A program made the position numbers and the translations under genes. DNA of 63,666 bases, filler included, from Basidiobolus meristosporus CBS 931.73 (Eukaryota; Fungi; Basidiobolomycota), in assembly GCA_002104905.1 (NCBI GenBank). It is 5 parts of 5 records of this genome, joined end to end, with 100 filler letters (N's around TTAATTAATTAA, not from the genome) between each part and the next. Parts side by side here need not be neighbours in the genome. Positions count along the whole stretch, not along the records: positions 1 to 11,984 come from MCFE01001261.1; 4 more parts are not named here. One strand, 5' to 3'. How positions within the stretch are numbered: the first letter of the stretch is position 1; every line of letters begins with the position of its first letter. Below, piece by piece: positions 1-63,666 of the stretch. Below the pieces are notes generated by a model. That model was given only the letters and a program-made list of their open reading frames with translations. It was not told the DNA's origin and ran no database searches.

Positions 1-2522
1 AGCTTGGGTTTTTCTGACTGCAGAATAAATTCAGCAAACTTCTTGACTTCAGGATCTCCAAGTATAGTTCTCCAGCAGGAGCCAGGTGTTGTGTGGTGTG
101 TTCTCTTCCAGGCCTTAATCAGTGGGTTGTTGCAGTTGTGAAGTCTGAGGTATAATCTGGTTCTAAGGTAGAGAAGTCTGATCTTATAGGGCATAAACCC
201 AAAAGCACCAAGAATAGCATGTCTGTAGGGGCATTCAGGCAAATGAGGCACCAAGGAGGTAATGCACCATACTGCAAACTTGTCAAGCTTAGTGCAGTCT
301 CTAGAAGTAAGAGAGAGAAGTGGTAAGCCAAATTCCAGGACAGGGAAGACAAACTGCTTGAGTAGAAGGAGGCAGCTGGGAGCTGAAGTTGTAGGAGGAG
401 TAACAGCCAGTAGCTTGTGGAGTGCCTGTCTTGCCAGGATAATTCTCTTCTTCAGGTGTGCTCCAGAGTCTAGTCCAGTAGGAAGGAAAGGAAAGCCAAG
501 ATATGTAGCAGAAACCTGAGCAGGTAGAGTGGAGTTCTCCAAGTTGATGGGAGAGCCCAAAGGTACTGTCTTTGCAATGGAAAGCTGGAGATTATTCTTC
601 TGCAGATACTGGTGGATGGTCTGGGAGTCTTGTTGCACATTGGAGGAGGATATTCTGATGTCATCAGCAAAGAGAGTAACCAGGCAGTCAGCTGAGAGTC
701 TTGGGAAATCATTCAGGAAGATGGCAAACAGTATAGGACCAAGCACAGAGCCTTGAACCACTCCATTAGGAACTGAGAACACAGCTGATTGCTCACTTGG
801 GTGCAGAATTCTTGCTTGTGGATCCAGAAACAGAGACCTGACAAGGAGGGTGAGAGAGGTACTGGAGAAGCATTGCAACTTGGACCAAAGCAGATTTCTG
901 TCAACTGAATCAAAGGCCTTAGTAATATCAAACAGAACAGAGGGATACTTGCACTGGAGAGAGTGATCTTGGCTAAGTATGACTGCATATTCCAAGGAGA
1001 GGCCAGGAACAAAGCCAAACTGTGCAGGATGAAACTTGAGGGAGTCAGAGTAGAGCTCCTGAGCAAGCAGAAGCTCAAACACCTTTCTGCAGGTGGGCAG
1101 CAGAGATATTGGCCTGTAGGAGCTAGGATCCAGGTGCTTTCCTTTACCCTTGTACAGTGGCAGAACATTTGCAAAGGACCATTCCTCAGGAGTAGAAAGC
1201 TGGGCTGAGCATTGCTGAAACAGTGGAAGCAGAAGTGCAGACATGGCCTTGGTACTAGTCTTCAGAAGCTCATAGGAGATTGTGTCCACACCTGGAGCAG
1301 TAGAGTTGGGAAGCCTCTTGAGCACATTATGGATTCTCCTTTGATCAAGTGCAAGTGGGATGGGCAGAGTCTTGAAGTCAGGATGAAAGCCAGGAGTTGA
1401 GTACTGCTTTGTAGAGAAGAAGATGTTAGCCAGCTGTTCTGTTGAAGGTAACTTCCTGGAAGAGGGCCTCATTGCCCTGTAGAGTCTTGATACTGTTCTT
1501 GTTATAGAGTTGGAAGATTGCAGAGGCAAAGAACTCATAATATGATCCCAGAGCTGAGTATGCAGAGTGTGGTGAATTGCCTTGGAGTGGTGTATTGCTG
1601 TCAGGAGGAGTTTCTCTGTTTTTGGGTTAGGGAAACTCAGGTAGCTTTGTTGCAGGGCTGAAACAATGGATTCCCATTTTCTTGAGGTAACAGCAGTAGT
1701 CTTGCATGGCAGTGAGAGGGAGGCAGACACCAGAATCAGATGCTTCACAAAGAGCCAGGCATAGTTGAGATCATCTGGCAGAGAAAGTAGCAAACTGGCA
1801 AGCTTCAAGTAGTTCCCAAAGTCTTTCTTCTGATTCTTGGTAGCTTTGTGGGTGAGCACAGTAAGTTTTGGCAGCTTCTTCTTCACAACTGGTTGCATAG
1901 AAAGGGACCAGGCTGGGTGGTCAGAGGCTCTCAAGGATCCTAGCTCAGCTCCAGAGAATTGCTTAACTTCATTCACAAAGTAGAGGGCAGCAGCAGAAGG
2001 GCAGATCCAGTCAACACATCTTTTCTCAGATTGAGCACCTAGTGCTAGCAGATGGCTTTCTCTCAGGAAGTTCAGTAGGAATGTAGACCTTGGCTTCATT
2101 CTTGCAGTCAGAGTAGTCTTGTTCTCAGGATGGGGAATGTTGAGATCTCCAAGCAAGATAACAGGTGTTGATATAGATTGCTGGTATTGCTGAACTTTCT
2201 GGCATATAACTTGCACTTCCTGAAGGGCAAGACTTGGAGGCAGATAGCAGAGCACCAGACTGATAGTTGGCAACTGGAGAGCAGCACAGTAAGGGGAGTA
2301 AAGAGGAACACAGAGCTGAGGAGTATTGATGGTAGAAGAGATGAAGCAGATAGAGGAGGTATTCTTTGTTCTAGGAGTAGAAAAGCAATATAGATTAGTC
2401 AAAAGTATAGAGGGTAGCTGGACATCAATCAAACACAGGAGGGAAAATCTTGAAAGAAGTCTCTCTAGAGTTGGTCTTGATGGCTGTATGCTGTTGCAGT
2501 TAAGCAACAGAACTTCAGGTAG
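1..2522 (-). CDS. ORF2 of LINE A1: APE endonuclease + reverse transcriptase, no start codon, open to window edge
   Basis: Manual translation: LPEVLLLNCNSI...LIDVQ...CYLPP...GDLNIPHP...RCVDW...SDHP, then RT motifs matching copy A2 (YRPISLLP, FDITKAFDSV, GVVQGSVLGP, FADD). Absent from the ORF track, probably because it has no stop inside the window. Confidence 0.88.
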
Positions 2523-4031
2523 TCAGGCAGAGGTTGTAGCTTCTTCAGAGGCAGCATTGACAATGTGACCTGCAGAGTCCCAGAGCTCTTCAAATGGTGC
2601 ATCACTTAAGTCAGCAAGGAGGGAAATGGCATGGTTCTTGAGGAAGTATGCCACATCATAGGAGGGGGCTTGTCTCTTGATGGCAGCAAAGAAAGACAGA
2701 ATGGCAACATGGGCTGGAGGCTTGTTGAACAGTAGAGAGTCAGAGGATTCAGATTCTTCAGGCACTATCTTGAAGTCAGTTTTCAGCCAGTTAAGGTTCT
2801 TCTCCACAAAGGCAACAAATGGGTCAGCAATGTTTTGGTCTAGGATAACCTCCAGAATCTTCCCTTTTCTCCAGGCCAGGTTGACAATTCTTGAGAGCTG
2901 AATATTGCATGCCTTGAGTGCTTTCCTGATGTTGGAAATGGGAGTCCAGGGAACTTGCTTCAAGTACACCACAGTCCAGGTAGAAGCTGGTGGTAGGTTT
3001 GCTGGGGGCTTGTAAGTCCTTCTGTGTTGCAATGGAGCTGCAGTAGTCAGATTGGAGTCCACATTCTCAGTAGAGGGTTTTCTTGATGTGTCTTGCTGAA
3101 TGGTACTGGAGCTGGATGTGCTGATAATTCTTGCTAGAACCTTGCCTGCATAAGTCTGAGGTATAGCTGAGGTGACTGTAGAGGTGGTGGCAGCTGGTGC
3201 AGGTGGAGAGGCAGAAACTGAAGCAGGAACTGAGGTCACCTGGGAGAAGGCAGTAGAAGCAGGTTTTCTGGGAGGAACAGAGTTCACTATCCAGTTGTTC
3301 TGTAAAACACTGGAGTAGCTTTTCTGTGGAACAGGATCTTGCTCTTGAACAGGAACAGAAGCAGGAGGCTGGGGCTGAGCAGTAGTGGTAAGGCAGTGGC
3401 ACTCCAAGGAAGCTTTTTGCAAGGCATCTCTGGCAGTTTTCAGGGCAGTATTGGCTTCATTCTTGAGCTTCTTGCATTGGGCATCCAGTCTCTTGTTTTC
3501 AATAGCCAGGGCAGTATTGGCAGCCTCTAAATCAGCAATTCTCTTCTCAATTGCAAGGAATCTCTGAAGAAATGCATCAGTAGAAGTGCTGGCATCTGGG
3601 AGAGCAGTGGCAGGAATAGAGTCCATTGACAGTGGGCTTCTTGGAGGCAAGGAAAGTGGACTGGCAGATTCAGGCACAAAAGGAGATATCCTGGCAGGAG
3701 GAGAAGGAGTATCCAAGGCAGTAACAGAGGCAATTCTTGTTGGTGAAGCAGCAGCAGGGGAGGCAAGCCTGTTCAGAAACTGGGCAGGAGAGAGTGCTTG
3801 AGGAGAGGGAGTCTTCAGCTTGCCAAGCATGTCTTCCATCAGAGTGATACCAATATTCCTGGTGCATTTGCAGAGAAAAGTAAGCTTCCTGAGTCTGCCA
3901 GCTCTTCCATTCCTTCTGATAGTTCCTTTGTTTCCACAGTTGGGGCAAGAAATCTTCTTGACAGACTTGTCAAAGCAATCAAGAACCTTCCTTTCAGGTG
4001 TAGTGGGCTCCTGTTGAGGTTTTGGTGGCAT
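2523..4031 (-). CDS. ORF1 (gag-like) of LINE A1: N-terminal CxxC zinc ribbon, coiled coil, C-terminal conserved domain
   Basis: 511-aa track ORF, first ATG at 4031 (MPPKP). Contains CPNCG...FLCKC, heptad region LAIEKRIADLEAANTAL, and a C-terminal domain homologous to ORF1 of family B. Confidence 0.85.
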   Translation of the reverse strand: MPPKPQQEPTTPERKVLDCFDKSVKKISCPNCGNKGTIRRNGRAGRLRKLTFLCKCTRNIGITLMEDMLGKLKTPSPQALSPAQFLNRLASPAAASPTRIASVTALDTPSPPARISPFVPESASPLSLPPRSPLSMDSIPATALPDASTSTDAFLQRFLAIEKRIADLEAANTALAIENKRLDAQCKKLKNEANTALKTARDALQKASLECHCLTTTAQPQPPASVPVQEQDPVPQKSYSSVLQNNWIVNSVPPRKPASTAFSQVTSVPASVSASPPAPAATTSTVTSAIPQTYAGKVLARIISTSSSSTIQQDTSRKPSTENVDSNLTTAAPLQHRRTYKPPANLPPASTWTVVYLKQVPWTPISNIRKALKACNIQLSRIVNLAWRKGKILEVILDQNIADPFVAFVEKNLNWLKTDFKIVPEESESSDSLLFNKPPAHVAILSFFAAIKRQAPSYDVAYFLKNHAISLLADLSDAPFEELWDSAGHIVNAASEEATTSA

Positions 4032-4100
4032 ATCCAGAGTTTCAGCTTCAAATTTCAATTTTTGAGATTTTTGGGTGATTTTTGATGGGCGGGATCAAAA

Positions 4101-4114
4101 TTAGGGTTAGGGTT
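4101..4114 (+). repeat. Interstitial telomeric repeat (TTAGGG)2TT at element junction
   Basis: ttagggttagggtt read directly at 4101-4114, abutting the 5' end of A1. Confidence 0.9.
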
Positions 4115-4311
4115 GCGCGCTGTGACTGCTTTTACGATCGCAAGGTCAGACCTAGGAAATAAATAGTAGTGATTAATGATGATGATGAGTCAGATCATCA
4201 AAAATCAATGTGATAATTAAAGGTTAGGGGAGGGAAAGTCACCAAGTTGGTGAAATCTTTATTTGAGTTAAGAACTAATCTAAGTACAAATAAAGAAGCC
4301 AATTAAGAGGT

Positions 4312-7162
4312 CTAGAACCTCTCTAATAAGTAATCTAATTTATGTTTTGTTTCATCTCTAATGTTTGTTTCAATAAAGTAAAGCTCATCAGGGGTAAATA
4401 TAAAATTCAGGGGTTTTGGGGGAAGTACAAATTGTAGATGTTTCTGATCAATATAATCCAAGACTGGAACCCAGCCTGGGATTAGGTGTAGTAGGAAAGG
4501 TGTGTGGACTTGTAAGTAGCTCTGCCACATAGATCTTAGATGGTCCTGAGCCAGTAGTCTTGGTTTCTCAGCTTTTTGAAGTTTTGAAGCAAGCTCTGTT
4601 ACTACAGCAGAGCCAACCAGGGTGTGCCAGCAAGAAGATTTCAGGGAGGAGTTAGATTGAAGCCATTGTTTGATGGAGGGGTTATGTGATTTCTGAAGTT
4701 TGACTAGGAAGGAAGCACGGAGATAGATCATTCGGATTTGGTATGGGTAGAACCCAAAGGCTCCATTAGTTGCATGGATATAGGGAGATACTGGAAGATA
4801 AGGTACCAAGGATCTGATACACTGATGGAGAAATTTATCCAGGCGGTGAAGTTCTCTGGAGGTTAGGGGTATAATGTGGAGACCAAATTCAAGTACTGGC
4901 AGCACATACTGCTTCAGAAGTATAGGGATCTTTTGAATTGGAGTGTCTGGAGTGACTACTACCAGAAGCTTTTTGAGAGCCTGTTGGGCAAGACGGATCC
5001 TATTATTCAGGTGGAGCTTTGAGTCAATCCCATGTTGACAAAATGGCAGACCTAGATATATTGCAGTTTGTTGTGGCAGAATGCTAGTGTTCTGTATAGT
5101 TGTAGTGCATCCAATTGGGACTGTCTTGGAAATTGAGAGTGAGAGGTTGTTGGCAGCCAAGTACTTCTCAATGATGGCAGTGTCTGCTATGGGATTAGGA
5201 GTAGCAATCTTGATATCATCCGCATAGAGAGTTAGTAGTGGATAGGGAGAGTCTGGTGAGGGGCCTTTTGGAAATAAAGGAAAGTCATGTAGGAATATCA
5301 CAAATAGTAAGGGACCTAGTACAGATCCTTGGACTACTCCATTTGGAACCTCATAAGTCTCTGATGTACAACTTGGATGCAAAATTTTGGCTGAGTTCTC
5401 ACAAAATAGAGAACGTACAAGAAGGGTCATTGGTAGTGTGGTAACTGCTAATAGCTTTCTCCAAAGCAGAGCTCTGTCCACAGAGTCAAAGGCTTTAGTA
5501 ATGTCAAACAGAATGGTTGGCAATGAGAATTGAAGTGAATGATCATGGCTTAGCACTACAGCCATATCCAAGGAGAGTTTGGGCAAGAAGCCAAACTGAG
5601 AAGGATGGAATGGATATAGTTGAGATTGCAAGGATCTTGCTATTATAAGCTCAAAGATTTTCCGGCAGGTTGGTAGGAGTGAAACTGGCCGGTAAGAACC
5701 TGGGAGTGAGTGTTTCCCCTTCCCTTTGTATAAGGGTATTACATTTGCCTGTGACCAGGCCTTTGGGGTAGTCAATTGTTGGGCACAGATAGAGTAGAAT
5801 GGGAGAAGTAAGTGACTCATTTTGGAGTAGCACACCCGGAGTAGATCGTAGGTAATCAAGTCATGTCCAGGTGCAGTATTTGCAGGAAGCTTCTTTAAAA
5901 TTTTCTCCAGAAGCTTTGCTGAAACCACAAATTGGAGATGTTGGACTGCTAGATATGTTACCAGTATGGTAGAAAGGAGGAGTGGGATGCACGGTTGAAT
6001 CAAAGAATATAGGGGCCAGTTTGTCTGGTGATGGTATACTCCTTGCTTGGGGTCTCATGGCTTTGTATACTCTTGATATGGACCTTGTGGTGGCATTCAT
6101 ATTTACTAAGGGCAAGGTATCCATGATATGAGCCCATAATCTAGTATGCTCAGTGATCTGTAGTGACTTGGAGTAGGAGATTGCGCTTTCCAGGAGGTTC
6201 TGTGTTTTTGGGTTAGGGAAACATAGGTAGCTGGAATTTAAGGCAGAAATGATGGATTTCCATTTAAGTTGGTTTGCAGATGGCTTTTGGTAGGACTTGG
6301 TGGGCAGGGCCAGACAGCCAGTGATTATGATGAAATGCTGGTAAAATAGCCATAATGCATTTATATCATCACAAATCCATGCAGGTAAGCTGGGAAATGC
6401 ATATTCTGTAAGCAAGGATAGGTAGTTGGCAAAGTCCTGTGTCTGTGATACTGAAGCTTTGGCTGGCAGGATTGTAAATGGCTGAAGAAGGGTGCCAATT
6501 GGTAGGGTTTTTCTGGCAGAAATGATAATATGTATTGGCTTGTGATCAGATTTCTCTAGTGAACCACAGCTGATATCCTCTGGAATGCTTGTAACCTGGT
6601 GGATGTACTGTAAGGCAGCTGGAGTAGCTGTTACCCAGTCAACACAACGTTGAGCTTGCTGAGTGTTTACAGTGACCAGATGGTTTTGTCGGAGGAACTT
6701 TGTAAAGTGCTCCTCTCGGGTTCTAAGTCTGGATGAAATAGTGGTGATATTTTCAGGGTGGGGAATATTTATATCTCCCACTACCATACAAGGGATTGAT
6801 GAGCTGTTAATGAATTCTGATGTGGCCAAGAAAATTGCCAGTGTTATGGAGTTAGACAGAGATGGAGGGAGATAGATAATAATGGCTACTATAGTTGGAA
6901 GTGTTAGAGCATAGCAGTAATACTCATAGATGATGGATACATTTGCTGAGGGTGCAAGCTTAGAAGATGAAAGAGCAACAAGTGCCATTGAGTGAGCTGG
7001 AAATTTTGGGTGAGCAGATGAATATGCATTCAGTCTAGAGGGAAGTTTTGGCAACTTAACATCAATTAGTAGGAGCAAGGAATATTCCTTTTTCAGTAAG
7101 TTTTCTAATTCAGCTACAGTTGGAGTGATGGAGTTGCAATTGAGTAAGAGTATGTTCTGTAG
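4312..7162 (-). pseudogene. ORF2 of LINE B: APE + RT, one frameshift near 5900-5960
   Basis: LQNILLLNCNSI...LIDVK...IYLPP...GDINIPHP...RCVDW...SDHK (7162-5861 frame) and RT motifs YRPVSLLP, FDITKAFDSV, GVVQGSVLGP, YADD (6003-4312 frame). The frameshift may be a lesion or a sequencing error. Confidence 0.85.
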
Positions 7163-8798
7163 TCAGGCAGACTCTGAGGTTGCCTGTTCCTGCTGAAACT
7201 CTTGCACTGCCCTTTGTAAATTTCCAGAATTATTCCACAACTCTTCAAATGGAGCTTGCGTAATGTCTTTCAGGATTCTAATTGCTTCCTCTTTCAAGAA
7301 GTAGGCCACATCATAGGTTGGAGCCTGTTTCTTAATGGCAGCAAAGAAAGCCATAATTGCCATGTGAGCTGGGGGCTTGTTGAATATTCCTGGCTCAGTG
7401 TCCATTGACTCTGGTGGAATGATTGTGAATTTGGTAGGCACCCAGTTTAGATTTTTTGCCAGATACTTAGTCAATGCAGTGGAGAAGTTTCTGTCTACAA
7501 TCATTTCTAGGATCTTTCCTCTTCTCCAAGCTAGGTTAACAATTTTTGAAGTGTCAATATTTAGAGAGCGGAATGTATGTCTGATGTTTGATATAGTAGT
7601 CCATGGAACATTGGCAAAGTATAGCAAGGACCAATTCTGGAGCTGAGGTAAGTTTGCTGGAGGCTTATAGGTAGACTTCCTGGCAGGTTGTGTGGTAGGC
7701 TTTAGTGTTTCCAAGGTAGCAAGTTGTGGTTGAGACTTTTTGGAATTACGTATGACTTTGGAAAGAATTCTGCCAGCAACTGTGTCAGGAATGTTAGTAC
7801 TCATTGATGGTGCAGGGCCTGGCTCCTGGTACTGCTTTTGTAGAATACTTGAGTATGTCTCTTTTTGTTTTCCTTTATCCAATGTGCTATGCCTTGGAAT
7901 GGGATTTTGGGGAATAGAGACTTCAGGTATCAACTCTGGGGTCTGGTGATTGTCCAACATTGTTGCTTGAGCTTCCAGCTTTTCCTCTAAGATTTGAACT
8001 CTCTGCTTAAGCTCATCATTTGACGCTATAAGTGTTGCATTGTTTGGAGCCAGGTCAGGTGTTGAGTTATGAAGGCAGGTTGAGCAGCGTTCTAACTCCT
8101 TTGTTTGGTCATCCAACTTTTCTTCTAAGGTTTGAACCCTCAATTTGAGTGCACCATTTGAGGTTAGAAGCTCCAAGTTATCAGCCTGCAACTTCTTTAG
8201 ATCCCTAAATATCTCAAATATCTGTGCCTGCAAGTCTTTAGCAGTGATATTTCTGATGGGTACTATTTCCTCTAGGAGTTCTTCTTGAGCCAGGTGAGCA
8301 TTGGGACTTGAGCACTCTACTGAAGGAGTTGCTGGAATTTCCTCAATGTCTGACAAAACTTCTTCACTTGCAGCATCAGTTGTATGATTATCCTGAGTAG
8401 CAGCAACAACCTCAAGTTCACAAGGACCAGTTGAAGTAAAACATTCTTGGGTGGGACTATCTCAAGAGGCTTGGGTGGGACTTTTGCTTTGAATGGTGAG
8501 GTACTAGGATCAAGAATTGGGACTGGGACAGAAGCTATGGTGTCTATTTCAGCAGCAGTTGCTGTAGAGCTACTGGGGCTCTGACTGGCTGGTTTTTTGG
8601 TCTTTGCCTTCACTCCTGCTACCAACTGGTCAAGACCACAAATCTTTGATTAACCTTATTCTTGCCAGCACGGCCATTGAGCTTCCATTTGCCTCTGATA
8701 CCACAGGCAGTGCAGTCAAGTTTTGAATACCATCTTCTGAAGAGAGTCAGATCCTCTTTTTCCTCACTGGTAAGAATCACCTTACTTTGTGGAGGCAT
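7163..8798 (-). pseudogene. ORF1 of LINE B, two frameshifts in the 5' part
   Basis: ATG at 8798 (MPPQSK...CTACGIRGKWKLNGRAG), continuing in track ORFs 8317-8625 and 7163-8356. The C-terminal domain is clearly homologous to A1 ORF1 (YKPPANLP, VNLAWRxGKILE, FNKPPAH, APxYDVAYFLK). Confidence 0.8.
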
Positions 8799-8820
8799 AT
8801 TTCCAATTTCCTAACAAAAT

Positions 8821-10885
8821 TTAGGGGGGAGACAGTCACCAACAGGTGAAATCTTTATTTCAGTTGAAACAAAGAAGCCAGCGCTACTGTTGTAGCTTTG
8901 ATACAAGAGTGTGTAGCTGAGGGGAATTTGTAGGTAAGTTAATAAGAAGTGATGATAGTTCTTCAGTGCTCAAGACACTGTTCAGTGGGAAGGGGGGTAG
9001 CAAGAGAGGTAAGAATGACTTGTGAACAACATTAATGAGGGGAATGTGATAAGGATTGATATTCATCATAAAGGGAGTGTGCTGCTGCAGATATTGCTGC
9101 CAAAGGTCTGTCAAGTACTTCAGGTAGGCCAGCTTGGGTTTTTCTGACTGCAGAATATAGTGAGCAAACTTCTTGACTTCAGGATCTCCAAGTATAGTTC
9201 TCCAGCAGGAGTCAGGTGTAGTGTGGTGTGTTCTCTTCCAGGCCTTAATCAGTGGGTTGTTGCAGTTGTGAAGTCTGAGGTATAATCTGGTTCTAAGGTA
9301 GAGAAGTCTGATCTTATAGGGCATAAACCCAAAAGCACCAAGAATAGCATGTCTGTAGGGGCATTCAGGCAAATGAGGCACCAAGGAGGTAATGCACCAT
9401 ACTGCAAACTTGTCAAGCTTAGTGCAGTCTCTAGAAGTAAGAGAGAGAAGTGGTAAGCCAAATTCCAGGACAGGGAAGACAAACTGCTTGAGTAGAAGGA
9501 GGCAGCTGGGAGCTGAAGTTGTAGGAGGAGTAACAGCCAGTAGCTTGTGGAGTGCCTGTCTTGCAAGGATAATTCTCTTCTTCAGGTGTGCTCCAGAGTC
9601 TAGTCCAGTAGGAAGGAAAGGAAAGCCAAGATATGTAGCAGAAACCTGAGCAGGTAGAGTGGAGTTCTCCAAGTTGATGGGAGAGCCCAAAGGTACTGTC
9701 TTTGCAATGGAAAGCTGGAGATTATTCTTCTGCAGATACTGGTGGATGGTCTGGGAGTCTTGTTGCACATTGGAGGAGGATATTCTGATGTCATCAGCAA
9801 AGAGAGTAACCAGGCAGTCAGCTGAGAGTCTTGGGAAATCATTCAGGAAGATGGCAAACAGTATAGGACCAAGCACAGAGCCTTGAACCACTCCATTAGG
9901 AACTGAGAACACAGCTGATTGCTCACTTGGGTGCAGAATTCTTGCTTGTGGATCCAGAAACAGAGACCTGACAAGGAGGGTGAGAGAGGTACTGGAGAAG
10001 CATTGCAACTTGGACCAAAGCAGATTTCTGTCAACTGAATCAAAGGCCTTAGTAATATCAAACAGAACAGAGGGATACTTGCACTGGAGAGAGTGATCTT
10101 GGCTAAGTATGACTGCATATTCCAAGGAGAGGCCAGGAACAAAGCCAAACTGTGCAGGATGAAACTTGAGGGAGTCAGAGTAGAGCTCCTGAGCAAGCAG
10201 AAGCTCAAACACCTTTCTGCAGGTGGGCAGCAGAGATATTGGCCTGTAGGAGCTAGGATCCAGGTGCTTTCCTTTACCCTTGTACAGTGGCAGACATTTG
10301 CAAAGGACCATTCCTCAGGAGTAGAAAGCTGGGCTGAGCATTGCTGAAACAGTGGAAGCAGAAGTGCAGACATGGCCTTGGTACTAGTCTTCAGAAGCTC
10401 ATAGGAGATTGTGTCCACACCTGGAGCAGTAGAGTTGGGAAGCCTCTTGAGCACATTATGGATTCTCCTTTGATCAAGTGCAAGTGGGATGGGCAGAGTC
10501 TTGAAGTCAGGATGAAAGCCAGGAGTTGAGTACTGCTTTGTAGAGAAGAAGATGTTAGCCAGCTGTTCTGTTGAAGGTAACTTCCTGCAAGAGGGCCTCA
10601 TTGCCCTGTAGAGTCTTGATACTGTTCTTGTTATAGAGTTGGAAGATTGCAGAGGCAAAGAACTCATAATATGATCCCAGAGCTGAGTATGCAGAGTGTG
10701 GTGAATTGCCTTGGAGTGGTGTATTGCTGTCAGGAGGAGTTTCTCTGTTTTTGGGTTAGGGAAACTCAGGTAGCTTTGTTGCAGGGCTGAAACAATGGAT
10801 TCCCATTTTCTTGAGGTAACAGCAGTAGTCTTGCATGGCAGTGAGAGGGAGGCAGACACCAGAATCAGATGCTTCACAAAGAGCC
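8821..10885 (-). mobile_element. LINE family A copy A2, 5'-truncated, complete 3' end
   Basis: 9131-10885 matches 1-1756 except a few substitutions and a 1-nt deletion near 10294 that splits the RT. Breaks off at ...GAGCC, followed by TTAGGG. Confidence 0.93.
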
Positions 10886-10899
10886 TTAGGGTTAGGGTT
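10886..10899 (+). repeat. Interstitial telomeric repeat (TTAGGG)2TT capping truncated A2
   Basis: ttagggttagggtt read directly. Confidence 0.9.
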
Positions 10900-11530
10900 C
10901 TAGTGCTTTATTGGGAAATTTGCACAAGAAGTGCAATCTTGAAATATGACAAAGTCATATGAGTATAGCAACTATTATAAAATGAAAACTACTTTGCCAG
11001 TAAAAGGGGTGAAGGAAACTGTAAAAGCTATAAAGGAAAAGCTGGGGACACAAGAAATTTACAGTACCATTCATTGCCCTACACTGCAAGTAAGCTCAAG
11101 GAACATATGGGGAAGCTTTACCAGACTGAACCAAAGAATCTTGCTTCAGATCACAAAGGAAACAATGAGGACTGCAGAAGCTTTAAAGGAAACCAAGGTT
11201 CCCATAGTGATGGCTGACTGGGAAATCTACAGAAGCATTCACTGATCCAAAAGAAGGAGGCAAGAGGCTAGAGTAATGTCATCAAAAGAAAATGAACCAT
11301 AAGCTGAAGTTCAGGCACATGCATCAAGTCCAATCATGCCAAAGACAGCTGCAGAAGCTTGAAAGGAAACAGAAAGTCTCCATTGGGGTGACTCCAGGGG
11401 AAATCCACAGTCAGCCCTTTACATCACCAGAGGTGGGCAGTGTCTGAAAGAAAGGAAGGAAAGAGCAAGAGAAAAGGGAAGGAGAGAAGGAAAAAGGAAG
11501 GAGAGAAGAATGGGGTGGGTGGGTGGGAAA
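10900..11530. other. CpG-free subtelomeric segment without recognisable coding capacity (segment C)
   Basis: Stops in all minus frames checked. Weak ~180-bp internal periodicity, hairpins near 10920-10960, purine-rich tract 11446-11527. Confidence 0.45.
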
Positions 11531-11848
11531 TCTTATAGGTGAAGGATCTTGTTAAAGATCACATCACTAGGTTAGGGGAGATTGTTAGGGAAGGAGCATC
11601 AGGTCAGAAGACCCAATCTTATAGGTGAAGGATCTTGTTAAAGATCACATCACTAGGTTAGGGGAGATTGTTAGGGAAGGAGCATCAGGTCAGAAGACCC
11701 AATCTTATAGGTGAAGGATCTTGTTAAAGATCACATCACTAGGTTAGGGGAGATTGTTAGGGAAGGAGCATCAGGTCAGAAGACCCAATCTTATAGGTGA
11801 AGGATCTTGTTAAAGATCACATCACTAGGTTAGGGGAGATTGTTAGGG
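11531..11848 (+). repeat. 86-bp subtelomeric tandem repeat, ~3.7 identical copies, each with two TTAGGG hexamers
   Basis: Units start at 11531, 11617, 11703, 11789 (tcttataggtgaaggatc...). The last copy ends at its internal GTTAGGG. Confidence 0.95.
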
Positions 11849-11864
11849 GTTAGGGGGGGAGACA

Positions 11865-11984
11865 GGGTTAGGGTTAGGGTTAGGGTAGGGTTAGGGTTAG
11901 GGTTAGGGTTAGGGTAGGTTAGGGTTAGGGTTAGGGTTAGGGTTAGGGTTAGGGTTAGGGTTAGGGTTAGGGTTAGGGTTAGGG
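11865..11984 (+). repeat. Telomere (TTAGGG)n, ~20 units, at contig end
   Basis: Pure TTAGGG array with two proximal variants (TAGGG, TAGG). The G-rich strand runs 5'->3' toward the end. Confidence 0.97.
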
Positions 11985-12084
11985 NNNNNNNNNNNNNNNN
12001 NNNNNNNNNNNNNNNNNNNNNNNNNNNNTTAATTAATTAANNNNNNNNNNNNNNNNNNNNNNNNNNNNNNNNNNNNNNNNNNNN
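11985..12084. other. Artificial contig linker (N44-TTAATTAATTAA-N44)
   Basis: The same 100-bp six-frame-stop spacer occurs four times. Confidence 0.98.
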
Positions 12085-12570
12085 TTACTTAACTTTGCTT
12101 ACTCTCCTACAAATGAAATGATTGCAGACATATCCACAAAGCCATTACTTAGGAACAAACTTGAATATTTTTGATCTCAACTGGCACTAGTTTATAGAAA
12201 TATTTAGCTGAGCAGGAGTGTTGAGAATCTTATAATTCTGCCTGAATATTCACATAGCTTGGTCTCTTAGATCATAGTCTTCAGATCTGCAAGAATTCTG
12301 GCCAAATTCATTGTAGGGATTTACTTCAAATACTCTCACCAAAGTATCTGGTACTCAGAGCATTAAAAATCTCAAGGTTGTTGAAACAGTCCTATGCCTT
12401 GTACACATACTTTTTGGACCTTCCTTAACATATTCAGGTGGCTTGCTCTGCCACAGTCATTCAAAACCAACATCTCCAAAGCTTCTACAACAGAGAATGC
12501 CTCTGGAAGCTGTGTACAAAGATTGGGGTCCTTTGGATGAGTTTTAGAATGTGGATAACTCTCAGGTCCT
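12085..12570 (+). mobile_element. Degenerate Ty1/copia RNase H end and 3' LTR
   Basis: Similar to copia RNase H end (EMIADI.TKPL) and to the LTR family at 55746. LTR begins TGTTG at 12219; right boundary approximate. Confidence 0.7.
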
Positions 12571-14207
12571 CACTTATTCAAATATTTATCCAGTACTTAC
12601 AAACTAGCTCTTGCAAAAATAATTCATAACCTGGCAATAAGCTTAGTAGAATCATAAGGTATATGAATGGTTGGCAAGCTGGCTACACGTTATTATATGT
12701 ATTGTGAGATCATTATAGGTAAATAGCCTAGTACCTGAAACTGGGGACATTGGGACAATTTACTATCCTATGATTAGTGCATCAGATTCCAAGTGGCGAT
12801 GAAGCAGTCAGATAGTGACAATTACTAAATTGAGCCATGATGAGATCAATAAGGTTTCAAGATTGTTGAATTAACCGGGGAAATAGCACATGGCTGGCTA
12901 GCAATTTCCTTGAAAAATGAATCCCATCAGTTGACCAAATCAGCCTCATCTAATCATCTTTAAGGTATTCCTGCAAATAGTCAAATGATGGATGGTCACA
13001 TGTAACGAGACACCGTGAAAGGAGTGACTTGACTGTGCAGGAAGTATTTCCAAAACTCTGTTGAGGGTGCGACTAGACTCTGGCTGGATTCGATCAGAGA
13101 TCCACACCGTAATATGAAGATTCTCCACCTTTCTCAACAACACCATCAAATATACTTAGGTAGCAGTAATGACACATGAGTACGCCCGAGGCGTATCAGT
13201 TTGGGAATACTGAATGCACGGGAAAACGGCCCATCATCGGGTTCGTACCAACCATGTTTTTACTAGCAAGGAGTATCGGGATCCAACACCGGAATATGCT
13301 CGGCGATGTAACCGGTGATTTTCCGAAGAGTGGGAGCCTAGAACGATGGGTGATTAGGTGTTTGTCTCGGTATTGACTGTGCTTAATTGAGCGGTTTATT
13401 ACCAATTTTCCGGCCTCCCTGAATTCACCTCTGTATTAGATAAGGAAGGTACTGATAATGATGAAGCAACATACATTGAACCGCAAGGAAAAGATGCATT
13501 CATTCTATGTAATCATTGAAAAATCTCCAGAATATGCCTTTCGACCAAACCGGTGCTAATCATGAGACATGAGTAACACTAACAGGCATCAAGAGACTAG
13601 GATGAGTTTAGCTTTGTACCTTATCCGCGATGAATGAGCATGTCAGCCTGCCAATTCCTCTTCCCTTGGGATCATCAGCTTCTTTAGTCATTTGGTCCTT
13701 GAAAATTAGCCGTGTATCCTGCTCTGTTAATGTTGCTTGAATACCAGATCTCTGGCAGTAGAACAATTCAAGCCCCATCATCAATGAACATTCACATATT
13801 GACCGAAAGGCAAATATATGTGAAACAAATGGCTGTTCTTTAGTCTGGTTTATTTGCTTGGAATGATGAAGGGTGGGATGGTTGGTTACATTGGCCCGAG
13901 CACGCTCCAACCCAGAGAAAGGGCGAAGCGTACATGCCCACCACTTGCCATCTCGTATAAGGCGTGTTAGCTCGGCAAAAGGAATTAATAACGGTATCTG
14001 TACAGGGTTATCGATGCTTGGATGGAGAATAGAATAGGGTGCATACTGATCATGCTCAACCAAGGTAAATCGAAGTGAAGTGAAGTGAAGTGAAATAAAG
14101 CGGTGGCGTGAAGTATGATGTGGTGAGGTGAGGTGTGCGGTGGTTGTAATTTAGGTAGTGGAGTAAAGTCTATCGAATCACCTTTCTCTCTCTCTCTCTC
14201 TCTCTCT

Positions 14208-15743
14208 CTATTTCTTGTCAGAGTTCTCGATCTCTTCACAGATCTGCTCCAATGACTTGCCCTTGGTCTCAGGAATCCAGAAGGTACTCAAGAAACCGAG
14301 GAACATGATGCCGGCAAAGATGCCAAGTGTTTGGGGAAGGAAGGCGTGCTCACCATCGGCTCCACCAAGCTCGACCAATTGGTTGAATCCGAAGGTGGCA
14401 ATGATGGCCCCGAGCTTGCCGGAGGCAGCAGAGATACCGTGGGCAGTGGAGCGGAACCGGGTGGGGAACACCTCAGAGGGCAACACGAATGTGGTGGTGT
14501 TGGGTCCGAAGTTGAAGAAGAACTGCGCAAGAGTGAACAGCGCAATGAACAGAGCAACGGCGGTGTCGCGGATCTTGTAGAATCCGCTCGAGAGGATGAC
14601 AAAGATGATGGTCAGCATGATGAAGCCCATCAACTGGATCTTGATACGTCCCATGCGCTCAATGAGGAACACGGTGAACCAGTATCCAGGCACTGTTCCC
14701 ATCAGCGAGATGATCATGTTGCCAATGGCCTCAGTCCACATGGCGTCATATGCTGACATTCCCTTGGAGGAGTATCCGATTGCTTGCAGCACATAGGACT
14801 GGTTCAAGGAGAGTCCGTAGAAGGCGATATCAAGGAAGAACCAGGAGAGGGAGGTACCCAACAAGACCTTGAGGTTCTTCCACTTTCCAAAGTGCTGCGT
14901 GAAGGTCTCCTCGGGCTCAGTGCTCACTGGCTCAAGGTAGCCCACCTTCTCGTTCTCGTTATCGTTCTCTTTCTGCTCTGCAACCTCGATGTCCTTGTGG
15001 GACTCACCGAACACAGCATCCATATCTCTGGCGGCCTTCTCGACATCCTTCTTCACCTCCATGGTGTAACGGGGTGACTCGGGCATGTTCAAACGGAACC
15101 AGACAGTGAAGATCGCGGGGACACATCCGAATCCAAGCATCAGTCTCCACACATAGTCAAGGTTGGCCTGGTCTTCGCGGATCAGGTTTTGGAAACAGGC
15201 AAGCGCCATCACGGTGAACAAGGCGGCGACGAGGATTCCGATACCTTGCGAGGCGAACACTGCGGAGATCATCATACCACGGCGGCTAGTCGAGGCAAAC
15301 TCCGAGGTGATGACTGCGCTCACCGGGTAGTCCCCGCCAATACCAATGCCAAGGATGAATCTCCACAAGGCGAGCACCGCGATAACATTCACTCCCTTAC
15401 CCCAGGACCCGGCAATGGCACAGCAGAATGTAGCAAAGATGATGATGATCAGTTCCGAGCCGTACATCTTCTTGCGTCCGAGTTTGTCACTAAGATAACC
15501 AAAGAGAAGCTGTCCGATCAAGGTGCCGAAGGCGGTGGCCCCCTTCAATGGGCCCTCGAATTGCTTGGGGACCTTGTTGTTGTTGTCGGCGTAGTACACG
15601 TAACCCATCATTGGCACGGCCAGGTTGATGATGAAGATGTCATAGGCATCGGTGAAGAAACCGATACCCGCGACAACGATGGCGCGCAAATGCCAACCGG
15701 TCAGTTTTGTTTCGTTGAGTGTGGCGAGTTGATCTCCTGGCAT
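14208..15743 (-). CDS. PHO84: High-affinity phosphate:H+ symporter (MFS, PHS family), copy 1
   Basis: GFFTDAYD, GIGIGGDYP, NFGPNTTTF, EVFPTRFRSTAHGISAASGKLGA motifs; 511 aa, intronless. Confidence 0.93.
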   Translation of the reverse strand: MPGDQLATLNETKLTGWHLRAIVVAGIGFFTDAYDIFIINLAVPMMGYVYYADNNNKVPKQFEGPLKGATAFGTLIGQLLFGYLSDKLGRKKMYGSELIIIIFATFCCAIAGSWGKGVNVIAVLALWRFILGIGIGGDYPVSAVITSEFASTSRRGMMISAVFASQGIGILVAALFTVMALACFQNLIREDQANLDYVWRLMLGFGCVPAIFTVWFRLNMPESPRYTMEVKKDVEKAARDMDAVFGESHKDIEVAEQKENDNENEKVGYLEPVSTEPEETFTQHFGKWKNLKVLLGTSLSWFFLDIAFYGLSLNQSYVLQAIGYSSKGMSAYDAMWTEAIGNMIISLMGTVPGYWFTVFLIERMGRIKIQLMGFIMLTIIFVILSSGFYKIRDTAVALFIALFTLAQFFFNFGPNTTTFVLPSEVFPTRFRSTAHGISAASGKLGAIIATFGFNQLVELGGADGEHAFLPQTLGIFAGIMFLGFLSTFWIPETKGKSLEQICEEIENSDKK

Positions 15744-15839
15744 CTTGAATAAAACGATCGGAAGAGAACGTTGTCAGCGAAGCTGTACTGACTCAGTATC
15801 CAGCGCTCAGCATTAAATACATTTGTTGCCATCGACTCG

Positions 15840-15850
15840 TTCAGCCAATC
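15840..15850 (-). promoter_or_regulatory. CCAAT-box-like motif GATTGGCTGAA upstream of PHO84 copy 1
   Basis: The same 11-mer lies upstream of copy 2 (16953-16963) at a similar distance, in otherwise unalignable promoters. Confidence 0.45.
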
Positions 15851-16952
15851 GAAGTGCCTTATAGCCCACGCTGTGCGAGCTCTCAAATTCATTGGGCATA
15901 TTCACTAAAACGAAAATGGAAAGTTTTTGGTGTCACCTTAACCTAGATACAAGACTCGATCTTAATCAGTCGCTAATGGCAAAGATTCACTGGACGAAGG
16001 CGATAAAATTCCATAAACATCTTGCATCCCCTCAAGCCTAGTAACCTCACTTAGTCATATATCGATGGATACAGGTGGTGATTGGTCGAGTGATATTTTA
16101 ACCTTAATCTTACCTGATTCTAGATACAACAGAGCACTCCCCTTGTTTCTGCCTTCCTCAAAGCCTCTGGTAGTTAAATTCGGCTTAAAAAAGGCAATTT
16201 GTCCTAGATGCAAAGGCTATCCGATCCAATGTTCTGTTACATCGACCAGTTTCTAATGGCCATAAAATCGCAGTTCTCCAACAACCATAACAGGTATATT
16301 AATTAAAGACTAGTGGTATGCATTAGGATTAGAAAGATAGCCAATGGATGGATGGGAAACGGTGGATGCCAACTGTAGCCACCCCCATTGGCGGACTAAG
16401 GGACGTGAATTTTAAGCTTATTTTGTCTATTGGTGAGACAGAACCCTTCAAATTCGAAATGCAGCTTTCTGGAAACTCTGAAGATTGCAACAATCTTGTG
16501 ACCATAGTCTAAAGGTAGGGTTAGGTAGATAAGTGATCGTGCCAATGAGTAAATAGGTTTGGCCTCATGCTATTGAGGAACCTATCGATTGGCTACGTTG
16601 CCCATAACGTTTTCTCTCATTACGGTTTGAGGATACAGGAAAATCAAGTTGGGACCGTGGCAAGAGAGGAAAAGCTTCCTAAGCTAGTATATTGCTTGGC
16701 AACTTGTGGGTGTTCTTTCTATATCTACCTAATGGATGATACAGAAGTGTTGATTCAGCAAAATCCACCACACGTCAATTGGGGGGATTGACCGGAATAG
16801 AAATAAAACTCGGTTGAGCAGATAATAGCATCTTTGTGACAAGGTTTAGTGTTACAATACAATCACTAATAAAAATAGATTATGCGTGAGTAAAAATTCT
16901 CTATTCTCCTATCATCAATCAGAAACAGGGAGTGTGTTGACTCGTAGACTTT

Positions 16953-16963
16953 GATTGGCTGAA
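16953..16963 (+). promoter_or_regulatory. CCAAT-box-like motif GATTGGCTGAA upstream of PHO84 copy 2
   Basis: Mirror of 15840-15850. A TATATAA follows at 16992-16998. Confidence 0.45.
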
Positions 16964-17044
16964 TGCTGCTTCCGACCTTAAATCCCTCTCATATATAATG
17001 TTCGCCTTGTGATTTGGATTCGATACTCAATCGTTACGACGCAA

Positions 17045-18580
17045 ATGTCTGGAGATCAACTCGCCACACTCAACGAAACAAAACTGACCGGTTGGCATTT
17101 GCGCGCCATCGTTGTCGCGGGTATCGGTTTCTTCACCGATGCCTATGACATCTTCATCATCAACCTGGCCGTGCCAATGATGGGTTACGTGTACTACGCC
17201 GACAACAACAACAAGGTCCCCAAGCAATTCGAGGGCCCATTGAAGGGGGCCACCGCCTTCGGCACCTTGATCGGACAGCTTCTCTTTGGCTATCTCAGTG
17301 ACAAACTCGGACGCAAGAAGATGTACGGCTCGGAACTGATCATCATCATCTTTGCTACATTCTGCTGTGCCATTGCCGGGTCCTGGGGTAAGGGAGTGAA
17401 TGTTATCGCGGTGCTCGCCTTGTGGAGATTCATCCTTGGCATTGGTATTGGCGGGGACTACCCGGTGAGCGCAGTCATCACCTCGGAGTTTGCCTCGACT
17501 AGCCGCCGTGGTATGATGATCTCCGCAGTGTTCGCCTCGCAAGGTATCGGAATCCTCGTCGCCGCCTTGTTCACCGTGATGGCGCTTGCCTGTTTCCAAA
17601 ACCTGATCCGCGAAGACCAGGCCAACCTTGACTATGTGTGGAGACTGATGCTTGGATTCGGATGTGTCCCCGCGATCTTCACTGTCTGGTTCCGTTTGAA
17701 CATGCCCGAGTCACCCCGTTACACCATGGAGGTGAAGAAGGATGTCGAGAAGGCCGCCAGAGATATGGATGCTGTGTTTGGTGAGTCCCACAAGGACATC
17801 GAGGTTGCAGAGCAGAAAGAGAACGATAACGAGAACGAGAAGGTGGGCTACCTTGAGCCAGTGAGCACTGAGCCCGAGGAGACCTTCACGCAGCACTTTG
17901 GAAAGTGGAAGAACCTCAAGGTCTTGTTGGGTACCTCCCTCTCCTGGTTCTTCCTTGATATCGCCTTCTACGGACTCTCCTTGAACCAGTCCTATGTGCT
18001 GCAAGCAATCGGATACTCCTCCAAGGGAATGTCAGCATATGACGCCATGTGGACTGAGGCCATTGGCAACATGATCATCTCGCTGATGGGAACAGTGCCT
18101 GGATACTGGTTCACCGTGTTCCTCATTGAGCGCATGGGACGTATCAAGATCCAGTTGATGGGCTTCATCATGCTGACCATCATCTTTGTCATCCTCTCGA
18201 GCGGATTCTACAAGATCCGCGACACCGCCGTTGCTCTGTTCATTGCGCTGTTCACTCTTGCGCAGTTCTTCTTCAACTTCGGACCCAACACCACCACATT
18301 CGTGTTGCCCTCTGAGGTGTTCCCCACCCGGTTCCGCTCCACTGCCCACGGTATCTCTGCTGCCTCCGGCAAGCTCGGGGCCATCATTGCCACCTTCGGA
18401 TTCAACCAATTGGTCGAGCTTGGTGGAGCCGATGGTGAGCACGCCTTCCTTCCCCAAACACTTGGCATCTTTGCCGGTATCATGTTCCTCGGTTTCTTGA
18501 GTACCTTCTGGATTCCTGAGACAAAGGGCAAGTCATTGGAGCAGATCTGCGAAGAGATCGAGAACTCTGACAAGAAATAG
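17045..18580 (+). CDS. PHO84: High-affinity phosphate:H+ symporter, copy 2
   Basis: Protein identical to copy 1 except residue 2 (S vs P). ATG at 17045. Confidence 0.93.
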   Translation: MSGDQLATLNETKLTGWHLRAIVVAGIGFFTDAYDIFIINLAVPMMGYVYYADNNNKVPKQFEGPLKGATAFGTLIGQLLFGYLSDKLGRKKMYGSELIIIIFATFCCAIAGSWGKGVNVIAVLALWRFILGIGIGGDYPVSAVITSEFASTSRRGMMISAVFASQGIGILVAALFTVMALACFQNLIREDQANLDYVWRLMLGFGCVPAIFTVWFRLNMPESPRYTMEVKKDVEKAARDMDAVFGESHKDIEVAEQKENDNENEKVGYLEPVSTEPEETFTQHFGKWKNLKVLLGTSLSWFFLDIAFYGLSLNQSYVLQAIGYSSKGMSAYDAMWTEAIGNMIISLMGTVPGYWFTVFLIERMGRIKIQLMGFIMLTIIFVILSSGFYKIRDTAVALFIALFTLAQFFFNFGPNTTTFVLPSEVFPTRFRSTAHGISAASGKLGAIIATFGFNQLVELGGADGEHAFLPQTLGIFAGIMFLGFLSTFWIPETKGKSLEQICEEIENSDKK

Positions 18581-19849
18581 AGGGGGAGAGAGAGAGAGAG
18601 AGAAAGGTGATTCGATAGACTTTACTCCACTACCTAAATTACAACCACCGCACACCTCACCTCACCACACTACATCACACTTCACGCCACCGCTTTATTT
18701 CACTTCACTTCGATTTACCTTGGTTGAGCATGATCAGTATGCACCCTATTCTATTCTCCATCCAAGCATCGATAACCCTGTACAGATACCGTTATTAATT
18801 CCTTTTGCCGAGCTAACACGCCTTATACGAGATGGCAAGTGGTGGGCATGTACGCTTCGCCCTTTCTCTGGGTTGGAGCGTGCTTGGGCCAATGTAACCA
18901 ACCATCCCACCCTTCATCATTCCAAGCAAATAAACCAGACTAAAGAGCAACCATTTGTTTCACATAGATTTACTTTTTGGTAAATATGTGAATGTTCATT
19001 GATGATGGCCCTTGAATCACCTCAGGGTAGTCAATTGAGTCTTCAAACGACACCAACAGAACTGTGTCCACGGATATATTGCTGGGTACGCAATGCCTCA
19101 ATAGAACAGACACGAAACGGTCAGCAGCAATCAATATAGTAACCAACAATGTTTCAGATAAGCTTATCCTGTTACATTGTTTCTTTATTCCCCTGGGAGA
19201 ATGTCGAATTCAACGCTTGAAAATTTAAAATACTTAACCCTGCGTACATGTTATCCTCGAAGCCTCAACAATGTCAGAATCAATCCAGGTGCGTTGTATT
19301 GCTCACCCTAAACCCAAGGCAAGAATGATTGATGGTGGTTTGTATGAATCCTCACCTAACTTACAACCCTTAAAAATTAGCATATATGAATCCACAAATC
19401 TTGACTATCTTGCTGAGCAAGACAACACATGATAATCCTCAATTAAGCTATTACTTGCATAAACTTTTGTAGGATCACCAACACCATCACAGTGAGCATT
19501 TTATAACAACTCCTGCTACAGTATTAGGCTTTGGCCAGTTCTGCACAAAACAGTGGCAAAATTCACCAGAAACACCCATTGATCTGGATACACCATAGGA
19601 ATTGGATTTCATTTATTGTACTGAAAAGTGGCTTTAAGTATAGATCCAAGCATATTGCAACATTTGGATTCTCAATGCACGAGCGCCAAAGAATCAAAAG
19701 CAGGATAGGGTGGCCAAAACCGCAACCATTCTTTAATAGAATGACCAAGACATACATATCACCGAGCCAAAACCCTTCCCTCCGGGGATCAAAACTGCCC
19801 ATGAAAAATCTAGAATTCATCCACGTATTTACAGCGATTTCCCTCGGGG

Positions 19850-21613
19850 CTAAGCTTTCTCCACATACACCAGGTACTCGGAGGTGTTGGTGTAAGTTTG
19901 TGCGAATCCCTTACCGGAAGGTGTGGGTTGGGAGAAGGCGAGCTCCTCCCGTTTTAAGGGACAGCCGTATAGGAAATTCTTGCACACCGCATCCAATAGC
20001 CGTGATGCGATTCCTTGATGACGTTGCGTGGAACAGACCCACATCCTATGAACACCGCAAATCGCAGAGACGGGCATGTCGCTAGAACACATAGCCAAGT
20101 TAGCTAAAGTCGGTCAGGTGTCCGATACGTGCAAGCGCTGCGTACCTAAGATGCGTTGTGGGGGGCTCAATCGGCGTTTCGCTCACCTCAGGCACTGTGG
20201 CCACGACTTCCTTATCCGACGCCGATTCCTCCTTGTCTGTGTTTTTCGGTAAACTCTCGTCATTTTGCTTAACTGAGCTTAAGCGCAAACGGTACGCTCT
20301 ATCGATTGGCTCAGCTACCACACAGCCAATCACCTTCTTGTTACGAACATAAATATAGATCTATACAGTAACCGGTCAGTACTCCTGCCCAACTACCGAA
20401 TCCAACCGGTCCGAAGATACCTTGCATTCTTCGAGGCGGGAATCATCCAGGTCAGTCGAACCTAAATAGGTATTGATGTAGTGGACGATCTCTTTGACCT
20501 ATGTTGTAATGGTTAGGTGATTGGAGCATCTACATCCACTCCATTGATGATTACCTTTTTACGCTCTCTGACCCCCGACTGCTTCGTCACCACCAGGATA
20601 GAGTCACCTTGGTCAGCGAAGAACTCCACAACCTGGTCATGTTTGTATCCCTGACGACAGCATTGAAGATTACTATACAGCCGGCGGGCTCGTCAAAATA
20701 GGTGGCTTACCGGGTATTCGATTCCGTGCAATACAGCTTTGTGGAATGTCTCATGAGAAGCATCGTTGGTATTGTCGTCGAGGTTAAAGGAAAAGCCACA
20801 CTCCTCACATGTCGTGGGTCCCATCGCCTTTCCAGCCAACGAAAGGGCCAGGTCCTGTTTGGCTTGGTCATCAGGCACTATCACCTGATCGTCAGTGATG
20901 CTCTTCTCCCTGGGCTCCTGCCCTTTCACATCGTCATTAGACTGGGATCTCTGTGGTGACTTTTCCGTATCCGGGTTGTCCGGTGGTGCATTCTTGGTGG
21001 GGATTTCCACGCTACACACAACCAGGGCACCGAGCGAGGGGCTTAAGGGGGAGTCCGTTTGGAAGTGTCTGTCAGAGGATTTGAACCGATGGGATTTTCT
21101 GACCGACGAGAACTCCACATTTTCTCCCTGAAACTCCACTTCCGAGTCGGAGTGCTTCGGGGGTACGATTTTCCGTGGTCTTCCACGCTTACGCGGGGTG
21201 CTTTGGTCGGGTATCTTCAGTTTTTTCGGGGTGTTGTTGGTTGGATTTATGTCTGGGGAAGTCTCTGCTCGGCGTTTTCTACCACGTTTCCCGGGAGTCT
21301 TCTTGGGTGGAGGGGAGGCAGAAGCTTCATTTAGATTCGATACAGATTCCTCGGGTGGGGCTTTGTCCAGTTTTCTCCGAGGACCAGTCTTCTTTTTGCT
21401 ACTCTCAGTTCTGAACAGTCGTAAACGATCAGTCGGAGGCGTGGGGGTTGTTACGCCGGTTGTGTTGAACGGGAAGCTGGGGAACGCGGTGAAAGAAATT
21501 TGAAAATTCGGCCAGTCAGTCGATGCAATCCAAAAGAAAAATAAGGATATGTGGTGCTCATCTCTACCTATTAGTAGCTGTTCTGAAGTCCGGCTCTTGC
21601 TTGCGTTTTCCAT
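19850..21613 (-). CDS. ECO1: Cohesin acetyltransferase Eco1/ESCO (multi-exon)
   Basis: C2H2 finger CEECGFSF...HETFH, GCVVAEPI, and acetyltransferase end ICGVHRMWV...RHQGIASRLLD...AFSQPTPSG. Start codon and splice sites not fully resolved. Confidence 0.9.
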
Positions 21614-22073
21614 ATGTGATTTTTACTGAATGTCTGTAGGATATACAAAGAGGATAAGTTGAAGGACTCTGTAGAACACGAGCTAGTCGCTACCTTCTGG
21701 GTGAGTTGAGTGAAGTGTCCATTGCAGTAAAGCCCGCCAAGGTTGCAACCAGCAATATGTTTGAATTGGACTATTATATGACACGCGTGAAAGAGACCAA
21801 GAATTCATTGGATCAACGTTAACTTAACACAATTCAATCCAACCTGTGAGATCTCGCGTATCCTTAGACTTGATCTTACGCGTGATTCGGAGGTGTGGTC
21901 AATGTAGTCATGCCCCCCCAATGTGGTCATAAATCAAGATTGGCCCGTTGTTGCATAAGATAGGCAGATAAAAAAATTCCTTCGAGATGAAAAGATTTTC
22001 GCCGAATCGATGTTTGAAAGGATTCCTCCAACTCACCTAGAGTTTCAGACACCTCATACACACTTAATAGAAC

Positions 22074-22407
22074 ATGAGCTTTGGAAGTTACAACTCCTAC
22101 AATCCACAGAATGTGGCTATCGCCGAGCAAGAGATAGAGATGGTCACAGACCTATACAATAGGTAACCAGCCCCCCTTTTTTCTCGCACGAGTCCCCGAC
22201 GTTAAACCAAGGTTTATTTATCCTAGAATCCTCGACTCTTGCCACCAAAAATGCATTCCCAGTAATTACGCCGACGGGGATTTAAACAAGGGCGAATCGG
22301 TCTGCATCGACCGCTGCGTTGCCAAATTCTTTCAGGTGAACAAGAAGGTGGGCGACAAGATGGCAGCGTTGAATACCGCGGTCCAAGAAGCCGCCGCCCA
22401 ACCATGA
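22074..22407 (+). CDS. TIM10: Mitochondrial intermembrane-space chaperone Tim10 (2 exons: 22074-22162, 22227-22407)
   Basis: Manual splice gives MSFGSYN...AEQEIEMVTDLYNRILDSCHQKCIPSNYADGDLNKGESVCIDRCVAKFF (twin CX3C). GT-AG intron 22163-22226. Not in the ORF track. Confidence 0.95.
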
Positions 22408-22938
22408 ACCGTCCCCCTTGCATACGCCTTTTCACAACTTTACTTGCAATCTATCGAAATCATCCTTCACATAAACATACGTAACCCTGGTTACTCCACT
22501 TAACCTACGCTTCCTAGTCAAGTCTGTGGGATGGACATGGCCACTTTCGTCGGTTTTATACTGGTTGCCGATCTAGGATGATGTGGAGAATGCTCGGCCA
22601 AAGATAGCTTAAGGATTAGGGAGCAGGATAGCCTGGAATTTTGGAACTAATGAACTACCTAGATGGCTCAGCCTCTACTGTTGTTATGATGGAATTTATT
22701 TCGGTTATGATCATTACACAGAAGGAACTAATGTTCTAGGGGGTTATCTGGAGAAGCTTGAGTCGTGATTTCACGGCCAGTTTCGAACCGATCGACAATT
22801 AAGTAATCCGTCAGAGATGTTTGCTGAAACGAAGTTTAATGAGAAATTAACCTATCTACAAAACCATCGCCAGTCCTCAATTTACACATGTGGCGGGAGC
22901 ACAGAACGAAACATTACATTATGTTAATTAACAGGGGG

Positions 22939-23163
22939 TTAAAGAGCCACCTTCGGCGTAAGTGAGAGGTGCAGTGTGGATTCGGTGCGGATGATTTCCT
23001 CGAAACCAGGGAAATGATATGTTGTCTTCTTCCGTTTGGGGGATTGATCGTGAAGCGCTATGGAAGAGTAGTAGCTCACGGTTCTATTCAAGGATGGACG
23101 TGGAGCATTGGTTTGCGGTGGCGTAAGTTGGTTACTGCTTGCTACGTTCATCCCGGCTGACAA
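22939..23163 (-). CDS. Small hypothetical protein (74 aa)
   Basis: ATG-initiated ORF with protein-like composition (RTVS, HLSLTPK) in CpG-normal DNA. No family recognised. Confidence 0.3.
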   Translation of the reverse strand: MSAGMNVASSNQLTPPQTNAPRPSLNRTVSYYSSIALHDQSPKRKKTTYHFPGFEEIIRTESTLHLSLTPKVAL

Positions 23164-23941
23164 TTAGTGAAGTTGAGCTCAGCTCCTGACGAAAATTTCC
23201 TGTCCCCAGGTGAAATATATAGCACGGAATGGTTGCACGAACGGCATCATGATCAGGAACTTCCTCTTGCCATTCAAGGAATCTAGAGACAGTATTGCCA
23301 ATTCCTTGTCAACTGACGTCTATCTTACACGTGGAGCAGAGATGGGATCTCTGTTCATTGGCACAGACTTTGTGCTTGGCTGACTAAAGTAGAGAGCCTC
23401 TCTTTCCATCGACGTAATGTGTAACTTGCGCTTTCTCTCTAACCAAAAACCTCTCTGTTTCTCAATTTCAAACTCAGTGAGGTAATGGGTGATTCATTCC
23501 GCTACCAAATAAGTCAAGTGATACTTCCGAAGCGCCTCTAAAACTGGGGAGCCCTATCCCAAGTCACCTGCATCATGAATCCTACGAATAGGGGCTCACC
23601 TTGTGTATCGGCCTTCTACAAACCCTGCATCATTCTTGGGATTTGTGTGCCAAATGTGCGATATATGGAACCTCCACTCCGTTCAGGAATACTGCTATTT
23701 GTCCTATTTACACGCCATTAATCCCTAACATGGGTTAGTATTTGTTGCGCAGAAGGGTGGATTCATTCTAGAATATGCTTGCGAGTGCCCTATTCAGGGA
23801 TGATGTACATTGAATATCGCTGTCATGGACTGCTAGTTGTTATGAGGGAGTTCGATTGGATTAGAAAGACTGCTGGCTGCATCATAGAGGGTTGCTTGTT
23901 TGCTTTCTACGTGTGGTCTTCTTTAGGTCAAAAAATCTCCA

Positions 23942-25890
23942 ATGTCCTATCTCAAACATGTTCCCATTTTTATACTCTTCATACTCGCGTTCTTTACCTT
24001 GGCGAGGGTTAGAACTTCCCCTATTAGCTTTATCAGGGAGTCAAGGCCTTCTCATTTAGTTGGGGAACTTCCTTGGGAGAAAGGAGAGGAGCCTTTAACG
24101 AATACCTACGCTGGCACTTTTCCTATTAGAAGCTGGAAAGTAAACGATACAAATATAGATGCTGGAATGCAAGTATATCACTACATACAGTCACCCTCCT
24201 GAATGGTTTAGTGACCTCAGCCTTCGCTAGGTTTTATTGGTATTTTCCTGCTCAGAAACCGATAGTGGCCGACCCGCCGTTGATCATGTAATATAGTGTT
24301 CACTTCTGTATTCCAGACTAACTTGGACTTACTCCTTTTTCAAGCTGGCTTCAAGGTGGGCCTGGCTCAAGCTCAATGATCGGACTGTTCTATGAGGTAG
24401 TTTCGTAAGCATTTGTCTGGGAGAAAGGGATCCTAAACACTTCTTTAGATGGGACCTATCGGAGTTACGGAGCAACACAAACTGTTTAGACGCCAGGTTA
24501 CATGGAATACCCATTATTCCATGGTATTTGTGGATCAACCTGTTGGCACTGGATATAGCTACCTCACTCCAGGGTACAATCAAACGCATTCCTACGAGGG
24601 GTACACCAAGAGCGTCGAAGAGGCAGCGCAAGATTTCATGGTATTTCTAAAAAGATTCTACGAGCAATACCCAGAACAAAGGGAAAGGAAACTGTATATT
24701 GCTGGTAAGAGATGCCCCTTAGAGCCGTCAACCAGTCTCAATGAGAAGTGACCTTTTTGATCAGGGGAGTCGTACGCCGGAAAATATGTTCCAGCGTTTG
24801 CAGCGTCGATCCACGAATACAACGTGAAAGGTACTTTCGGATGCTTCGCTCTCGCAATGGTCATTGTTAATTCCTCTTCCCCATAGTCAACGATTTATCG
24901 GAAGAAATCCCTCTAGCGGGGATCGCTATCGGTAAGAGATCATAAAATGGATAGTGGACAAGTGACCTGTATCTAAGAGGTTTCTCTAGGGAACGGACTA
25001 ACACACCCGGTCGACCAGATTAAACACCACGCAGATCTTGCTTTACAGTTTGGTAGGCTACGAATGAGCAAAAGTAAGAACGTAATTGATGAGTAATATG
25101 GTCGGTCATCTAGGCATTGTATCTTTGGAGCAGTCATTGGAGATTGCCAAATTGGCCCAACAGGCAATAGACTACGCACAAACAGGCGATTGGAACGCCG
25201 CTTCAGATGCCAGGATTAAGCTCTTCGATTTCACCAAAGCTTCGGCAGGAGAGTTGAACTTCTACGATTTACGCACCGATGTTCAAAACGACTGGAGCTG
25301 GATGGAGCAACTTCTAAACCAGGACTCGATGAAACAGGCCTTGAATGTATATCCAAGGACCTTTGATATGAGAAACCAAGACGTTCGCACAGCGATGAAG
25401 GTAAGTCCCAAGACAACTACCCAGCCGGAAGAAGCTTCAGCTGACATTCGCCACGCAGCCTGATATCATGAAGTCAGTGATCCACCTCCTGCCGACACTA
25501 CTGGAAAACTACAAGGTTCTGCTGTACCAAGGTTAGTGATGGCTCGCAACTTCCCCTGGTCCGTTGACTTATAATGTGCAGGCCAATTCGATTACCGCGA
25601 TGGGATTCCTGGGAATACGGAATGGATTAGGTCGCTAAACTGGACCGGCCAGAGTGGGTTTCTTCAGGCGGAAAGAAAGGTATCATACAGATTAGCGCTA
25701 ATGTGGGATCCCGAGTGCTTATACTCTTGAGTCATAGATCTGGAAGGTGGATGGTCACATTGCCGGATACATGACAAATCACAACAGCTTCACTCGGGTG
25801 GAAGTATCCAGAGCGGGTCACATGGTGCCTATGAACGCGCCCATGCCTGCCCTGGATATGATAACCAAGTTTATCGAGGATCAGATCTGA
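23942..25890 (+). CDS. Secreted serine carboxypeptidase, S10 family (multi-exon)
   Basis: Signal peptide plus WLQGGPGSSSM, VDQPVGTGYSY, GESYAGKYVP, GQFDYRDG and AGHMVP across exons. Confidence 0.92.
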
Positions 25891-26197
25891 GATCGGGCCT
25901 GAAGATTCTATTTGTATCAATAACTCTTAACCCTCAGCCCTCAGCCTATATCCCATATCAATTCAACAGATCAACTTTTAGTTCATTTATTGTTTGCCAA
26001 TAGCCACTCCCCACTGACAAAATAATCTATACATGTCGAATAATCTATAACTTTCTCGACTCCGTGTTGTCTCATTATGGGGTAAGTGCCGAATATGTCG
26101 GGCACACAATCGATGGGGGGTATAATAGAGGAATCTATGGTGCAGTATGGTGTGGTATAGCGTAGTATATTGTATACATGGGTAGATTAAATTAATT

Positions 26198-27571
26198 CTA
26201 TGGTTCGGCTACGGTGTCCCATCGGAGGTTGTTGTTCCGGCGTGTTTGAAGGTAGCGTGGGTATGTGTTGCGGAACATAAGATCCTTGACCTCCCTTTGC
26301 GCATCGTCATACATGTTCTCCTCGAACCTACCTTCGGCGAACATGCGCTTCAATTTGCGAAGGGTGGTTCCGTTGAGATTCACCATGAACCGCGAGTCGT
26401 TGGCGATGAATGTGGAGTACATCTCTTGAAGCTCCTCCACAAAGCTTGACGAGTTGCTCGCCAACTCATGGATGCGGCAACAGTGTTCGTAGAACAATAC
26501 GTTCTCTACCGTAAAGTCCTTCACGGCAAAAAGCTTGAACTGTTCGAACAAGGAGGGGGTCCGCAGTAGGATTTCAAAGGACTCCATGCTGGATGTTAGG
26601 ATCAGCTGTGGCGAGCGGCATCCTAGTGCTTGAAAGACCGAGGTAAATCCAAAGGTTTCCAGGGTGGGGTTGAGCACCATATAATAATAGAACACTGCAA
26701 TCGGGAACAGCGCAATTGCCAACGAGAAAATCTCTGGATCAACCGCCTGCATGGCTGGAACCGAGAAGAAGATGATCAGGAATATGTCGATCGTGGTACT
26801 GATCGAGCACATAATAATCAGCTCTCGTCGAATCCCGTAGGCGTCACTAACGGTTCGAAGCATCAGGATCAGTAGGATGATCAAGACGGTGTAGAAGGCG
26901 ACAAAAAACCGATGAGGAATCCATTCCCATCCAACCATGCAATCTTTATTGGCCATGGGGATGACGGAAAACCTGGGGCTCACGACTTGGACCACCATCA
27001 GAATGATGATGTGAACCAAAATGATGATGCCAATCAACGTTCCCATCACGTTGGAGCCGAGGATTCGGCGATGCTTGTAATACCAATTCTCCTCGAGGGG
27101 GAACGTGGTGGAAGGGAATGATGTGTCGGAAGCGTAGGTGAGATTCTGCAGCTCCAAACCGGAATCCTCGCTCGAGCGCTTCTTGATGTTTCCTCCAATC
27201 ACTTCGGACCGCTTGAAAATCCTCGGCTTGACTCGGGTGTTGAGTGCAGCGGCAAGCTTGGCTTCACTCAGCCGGTAGAGGAAGAGAAAGCGCAAGGAGC
27301 GACCCAGAATACAGAGGTAAATGATTGGGTAGCCTAGTTGCGTAAACCATAGCACTAAGAAACAAGGGAAGTCATACGCATGGGATAGCCGAACTATAAA
27401 CATGGCGCCAAGAATACATAAGGTGCAGAGTGCAACTAAGGTTAAGCCGGGTGAACGATATTTTATGCTGTCGTGGTTCTTTCTGCTCCAGAATACCTTG
27501 GCTGCAAAGAGGATTTGCAGCACCCATAGTGGTCCCAGCACACATGCTAAAATTGCGCCTGCATCAATCAT
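26198..27571 (-). CDS. 7TM protein with C-terminal RGS domain (GprK/AtRGS1-like architecture)
   Basis: Seven hydrophobic helices, then the RGS core FKLFAVKDFTVENVLFY...YSTFI...VNL...AQREVKDLMFRNTYPRYL. Intronless. Confidence 0.88.
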   Translation of the reverse strand: MIDAGAILACVLGPLWVLQILFAAKVFWSRKNHDSIKYRSPGLTLVALCTLCILGAMFIVRLSHAYDFPCFLVLWFTQLGYPIIYLCILGRSLRFLFLYRLSEAKLAAALNTRVKPRIFKRSEVIGGNIKKRSSEDSGLELQNLTYASDTSFPSTTFPLEENWYYKHRRILGSNVMGTLIGIIILVHIIILMVVQVVSPRFSVIPMANKDCMVGWEWIPHRFFVAFYTVLIILLILMLRTVSDAYGIRRELIIMCSISTTIDIFLIIFFSVPAMQAVDPEIFSLAIALFPIAVFYYYMVLNPTLETFGFTSVFQALGCRSPQLILTSSMESFEILLRTPSLFEQFKLFAVKDFTVENVLFYEHCCRIHELASNSSSFVEELQEMYSTFIANDSRFMVNLNGTTLRKLKRMFAEGRFEENMYDDAQREVKDLMFRNTYPRYLQTRRNNNLRWDTVAEP

Positions 27572-28876
27572 CTAACTATCGCTCGCTTTAATTGATAATG
27601 CAAGGGGAAAAGCAGTACACACCAGGCGGCTGATAAGAGGTTTTAGGAGGGGAAGAAATGCTCAGAGCTGGCGTATCTGCGGTCCATTTATACAGGCTCC
27701 ACCTGCCAAATCAGTTGGCCCAAAGTAGAAGTGCCATGGAGGATAGGGGCAACTTCATTGGCTGATCGCAACCACTGAACAAAATGCCATGTGTCACCTG
27801 TGCTTCAGCAAGGTCTTGTACCACCTTCCTAGCCTGAGTACACAGACTAAATATAGAAGGGTCATTATTTCTTTCGAAGCCAATGATGGCAAATGAAGTG
27901 TAGAAATCTCCAATCGCCTGCACAACCACCGAAAATAAGCCCTCTCTTTCCCTCTTTCAGAGAGGAACTTTGGTCCCTGGCAACGCTTTGGGAACTTGGT
28001 AACGCGAGAAATAAATGAATCCCACAGGAGTTGAGCTTTCGTTAGTTTTCATTATTTGATGGTGTATTACGCCCCGTAATAGGCAGTGATACAGAAATTT
28101 TAAGGTTCCCTTCATTGGGTGGTTGACATATTTTGGTGGGAACAATTTGTGCACACCTCTAACGGTGGAGAAATTCAAGCTTCGAGCTACATTGAGCTGG
28201 GTTAATCAAGAAGTGTTGGACCAGTTCCCCCTGACCTGAATATCCACTGCTTTTCCCGGTTCATGAGGCCCGAGTTGCCACTTGCCTCAGCATCTCTTCA
28301 AGAAAGCTCACTCAATCCCCTCTCACAAGATCCTATTTGTAATCATCGCAATAGATGAGGGCAGTAAACATAGAGGCCTGTTATCATGCTTGCAGCTTTG
28401 TTATGAAAATAGGTAACCAGGATACATTGAGTGAATGGATGTGGGTGTGACAATGCTGAAGTGGATGTGAACATAAAAAGCAATATTGTCCGGAAGTATT
28501 TATCTTCAAATCAGCAGAGGAACGAAACGTCAGATGTTCATTCAGCGATAGCGCTGATAAGCAAATTGTCCATGTTGGCCTTCATTGCTGTTGTGCTGAG
28601 CAGGCTGAATTTGGTAATTATGCGTGTGTACTTCACCAACACAGTGAGTCTTCTTGCATTTTGCCAAGGTAAAACTTGGTTAGCCTGATGGCAGAGTCGC
28701 CCCCTAATTTCGGGTCAAGTTTGGTTAGTTCGATGGTTAGGTTTAAACCAGATTCATGAAAATTCTTCGTCAAGTCAGGTGATTAACTGTCCAATGTGAT
28801 GCGGTTTTCGCATGCATAACTGATTTCGATTAACAGTATTCCCGAGTGTAGTTAGACCTAAGCGAAAGCTACAAGT

Positions 28877-29446
28877 ATGGTGTACTTTCAAATCTGGGAT
28901 GAATATCAGCATGCGGCTGAGGAAATGTATCAAAACTCTCCATCAGAGGTAAACTCCCTTTGAAACTTTGCCTGGATCTGTTGCTGATACCCCTCTCCTC
29001 CAGACAAGATACGTTTCGAGCTATCGTCACTGTGATGGAAAACTAGTACTCAAAGTCACCGATAACCGTACTGTATGTTTAGCAACTCTTGTTTAATCAT
29101 CCAGAGATCTTATTAACCACGAAACTTCATTCGTTTACAAGTGCATCAAATATGCTACCGATCAACTGAATGATCTAAAAAAGTTCGATCGTTTGAATCA
29201 TTCCCTCATGGCCAAGATGTTGAATGTTAAGGAGGTTTCATCCGAGATGAAAGTCGAACGTATGTATATTATTCCCCTTCCAGCAGATCTACTTCGTGGC
29301 AGTCTGTTCATAGCCGTTGAAAACACCGTCTCCCTTTTTATCATAATCTACTCTATAGTACCAAAATTAACGAAAACAATTTCCCAGAAAACCCAGCCAA
29401 AAATCAGAAGCACCCGCCAAGACGCCCGAGAGCACCGGCGGCTCCA
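28877..29446 (+). CDS. SRP9: Signal recognition particle subunit SRP9/SRP21 (multi-exon, cut by contig end)
   Basis: Manual splice: MVYFQIWDEYQHAAEEMYQNSPSE/TRYVSSYRHCDGKLVLKVTDNRT/CIKYATDQLNDLKKFDRLNHSLMAKM. Confidence 0.9.
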
Positions 29447-29546
29447 NNNNNNNNNNNNNNNNNNNNNNNNNNNNNNNNNNNNNNNNNNNNTTAATTAATT
29501 AANNNNNNNNNNNNNNNNNNNNNNNNNNNNNNNNNNNNNNNNNNNN
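29447..29546. other. Artificial contig linker
   Basis: N44-TTAATTAATTAA-N44. Confidence 0.98.
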
Positions 29547-31923
29547 TCTCATTGCAGTAGCGCAAAAATATGCATTTTACACTTTTTGGCTCATATTTTG
29601 ACTAATTTCCGGGCAGTTTCTTTGCATATGCTGTACACCCAAATATTCTTAGATGTTCTGCACTGGGTCTGTATACATACCATGCCTCAAATGGAGTAGA
29701 ATCACAAAGTATTCTGTTATAACTCCTATTTTTAAGATATACAGCAGTGGCAACTGATTCCACCCAAAAATCATAGGTTAATTTTTGATCATGGATCACA
29801 GATCTTGCCGTATCAATTATTGATCTGTTAGCTTGTTCTGCTACTCCATTTTGCTGTGGGGAGTATGGTACAGTAGTCTCTTGCTTTATCCCATGAATTT
29901 TGCACAAGTGGATGAAGTGTTTTGAGGTATATTCTCCACCATTGTCAGAGCATATTTTCTTGATTTTTTCACCAGTTTCTCTCTCCACCATGGCTTTAAA
30001 CTCCCTGAACTTAGACAGAGCTTCTTCCTTTCTCTCCACAAAGTAGACCCATGTGTATCTTGTATAATCATCAATAAAAGTGATTAAACACTTCATCCCG
30101 CCTAAGGATAAATTTTTCATAGGTCCACACTGATCTGAGTGAATTAAATCTAATTTTTTCTTAGTCTTGATTAACCCAGAGCTCTTGAATGGTTGTCTGG
30201 CTTGATTCCCATATATGCAGGCTTCACAGTGCTTCAAATTAGCTGGGGGATCAATTTTCACTCCAAAAATTAGCTGATCTTTGATCATTTTGCGCAAATA
30301 ATCAAAATTGATGTGCCCAAATCTCCTGTGCCAAAGCATTGGTGTTTCTTCATTTAAGTTACTTATATTGGCTTCCATATATGATGGAATATAAGTCAAC
30401 TTGTATAGGTTTTGATATCTGATACCCAATGCAATATGGGCACCATTTTGTCAGTGATCTTGCATCCTGAATTGTCAAAGCTGAAACTGAGTCCTTCTGC
30501 AGAGGCCTTGCTTACAGATAGTAGGTTCTTGGCTATTTCTGGTACATAGAGTTCTTCCTTGAAGGTCAGTGTATGGCTTCCTTTGCTGCTTGTTAGGTTT
30601 ACTTGGAGAGTTCCTTCTCCCACTGCATCAAGTGTTCTATTGTCACCCATGATAACCTTCTTAATTGGAATTTCTTGATATTGGGTAAAATGTTCTTATT
30701 GGTGTGTAAAGTGTTGAGATGCTCCAGAGTCAATATGCCACGTCTGAGAATCCTTGTTTGTGGTCATATTTAGTGCAGATATGAGTAGTCTATCTTCAAT
30801 TGTTGCATTATTTCCATATTCAGGCTTCTTGTGCTGATTATCTTTCTTTTTGAGACACTGGTCTGATATGTGTCCTTTCCTTTTGCAGTAGTTACAAAAC
30901 AGGTTGCTGTTGCCTTTGTAGGGTCTTGGGTAAATTCTTTGTTGGTTATCACTGCTTATTAAGGCATTTTCTTCTTCCTTCTTATTGGCACTCAATTTTT
31001 GTAATTCTTTGTCCAGGAGCCTTCCATATACATAATTTAAGGTCAAATCTTCAGTTCTGGACTCTAGGGCTGTTACAAGGCCCTGAAACATGTCTGTCAG
31101 ACTATTCAGGATGGTAACTATCACATCCTCATCAGTAGTTTGTATGCCCACAGGTTCCATCTCATCTACCAGCAGGGTAATTCTGTTATTTAGATTTTTC
31201 ATTTCTTCTCCTGGCAGCATCTTTGTAATAAAGAATTTTTGTCTCAGATACATTTTCTTAGCAGCTGAACATGACTGGTAGGTGTTTTCTAATGCCTTCC
31301 AGGCATTCTTTGCCGTTTTTGCTCTTGAGCATTGAATTAGCAGTTTGTCTTTGACATTAAGGCCAATGAAGTTAAAGGCACTTTGTTCTTTCTTCTGGTA
31401 CTTTAAGGCTTCCTCTCCCACATTTTTAGGAAGGAATTCTTCTCCCATGACAAAATCCCAAAGGCCTCTTTCTTGTAGCAGCATCTTTATCTTCACCATC
31501 CACACCTGGTAGTTAGATCCATCCAACTTCTCAGCAGAGGGAAAAATTCCAGTAATAGCAGTAGCAGACACTGCGGAGAGTGACAGCTTGGGTCTCATAA
31601 CCTGTTGTAAGAGTCTTGGAGATATTGGAAGTGATTGGGAGAACAAGTAGATTATGTGGTTTTCACTTAATGATTTATTGAATATCAAAGTAGTATTTAT
31701 ACTTTTACATGGTCTTGGCATAACAAACACGTAGAATAGGTTAAGGAAGGTCCCAAGAACATGTGTGCAAAGAGTGGGGCTGTTTGGACAACTTTGAGAA
31801 TTTTCATGTTCTGGGTACCGGGTATTGTGGTGAAAATACTCTAAGTAAATCCTAACAAGGAATTTGGTCAGTATACTCTAGGATTTGAGGGTAATGATCT
31901 AAGTGACTAAGTTTATTACAACA
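29547..31923 (-). mobile_element. Ty1/copia element, 5' LTR (31603-31923) + gag-PR-IN, disrupted
   Basis: Gag CCHC knuckle, WHIDSGAS protease, WHRRFGH/GAG-pre-integrase, integrase core. LTR has an internal deletion. PBS GGTTATGAGACC. Confidence 0.92.
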
Positions 31924-33210
31924 CTATTAGCTCTGTATGTGAATAAGCATATTATAGCTGCCAATAACCTAGCACCATTGGAAGAAACTAAATCCAGCCT
32001 GTCTAAAGAGTTCAAGATGTCCAATCTAGAAGAACTCAGACACTACCTAGGGATTAAGTTCTCCATAGATAGAAGTACCCAGACTATCACCCTAAGCCAA
32101 TCCAAGTATATTCAGGATATACTAAAAACGTATCAAATGGAAGACTGCAATCTGACAGCTACACCAATGGAGGATAACCTTAACTTAGTCAAAACTGAAC
32201 CAAATCAAGTGAGCCTAGTGCCATCTGAGAGCCCTGACATTATTTACCAGTCTATAGCTAGCAGTCTGATGAATATCATGCTTGGAACATATCCAGGTAT
32301 ATAATATTTACTTAGAGTTGTCAGCCGGTGTGGTGGTGTAGAGGTACTCCTGGGAGAAGCTACACAACTCAAGGTGTGTGAGGTGTCTGATGGGTGCAAT
32401 AACCTCTGTGTCTAAACTGCTGGTGTCTTTGTCAATATGCCACTATGGTAAAAGCTCCTGCTTCTCTAGCTTCCTAGGTGCTCCAAGTGTCTCCAAAGGC
32501 CTCTGTGTGTCTTGTGCACTACCCTGAAAAGCTCCTTGAGGGCAGGTCTGAGATGTACTGTTGAAGGCAGGTGCAGTGATCAACTGCTAATCAATAAGGG
32601 AGAAGTGTTACTGATAGAAGGGATGATTTATTGATGAGGGATTGCTTTCCCTTAAATACTTTTCCTGATTGCCAAGTGATTACTAATGACAAGGTTCTAG
32701 AAGATTCTAGGTATCAGTGGAATTCTTGATGACATCACTATGAGCTAAAAATATGCTAAGAATGTCCTGGAAGGTTCTAAAAGGCACAGCACTCTCAACC
32801 AATCAGGAATCAGTAGTCTGAAACCTGTGCAACATAGAAATACCATATATGGTATTGAAATGGTAGGGATGGTAACACAGACCTAGGTCATGTGTCACGG
32901 GTACTGACGCGGGTACTTGCCTTATATAGATACATCTACTGATCACAAAGCTGAATAACATCTGGGATAACTAATGCTAATAACTAATCAAGGTAAACAT
33001 CATATGGGGATAATACTGATAATATGGGCAAAAGAAGAATGGGATAATACTGATAAGATAAAATATGGATAAGTATATCATAATGACTATATGAATAAAC
33101 TTGTCTGTGGGAGGTATGTTTACCCTACCACATCCACCCCCCACTTGAGCTAAAAAGTTTCAGGGAACTTTTTAGCTAACCACTGTAAGTTTGGAGAACA
33201 AAGTGCTCTC

Positions 33211-35067
33211 TCAGTCTTCCTCAAAGAAGCCACCTGTCCTTTCTTGAGATAGAAATCTACATGATGTCATTGATCGGATATTGTTTGAGTCCACACTACA
33301 GAAGGTTGCTGTTAGTCCTGGGCTCTCTGAGTATATAGTATACCATGCTGAACCATCTGGGTAGTTCACTGCAGTTGCTCTTGCTTTTACTTCCCATGGT
33401 CTTCCAAGAAGTAATTCAAAGTTAGCCGTTGCACAAATGAATACTGGGATCTCATGGGGTATTCCTTCAATGATGAGAGGGAAGCTGTGAATAATTCCTA
33501 AAAGCTTTGATTGCCCTGAGTTGGCATCCTTCATGCTCCAATTGATATTGGTGTCTATGGGCAATAAGTCTTTGCATGGTAGTTGTTTCCAAGCCTCCAA
33601 AGGCATCACACATATCTCAGATCCACTGTCTATATGACATAGGATTTCTTGATTATGCACAGTTCCTGTAGTTGTTGCAGTTGCCACTGAGTAGTAGTGT
33701 TTCTGGCTTTGATGCAGCTTACTGATATTTTGGCTTCCTTGAACTGTCCTGACCTGGTTGCCTTGAGTTGATTCAATTGGATGCTTTCTTATTCTGATAT
33801 GCTCATCCAGAGTCTTTCTTACAGATGGTGATACACTGAGTAGCTCTCCAACCTTGATTGATATGTTGCTTCCTAGTATATGACTTGTCAGAGCCTCTGG
33901 GGTACCATTTTGCTTTACTCTAGGCTGCATGTGGTAGTTGTTGGCCTTGGTAGACTCTTGTAAAATTAATGGGGGTGATGCTTTCTTCTCAATCACAACT
34001 TCTGGCTCACATCTTGGTACATTTGTTGGTGGGCCTGGATTAGCCATTTTTTCAGGATGGTGTCTCTTTGAAGCATAAATTGAAGCTATATGATCTTGGG
34101 CCTCTCTGGGGTCCTCATAGTCAAAGTTCAGAACTTCAGCTGGATCAAAGTAGTCAGGATCTTCTTCTTCATGGAGGTGAACCTTTCTTGTATGAGAGGT
34201 GACTTGCTTGTAGTGAACTCTCATTCCTCCTTGTCCAAATGCTGTGGATAATTTGTCACCATGCTTACTGACTATGTATCCCTGAGGACTATATAGGACA
34301 TCACCTGTGGATAGTAATGACTGAAGCTCTTGGCAATTTCTCTTGGAATGGTTGGCAGAGTCACACCACATGCATGTATATTTGACTACTTTCTCTACTG
34401 GCTTCTGACCATAAGCTTTGCTGGAAAGTAGCAAAGAGAGTTTCTCTAGTTGCTGTGTCAGCTCCTGAATTTGAGTGCTTTGATTGCTGGGATTAAGTAT
34501 GTCTTGGCTATCTTGGTTTTGTTCTGGGCTTGAAAGAAGCTTTCTGATTGGTGAGGTTTCTTCAGGGGCAAGTAGAATCTGCTTAGCTAACTGAAATGCA
34601 GGCAGTGAACTCATTGCTTTCACAGTAGGATTGTTTTCAATCCTTCTCACTAGGTCTTCTGGTAGTGCTCTGAGAAGATAGGCAGATAAAGTGAGATCAG
34701 TTATAACTCCTTGGGCTTTCAGTGACTCTCCAATTTGCTCAAGGCCACTCAGGTATTCTTTCAATGGTAGCAGCTTAAACTTGCTATAAGCAAAGTTCTC
34801 CAAGTCTTGAAGTGTGTAGTCAACTTGTCTCTCTCCATATTCATCAATCAAGTAGCTCTTCAACAGGGTCCAATTTGTCAGCATATCATTTCTTTCATAT
34901 AATGAGAGCATGATCTCATCAGTGCTGTAGGGGGGCATCTCTTCAGCCATAATGGCCTCAGGTATTTTGTGGGCTCTGCAGAAAAGCTCCCACCTCTTGA
35001 TGAAAGCTTTGACTTTAGTTCCATCAAAGAAAGGGGTTCCTTGCATTCCTGGTAAAGGTAGATCCAT
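33211..35067 (-). CDS. Gag + aspartic protease (618 aa)
   Basis: Intact ORF with CMWCDSANHSKRNC knuckle, HIDSGSEICVM protease active site and LLLGRPW. Confidence 0.9.
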   Translation of the reverse strand: MDLPLPGMQGTPFFDGTKVKAFIKRWELFCRAHKIPEAIMAEEMPPYSTDEIMLSLYERNDMLTNWTLLKSYLIDEYGERQVDYTLQDLENFAYSKFKLLPLKEYLSGLEQIGESLKAQGVITDLTLSAYLLRALPEDLVRRIENNPTVKAMSSLPAFQLAKQILLAPEETSPIRKLLSSPEQNQDSQDILNPSNQSTQIQELTQQLEKLSLLLSSKAYGQKPVEKVVKYTCMWCDSANHSKRNCQELQSLLSTGDVLYSPQGYIVSKHGDKLSTAFGQGGMRVHYKQVTSHTRKVHLHEEEDPDYFDPAEVLNFDYEDPREAQDHIASIYASKRHHPEKMANPGPPTNVPRCEPEVVIEKKASPPLILQESTKANNYHMQPRVKQNGTPEALTSHILGSNISIKVGELLSVSPSVRKTLDEHIRIRKHPIESTQGNQVRTVQGSQNISKLHQSQKHYYSVATATTTGTVHNQEILCHIDSGSEICVMPLEAWKQLPCKDLLPIDTNINWSMKDANSGQSKLLGIIHSFPLIIEGIPHEIPVFICATANFELLLGRPWEVKARATAVNYPDGSAWYTIYSESPGLTATFCSVDSNNIRSMTSCRFLSQERTGGFFEED

Positions 35068-35120
35068 GGTCTTGATAATTTGTTCCTTCTTAAGTCTTCT
35101 AGGGGCAGTTCAGTCAAACC

Positions 35121-35137
35121 CCCCACGTTGGGTGCCA
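35121..35137 (-). promoter_or_regulatory. Primer-binding site, tRNA-Lys type (TGGCACCCAACGTGGGG)
   Basis: 4 nt inside the 5' LTR boundary. 16/17 match to the retroviral tRNA-Lys1,2 PBS TGGCGCCCAACGTGGGG. Confidence 0.85.
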
Positions 35138-36929
35138 AATATGTGGTGGTGTAGAGGTACTCCTGGGAGAAGCTACACAACTCAAGGTGTGTGAGGTGTC
35201 TGATGGGTGCAATAACCTCTGTGTCTAAACTGCTGGTGTCTTTGTCAATATGCCACTATGGTAAAAGCTCCTGCTTCTCTAGCTTCCTAGGTGCTCCAAG
35301 TGTCTCCAAAGGCCTCTGTGTGTCTTGTGCACTACCCTGAAAAGCTCCTTGAGGGCAGGTCTGAGATGTACTGTTGAAGGCAGGTGCAGTGATCAACTGC
35401 TAATCAATAAGGGAGAAGTGTTACTGATAGAAGGGATGATTTATTGATGAGGGATTGCTTTCCCTTAAATACTTTTCCTGATTGCCAAGTGATTACTAAT
35501 GACAAGGTTCTAGAAGATTCTAGGTATCAGTGGAATTCTTGATGACATCACTATGAGCTAAAAATATGCTAAGAATGTCCTGGAAGGTTCTAAAAGGCAC
35601 AGCACTCTCAACCAATCAGGAATCAGTAGTCTGAAACCTGTGCAACATAGAAATACCATATATGGTATTGAAATGGTAGGGATGGTAACACAGACCTAGG
35701 TCATGTGTCACGGGTACTGACGCGGGTACTTGCCTTATATAGATACATCTACTGATCACAAAGCTGAATAACATCTGGGATAACTAATGCTAATAACTAA
35801 TCAAGGTAAACATCATATGGGGATAATACTGATAATATGGGCAAAAGAAGAATGGGATAATACTGATAAGATAAAATATGGATAAGTATATCATAATGAC
35901 TATATGAATAAACTTGTCTGTGGGAGGTATGTTTACCCTACCACACCGGCATAACCAGAACTATGGATCTGATCATATTGCAGCAGTTAAGCAGATTTTT
36001 AGATACCTAAAAGGAGATATGGATATCTGCTTAAGATACACATATAAAAATTCAGAACAGAATCTTGTGGGATCAACTGATGCTGATTGGGGACAAAATT
36101 TGGAAGTCATAATATCTACCACAGGATACACCTTTCTTTACTATACAGGAGCAAATTCATGGAATTCAAGAAAGCAGCCAACCATAGCTCTTTCCACCAC
36201 AGAGGCAGAGTATATGGCAGCCTGTGAAGCTACAAAAGAAGCAATGTGGTTAAGAAAGCTTTTTACAGATTTAGGCCTATATAAAAATGCCTATTACTTT
36301 ATATCGAGATAATCATGGATGTATACAATTAGGTAGAAATCCAACTTTTCATGCTAGAACCAAGTGCACAGATATTATACATCATTTCATATGCAATGCT
36401 ATAGAGAACAATCTAGTTAGCTTAGTTTACTGTCTTCCAGATGAAATGATTGCAGACATATCTACAAAACTATTAGCAAGAGACAAGTTTGAATATCTTA
36501 GGTCAAAATTAGGACTAGTCAGTATGAACATTTAGCTGAGTGTGAGTGTTGTAAGAATTTGTAATCCCACCTAAATATTCACCTAACTTGGTCACTTAGA
36601 TCATTACCTTGAAATCCTACAGAATCCTGACCAAGTTCCTTGTTGGGATTTACTTAGAGTATTTTCACCAACTACCAGGAACCCAGAACATGAAAATTCT
36701 CAAAGTTGTCCAAAATGCTCCAAACTTGGCACAAATGTTCTTGGGTCCTTCCTTAGCCTTTTCTATGTGTTTGCAATGCCAAGACAATGTAAAATTATAA
36801 ATATCACTTTTACAATCAATAAATCATAAAGTGAAAACCACATAATCTACTTATCCTCCCAGATCACTTCCAATATCTTCAAGATTCTTACAGTAGTGGG
36901 TTGATGCAATGAAATATGTGGGCCTACTA

Positions 36930-38520
36930 ACTACCCACAAGGATTTGATAGTCACTATCCTGAGCAGCCTGACAGACAGGTTTTAAGGCTTTTATTAGCC
37001 CTAAAGTCCAGAACTGAAGATTTGACCTTGAATTATATGTATGGATGGCTCCTGGATGAAGAATCAAGAAAATCAGGCTCCAACAAGAAAGAAGCAAAAA
37101 TGTTTTTATAGGCATTGATAGCCAGCAAAGGAGGTACTTAAGACCCTTTAAAGGCAAGAGCAGCTTGTTTTGCAACCACTGTAAAAGGAGAGGATACCCA
37201 TGACTCTGGTACCTCAACAAGAGAGCTAATATGCAGAGAAGTGGGAATATGGAAATGCTGCTACAACCAAGGATAGGCTATCCATATCTGTACTAAATAT
37301 GACCACAAGCAAGGATTCTTAGACATTGTATATTGACTCTGGAGGATCTCAGCACTTTACATACCAAAAGCAACATTTTACCCAACATTAAGAAATTTGA
37401 ATTAACAAATATCTTATGGGTGATGATAGAGCACTTGATGCAGTTGGAGAAGGAATCATCTGAGTAAGCCTTAGAAGCAGTAAAAGAATCCATACACTTG
37501 CCTTCCAAAAAGTACTCCATGTGCTAGAAATAGCCAAGAAGCTACTATCTGTAAGCAAGGCTACAGCAAAAGGACCCAATTTCTATTTTGAAATTTCTGG
37601 ATGCCAGATGACTGATGCAAATGGTGCCCATATTGCTTTGGGGATCAGGGACCAGATCAACACTCCTTGATCAAATTATACTACAATTTTTGGGAAGATT
37701 CAATTGCCACAGCTGTATAGCTTAAAAATGGGGGTGATAACAGAATTCTTTGTGATTATACTCCATTAGAAGCATGGTATGGATACAGACCAGGTGCAGA
37801 ACATCTAAGAATATTTGGGTGTTCAGCATTTGTTGAGAAACTGCCCGGAAATCCGTAAAAATTTGAGCCAAAAGTGTAAAATACATATTTTGGGGCTACT
37901 GCAATGAAATTAAAGCACACAGACTCTACCATGCCAAAGCAAAGAAGCTGACCAAGTCCAGGGATGTGTTCTTTGATGAAAATTCAAAATTTTCTCCAAA
38001 AATGAGATCTGATGAAGGCAAAAATCTGATCTCAAGTCCACTAATAGACAGAATTAAGTCAGTGCAAAGCAATGAAGATTTTTTCACTCCAGAAGACTCA
38101 ACAACCACTGTTTGGCCCAAGTTAGGCCCAGGAATATATCAGAAGTGATCATTCCAGTATCATATGCTAGGAGATCCAACTGGACAACAAATAGCCTAAA
38201 TTACTATATTAATGAGAGCACAAACTTAGACTATGCCTATGAAGTACATATCAATGAGCCCCAGGATAAAAAGAGGCCCTTAATAGCCCTCAGACAGAGT
38301 CTTGGAGATCTACAATTACTGAGAGGTATCAGGCCCTCAAGGAAGATAAAACTTGGGACTTGGCCATATTACTAATCAAGCAAAAATTAATAGGATTAAG
38401 ATGGGTTTTTTAGACAAAAAACAAGGCTGATGGTATAGCTGAAAGATAGAAAGCAAGACCTGTGGCCAAGGGATACTAAAATGTGTATCACACTATGAGC
38501 TACACTGATACTTACCATTT
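36930..38520 (+). mobile_element. Highly decayed Ty1/copia internal region
   Basis: Alignable in pieces to gag, PR, IN and start of RT at 60199-62650; many stops and deletions. Confidence 0.75.
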
Positions 38521-40057
38521 TGGTTACCATCACTCCAATTGGATGGTATCTCAGTGGTTGATTGGTCCAAAGTGTCCTGAGGCTGTCAGCCCCCAATTGC
38601 TCTTTGACCAATACACAAGCCGACTGATTTGCCAACAAATATCCCATTTTGCCCACTAAGAAGTAAATCCCTGATCCTAGTGATTGGACAAGGTGTCAAA
38701 GCTGGCACGCAACCAATTGTATGGGTGCAAATCAGCTCAAATGGCTGCACTGGTGCCACAAATGATGTATACATATGCAGGGTGTTTATTTATAGGGGTC
38801 CTGTCCCAAATGTGAGACAACCCTGATATTGCTTATATCAAATATTAGTGATCACTGATTTGCAATGGCTTGATGCCAGTTGCAAAAAAAATGCGTTGTT
38901 TGGATCATTACAAATAATAGCAATTCAGTGCAATCTCATCATCTTCTCATAGGCTTTTTTCTCACAGGGACTACTACTGAAGCATTTGGTAGTGGTTAAC
39001 TTTGCACACCTAAACTACTTTTTTGTTGACTATTCTCTTGGCTACTTGTGTATTTTTAGTCAGTATTTTGCCTCCTAGTTGATGAGTGCAATGCTGCAGC
39101 TTGGCCACACAGAATTGCTCCAGATGATGCAACTGAGCCAGCCTACTGTGCTATGTGCTGATGTGTTCTTTTACTTGCCAAAGGCTCTGGTGGTGGAGGC
39201 ACCTCATGTGGGTCATCATGAGGTTAAAACTCATTCAGAATCTCTTTGGTTCCCAAAGTCAAGGCACAAACAAATGTGTCTGGCCTGTACTGGGCAAATT
39301 GTGTGTAAAATTGTTGCTGCAGGGCTTCTTCATCAAATCCCCTTACTCTCTGCTCATTCTTGATTTCAATCTTGTTGTGTCATATATCTTCTTGCATACA
39401 TCTGCTGGCATCTTGATGTAGAACTCATGCCACAGCTTTCTACTCAGGTTCTTCCATCACTGTTGACTCTCCAAGGTATCTAGTTCTGCTAGATTAATGA
39501 ATAGTGCCCAAATATCTGTATGAAGGCTAATCATAGACACTTGGGCCATACTGAAATCATTTGGCAAGAACTCAAACAGATCTGACCTCAACTTTTCTGG
39601 TTCAGACTGCGCTTGTGAGCTGGGGGATGGGTTTTGTCTGGGTTGTACTAAAGATGAGTTGAGACTTGGCATAGGGACCATAGTGATGAATTTGGTTACT
39701 TATACAGTAGTGTATTGGCATCAACCTGGTCTTATATGAAATATATATGAAAACTAATGTGATTGTTGAATTTTCCATATATTATGCATGATGCATCTTG
39801 GATTGCATTGACATGGATCAGATCACATCAATTACAGGTTGCATATTTGATTATAGAGTTTTGAGTAAAACACCAATAAAAAGACCCAGTCATTGTTTGA
39901 GGATGATTTTTGCAACATAATGATGAGAAACAAGGCAATTGATGGAGATTTGATCATAATGCATGGAAAATCAGATAAATAAAGCCAGTTGCACCAGATT
40001 GACTTAAATCACCTCAGCCTGATCCTCTACCAGTTTTAATATGACTTACTCATCTGA

Positions 40058-40920
40058 ATGGTTTTTCTCATCAATCCCATCACTACCATTGGACTTATTT
40101 TTGAGACACCAGAGGAGATCTATACCAAGTACTGTGGCTCATCTACCCCAATCTACTCAAGGAGATCCCTTGTTAAGCTGCTCTGCTATTACAAGAACTA
40201 TTGCCCTACAAGGTCCCATCCCACCATCCATGGCAACAAAAGTCATGGAAGCTTCCATTCCCAGCTTACAGCAATGGAGAACCACCTTGCAGAGGGTATG
40301 AATGACTTAGAGCAAGCTTGGAGTACTAGGTTCAGAAACTCCAATAGACTTCAATATCCCAGAGTGTTCAGCAACAGGTACCATATAAGGAGTACTTTGG
40401 ATGCCTTCCCAGTCAAGATTAACAGACCTTCTAGAGGGCAGAGGCACTTTTATTCTGGCAAGTACATGGCACACTGTGTAAAGTTTCATGTGCTGCCTGA
40501 CATTGAGGATAGCATCATCTGGTTTGGTGGGCCATTTGCTGGAAGCAGGCATGTCAAAGCACTCTGGGTAGTGAATCATCCAGAATTCTGTAGAGGAGAG
40601 ATATATATGGCAGGCCTAGCTCATATATGAGAGAATTGCCAGAGATTAAGATTTGTTACAGCTTATAGGAAGCCATGGAATGGTGTGCTTAGCAGGAAGC
40701 AGAAGCTCTACAATGAGATATTTATTCATTTCAGAGTAAGGGTAGAGCATATGTTTGGATCTCAGAAGAGATTCAGCATAATGGCAGGTAAATACAGAGA
40801 AAATTATATATAGGAGAAAACAGCAGAATAGGTAAAATAGTTAAGATACTTTTCAATGCACAGTATATTCATGCAAGAAGATATTCACTGAGAGAAATGT
40901 GTCCGGAGCATTATGAAGAG
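40058..40920 (+). pseudogene. PIF/Harbinger (DDE_Tnp_4) transposase relic
   Basis: TLDAFPVKINRP...FYSGKYMAHCVKF...GSRH, and downstream RVRVEHMFG in a shifted frame. Confidence 0.8.
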
Positions 40921-43900
40921 TAAATACAGCAAGGAAAGCACTACTCTGAGCAACATAAGTAAGATTGAGTAAAGTTACTAGTAATTATATCTTACCACTG
41001 GCATTATGGTGTTACAAGTCTTGGTATAAGAGTTGTAGAGGGATAGGGAGTTTAGCTAGTATTGTATTCACTAAAACTTGAACTGATTTTTATTGAGGTT
41101 CCAGCAGCTCCTTATATACATTTTTCCAGATCAATTGCTGACTAATTGTATTCCCTAATGTAGGTTGTGGCTGATGACTCATCTGATTGCATCATCATCA
41201 CCCAATAAGATCCTACCTAATATATCTATTTCTGTCTGATAAGGATCTGCTGATTCATTTGCTGACTAATGCTACTGATTTGATAGATAATACTGATATA
41301 CTGATAACATAAACATATTCTAATTGATTTGACTAAAAACTGATCTAACTTAAACATTCAAGCGGCAGATCATAACATTCTCCCCTACTAAAGTTGAGAG
41401 GGTTCTCCTGAATCTCTTTTCTTGTGATACCAATATCTTGATGGTTCAGTATTATCAGCAAGTCTTGCAAGCTTGAGTCTGTCCCTATGCACTAAGTCTT
41501 CCCAGATATTGCCTTGTTTGTCCACCAGTTGGTAAGTTGCAAATGGACATTCTCTGATGATCTTGAATGGTCCTGTTCATTGTGGCTCAAACTTCTTCCA
41601 AGTGTTGTTTCTTAGCAATACAAAGTTCCCAACTGTCAATGCTTCTGGTGCTATAGTCTTATCAAATCTCTACTTCATCTTTTCTGCACTTTGAGATACT
41701 TTGGTCTGTGCCTCTTGACGTCTTTGTTCCAGTTGCTGGTGTCTACTTGACTGACTGAGTTCATCTTCTAAGGTGTCTATAAGCTTTGGTTGTGTGAGAT
41801 CTCCTGGAATCCTTGGTTCACATCCATACACTAAGTAAAATGGTGCATGCAAAGAGTGCTTGGTCTATATACTCATCCCATCTACTGACAACTCCATTTG
41901 CATACTTGGTGAGCATTTTTCCAAATAATCCATTAAACCGCTTGGTGACTCCATTAGTTCTGGGGTGATATGCCAAGGTTTCAGGTGTCTGATCTGCTGC
42001 ATTTCCAGGTAAGCCTCTAATGTCTTTGCCATAAAGTTTGCTCCTCTATCAGATTAGATCTCCACAGGGCATCCAAACTTCATCAGGATCTCATGGTAAA
42101 TGAAACCTGCAAGTTCTTGCTCACTGGCTATTGGTACAGCTTTAGCAACTGGCCATTTAGTGGCATGGTCAATTGCTACTAGGATCCAACAGTTGCATTT
42201 CCTGGTAGTTGGCAGTCTTCCAATAAAGTCAATTCCCCATCTCTCAGATGGTCTTACATGCTCCAAAGGGAAGAGTTTGGCAATTCTTTGTGGCTGGCCT
42301 TGATTGATTTAGCAGTTTGGGCATGTTTTCACTAGCTTCTCAATATCTTGTTTCATTCTGGGCCACCATGCTCTGGCTTTCACAGGGCTATAGGTTCCTT
42401 CAATCCCAAGATGTCCATATCCATTGTGTAGCTTATGTATTAAATCCAGGCAAGAAACATAAGGGCAATAGGCAATAGGGCTTCCATCAACAATTTGGTA
42501 GAGTGTTTCATCCTGTACTACAAATTTGCTGGCTTCATCACGGATTATCTTCTTGATATCTTCATCCACCTCATTAGGAATGGCTTGGTCCTCCAAGTAC
42601 TTTGGTAATAGGCTAAAAGTTGAGTTGTGCAACTTGATCTAATCTTGATAAGGCGTCAGCAACTGTGTTGTTTTTTCCAGGGAAGTAGACAATCTCCAGG
42701 TCAAATTGCTGAATGTATTTGCTCCATCTTGTCATTCTTCTAGAGAGTACTTTCTGAGTAAATATATACTTGAGGGAGGCATGATCAGTCTTCACAGTGC
42801 ATTTGACTCCTTCAATATAGCATCTCCATGTCTTCAAACAGTGTATTATAGCAAGCATCTCCTTCTCATGGACTGGATAGTTTTGTTCTGCTGAGTTCAG
42901 TTTCTTGGATTCAAAGGCAACAGGGTAGTCCTTTCCCTTGTGTTCTTGGCTCAGCACTCCACCAATTGCACAATCTGAAGCATCTGTGCACAGAGTGAAC
43001 TCTTTTCTGAAGTCTGGTATTCTTATGCTTGGCAGCTTAGCAAGTTCATTCTTGAGTGTCTGGAAGGCAGTCTCACAAGCTATGTCCCACTTGTAGGTAT
43101 TGTCTTTCTTGAGGATATCAGTTAAAGGGGCTGCAATACTTGCAAAAGACTTGACAAATCTCCGATAATAGGAAACCATTCCAAGGAAGGATCTGAGTTC
43201 TGATATGCTATGGGGCTGCTTCAAATTCTTGATTACTTCCACCTTCTTGGGGTCTACGGTTACTCCTGTGCTAGTCACTATGTGTCCCAGGTATTCAACA
43301 TGTTCCTTGAAGAATTCACACTTGGCTAGCTTGCCATATAGCTTGTTCTCTCTTAGTTTCTTCAAGACCTTTTCAATGTGCACCATGTGATCCTTTTCTG
43401 TCTTGCTGTATATCAATATGTCATCCAGGTAGATTATCACAAACTTGTCTAAGTACACCTGAAAGACAGTCTGCATCAGCGTCATGAATGTTGCAGGGGC
43501 ATTAGTGAGGCCAAAACTCATGACTAAGTACTTGTAATGTCCATATCTGGTCCTGAAATGCTGTCTTAGGAATATCTTCTGGTTTCACCCTAATCTGGTT
43601 GTATCCTGACATGAGGTCAATCTTGCTGACAATAGTGGCTCCATTAAGTTGGTCCAACAAGCTCATCAATCCAAGGTATGGGGTACTTATTCTTGATGGT
43701 AACTGAGTTCAGGGCTTCTGTAGTCAATGCACATCCTAAGTGTTCCATCCTTCTTTTTTGCAAAAAGCACTGGTGCTCCCCAGGGTGACTTGCTGGGCTG
43801 ATGTATCCTTGCTCCAATAGCTGATCAATTTGTCTCTTCATTTCCTCCTATTCCAATGGACTCATTCTGTAAGGTGTCTTGCTCACTGGAGGGCTATCAC

Positions 43901-44187
43901 TGTGTCAATGGCATGATCCACGTCTCTGACTGGTGGTAGGTTACAAGCTCATCTGAAACACGTCTGAATATTCTTCAGAGTGTCTGACTGCTGGGGTGCT
44001 GGGTAGAGGAATCCTCCTGTAAACACCATGAGGAGCATCTGAGTACTTTCTAAGCGCTCTACAGAACTGGTCTTGCTAGTTCACTTGTCTCACACATACT
44101 GAATTGACAAGTTAAATCAGCTGCAGTAAGCTCATAGTTGTGTCTTTTGATCTGAGTAGCATGGGTTCTGTTGTTGATGTGATTAGT

Positions 44188-45406
44188 TTGGGCTTGTTCT
44201 ACAATGTAGAGGCTAATCAACAATATACAACAACTTCCAGTATGCTAATACTGAAATAGTTTATGTGGGAGTTTGATATACCGAATAGAAGATATAACTT
44301 TCACTAATTTCCTCAATCTTGGGCTCAAAATATACTGTAGGCAGTGTTTATCACTTCTACAGCAGTGTTCTGACCTTCTGTCGACTAATGGGCTTATTTA
44401 CTTTTATAGTAACTTTTCCTTATTTGGAAGTCACTTTCCTTTCTGAGAAATATTTCCTAATATGAAATTCTGAACTTCCCTTTAACCTAAAGGGGTGTGT
44501 TGTAGAAGTCTCTAAAGGGGTCTTTGGACCTAAAGGGGTGTCTAAAGGGGTGTCTTTAGAGTTAAGGGGCTTCTTGTAGTGGTCTCTAAAGTGGACTTTA
44601 CACTAAAGGGGTGCCTAAAGGGGCTTCTTTAGAGTAAAGGGGTTTCTTAAAGGGGTCTCTAAAGGGGTCTTTAGACTAAAGGGGTGTCAAAGGGGTGTCT
44701 TTAGAGTAAAGGGGTTTCTTAGAGGGGACTTTTCCAACAGAAAAGTGGTAGTTTCTTGTAGAACTTAGATTGGATTCTTGTGAGCTTTGCAGTCTCTTTA
44801 CTGATGTAGTACCAATCAAAGTCAGAATACTCAACAGTGCAAGTGATGCAGGGGAAGTCTTATAACCTTTAAACTTGTAATTGTAGTGTGGAGATTCTGG
44901 AAAGAGAGGCTCTCTCTTTATTTTTCAGCTGGGGAAGTCATATATATGAAAATCTTGAAGGATCAAAGTTTTTGGGCAATTGCGCAAGCAATACACGTGA
45001 TACAAAGCTAAAATCTTGCAGTGGCGCAGATCGGACATAGGTGCAGCACCTGTAATAATTTCACGTGATTTGATTGGCTGGCTCAAAAGTTACACGCGAT
45101 CAAAGTCACCATAGTAATCCTAGCAATAAGGCATAGTATATATAATAGTTGGACACTTTTGGTCATAACTTCTTAAGTACTGCTTCAAATGAGCTGTAAT
45201 TTGAATCATGTGTTGGCTACTACGTGTTCTGTATGACATAATATTCTTGGGTGGATTGCTTGTCAGGGTCTGGTGCATTTGCTCTTCAAAGTTGGAAATT
45301 CTTGATCTTTTCTTGTGTGTTACAATAGCAAAAAGCAAAATAAAGAAATGAGTGCAATATTGGTTTAGAGATATTGTAGTAATGGAATACTTTCCATTAC
45401 CACAAT
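44188..45406. mobile_element. ~1.2-kb non-coding insert in gypsy pol, Helentron/HINE-like
   Basis: Removing it restores W-R-T-N-H codons. Inserted in a TT with no TSD; palindromic subterminal repeat 44198-44210; 14-bp terminal stem-loop 45374-45405; internal minisatellite. Confidence 0.6.
44488..44730 (+). repeat. Degenerate minisatellite with TAAAGGGG core
   Basis: About 13-14 GGGG runs, mostly as (T)AAAGGGG, at 11-30 bp spacing. Confidence 0.85.
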
Positions 45407-46941
45407 TCTCCATTTGATTGATGGATTATGACAAAATAGCCAGGTTTTTCCAAGTACAAGGTCAAACTTGCAGTTCCCAAATATATAAGCCTGTAGGTCT
45501 TCTTCATTGTCATTGATCTTCATTCTTACTGGCTGAGTAATACGGTGGATTATGTGAGAGTTCCCATCAGCTGTTGAGACTGAAGTTGATTTGGTAGGTT
45601 CTGAGTTGATCCCAGCTTTCAGAGCAAATTGCTCTGACGTGTATTCATGAGATGCTCCTGAGTAAATCATGATCTTGGCAGGTACTCCATTGATTACTCC
45701 ATTCAAGTACAATAACTTCCCTGAGTTTGAGGTCATTTGGGATAAGTATTCTTCTGTCATATGGAAGGTCAGTTCTGAGTCTTCTTCAAGCTCATCTTCC
45801 ACATTACTGTGTTCATGGGACTCAATATGGTTGAAGGTTCTTGTTGGCTGGTGTCCATTTCTTCTCTGAGGGCAGTACTTTGCAATATGTCCTTGTTGGT
45901 GGCAATTGAAGCAAAGTCCTTTCTTCTTACATTCTTCTGAGGTAGGATTCTTCTGCATAGCATCTATTTCCATTGGTACTGCTTCTGATTGTCTTCTTTC
46001 ATAATGATTGTAGCCTTTCTGATTAGTCACTGTAGGCTTCCCAACTCCAAACATAGCTGAGTCATAGTCAATGGCAATCTTGATGGCTTCTTCAATAGTC
46101 TGAGGTCTTTGGTAATTCACTTCCTTGCAAGTTCTTTCTTTCAACCCATCAATAATGTATTCAACTTGATCCAAGGGGTCCATTCTTTCAACTTGTCCAG
46201 GTAGACATCTGTACTCATAGATGTACTCTTGCACCATTCCTTTCTGTCTGAGAGTCTTTAACTTCCTTCTTAGTAGTGTCTGCTGGTGTGGAGGTTCAAA
46301 AGCATTCTGAATTTCTGACACAAACTCATGCCAGGTAGAGATTGTAGAGCATCCCATCATAGTGGCTGACTTGATCTTGTTGTGGTACCACTGTAAGGCT
46401 GCATCTGCCAGGTAAGAAGCTGCATAATGCAACTTGCTTTTGGGAGCAATTCCTTTAGCTTTAAAAGCTTCTTCAATCTGATTGGTTGACCTTCACACTA
46501 AAGTTGCTCTTAACAGGGCATTGCTGGTTCTGAGCCATGGTAGTCATTCCTTGTTGCTGGTGGCTGAGGATCTGGAGTAACTATTGCTGTTGGGCTAGGA
46601 TTTGCTGCATGGCATTCTTCCATTCTTGATTGTCCAACATCTTGAGGGTGGTTTCTTCTTTCTTCAGGAGGGAGGTTTCTGGTTATTGTTGCTACTAATG
46701 TTACAAGTCTTGGTATAAGAGTTGTAGAGGGATAGGGAGTTTAGCTAGTATTGTATTCACTAAAACTTGAACTGATTTTTATTGAGGTTCCAGCAGCTCC
46801 TTATATACATTTTTCCAGATCAATTGCTGACTAATTGTATTTCCTAATGTAGGTTGTGGCTGATGACTCATCTGATGGCATCATCATCACCCAATAAGAT
46901 CCTATGTTATGATCTGCCGCTTGAATGTTTAAGTTAGATCA

Positions 46942-47041
46942 NNNNNNNNNNNNNNNNNNNNNNNNNNNNNNNNNNNNNNNNNNNNTTAATTAATTAANNN
47001 NNNNNNNNNNNNNNNNNNNNNNNNNNNNNNNNNNNNNNNNN
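46942..47041. other. Artificial contig linker
   Basis: N44-TTAATTAATTAA-N44. Confidence 0.98.
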
Positions 47042-47630
47042 GCTTGCAGTCTGGTGTATTACCTCCTTGGTGCTTCACCTGCCTGAATGCCCCAAGAGAC
47101 ATGCTACTCTTGGTGCTTTTGGGTTTATGCCCTATGTGATCAGACTTCTCTACCTTAGAACCAGATCATATCTCAGAATTCACCACTGCAACAACCCAAT
47201 CATGAAGGCCTGGAACAGAACATGCCACACTACACCTGGCTCCAGCTGGAGAACAACACTTGGAGATCTTGATGTCAAGAGGTTTGCTCATTATATTCTG
47301 CAGTCAGAAAAACCCAAGCTGGCCTACCTGGAGTCCTTGACAGACCTCTGGCAGCAATATCTGAAGCAGCACACTCCCTTTATGATGAATATCAATATGT
47401 ATCATATTCCCCGCATCAATGTTGTTCACAAATCATTCCTACCCCTCTTGCAACCCCCCTTCCCACTGAACAGTGTCTTGAGCACTGAAGAACTATCATC
47501 TCTCCTGTTTAACTTACCTACAAATTCCCCTCAGCTACATACTCTTGTATCAAGGCTACAACAGTAGCGCTGGCTTCTTTGTTTCAACTGAAATAAAGAT
47601 TTCACCTGTTGATGACTGTCTCCCCCCCCA
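47042..47630 (+). mobile_element. 3' end of LINE family A (diverged copy)
   Basis: ORF 47067-47567 matches the C-terminus of A2 ORF2 (…SPQLHTLVSRLQQ). 3' UTR is the reverse complement of 8824-8883, ending CTGTCTCCCCCCCC. Confidence 0.92.
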
Positions 47631-48826
47631 TTACTCTTTGTATGCCTTGTCAATAAGTGAGTTATCATTTGAATATTCAGTGAGCTCTAAGTATTTGTCA
47701 GCAATAACACAGCATACATATGCAATGTTCAAAATAAGAATAGTGACAACACAGTGGAAGTTGTTGAAGCAAACAAGTGGCTTTTGGACAGTGTTAATTC
47801 TGATGAATAGCATCATCTTGTGTACATATAGTTCTATGGAAGAAGGAAGGAAGATTCTTTTGATAAGAGATTCCTAATATCCATTTGTCAAGTCAATAGT
47901 GCAGAATCTGGATATCATACTTGATGTATTTGCATTGCACAATTATATTGTAATTAATGATCAACAATACTGGCCAGTGTACTCTTGAGTTCTTTTGAAT
48001 CAAATGGATTGACATGGCCAGATTTCTGTCATGCATGTTGTATTCTTTGTTATTATTGTAGGGAATAAAGATGTGTGGGTCTGGATACAAGAAAACCCTG
48101 GTTAAGATGGATTCAGGTTAGCAATCACATTGTTATGCTTGTCATTACAACTATTTATGCCATGCTCACCAGGACCAATATTCAAACTTGTAGCTTTTGT
48201 ATACAAATTCAGTAATCAGAAAACTCAAGTTAATGGCTTACACAATCACTCCTGCAAACTAATGTGAACACCACAGTACAGCATCATTTTGAGGTTATGG
48301 TATCCTGCCTAACTGGCTCTTTGCAATAAAACTCCAACTACTACTTCACCATATGTGAGACATCTGGGCCAGAACCTAGAAGTAGTTATCAAAGCTCAAT
48401 TGGTCACTGAATGGATAAGTAAATATTGGCTTAGTTGTCACCAATTATCACTCATATACGGGGCCCAAAATTAGTGGTAGTTGGGCTCAATATTTCCTGA
48501 GGCATTGACTATTAAGCGCGCAATGGTAACTCTCTCAAACCAAGAGTCAGAATGAAGCAAAAATGACGAACAACTTCCTTGTCTTTAATATTAGCCTCTG
48601 TCCTCCTCGAAAGAACATTCTTGTACAGAGAAAATCACAACAAATATATTAGAGAACTAGTGAAATATTGATTACTTGTAAGCTAAGATACATTATAAAT
48701 ATGTTTCGCAGCACAAACTAGAGAACTAGTGAGATATTAATTATTTATAGGCTAAGATACATTAGGAGCATTGATTAGGATGCGCATTGGTGGCGTTCAT
48801 TGGGGGCGTTCATTGAACGGAATACA

Positions 48827-49660
48827 TCACTCAAGCACTAAACTGCGCTTCTGCATCCTGATGTATTTAATTCCCAAGCTGAACAGGAATAATAATCCAG
48901 ACATCCCAATGGCGATGTAAAAGATGGTGCGTAATACATGAACATACACGCCCATCACTGCTAGTCGTTCTTCTGCGGGTAGGGTGTCCATGAATTGGAA
49001 GCTGTTCGTCGCCTCCTGGATTGGGATATCGTAGCTTAACTTGGACAGTCCAGTGACCAGCTGGTTGTTGTATATTGAGCCGCAAATGGCAATTCCCAAG
49101 ACTCCACCAACCGAGCGGAAGAAGGACGACATCGTAGTCACCACTCCCATATCTTTAGGAGACACCTCTGATTGGCCAGCCAAGATCAATGTTTGAATGC
49201 AACAACCAGCACCAGCTCCTACGATGATCAAGAAGCCGATTTGCTCGCCATGGCCAGTATTGGCGTTCCAAATGGTCAGCAATCCCACACCCACCGTCAT
49301 GACTGCTGATCCGACCCAACACCAGACGACAATCACCCCGGTCTTCGAGATGAAGAATCCGGAGACAATACTGAATCGCGAAGCGGAAAGCAGCATGGGC
49401 AGCATCTGGAGTCCTGAAGTGGTGGCAGAATCCCCACGGACAACCTGGAAGTACATTGGGACGTAGTATACCAGTCCAAAGAATGCCATACCAAAGAAGA
49501 ACTGGGCGATGAATGAGAACAACGGATTACGCATGCCAAACAACCGACAAGGGATGATTGGCTCGGCTGCAAATCGGTACTCCACTGCGATAAATGCTAC
49601 CAAGAGTACCCCCGAAACACAATAAAGTGATATGATTCTTGGGGAGCCCCAGGGATAATG
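48827..49660 (-). pseudogene. 5'-truncated tandem paralog of the DHA2 MFS transporter
   Basis: Open 258-aa frame homologous to the C-terminal part of 50669-52494. Homology ends near 49650; no N-terminal exons found upstream. Confidence 0.75.
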
Positions 49661-50668
49661 GAGAATAGTAGGAATGTCAGTGCTTGATTGGGCTTAAAAA
49701 GTTGCTGACCCAATCAATAACTTCCCCACCTTCACAGTTTCACGTCATTATCTAGATTTGGTACCGGAATATTGGACGGGTTTGAAAGGCGGAACAACGG
49801 ATTGTAGTTTGAATTTGGGGGATGAAAAAGGAACACGGCGAAACATGGTGCTGACTAAGCAAACAAAAATCACGTGAAATCGAACGTTTAGGCTTTTTCG
49901 GTCATCAAGTTGGTCCAGCGACCGTGAGGTTGGTATAGACAAAAGGCGGCTTGGGAAATCCTACTGGACGATGGCATATGCTTAGGATGCAAGAGACCGA
50001 TGGACCGTTGGAGGATGGCTAATTCCTTCAAAGCACTAGGTGGAGTGGTTGTGAGGCATTAATCAAGTAGAAGGTAACGTATAGCGAGGGCTTTTATCTC
50101 AGGAGACTTACCAATGCTATGACAAACTGGAATCTGGTCCTGTTGGAACACAGGAAAATTACTCTTCGAAGACCTTTGTTGTAAATACTCCCGCTTATTA
50201 AAAGCCATCCAAGTGACACCCGGTGCCATTCTTTTTGGATCACTGAGACACTAGTTTCTTATACAGGTGTTTGTCATCTGCTGCATGGTGATAATGCTTT
50301 TAGCCATTTCTATTAGAAGCATGTTGTTCAGGTCCGTATTAATTGTGATCCTGTTGTAAGGTCAACAAAGTAGTCTGAGTCAATCTCAACAAAGAGTAAG
50401 GTCCATAAACTATAATCTAGGTGACAAAGCTAGAGCAATTTTCATTGTAACTCCAAGTCACCTTAGCCATAGATTAGATCATGAACTGAACGTTGCAAAC
50501 CATAATGATTATAACGGAAGAAATTAGACTAGGCGGAGATTCAGTTTATGGTACGATATTTGATAAAAATACAAGAGTGCAAAGTAGTCGGGCTATGGAC
50601 CAAAATCTATTGGTCTTTCGCGACGCAAATTAGGAAAGTATTGAGATACACTGGGCGCATTAGCCATT

Positions 50669-52494
50669 TTACGCAAAAGTCAAATCACGCTTCTGCATTT
50701 TGACGTACTTAATTCCCAAGGTGAAAAGGAATGCCAGCCCAGACATCCCAATGGCTATGAAAAAGATGGTACGCAAGACATGGACATACACGCCCATCAC
50801 TGCTAGTCGTTCTTCTGCTGGTAGTGTGTCCATAAATTGGAAGCTGTTGGTTGCTTCCTTGATTGGGATATTGTAGCTTAGCTTCGACAATCCAGTGATT
50901 AGTTGGTTGTTGAAGACTGAGCCGAAAATGGCGATGCCCAGTACTCCACCAATCGAGCGAAAGAAAGACGACATTGCTGTAACAACCCCCATATCTTGAT
51001 GAGACACCGCTGATTGGCCTGCCAGGATCAATGTTTGGATAACACAACCAGCTCCGGTCCCCACGATCACCAAAAAGCCAATTTGTTCTCCATGCCCGGT
51101 GTTGGCATTCCAAACGGTCAACAGTCCCACACCCACGGTCATGATTGCTGAGCCGACCCAACACCAGATAACAGTCACACCAGTCTTGGAAATGATGACT
51201 CCAGAGATGATACTGAATGCCGAAGCAGAAAGCAGCATGGGCAACATCTCGAGGCCTGAGGTGGTGGCGGAATCCCCACGGACAATCTGGAAGTACAGTG
51301 GGATGTAATAGAGTAGTCCAAAGAATGCCATGCCAAAGAAGAGCTGGGCGATGAATGAGAACAGCGGGTTACGCATACCAAACAACCGACAGGGGACGAT
51401 TGGTTCCGCTGCAAATCGGGATTCCACCACGATAAATCCAATCAAGAGTGCCCCCGAAACACAGTACAGAGATATGACTCTTGGGGAGCTCCAGGGGTAA
51501 TCTTCACCTCCCCATTCAGTTGGCAACAAGAGGGTAATGATGAATCCTAGAAGCAGTGCCGTCCCAAGGAAATCGATTCTCCGGATCTTTTCCTTGAGGG
51601 AGCCTTTGGGCGTAGGAAGTTGCAGGAACAGAGAGACGATGACTACGGTAAGTGCACCGAACGGTAAATTGATGTAAAAAGACCACCTTCGAGGTGAATG
51701 TTAGCCAGCAATGCGAAGAACGAGATTGAGGGAATCAAGATTACCTCCATGTGGTGTCATCAGTGAAAATACCACCCAGCAGTGGACCCAGAACAGATGC
51801 AATACCGTACTGCAGAGGATTAGTACCAGTTACTGTAATCGACCATCAACAAGCCTTTTGACTTACCGTGGCGCCGATGAACCCTTGGTACTTCCCGCGC
51901 TCGCGCAGCGGGACAATCTCGGTGATAATGATAAAGACCATGCCCTCAACTGAAAAGTGCGGGTTAGATGGGTGTTGAGAAGGTTCCAGGTGGGATGGGA
52001 AATACTCACTGCCTCCACCCCCGATTCCTGAGATCGCTCTTGACACAATCAGCATGGTCATGCTCTGGGAAGCCCCGCACAGTGCGCTGCCCACTTCGAA
52101 GATTACAATGGCGAATAGGAACACTATTTTACGTCCAAAGATATCCGAAAACTAATTATTCTGGTTAGCACAGTGAAAAGTCCAATCCCTGTGGCTGGGA
52201 ACTCACCTTTCCGTAGAGAGGTTGGCAAGCTGTGGCAGTCAGCATGTAGGCAGTGGCCACCCAAGCGACTTGGTTAACTGCGCCAAAATCAGAAGCAATT
52301 TTGGGCAGAGCGGTGGCCACGATTGTCTGATCAAGACCGGCCAAAAGGATGGCCATAGCAAGGCCAATAAAGACCAACACTAGCTTTCCAAAAGGTAGAA
52401 GGGCAGGGCCGTCCACTTCCAGATCCGGCTTAGCTAAGTCCTCTGAAAGGTTTGGCTGCTTCTCAGCTAAAAGAGTAGTAGGTTCGTTCCGCAT
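50669..52494 (-). CDS. MFS drug:H+ antiporter, 14-TM DHA2 family (multi-exon)
   Basis: LDQTIVATALPKI, QPLYGK, GRKIVFLFAIVIFEVGSALCGA, EIVPLRERGKYQG, FYINLPFG, AEPIVP. ATG at 52494. Confidence 0.92.
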
Positions 52495-53562
52495 TGTATG
52501 TTGGAATTGTTGACCCACATTGCTTGCTTATATAAGGCCGCAATAGGGAACAAGAAGCAACTTTAACAAGCCATGGTTAGATATACCAATGTTGGGCCAC
52601 GCTTCTTCTATCATTTCGAAAAGAATGTGTTCCTGATTAGAGCCAGAAGCATCCTTGATAATTTCCTTCATTTGGCAGGAAGCCTATTTGGGATTAGTTG
52701 TGGTGTTAGTGCTCCGGGTTGCTGCGGATTTCAGACTGCGGATCCGATCAGCGACAATCCTTATTGACGGTATTGGTCCCGGATATCGGGTAGATATGAA
52801 ATGCGGGACAACGGATCTTGGTCCGAAAGTTAGGGTTATCTACGGACCAAGGCGCTAACCGATTTGAATTGAACCATCAAAAATCATGTTGAAGTGAACC
52901 ATAACAAATCACGTTGAGTTGAACGCTTAAACTATAGATACCCTTGGCTACCATAACCCGCAACATTACCACACGTGTTAGCAGAAGGTGAAGCGTGGCT
53001 CTCTGGTTGTGGTGAGAAGTCATTACTAGTTTCATGACCATCATTGGGTGGCATGTATGATAGGATCCACCACGCAAGATGTAGCACAATCCGAGGCAAT
53101 CTATATGCTCTAAATTTGAGAGTACAACACTCAGCTTGTCAAGCCCAAGTTTCGATGTTCATCAACTTAGAAGTTCTAATCTTGCTCCGACAACACCGAA
53201 TCGACCTTAGCCACATGATGGATGGCTCATGTATGCTAGGGATATAAATGGAATAGGCCAGAAAGAGGGAACTATCCAAATTTGGTGATATCAACGAATA
53301 TATGTGCGGGTAAAGAACCTCGAGAATCATCCGAGCAAATGAGCAAACAAATCTACTTCTATGATCGAAGGTATTGTTGATATCCAGAAAATTGAACGTC
53401 GATATGACCATCATTACTAATAAGACTAGAATTTTCTGTCTGATCCGCAGAATTAAGAGCCAATCATTAAAGGTCGTTAATTCATAGTATTTAAAGGCAG
53501 ACTCTTGGAAGTAACAGCTCAACATTGCATTTTGCAAATACCTGATCGCTCTTAATATTAAC

Positions 53563-54633
53563 ATGGTTGAAGGCAAAATTAACGAAATTCGTGGCTGGGC
53601 TGCCAAGAAGGCCGGTCTCGAGGTCGAGCCCTGGAGCTACGTTCCACGTCCTTTGGGTCCCAACGACGTAGAGATCAAGATCGACTATTCTGGTATCTGT
53701 GGTTCCGATCTCCATACTCTCAAGGACGAGTGGAAGAACTCTATCTTCCCCACTCCCTATCCCGCGATCGTCGGTCACGAGATCGTGGGTCGTGTTATCA
53801 CCAAGGGAGCAGATGTCAAAGACCTTGAAGAAGGCGATATTGTCGGAGTTGGTGCCCAGGTCAATGCCTGTCTGAGCAAGGAGTGCCATGCTTGTAATCG
53901 TGAACTTGATCCCCACTGCCCTGAGATGGTGGCTACTTATGCCGGTTTTTACAAAGATGGTCAACAGAGTCACGGCGGTTATGCTGAGGCTATTCGAGTC
54001 AATTCTGCATATGCTTTCAAGCTACCAGAGAGCGTTGACCCCAAGATTGCGGCTCCTCTAATGTGCGCTGGCACCACCGTTTTTGCTCCTATGCTCCGTG
54101 ATGGTGTCAAGAAGGGTGATCGTGTTGGTGTTGTTGGTATAGGTGGCCTAGGCCATTTGGCCATTCAGTATGCCAACGCTTTGGGTGCGGAGGTTGTTGC
54201 ATTCTCTCAATCCCCTAACAAGCGTCAACAATGCCTTGACTTGGGTGCCTCGATCTTTGTTGACACCTCAAAGAAGGAGGAAGTTGACGGGATTCGTCAC
54301 ACACTCAACTATTTATTTGTCACAGCTGACTGCAAGTCTGAGCAGTACAACGAGTTCTTCTCGTGGATGGACTTCGGTGGTGAAATCTGCCTGCTCTCTG
54401 TTCCTCCGGAGAAACTGGCTTTCCAGCCAATTGACTTCATTGCAAGTGAAATCAAGCTAACCGGTTCCTTGATTGGTGGCGTAGAGGTGATCAAGAAGGC
54501 TCTAGAGTTTGCTGGTAAGCACAATATCAAGCCTATGGTAGAGCACTTCCCATTGTCCAAGGTCAATGAAGCTCTGCAGCACATGGAACAAGGCAAAGCT
54601 CGTTATCGTATTGTCCTTGATGTAGAATACTAG
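53563..54633 (+). CDS. NADP-dependent zinc alcohol dehydrogenase (ADH6/cinnamyl-ADH family)
   Basis: GICGSDLH, GHEIVG, structural Zn cysteines, APLMCAGTTVF, GIGGLGH, GKARYRIVL; intronless 356 aa. Confidence 0.93.
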   Translation: MVEGKINEIRGWAAKKAGLEVEPWSYVPRPLGPNDVEIKIDYSGICGSDLHTLKDEWKNSIFPTPYPAIVGHEIVGRVITKGADVKDLEEGDIVGVGAQVNACLSKECHACNRELDPHCPEMVATYAGFYKDGQQSHGGYAEAIRVNSAYAFKLPESVDPKIAAPLMCAGTTVFAPMLRDGVKKGDRVGVVGIGGLGHLAIQYANALGAEVVAFSQSPNKRQQCLDLGASIFVDTSKKEEVDGIRHTLNYLFVTADCKSEQYNEFFSWMDFGGEICLLSVPPEKLAFQPIDFIASEIKLTGSLIGGVEVIKKALEFAGKHNIKPMVEHFPLSKVNEALQHMEQGKARYRIVLDVEY

Positions 54634-55499
54634 AAAGATAAATAGAAAGTAAAGCGATTTAATACAACGTAACTGTAAAATCCAAAAAGCCAGAATCGGG
54701 ATCGCGTAGGCTTACACCATCTGAATATACATTTGGATTAGACCGCACATTGGATGAAATAAATCAAAGCCAATTTCGCTCCTTTCCAGCTTAATTCCCA
54801 TATTTATATCCTCATTCACTTTCAAATCCTGTTGCAGTGCCTTGGTGTTCTTGAGACTCTAGGTAGTAGTTTTGGTGAGGTAGCCAGGAGAGTCACGATC
54901 CATGTTGCCATTCCCAACTAAGACACATTACCCTCTAATCTTGGCAATATCCGAGAGGGCCTTCGAGGCCTCCAGGTGGATAGTTGCGTAGTAGCTGGCT
55001 GCTGTGGCACCACTTCGGGTCATTTGATCGGCATCCTTATTATTTGCATATTACATGATGGCTTGTATGCTCAGTGTTGCAAGCATTCATAATATTGAAA
55101 CAAATCTGCAACACACTATTGGTAGTGCTACTACTGGTGCCATTGCTCCAGCTACCTTATTCCTATATCTTGGTATTTGTATTTTATCAATGAATTCGGG
55201 AAATTGTTAGCTTAATTACACTAGCTGAAGGGTGACTGATACATAAAATACTCTTGAAGATTAAACTTCACCCTGTCAACACATTGCAAATAATATGATT
55301 ATGTGCACTGCATCATAATATTCTGTTAGCATGCATATGTTTCCTTAACAAAGGCTTAGAGGTTTGATACTCAACTACAATTGGAATAAATCAACAACTT
55401 GCATTACTGTCAAATAAAACTTGACTCAAATACCTTGGGTATAATACAGATGTTGATGCGTAATTGAACTTGACATATATAAACAGCAAAAATACTTTC

Positions 55500-55745
55500 A
55501 TCACGTTGTCAGAGTCTTGGATATATTGGAAGAAATTGGGAGAACAAGTAGATCATTTGGTCCTCACTTAATTATTTTGAAAGTATAAAAGTGGCAATTA
55601 TACTTTTCCACAATCTTGTTGATACTAACCCACATAACACATTTAGGGAAATCCCAAGAGTATGTGTGCAAAGTTTGAGGGACTTTGGACAACTGAGCAG
55701 CCTTTCATGTCCTGGTCACTTGATATGTAGGTAAATCATTCCCAG
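55500..55745 (-). mobile_element. Degenerate copia LTR relic interrupted by a younger copy
   Basis: Resembles 57421-57650 with many substitutions. Confidence 0.6.
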
Positions 55746-57420
55746 TGTTGTAAAAATTCGTATTTTTCACCTAAATATTCACCTAACTTAGTCACTTAGA
55801 TCATCATCTTCAAATCCTAGAGAATACTGACCAAATTCCTTGTCGGGATTTACTTAGAATATTTTCACCAAAATACCAGGTACCCAGAACATGAAAATTC
55901 TCAAAGTTGTCCAAACAGCCCCAAACTTTGCACACATGTTCTTGGGACCTTCCTTAATCTATTCTACGTGTTTGTAATGCCAAGACCATGTAAAAGTATA
56001 AATACTACTTTTACATTCAATAAATCATTAAGTGAAAACCACATAATCTACTTGTCCTCCCAATCACTTCCAATATCTCCAAGACTCTTACAACAGGTTA
56101 TGAGCCCCGAGCTGTCACTCTCTGCAATGTCTACTACTGCTATTACTGGAATTTTTCCCTCTGCTGAAAAGTTGGATGGATCTAACTACCAAGTGTGGAA
56201 GGTGAAGATGAAGATGCTGCTACAAGAAAGAGGCCTTTGGGATATTGTCATGGGAGAAGAATGCCCTCCTAAAAACGTGGGAGAGGAAGCCTTGAAGTAC
56301 CAGAAGAAAGAACAAAGTGCCTTTAACTGCATTTGCCTTAATGTCAAGGACAAATTGCTAATTCAATGCTCAAGAGCAAAAACGGCAAAGAATGCCTGGA
56401 AAGCATTAGAAGACACCTACCAGTCATGTTCAGCTGCCAAGAAAATGTATCTGAGAAGAAAATTCTTTACTACAAAGATGCTGCCAGGAGAAGAAATGAA
56501 AAATCTAATTAACAGAATTACCCTGCTGGTAGATGAGATGGAATCTGTGGGCGTACCAACTACTGATGAGGATGTGATAGTTACCATCCTGAATAGCCTG
56601 ACAGACGAGTTTCAGGGCCTTGTATCAGCCCTAGAGTCCAGAACTGAAGATTTGACCTTAAATTACGTATATGGAAGGCTCCTGGATGAAGAATTAAGAA
56701 AATCAAGCGCCAATAAGAAGGAAGAAGAAAATGCTTTAATAAGCAATGATAACCAACAAAGGAGGTACCCAAGACCCTACAAAGGCAACAGCAACCTATT
56801 TTGCAACTACTGCAAAAGGAAAGGACACACATCAGACCGGTGTTTCAAAAAGAGAGATTATCAGCAAAAGAAGCCTGAATATGGAAATGCTGCAACAACT
56901 GAAGATAGACTATTCATATCTGCACTAAATATGACCACAAACAAGGATTCTCAGACGTGGTATATTGACTCTGGAGCTTCTCAACACTTTACACAGCAAA
57001 AAGAACTTTTTGCCCAATATCAAGAAATTCCAATTAAGAAGGTTTTCATGGGTGACAATAGAACACTTGATGCAGTGGGAGAAGGAACTATCCAAGTAAA
57101 CCTTAGAAGCAGTGAAGGAAGCCATACACTGACCTTTAAAGAAGTACTCTATGTACCAGAAATAGCCAAGAACCTACTCTCTGTAAGCAAGGCCACAGCA
57201 GAAGGACTCAGTTTCAGTTTTGACAATTCTGGATGCAGGATCACTGAACAAAATGGTGCTCATATTGCTTCAGGCATCAGAGATCAGAACCTATACAAGT
57301 TGACTTATATTCCATCATATCTGGAAGCCAATATAAGTAACTTAAATGAAGAAACACCAATGCTTTGGCACAGGAGATTTGGACACATTAATTTTGATTA
57401 TTTGCGTAAAATGATCAAAG
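55746..57420 (+). mobile_element. Ty1/copia element: 5' LTR 55746-56095, PBS, intact gag-PR, interrupted
   Basis: 350-bp LTR TGTTGTAA...TTACAACA, PBS GGTTATGAGCCC. ORF from ATG at 56100 with CNYCKRKGHTSDRC and WYIDSGAS. Cut at ...ATGATCAAAG by an opposite-strand LTR. Confidence 0.93.
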
Positions 57421-59305
57421 TGTTGTAAGAGTCTTGGAGATATTGGAAGTGATTTGGAGAACAAGTAGATTATGTGGTTTTCACTTAATGATTTATTGAA
57501 TGTAAAAGTAGTATTTATACTTTTACATGGTCTTGGCATTACAAACACGTAGAATAGGTTAAGGAAGGTCCCAAGAACATGTGTGCAAAGTTTGGGGCTG
57601 TTTGGACAACTTTGAGAATTTTCATGTTCTGGGTACCTGGTATTTTGGTGAAAATATTCTAAGTAAATCCCGACAAGGAATTTGGTCAGTATTCTCTAGG
57701 ATTTGAAGGTGATGATCTAAGTGACTAAGTTAGGTGAATATTTAGGTGGAAAATACGAATTTTTACAACACTCCCACTCAGCTAAATGTTCATACTGACT
57801 AGTCCTAATTTTGACCTAAGATATTCAAACTTGTCTCTAGCTAATGGTTTGGTAAATATGTCTGCAATCATTTCATCTGTAGGACAGTAAACTAAGCTAA
57901 CTAAGTTATTCTCTATAGCTTCACGTATGAAATGATGTCTAATATCTATGTGCTTGGTTCTAGCATGAAAAGTTGGATTTCTACCTAATTGTATACATCC
58001 TTGATTATCTTGAAATAAAGTAATAGGCGTTTTTTGACATAGGCCTAAATCTGTAAAGAGCTTTCTTAACCACATTGCTTCTTTTGTAGCTTCACAGGCT
58101 GCCATATACTCTGCCTCTGTAGTAGAAAGTGCTACAGTTGGTTGCTTTCTTGAATTCCATGAAATGGCTCCTTTACAGTAAAGAAAGGTGTATCCTGTGG
58201 TGGATCTTCTGTCTTCTAAATTTCGTCCCCAATCTGCATCAGAGTATCCCACAAGATCCTGTTCTGAGTCCTTATAAGTGTATCTTAAGCAGATATCAGC
58301 AGTTCCTTTTAGGTATCTAAAAATCCGCTTAACTGCTGCAATATGATCAGATCCATAGTTCTGATTATGTTGGCTGACAACTCCCACTGAATATGAGATA
58401 TCTGGACGTGTTCCAAGCATGATATACATCAGACTGCCGACCATAGATTGATAAGGAAAGTCAGGGCTTTCAGATGGCACCAAGCTCTCTTGATTTGGTT
58501 GAGTTTTGACCAAGTTAAGGTTTGTCTCCATTGGGGTAGCTGCCGGTTTACAGTCTTCCATTTTGTACTTCTTTAGTATATCTTGAATATACTTGGATTG
58601 GCTTAGGGTAATAGTCTGGGTACTTCTGTCTATGGAGAACTTAATCCCTAAGTAGTAACTAAGTTCTCCTAGATCGGACATCTTGAACTCCTTAGATAGG
58701 CTGGATTTAGTCTCTTCCAATGTTTCTAGGTTATTGGCGGCTATAATAAGATCATCCACATATAGAGCTAATAGAACTGGATTTGCTCTATCTGGCTTAT
58801 AGTATATACTATAGTCAGCATTACTCCTTTTGAAACTCAAAGATTCCAAATAAGAATCTATCTTGCAATTCCAGGCTCTTGGTGATTGTTTGAGACCATA
58901 TAGTGACTTTTTAAGCTTGCAGACCAAATGGGGGTTATCTTGGTCAACAAACCCATCAGGCTGGTCCATATACACGTCCTCATCAAGTTCTCCATTCAAA
59001 AATGCAGTTTTTACATCCATTTGATGAATAAAAAACTTATATTTGGCTGCAATAGCCAATATTAATCTGATGGAATTAAACTTGGCTACCGGTGCAAAGG
59101 TCTCAGTATAGTCAAGTCCTTTTGTTTGAGAGTATCCTTTGGCTACAAGTCTTGCTTTGTATCTTTCAATTGTACCATCAGCCTTGTATTTTGTCTTGAA
59201 GACCCATCTGCATCCAATTGATTTTCGGTTGATTGGTAATTTGACTAAGTCCCAAGTTTGATTTTCCATCAGTGCCTGATATTCCTCAGTCATTGCAGAT
59301 CTCCA
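57421..59305 (-). mobile_element. Ty1/copia element of the same family: intact RT-RNase H (57782-59293) + 3' LTR (57421-57770)
   Basis: RYKARLVAKG, QMDVKTAFLNG, LYVDDL, GYSDADW, TKHIDIRHHF; PPT TGAGTGGGAG. Confidence 0.95.
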
Positions 59306-59405
59306 NNNNNNNNNNNNNNNNNNNNNNNNNNNNNNNNNNNNNNNNNNNNTTAATTAATTAANNNNNNNNNNNNNNNNNNNNNNNNNNNNNNNNNNNNNNN
59401 NNNNN
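59306..59405. other. Artificial contig linker
   Basis: N44-TTAATTAATTAA-N44. Confidence 0.98.
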
Positions 59406-59668
59406 TGGCTTGTTAAACATATCTGCAAGCATTTCATTTGTAGGACAGTAGGCTAGGTTAACTGAACTACTCTCTATAGCTTCATGTGTGAAATGATGTC
59501 TAATATCTATGTGCATAGTTCTTGCATGAAAAGCTGGATTTATATATATTTGTATATATCCTTGATTATCCTGAAATAATGTAGCAGGGGCCTTTTGACA
59601 TACATCCAGGTCTTTAAAAGGCTTTCCCAACCACATTGCTTCATTTGTAACCTCACAGGTAGCCATAT
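59406..59668 (-). mobile_element. Copia RNase H relic
   Basis: EAMWLGK...DNQG...FHARTMHIDIRHHF...EMLADMFNKP. Confidence 0.8.
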
Positions 59669-62600
59669 TGTTGTAAAAATTTGTATTTCCACCTAAATAT
59701 TCACCTAACTTAGTCACTTAGATCATCACCTTCAAATCCTAGAGAATACTGACCAAATTCCTTGTTGGGATTTACTTAGAATATTTTCACAAAAATGCCA
59801 AGTACCCAGAACATGAAAATTCTCAAAGTTGTCCAAACAGCCCCAAACTTTGCACACATGTTCTTGGAACCTTCCTTAACCTATTCTACGTGTTTGTAAT
59901 GTCAAGACCAGGTAAAAGTATAAATACTACTTTTACATTCAATAAATCATTAAGTGAAAACCACATAATCTACTTGTTCTCCCAATCACTTCCAATATCT
60001 CCAAGACTCTTACAACAGGTTATGAGCCCCAAGCTGTCACTCTCTGCAATGTCTACTACTGCTATTACTGGAACTTTTCCCTCTGCTGAAAAGTTGGATG
60101 GCTCTAACTACCAAGTGCGGAAGGTGAAGATGAAGATGCTGCTACAAGAAAGAGGCCTTTGGGATATTGTCATGGGATAAGAATGCCCTCCTAAAAGCAT
60201 GGGAGAGGAAGCCTTAAAGTACCAGAAGAAAGAACAAAGTGCCTTTAACTGCATTTGCCTTAATGTCAAGGACAAATTGCTAATTCAATGCTCAAGAGCA
60301 AAAACGGCAAAGAATGCCTGGAAAGCATTGGAAGACACCTACCAGTCATGTTCAGCTGCCAAGAAGATGTATCTGAGACGAAAATTCTTTACTACAAAGA
60401 TGCTGCCAGGAGAAGAAATGAAAAATCTAATTAACAGAATTACCCTGCTGGTAGATGAGATGGAATCTGTGGGCGTACCAACTACTGATGAGGATGTGAT
60501 AGTTACCATCCTGAATAGCCTGACAGACAAGTTTCAGGGCCTTGTATCAGCCCTAGAGTCCAGAACTGAAGATTTGACCTTAAATTACATATATGGAAGG
60601 CTCCTAGATGAAGAATTAAGAAAATCAAGTGCCAATAAGAAGGAAGAAGAAAATGCTTTAATAAGCAATGATAACCAACAAAGGAGGTACCCAAGACCCT
60701 ACAAAGGCAACAGCAACCTATTTTGCAACTACTGCAAAAGGAAAGGACACACATCAGACCGGTGTCTCAAAAAGAGAGATTATCAGCAAAAGAAGCCTGA
60801 ATATGGAAATGCTGCAACAACTGAAGATAGACTATTCATATCTGCACTAAATATGACCACAAACAAGGATTCTCAGACGTAGTATATTGACTCTGGAGCT
60901 TCTCAACACTTTACACACCAAAAAGAACTTTTTACCCAATATCAAGAAATTCCAATTAAGAAGGTTTTCATGGGTGACAATAGATCACTTGATGCAGTGG
61001 GAGAAGTAACTATCCAAGTAAACCTTAGAAGCAGTGAAGGAAGCCATACACTGACCTTTAAAGAAGTACTCTATGTACCAGAAATAGCCAAGAACCTACT
61101 CTCTGTAAGCAAGGCCACAGCAGAAGGACTCAGTTTCAGTTTTGACAATTCTGGATGCAGGATCACTGATCAAAATGGTGCTCATATTGCTTTGGGCATC
61201 AGAGATCAGAATCTATACAAGTTGACTTATATTCCATTATATTTGGAAGCCAATATAAGTAACTTAAATGAAGAAATACCAAGGCTTTGGCACAGGAGAT
61301 TTGGACACATCAATTTTGATTATTTGCGTAAAATGATCAAAGATCAGCTAATTTCTGGAGTGAAAATTGATCCTCCAGCTAATTTGAAGCACTGTGAAGC
61401 CTGCATATATGGGAAACAAGCCAGACAACTGTTCAAGAGCTCTGGGTTAATCAAAACTAAGAAAAATATTAGATCTAATTCACTCAGATCTGTGTGGACC
61501 TATGCAAAATTTATCCTTAGGCGGGATGAAGTATTTAATCACTTTTATTGATGATTATACAAGATACACATGGGTCTACTTCATGGAGAGAAAGAAAGAA
61601 GCTCTGTCTAAGCTCAGGGAGTTTAAAGCCATGGTGGAGAGAGAAACTGGTGAAAAAATCAAGAAAATACGCTCTGACAATGGTGGAGAATATACCTCAA
61701 AACTCTTCATCCACTTCTGCAAAATTCATGGGATAAAGCAAGAGACTACTGTACCATACTCCCCACAGCAAAATGGAGTAGCAGAACAAGCTAACAGATC
61801 AATAATTGATATGGCAAGATCTATGATCCATGATCAAAAATTATCCTATGATTTTTGGGCGGAATTGGTTGCCACTGCTGTATATCTTAAAAATAGGAGT
61901 TATAACAGAATACTTCGTGATTCTACTCCATTTGAAGCATGGTATGGATACAGACCAAGTGCAGAACATCTAAGAATATTTGGGTGTACAGCATATGCCA
62001 AAAAACTGGCCGGAAATCAGTCAAAATTTGAGCCAAAAAGTGTAAAATGCATATTTTTGGGCTACTGCAATGAGAGTAAGGCATACAGACTCTACAATAC
62101 CAAAGCAAAGAAGCTTATCAAGTCCAGGGATGTGTTGTTTGATGAAAATTCAAAATTTTCACAAAAAATGACATCAGATGATGACGGAAATTTGATCTCA
62201 AGTCCACCAATTGTCAGGATTGAATCAGAGCAAAACAATGAAAATTTTTCCACTCCAGAGGACTCTACAACTGTGGTTCAGCCAGAATCAGTGCCCAGGA
62301 ATATCCCAGAAGTGATCATTCCAGTATCAAATGCCTGGAGATCAAATCAAACAAGAAATAGCCCAAATTACTATATCAATGAGGGTACAAACTTAGCCTA
62401 TGCCTATTCAGTCCATATTGATGAGCCCCAGACTGTAAAAGAGGCCCTAAATAGCCCTCAGACAAAGTTTTGGAGATCTGCAATGACTGAGGAATATCAG
62501 GCACTGATGGAAAATCAAACTTGGGACTTAGTCAAATTACCAATCAACTGAAAATCAATTGGATGCAGATGGGTCTTCAAGACAAAATACAGGGCTGATG

Positions 62601-63666
62601 GTACAATTGAATGATACAAAGCAAGACTTGTAGCCAAAGGATACTCTCAAACAAAAGGACTTGACTATACTGAGACCTTTGCACCGGTAGCCAAGTTTAA
62701 CTCCATCAGATTAATATTGGCTATTGCAGCCAAATATAAGTTTTTTATTCATCAAATGGATGTAAAAACTGCATTTTTGAATGGAGAACTTGATGAGGAC
62801 ATGTATATGGACCAGCCTGATGGGTTTGCTGACCAAGATAACCCCCATTTGGTCTGCAAGCTTAAAAAGTCACTATATGGTCTCAAACAATCACCGAGAG
62901 CCTGGAATTGCAAGATAGATTCTTATTTGGAATCTTTGAGTTTCAAAAGGAGTAATGCTGACTATAGTATATACTATAAGCCAGATAGAGCAAATCCAGT
63001 TCTATTAGCTCTATATGTGGATGATCTTATTATAGCCGCCAATAACCTAGAAACATTGGAAGAGACTAAATCCAGCCTATCTAAGGAGTTCAAGATGTCC
63101 AATCTAGGAGAACTTAGTTACTACTTAGGGATTAAGTTCTCCATAGAGAGAAGTACCCAGACTATTACCCTAAGCCAATCCAAGTATATTCAAGATATAC
63201 TAAAGAAGTACAAAATGGAAGACTGTAAACCAGCAGCTACCCCAATGGAGACAAACCTTAACTTGGTCAAAACTCAACCAAATCAAGAGAGCTTGGTGCC
63301 ATCTGAAAGCCCTGACTTTCCTTATCAATCTATGGTTGGCAGTCTGATGTATATCATGCTTGGAACACGTCCAGATATCTCATATTCAGTGGGAGTTGTC
63401 AGCCAACATAATCAGAATTATGGATCTGATCATATTGCAGCAGTTAAGCGGATTTTTAGATACCTAAAAGGAACTGCTGATATCTGCTTAAGATACACTT
63501 ATAAGGATTCAGAACAGGATCTTGTGGGATACTCTGATGCTGATTGGGGACGAGATTTGGAAGACAGAAGATCCACCACAGGATACACCTTTCTTTACTG
63601 TAAAGGAGTAATTTCATGGAATTCAAGAAAGCAACCAACTGTAGCACTTTCTACTACAGAGGCAGA
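59669..63666 (+). mobile_element. Near full-length Ty1/copia element with premature stops and frameshifts
   Basis: LTR 59669-60017, PBS GGTTATGAGCCC, gag-PR-IN-RT. Stops at ~60178, ~60880, ~62549. Runs off the window. Confidence 0.95.

Follow-up and report, generated by a model that had tools for sequence, protein, structure and literature searches.

The 63,666-nucleotide stretch of Basidiobolus meristosporus CBS 931.73 DNA analyzed here (the window) carries non-LTR retrotransposons in which a single TGA divides one continuous reading frame into ORF1 and ORF2. On the evidence of its context and conservation, this TGA is probably a programmed UGA readthrough site of type II (UGA-CUA), yielding an ORF1-ORF2 fusion in the manner of Gag-Pol. 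Across deep lineages of the family, the TGA and the CT after it are conserved, the two ORFs share a frame with zero spacing, and ORF2 offers no alternative start.

The 13-nucleotide sequence TCTGCCTGACTAC occurs exactly twice in this piece of DNA, both times on the minus strand, at positions 7159 to 7171 (family B) and 2519 to 2531 (family A); shuffled sequences gave a mean of 0.03 matches with one mismatch tolerated. Both copies form the ORF1/ORF2 boundary of a retrotransposon with an APE endonuclease and a reverse transcriptase (RT), reading TCT GCC TGA CTA C, with stop codons at 7165 to 7163 (B) and 2525 to 2523 (A). In B, ORF1 ends with GAG TCT GCC TGA and the same frame continues as CTA CAG AAC ATA CTC TTA CTC AAT TGC AAC, which is the reverse complement of positions 7139 to 7180 and agrees with the initial annotation. 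That annotation had also described thirteen nucleotides common to A and B, differing codons around them, and N-terminal ORF1 halves that barely align, and all of this held on inspection. Family A has the ORF1 tail HIVNAASEEATTSA and family B NLQRAVQEFQQEQATSESA, with a five-residue indel; synonymous codons 3' of the junction differ, and ORF1 identity, 42% overall, lies largely in the last 170 residues. An identical run of this length is unexceptional in the A/B alignment, where runs of 11 to 20 nucleotides are also found at conserved protein motifs. What is unusual about the 13-mer is that it spans a stop codon within an otherwise poorly conserved ORF1 tail.

The elements, all on the minus strand, lie head to tail at the end of a chromosome, which terminates in telomere repeats (positions 11864 to 11984), (TTAGGG)n on the plus strand and, read in the orientation of the elements, (CCCTAA)n. 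Element A has an intact ORF1 of 502 codons (2526 to 4031; ATG at 4031 to 4029) encoding a zinc finger, a coiled coil, and a conserved C-terminal domain, and its ORF2 (1 to 2522) is open in the ORF1 frame for 840 codons up to the edge of the piece, with the endonuclease fold beginning at residue 3. Its 5' untranslated region (UTR; 4100 to 4032) is preceded by CCCTAACCCTAA (4112 to 4101), the two together occupying 4032 to 4112. ORF1p may also have an RRM-like domain, as a model of its fold (pLDDT 75) gave only weak RRM/ferredoxin-like matches. Element B has an ORF1 at 7166 to 8798 (ATG at 8798 to 8796), of which the N-terminal zinc-finger piece lies in a different frame and the in-frame part (8356 to 7166) has the coiled coil together with the conserved C-terminal domain. 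Its ORF2, encoding the APE endonuclease and RT (4312 to 7162), follows in the ORF1 frame from the first codon after the stop and ends with a TAG at 4314 to 4312. The 3' UTR of B (4222 to 4311) contains two conserved hairpins and then a C-rich run ending in CCCCTAACC. B is defective: its ORF1 is frameshifted between 8661 and 8215, and its ORF2 between 5927 and 5886. The third element, A2 (8821 to 10885), is a family A copy 5'-truncated at about ORF2 codon 255, with 99.5% identity to A and a 1-nucleotide indel. Like A, it is preceded by CCCTAACCCTAA (10897 to 10886), and its 3' end, terminating in CCCCCCTAA at 8821, adjoins the 5' end of B. Both B and A2 are dead copies.

The association with telomeric repeats extends through the family. 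A tail of CCCTAA(CCCTAA) follows the 3' end in A2, B, L001, L002, L004, L005, and L011 to L015, and telomeric repeats of fixed orientation flank the copies, with TTAGGG fillers at the joints. Thousands of DNA contigs of one run fall on the family, and among them there are many 5' truncation joints and an approximately 15-fold gradient of depth, the 3' end being the deeper. CCCTAA-tailed LINEs specific to telomere repeats, the elements are of the APE type, having an N-terminal APE-fold endonuclease, an RT, no LTRs, and variable 5' truncation. The modeled endonuclease was most similar by Foldseek to the TRAS1 endonuclease (E value, 4e-10), followed by APE1 and the L1 endonuclease, and had no sequence-level match in the PDB. 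The RT matched Pfam RVT_1 with E values of 1e-21 to 1e-26 and the L1 ORF2p RT with an E value of 3e-9. The closest proteins outside the family are at most 32% identical, and in the RT only.

We compared nine lineages spanning the A/B split, namely, A, B, and seven retrieved beyond them (L001, L002, L004, L006, L007, L008, and L010); among the nine, ORF1 is 34 to 69% identical. In every one, the ORF1 stop is TGA, the next codon is CTN (Leu), and ORF2 follows in the ORF1 frame with zero spacing, and frame and spacing have been kept despite in-frame indels of 4 to 5 codons in the ORF1 tail. Synonymous sites are saturated at this divergence: among amino-acid-invariant columns, the 40 two-fold sites include only 3 invariant ones (7.5%), and the 83 sites of four-fold or higher degeneracy only 1. 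Had the G of the TGA been neutral, a change to TAA should therefore have occurred in some lineages. The stop of ORF2 itself is TAG five times, TAA once, and never TGA (0/6), a difference from ORF1 (9/9) with a Fisher P value of 2e-4 when shared ancestry is ignored. The conservation statistics as a whole treat the nine lineages as phylogenetically independent. The retention of TGA, never TAA or TAG, though one transition would preserve the stop, points toward readthrough. The +4 C and +5 T are likewise invariant in 9/9, whereas elsewhere only 6 of 25 invariant Leu columns are all CTN. The +6 base is variable (A in five lineages, U in two, C in two), so four lineages lack the canonical CUA. Upstream, the Ser-Ala pair is kept mainly as protein (TCT GCC, ACT GCC, TCT GCT, and TCA GCA, with TCT ATC in L007). 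The core that is invariant throughout the family is thus the five nucleotides TGACT, and the remaining positions of the 13-mer vary. The earlier proposal of purifying selection on a recoding signal older than the A/B split survives for the TGA, the CT, the frame, and the spacing, all kept over saturated divergence, but not for the 13-mer as such. The conservation pattern suggests that the junction acts as a recoding signal.

ORF2 has no conserved AUG in the nine lineages. The first in-frame AUG falls at codons 59 to 142 in seven of them, at codon 2 in L006, and at codon 5 in L001; the first codon is never CUG, and three lineages have no near-cognate start within the first six codons. A start codon overlapping or abutting the ORF1 stop (UAAUG or AUGA) is found in the ORF2 frame in none of the nine (0/9). 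In all nine, the first strand of the endonuclease begins three residues past the stop. In the predicted structure, this strand consists of ORF2 residues 3 to 8 (pLDDT, 92), and residue 8 is the conserved Asn of an LNC[NRH]S motif, presumably the catalytic Asn by analogy with the L1 endonuclease. Because the enzyme begins this close to the stop, ORF2 has no usable internal start.

Two distant relatives were informative. In L017, a very distant ORF1 relative, TGA CTA G again stands in frame; the upstream peptide differs, a linker of 35 residues is present, and the first in-frame ORF2 AUG is at codon 60. L016 has an overlapping AUGA stop/start in place of the in-frame TGA, the only relative with such an overlap. 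Among ORF2 homologs of up to 1,470 residues, the close family yielded no single-ORF fusion in which a sense codon replaces the stop. Two scans of JGI metagenomes gave no useful further junctions; one candidate (L018) proved to be an unrelated zinc-finger gene beside a clamp-loader-like gene.

We propose that one RNA would be transcribed from the whole element and that the majority of ribosomes would stop at the UGA and release ORF1p. A minority would decode the UGA by a near-cognate Trp, Cys, or Arg tRNA and stay in frame, since the +4 C, +5 U, and often +6 A match the type II context UGA-CUA. The product would be an ORF1p-ORF2p fusion with endonuclease and RT, comparable to gammaretroviral Gag-Pol. 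The occurrence and efficiency of readthrough, the inserted residue, and the activity of the fusion as an enzyme are what we infer from sequence. UGA-CUA is an experimentally established readthrough context used by alphaviruses; alone it gives 1.5% readthrough in HEK-293T cells, and with the motif UGA performs better than UAA or UAG (PMC4132726; PMC13517186). The family resembles the type II signals of alphavirus nsP3/nsP4 (UGA-CUA) and of vertebrate OPRL1, OPRK1, AQP4, and MAPK10 (UGA-CUAG) in using only UGA and in its +4 C and +5 U (PMC4132726; PMC13517186); CUA itself is found in five of nine lineages, and CUAG in the distant L017. It differs in that four lineages have CUU or CUC and in that +7 G is absent from all nine. 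An in-frame protein-coding sequence downstream is common to both; here, it is an enzyme of 923 to 960 residues rather than a short extension. The last sense codon before the UGA is often Ala, as it is in OPRL1 (GCA).

An extended 3' stem-loop accompanies the stop in alphaviruses and in many, though not all, type II members, whereas none is conserved in the family. RNAalifold predicted no conserved structure after the stop, and single-sequence folding z-scores 3' of it ranged from -2.3 to +1.2. A hairpin (CUGUUGC-loop-GCAACAG) 8 to 12 nucleotides downstream of the stop was rejected as a conserved stimulator: it is limited to the A clade, being absent in B, L007, and L008, and its cells are 69% paired against 64% in shuffles. 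No suppressor tRNA gene was found in the window.

The main rival to readthrough is AUG-independent termination-reinitiation, in which ribosomes would end at the UGA, remain on the RNA, and restart at or beside the first ORF2 codon to make ORF2p on its own, the mechanism put forward for human L1. Reinitiation is the mode reported for LINEs in which ORF2 translation has been studied, namely, L1 and, with UAAUG, SART1 (PMC5972666). The AUGA overlap of L016 and the early ATG codons of L006 and L001 are also in its favor. We nevertheless consider it unlikely, in view of the seven lineages without an AUG before codon 59 and the three without a near-cognate start nearby. Furthermore, reinitiation does not require a UGA, a +4 C and +5 U, or a shared frame, yet all of these are invariant. 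A UGGGA resembling TURBS motif 1, about 55 nucleotides upstream in six of the eight lineages first aligned, would suit reinitiation; we rejected it as such a signal, since a conserved protein motif accounts for it through its Trp-Asp/Glu codons, and it is missing in B and L007.

Alternatively, the stop may have no special role and be inherited by descent, with ORF2 expressed otherwise, from a separate transcript or by internal ribosome entry. All lineages descend from a single ancestor, so their shared features may be partly historical, and B and A2 in the window are dead. However, the TGA has been kept through synonymous saturation while the ORF2 stops vary. Even with a message of its own, ORF2 would have to be initiated without an AUG precisely at the junction, because only three residues separate the stop from the endonuclease and no start codon is present. 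Nor is the stop a defect, since the family is active and abundant, with intact ORF2s (923 to 960 codons) in several lineages, the nearly identical copies A and A2, and the thousands of contigs of one run. We regard a stop without any special role as quite improbable. Decoding of the UGA by rule, as selenocysteine (for which UGA is the codon, and for which some early-diverging fungi have the machinery) or under a reassigned code, is scarcely credible: the window has no SECIS element or other Rfam family at an E value of ≤1, the 3' UTR is about 65 nucleotides with two simple hairpins, and the absence of any further in-frame TGA in about 1,400 codons per element, with Trp written as TGG, indicates the standard code.

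Readthrough between a structural protein and a polymerase has precedents among LTR elements and retroviruses. Murine leukemia virus makes Gag-Pol by readthrough of a UAG with a pseudoknot, and Tca2 of Candida albicans has a gag-UGA-pol junction (PMC13517186; PMC3956500). The family shares with these a nucleic-acid-binding structural protein and a polymerase in one frame with a single stop between them, and the fusion would be expected to be scarce relative to the structural protein. Unlike them, it is non-LTR and has neither a protease to cleave the fusion nor a pseudoknot. Among LINEs, SART1 couples its ORFs through UAAUG, human L1 relies on unconventional termination-reinitiation (PMC5972666), and Zorro3 requires the AUG of its own ORF2 (PMC1965478). 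In all of these, as in the family, a bicistronic LINE RNA must bring a few ribosomes to ORF2, and the AUGA of L016 is of the SART1 kind. The family itself, in contrast, has a conserved leaky-stop context in a single frame, with no spacer and no overlapping or nearby AUG. Some plant L1-type LINEs have ORF1 and ORF2 in frame with one stop between them.

In their telomeric-repeat location and head-to-tail arrays at a chromosome end, the elements resemble TRAS1 and SART1 of Bombyx, and the best structural match of the endonuclease is to that of TRAS1. The nearest fungal examples are the telomeric elements MoTeR, FoTeR, and Cnl1 (PMC12857005; PMC7265360). Known fungal telomeric elements cluster in the CRE/SLACS clade, and FoTeR and MoTeR carry a restriction-like endonuclease (REL) domain (PMC12857005). 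The Basidiobolus element instead comprises two ORFs with an N-terminal APE endonuclease and ends 3' in a CCCTAA tail, not poly(A). A full-text literature search, which covered few subscription journals, returned no description of LINE readthrough or of a Basidiobolus telomeric element. A wider picture, which we put forward tentatively as possible rather than probable, is that of a fungal APE-type LINE superfamily that makes its RT as an ORF1p-ORF2p fusion via a conserved UGA-CU(A) leaky stop, with related lineages having switched between the leaky stop and AUGA coupling. The family would be confined to telomeres, where the CCCUAA tail or the invariant internal CCCUAACCC could pair with the end of the telomeric G-strand and prime reverse transcription in the manner of a telomerase template.

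How ORF2 is translated from bicistronic LINE RNA is a long-standing and partly solved problem, and the cases studied so far suggest unusual reinitiation. The family described here provides a simple alternative open to reporter assays: a single conserved UGA within a known leaky context, with no spacer, no AUG, and an enzyme starting three residues on. Should readthrough hold true, the family would be the first among LINEs to have it as the demonstrated route to ORF2, and a non-LTR element would be able to use the retroviral Gag-Pol fusion strategy. ORF2p would then be physically joined to the trimer of ORF1p, a point relevant to cis-preference. For annotation of the Basidiobolus genome, the finding concerns a fused reading frame that is now split or missed. 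The elements also constitute an undescribed family of APE-type, telomere-repeat-specific LINEs in an early-diverging fungus, which is relevant to telomere biology.

The right-hand end of the piece under study (positions 1 to 11984, from MCFE01001261.1) is a chromosome end: the terminal telomere repeat, (TTAGGG)n as read on the plus strand, occupies 11864 to 11984 at the right edge, and all features of the piece lie on the minus strand. Three non-LTR retrotransposons stand there head to tail, with their 5' ends pointing to the telomere. These are A2 (10885 to 8821, minus strand), a 5'-truncated family A copy with 99.5% identity to A and a 1-nt indel; B (8820 to 4222, minus strand), the copy singled out in the initial annotation; and A (4100 to 1, minus strand), which is truncated by the edge of the piece. 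Each join between these LINE copies carries a short telomeric repeat of one or two units, and an unassigned stretch of about 110 nt (4113 to 4221, minus strand) separates the 3' end of B from the telomeric dimer preceding A. A2 is separated from the terminal repeat by 3.7 copies of an 86-nt tandem repeat with degenerate telomere-like motifs inside (11529 to 11848) and then, further inward, by about 600 nt of unassigned, non-coding sequence ending in ...AATAAAGCACTAGAA plus CCCTAACCCTAA; this region (10898 to 11848) may be a separate, non-autonomous telomeric element. Only A seems intact among the three copies, over its visible extent, with an ORF1 of 502 codons starting at the ATG at 4031 and an ORF2 that stays open for the 840 codons before the piece ends. 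B is dead: one frameshift, between 8661 and 8215, disrupts ORF1 and another, between 5927 and 5886, disrupts ORF2. The ORF2 of A2 is split by its 1-nt indel (9843 to 10311).

The B sequence quoted in the initial annotation was confirmed. The 13-mer TCTGCCTGACTAC is shared by A and B as the initial annotation had stated, at 7159 to 7171 and 2519 to 2531 on the minus strand and nowhere else in the piece, where 0.03 matches are expected. In both copies the 13-mer begins with the Ser-Ala codon pair that closes ORF1, runs through the TGA, and takes in the first four bases of ORF2, whose frame is that of ORF1. Nucleotide identity between A and B is approximately 66 to 67% in the BLAST-aligned parts and 52% across the codon alignment. 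The shared 13 nt are not decisive alone, because identical runs of 11 to 20 nt also occur elsewhere at conserved protein motifs.

A search with ORF1 yielded seven homologues and a search with ORF2 one additional lineage, and their contigs were fetched. Nine lineages were compared (A, B, L001, L002, L004, L006, L007, L008, and L010), with pairwise identities of 34 to 69% in ORF1 and 32 to 81% in ORF2. Tabulating stop identity and the bases after it across these homologous LINEs, the check proposed in the initial annotation, gave TGA as the ORF1 stop in all nine, followed in every case by a CTN codon (CTA in five, CTT in two, CTC in two), with ORF2 in the ORF1 frame and a spacer of zero. Synonymous sites are saturated: in amino-acid-invariant columns, the third base is kept at 3 of 40 two-fold and 1 of 83 four-fold-or-more sites, and among the 25 invariant Leu columns only 6 are CTN throughout. 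Had the codon needed only to terminate, drift to TAA would therefore be expected in some lineages. The stop of ORF2 itself served as an internal control and was TAG in five cases and TAA in one, in varied contexts; the difference in TGA usage (9/9 versus 0/6) gives a Fisher P value of 2e-4, uncorrected for shared ancestry. The nine lineages, the saturated synonymous sites, and the varied ORF2 stops support the original claim that the junction has been under selection from a time before A and B split. The extent of the signal had to be narrowed. Upstream of the stop, the ORF1 tail differs between lineages in both sequence and length, the length changing only by whole codons, and Ser-Ala directly precedes the stop in eight lineages with differing codons (TCT GCC, ACT GCC, TCT GCT, TCA GCA). 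Thus, the family-wide invariant core is TGACT in a fixed frame and not the whole 13-mer.

ORF1 combines a CxxC...CxC zinc finger at its N terminus with a coiled coil and, at the C terminus, a conserved domain of approximately 170 residues, which is predicted as beta-alpha-beta-beta-alpha plus helices and has only weak RRM-like matches. An annotated protein of Basidiobolus meristosporus CBS 931.73 matches the C terminus of A ORF1 almost exactly, and further homologues are annotated in B. ranarum. ORF2 contains a reverse transcriptase (Pfam RVT_1, E values of 1e-21 to 1e-26; L1 ORF2p RT, 3e-9) and is intact, at 923 to 960 codons, in L002, L004, L010, L011, and L012; in L001, ORF2 is interrupted by one in-frame stop at codon 256 (near L001 2217 to 2219). 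The ORF2 N terminus is an APE-fold endonuclease, with an AlphaFold pLDDT above 85 across most of residues 1 to 210 and, by Foldseek, TRAS1 endonuclease as the best match (E value of 4e-10), followed by the APE1, L1, and R1 endonucleases. In all nine lineages ORF2 begins L-x-x-[LIF]-[LMF]-[LFY]-L-N-C-[NRH]-S. The first endonuclease strand spans residues 3 to 8 after the stop (pLDDT 92), and the conserved Asn of LNC[NRH]S, residue 8, is presumably the catalytic Asn, by analogy with the L1 endonuclease. The first in-frame AUG lies at codons 142, 59, 103, 139, 116, 59, and 71 in seven lineages, and an early one is present only in L006 (codon 2) and L001 (codon 5). From the sequences and the structural model, ORF2 has no alternative usable start. 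Within ORF2 we also noted the longest invariant nucleotide run across the eight lineages covering the site, which is CCTAACCC and not the junction. It encodes F-P-N-P near codon 300 (1624 to 1632, 6210 to 6218, and 10753 to 10761, minus strand), reads CCCTAACCC, or 1.5 telomere repeats, in seven of the eight, and has fixed third bases in the Pro and Asn codons although synonymous sites are saturated elsewhere.

The simplest reading of this anatomy is programmed UGA readthrough, which would produce an ORF1p-ORF2p fusion at a low ratio, and with moderate confidence we regard it as the best-supported mechanism. UGA with CUA after it constitutes the type II readthrough context. In human cells, UGA-CUA by itself is read through at 1.5%, UGA performs better than UAA and UAG when the CUA motif follows, and termination is weaker at any stop followed by C (PMC4132726); UGA CUA is used by alphaviruses (PMC13517186). 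The chief competing mechanism is termination-reinitiation independent of an AUG, which has been proposed for human L1 and shown, with UAAUG, for SART1 (PMC5972666), but it leaves unexplained the joint conservation of UGA, the +4 C, the +5 U, and the frame. As to stimulators of readthrough, RNAalifold predicted no conserved RNA structure after the stop. A hairpin confined to the A clade, CUGUUGC-loop-GCAACAG of 7 to 11 bp, starts 8 to 12 nt past the UGA (2488 to 2511, minus strand; L002, L004, L006) and shows a G-C, G-U, A-U series, with the A-U variant in L014; B, L007, and L008 lack it. The hairpin may act as a stimulator in that lineage, or it may simply result from the codons for Leu-Leu-Leu-Asn-Cys-Asn-Ser. 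A search of the window found no SECIS, no other Rfam family, and no tRNA gene.

An ORF1 profile searched against 1.84 billion representatives uncovered a wider family that shares this architecture, and junctions were read in two contigs. L017 comes from a metagenome contig that is GC-rich and of soil type. Its ORF1 ends CTT CTC TGA CTA G (junction at L017:1968-1977), its ORF2 continues in the ORF1 frame through a linker of about 35 residues, rich in Pro and Ser, ahead of the endonuclease, and the first AUG lies past the first endonuclease motif. In L016 the ORF2 ATG overlaps the ORF1 stop (AUGA, L016:1495-1498), in a different frame. In-frame UGA-CUA is therefore either old or arose more than once, and the superfamily includes a classic stop/start coupling variant as well.

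Contigs of one 2016 DNA run cover element A thousands of times, with its 3' sequence approximately 15-fold more abundant than its 5' sequence, and no variant listed for them falls at the junction. They contain many joints at which A, 5'-truncated at variable points, meets the 3' end of an upstream element at 4222 to 4228, with fillers including TAG and TAGGGTTAGGGTTAGG. The LINE 3' ends lack poly(A); the 3' untranslated regions (UTRs), of about 65 nt, close with a C-rich run and CCCTAA(CCCTAA), and the flanks beyond differ between contigs. Pairing of this end with the TTAGGG strand could prime reverse transcription. Conservation of the 3' UTR is too high for covariation to show. Two hairpins lie in it, one of UCUUUGUUU/AAAUAAAGA around a variable loop and the other UCACC-loop-GGUGA (8816 to 8883 and 4222 to 4311, minus strand; L001, L002, L004), and the UTR is probably the recognition signal for the reverse transcriptase. 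The shortened 3' UTR in the L010 Logan contig is an assembly artifact, because the contig ends in an Illumina adapter (AGATCGGAAGAGC..., L010:3825-3852). Judged from its sequence features, the family is a telomere-repeat-specific LINE. Known fungal telomeric elements belong to the CRE clade (PMC12857005) and use a REL endonuclease, whereas the Basidiobolus family has an APE endonuclease and would therefore represent a new kind for fungi.
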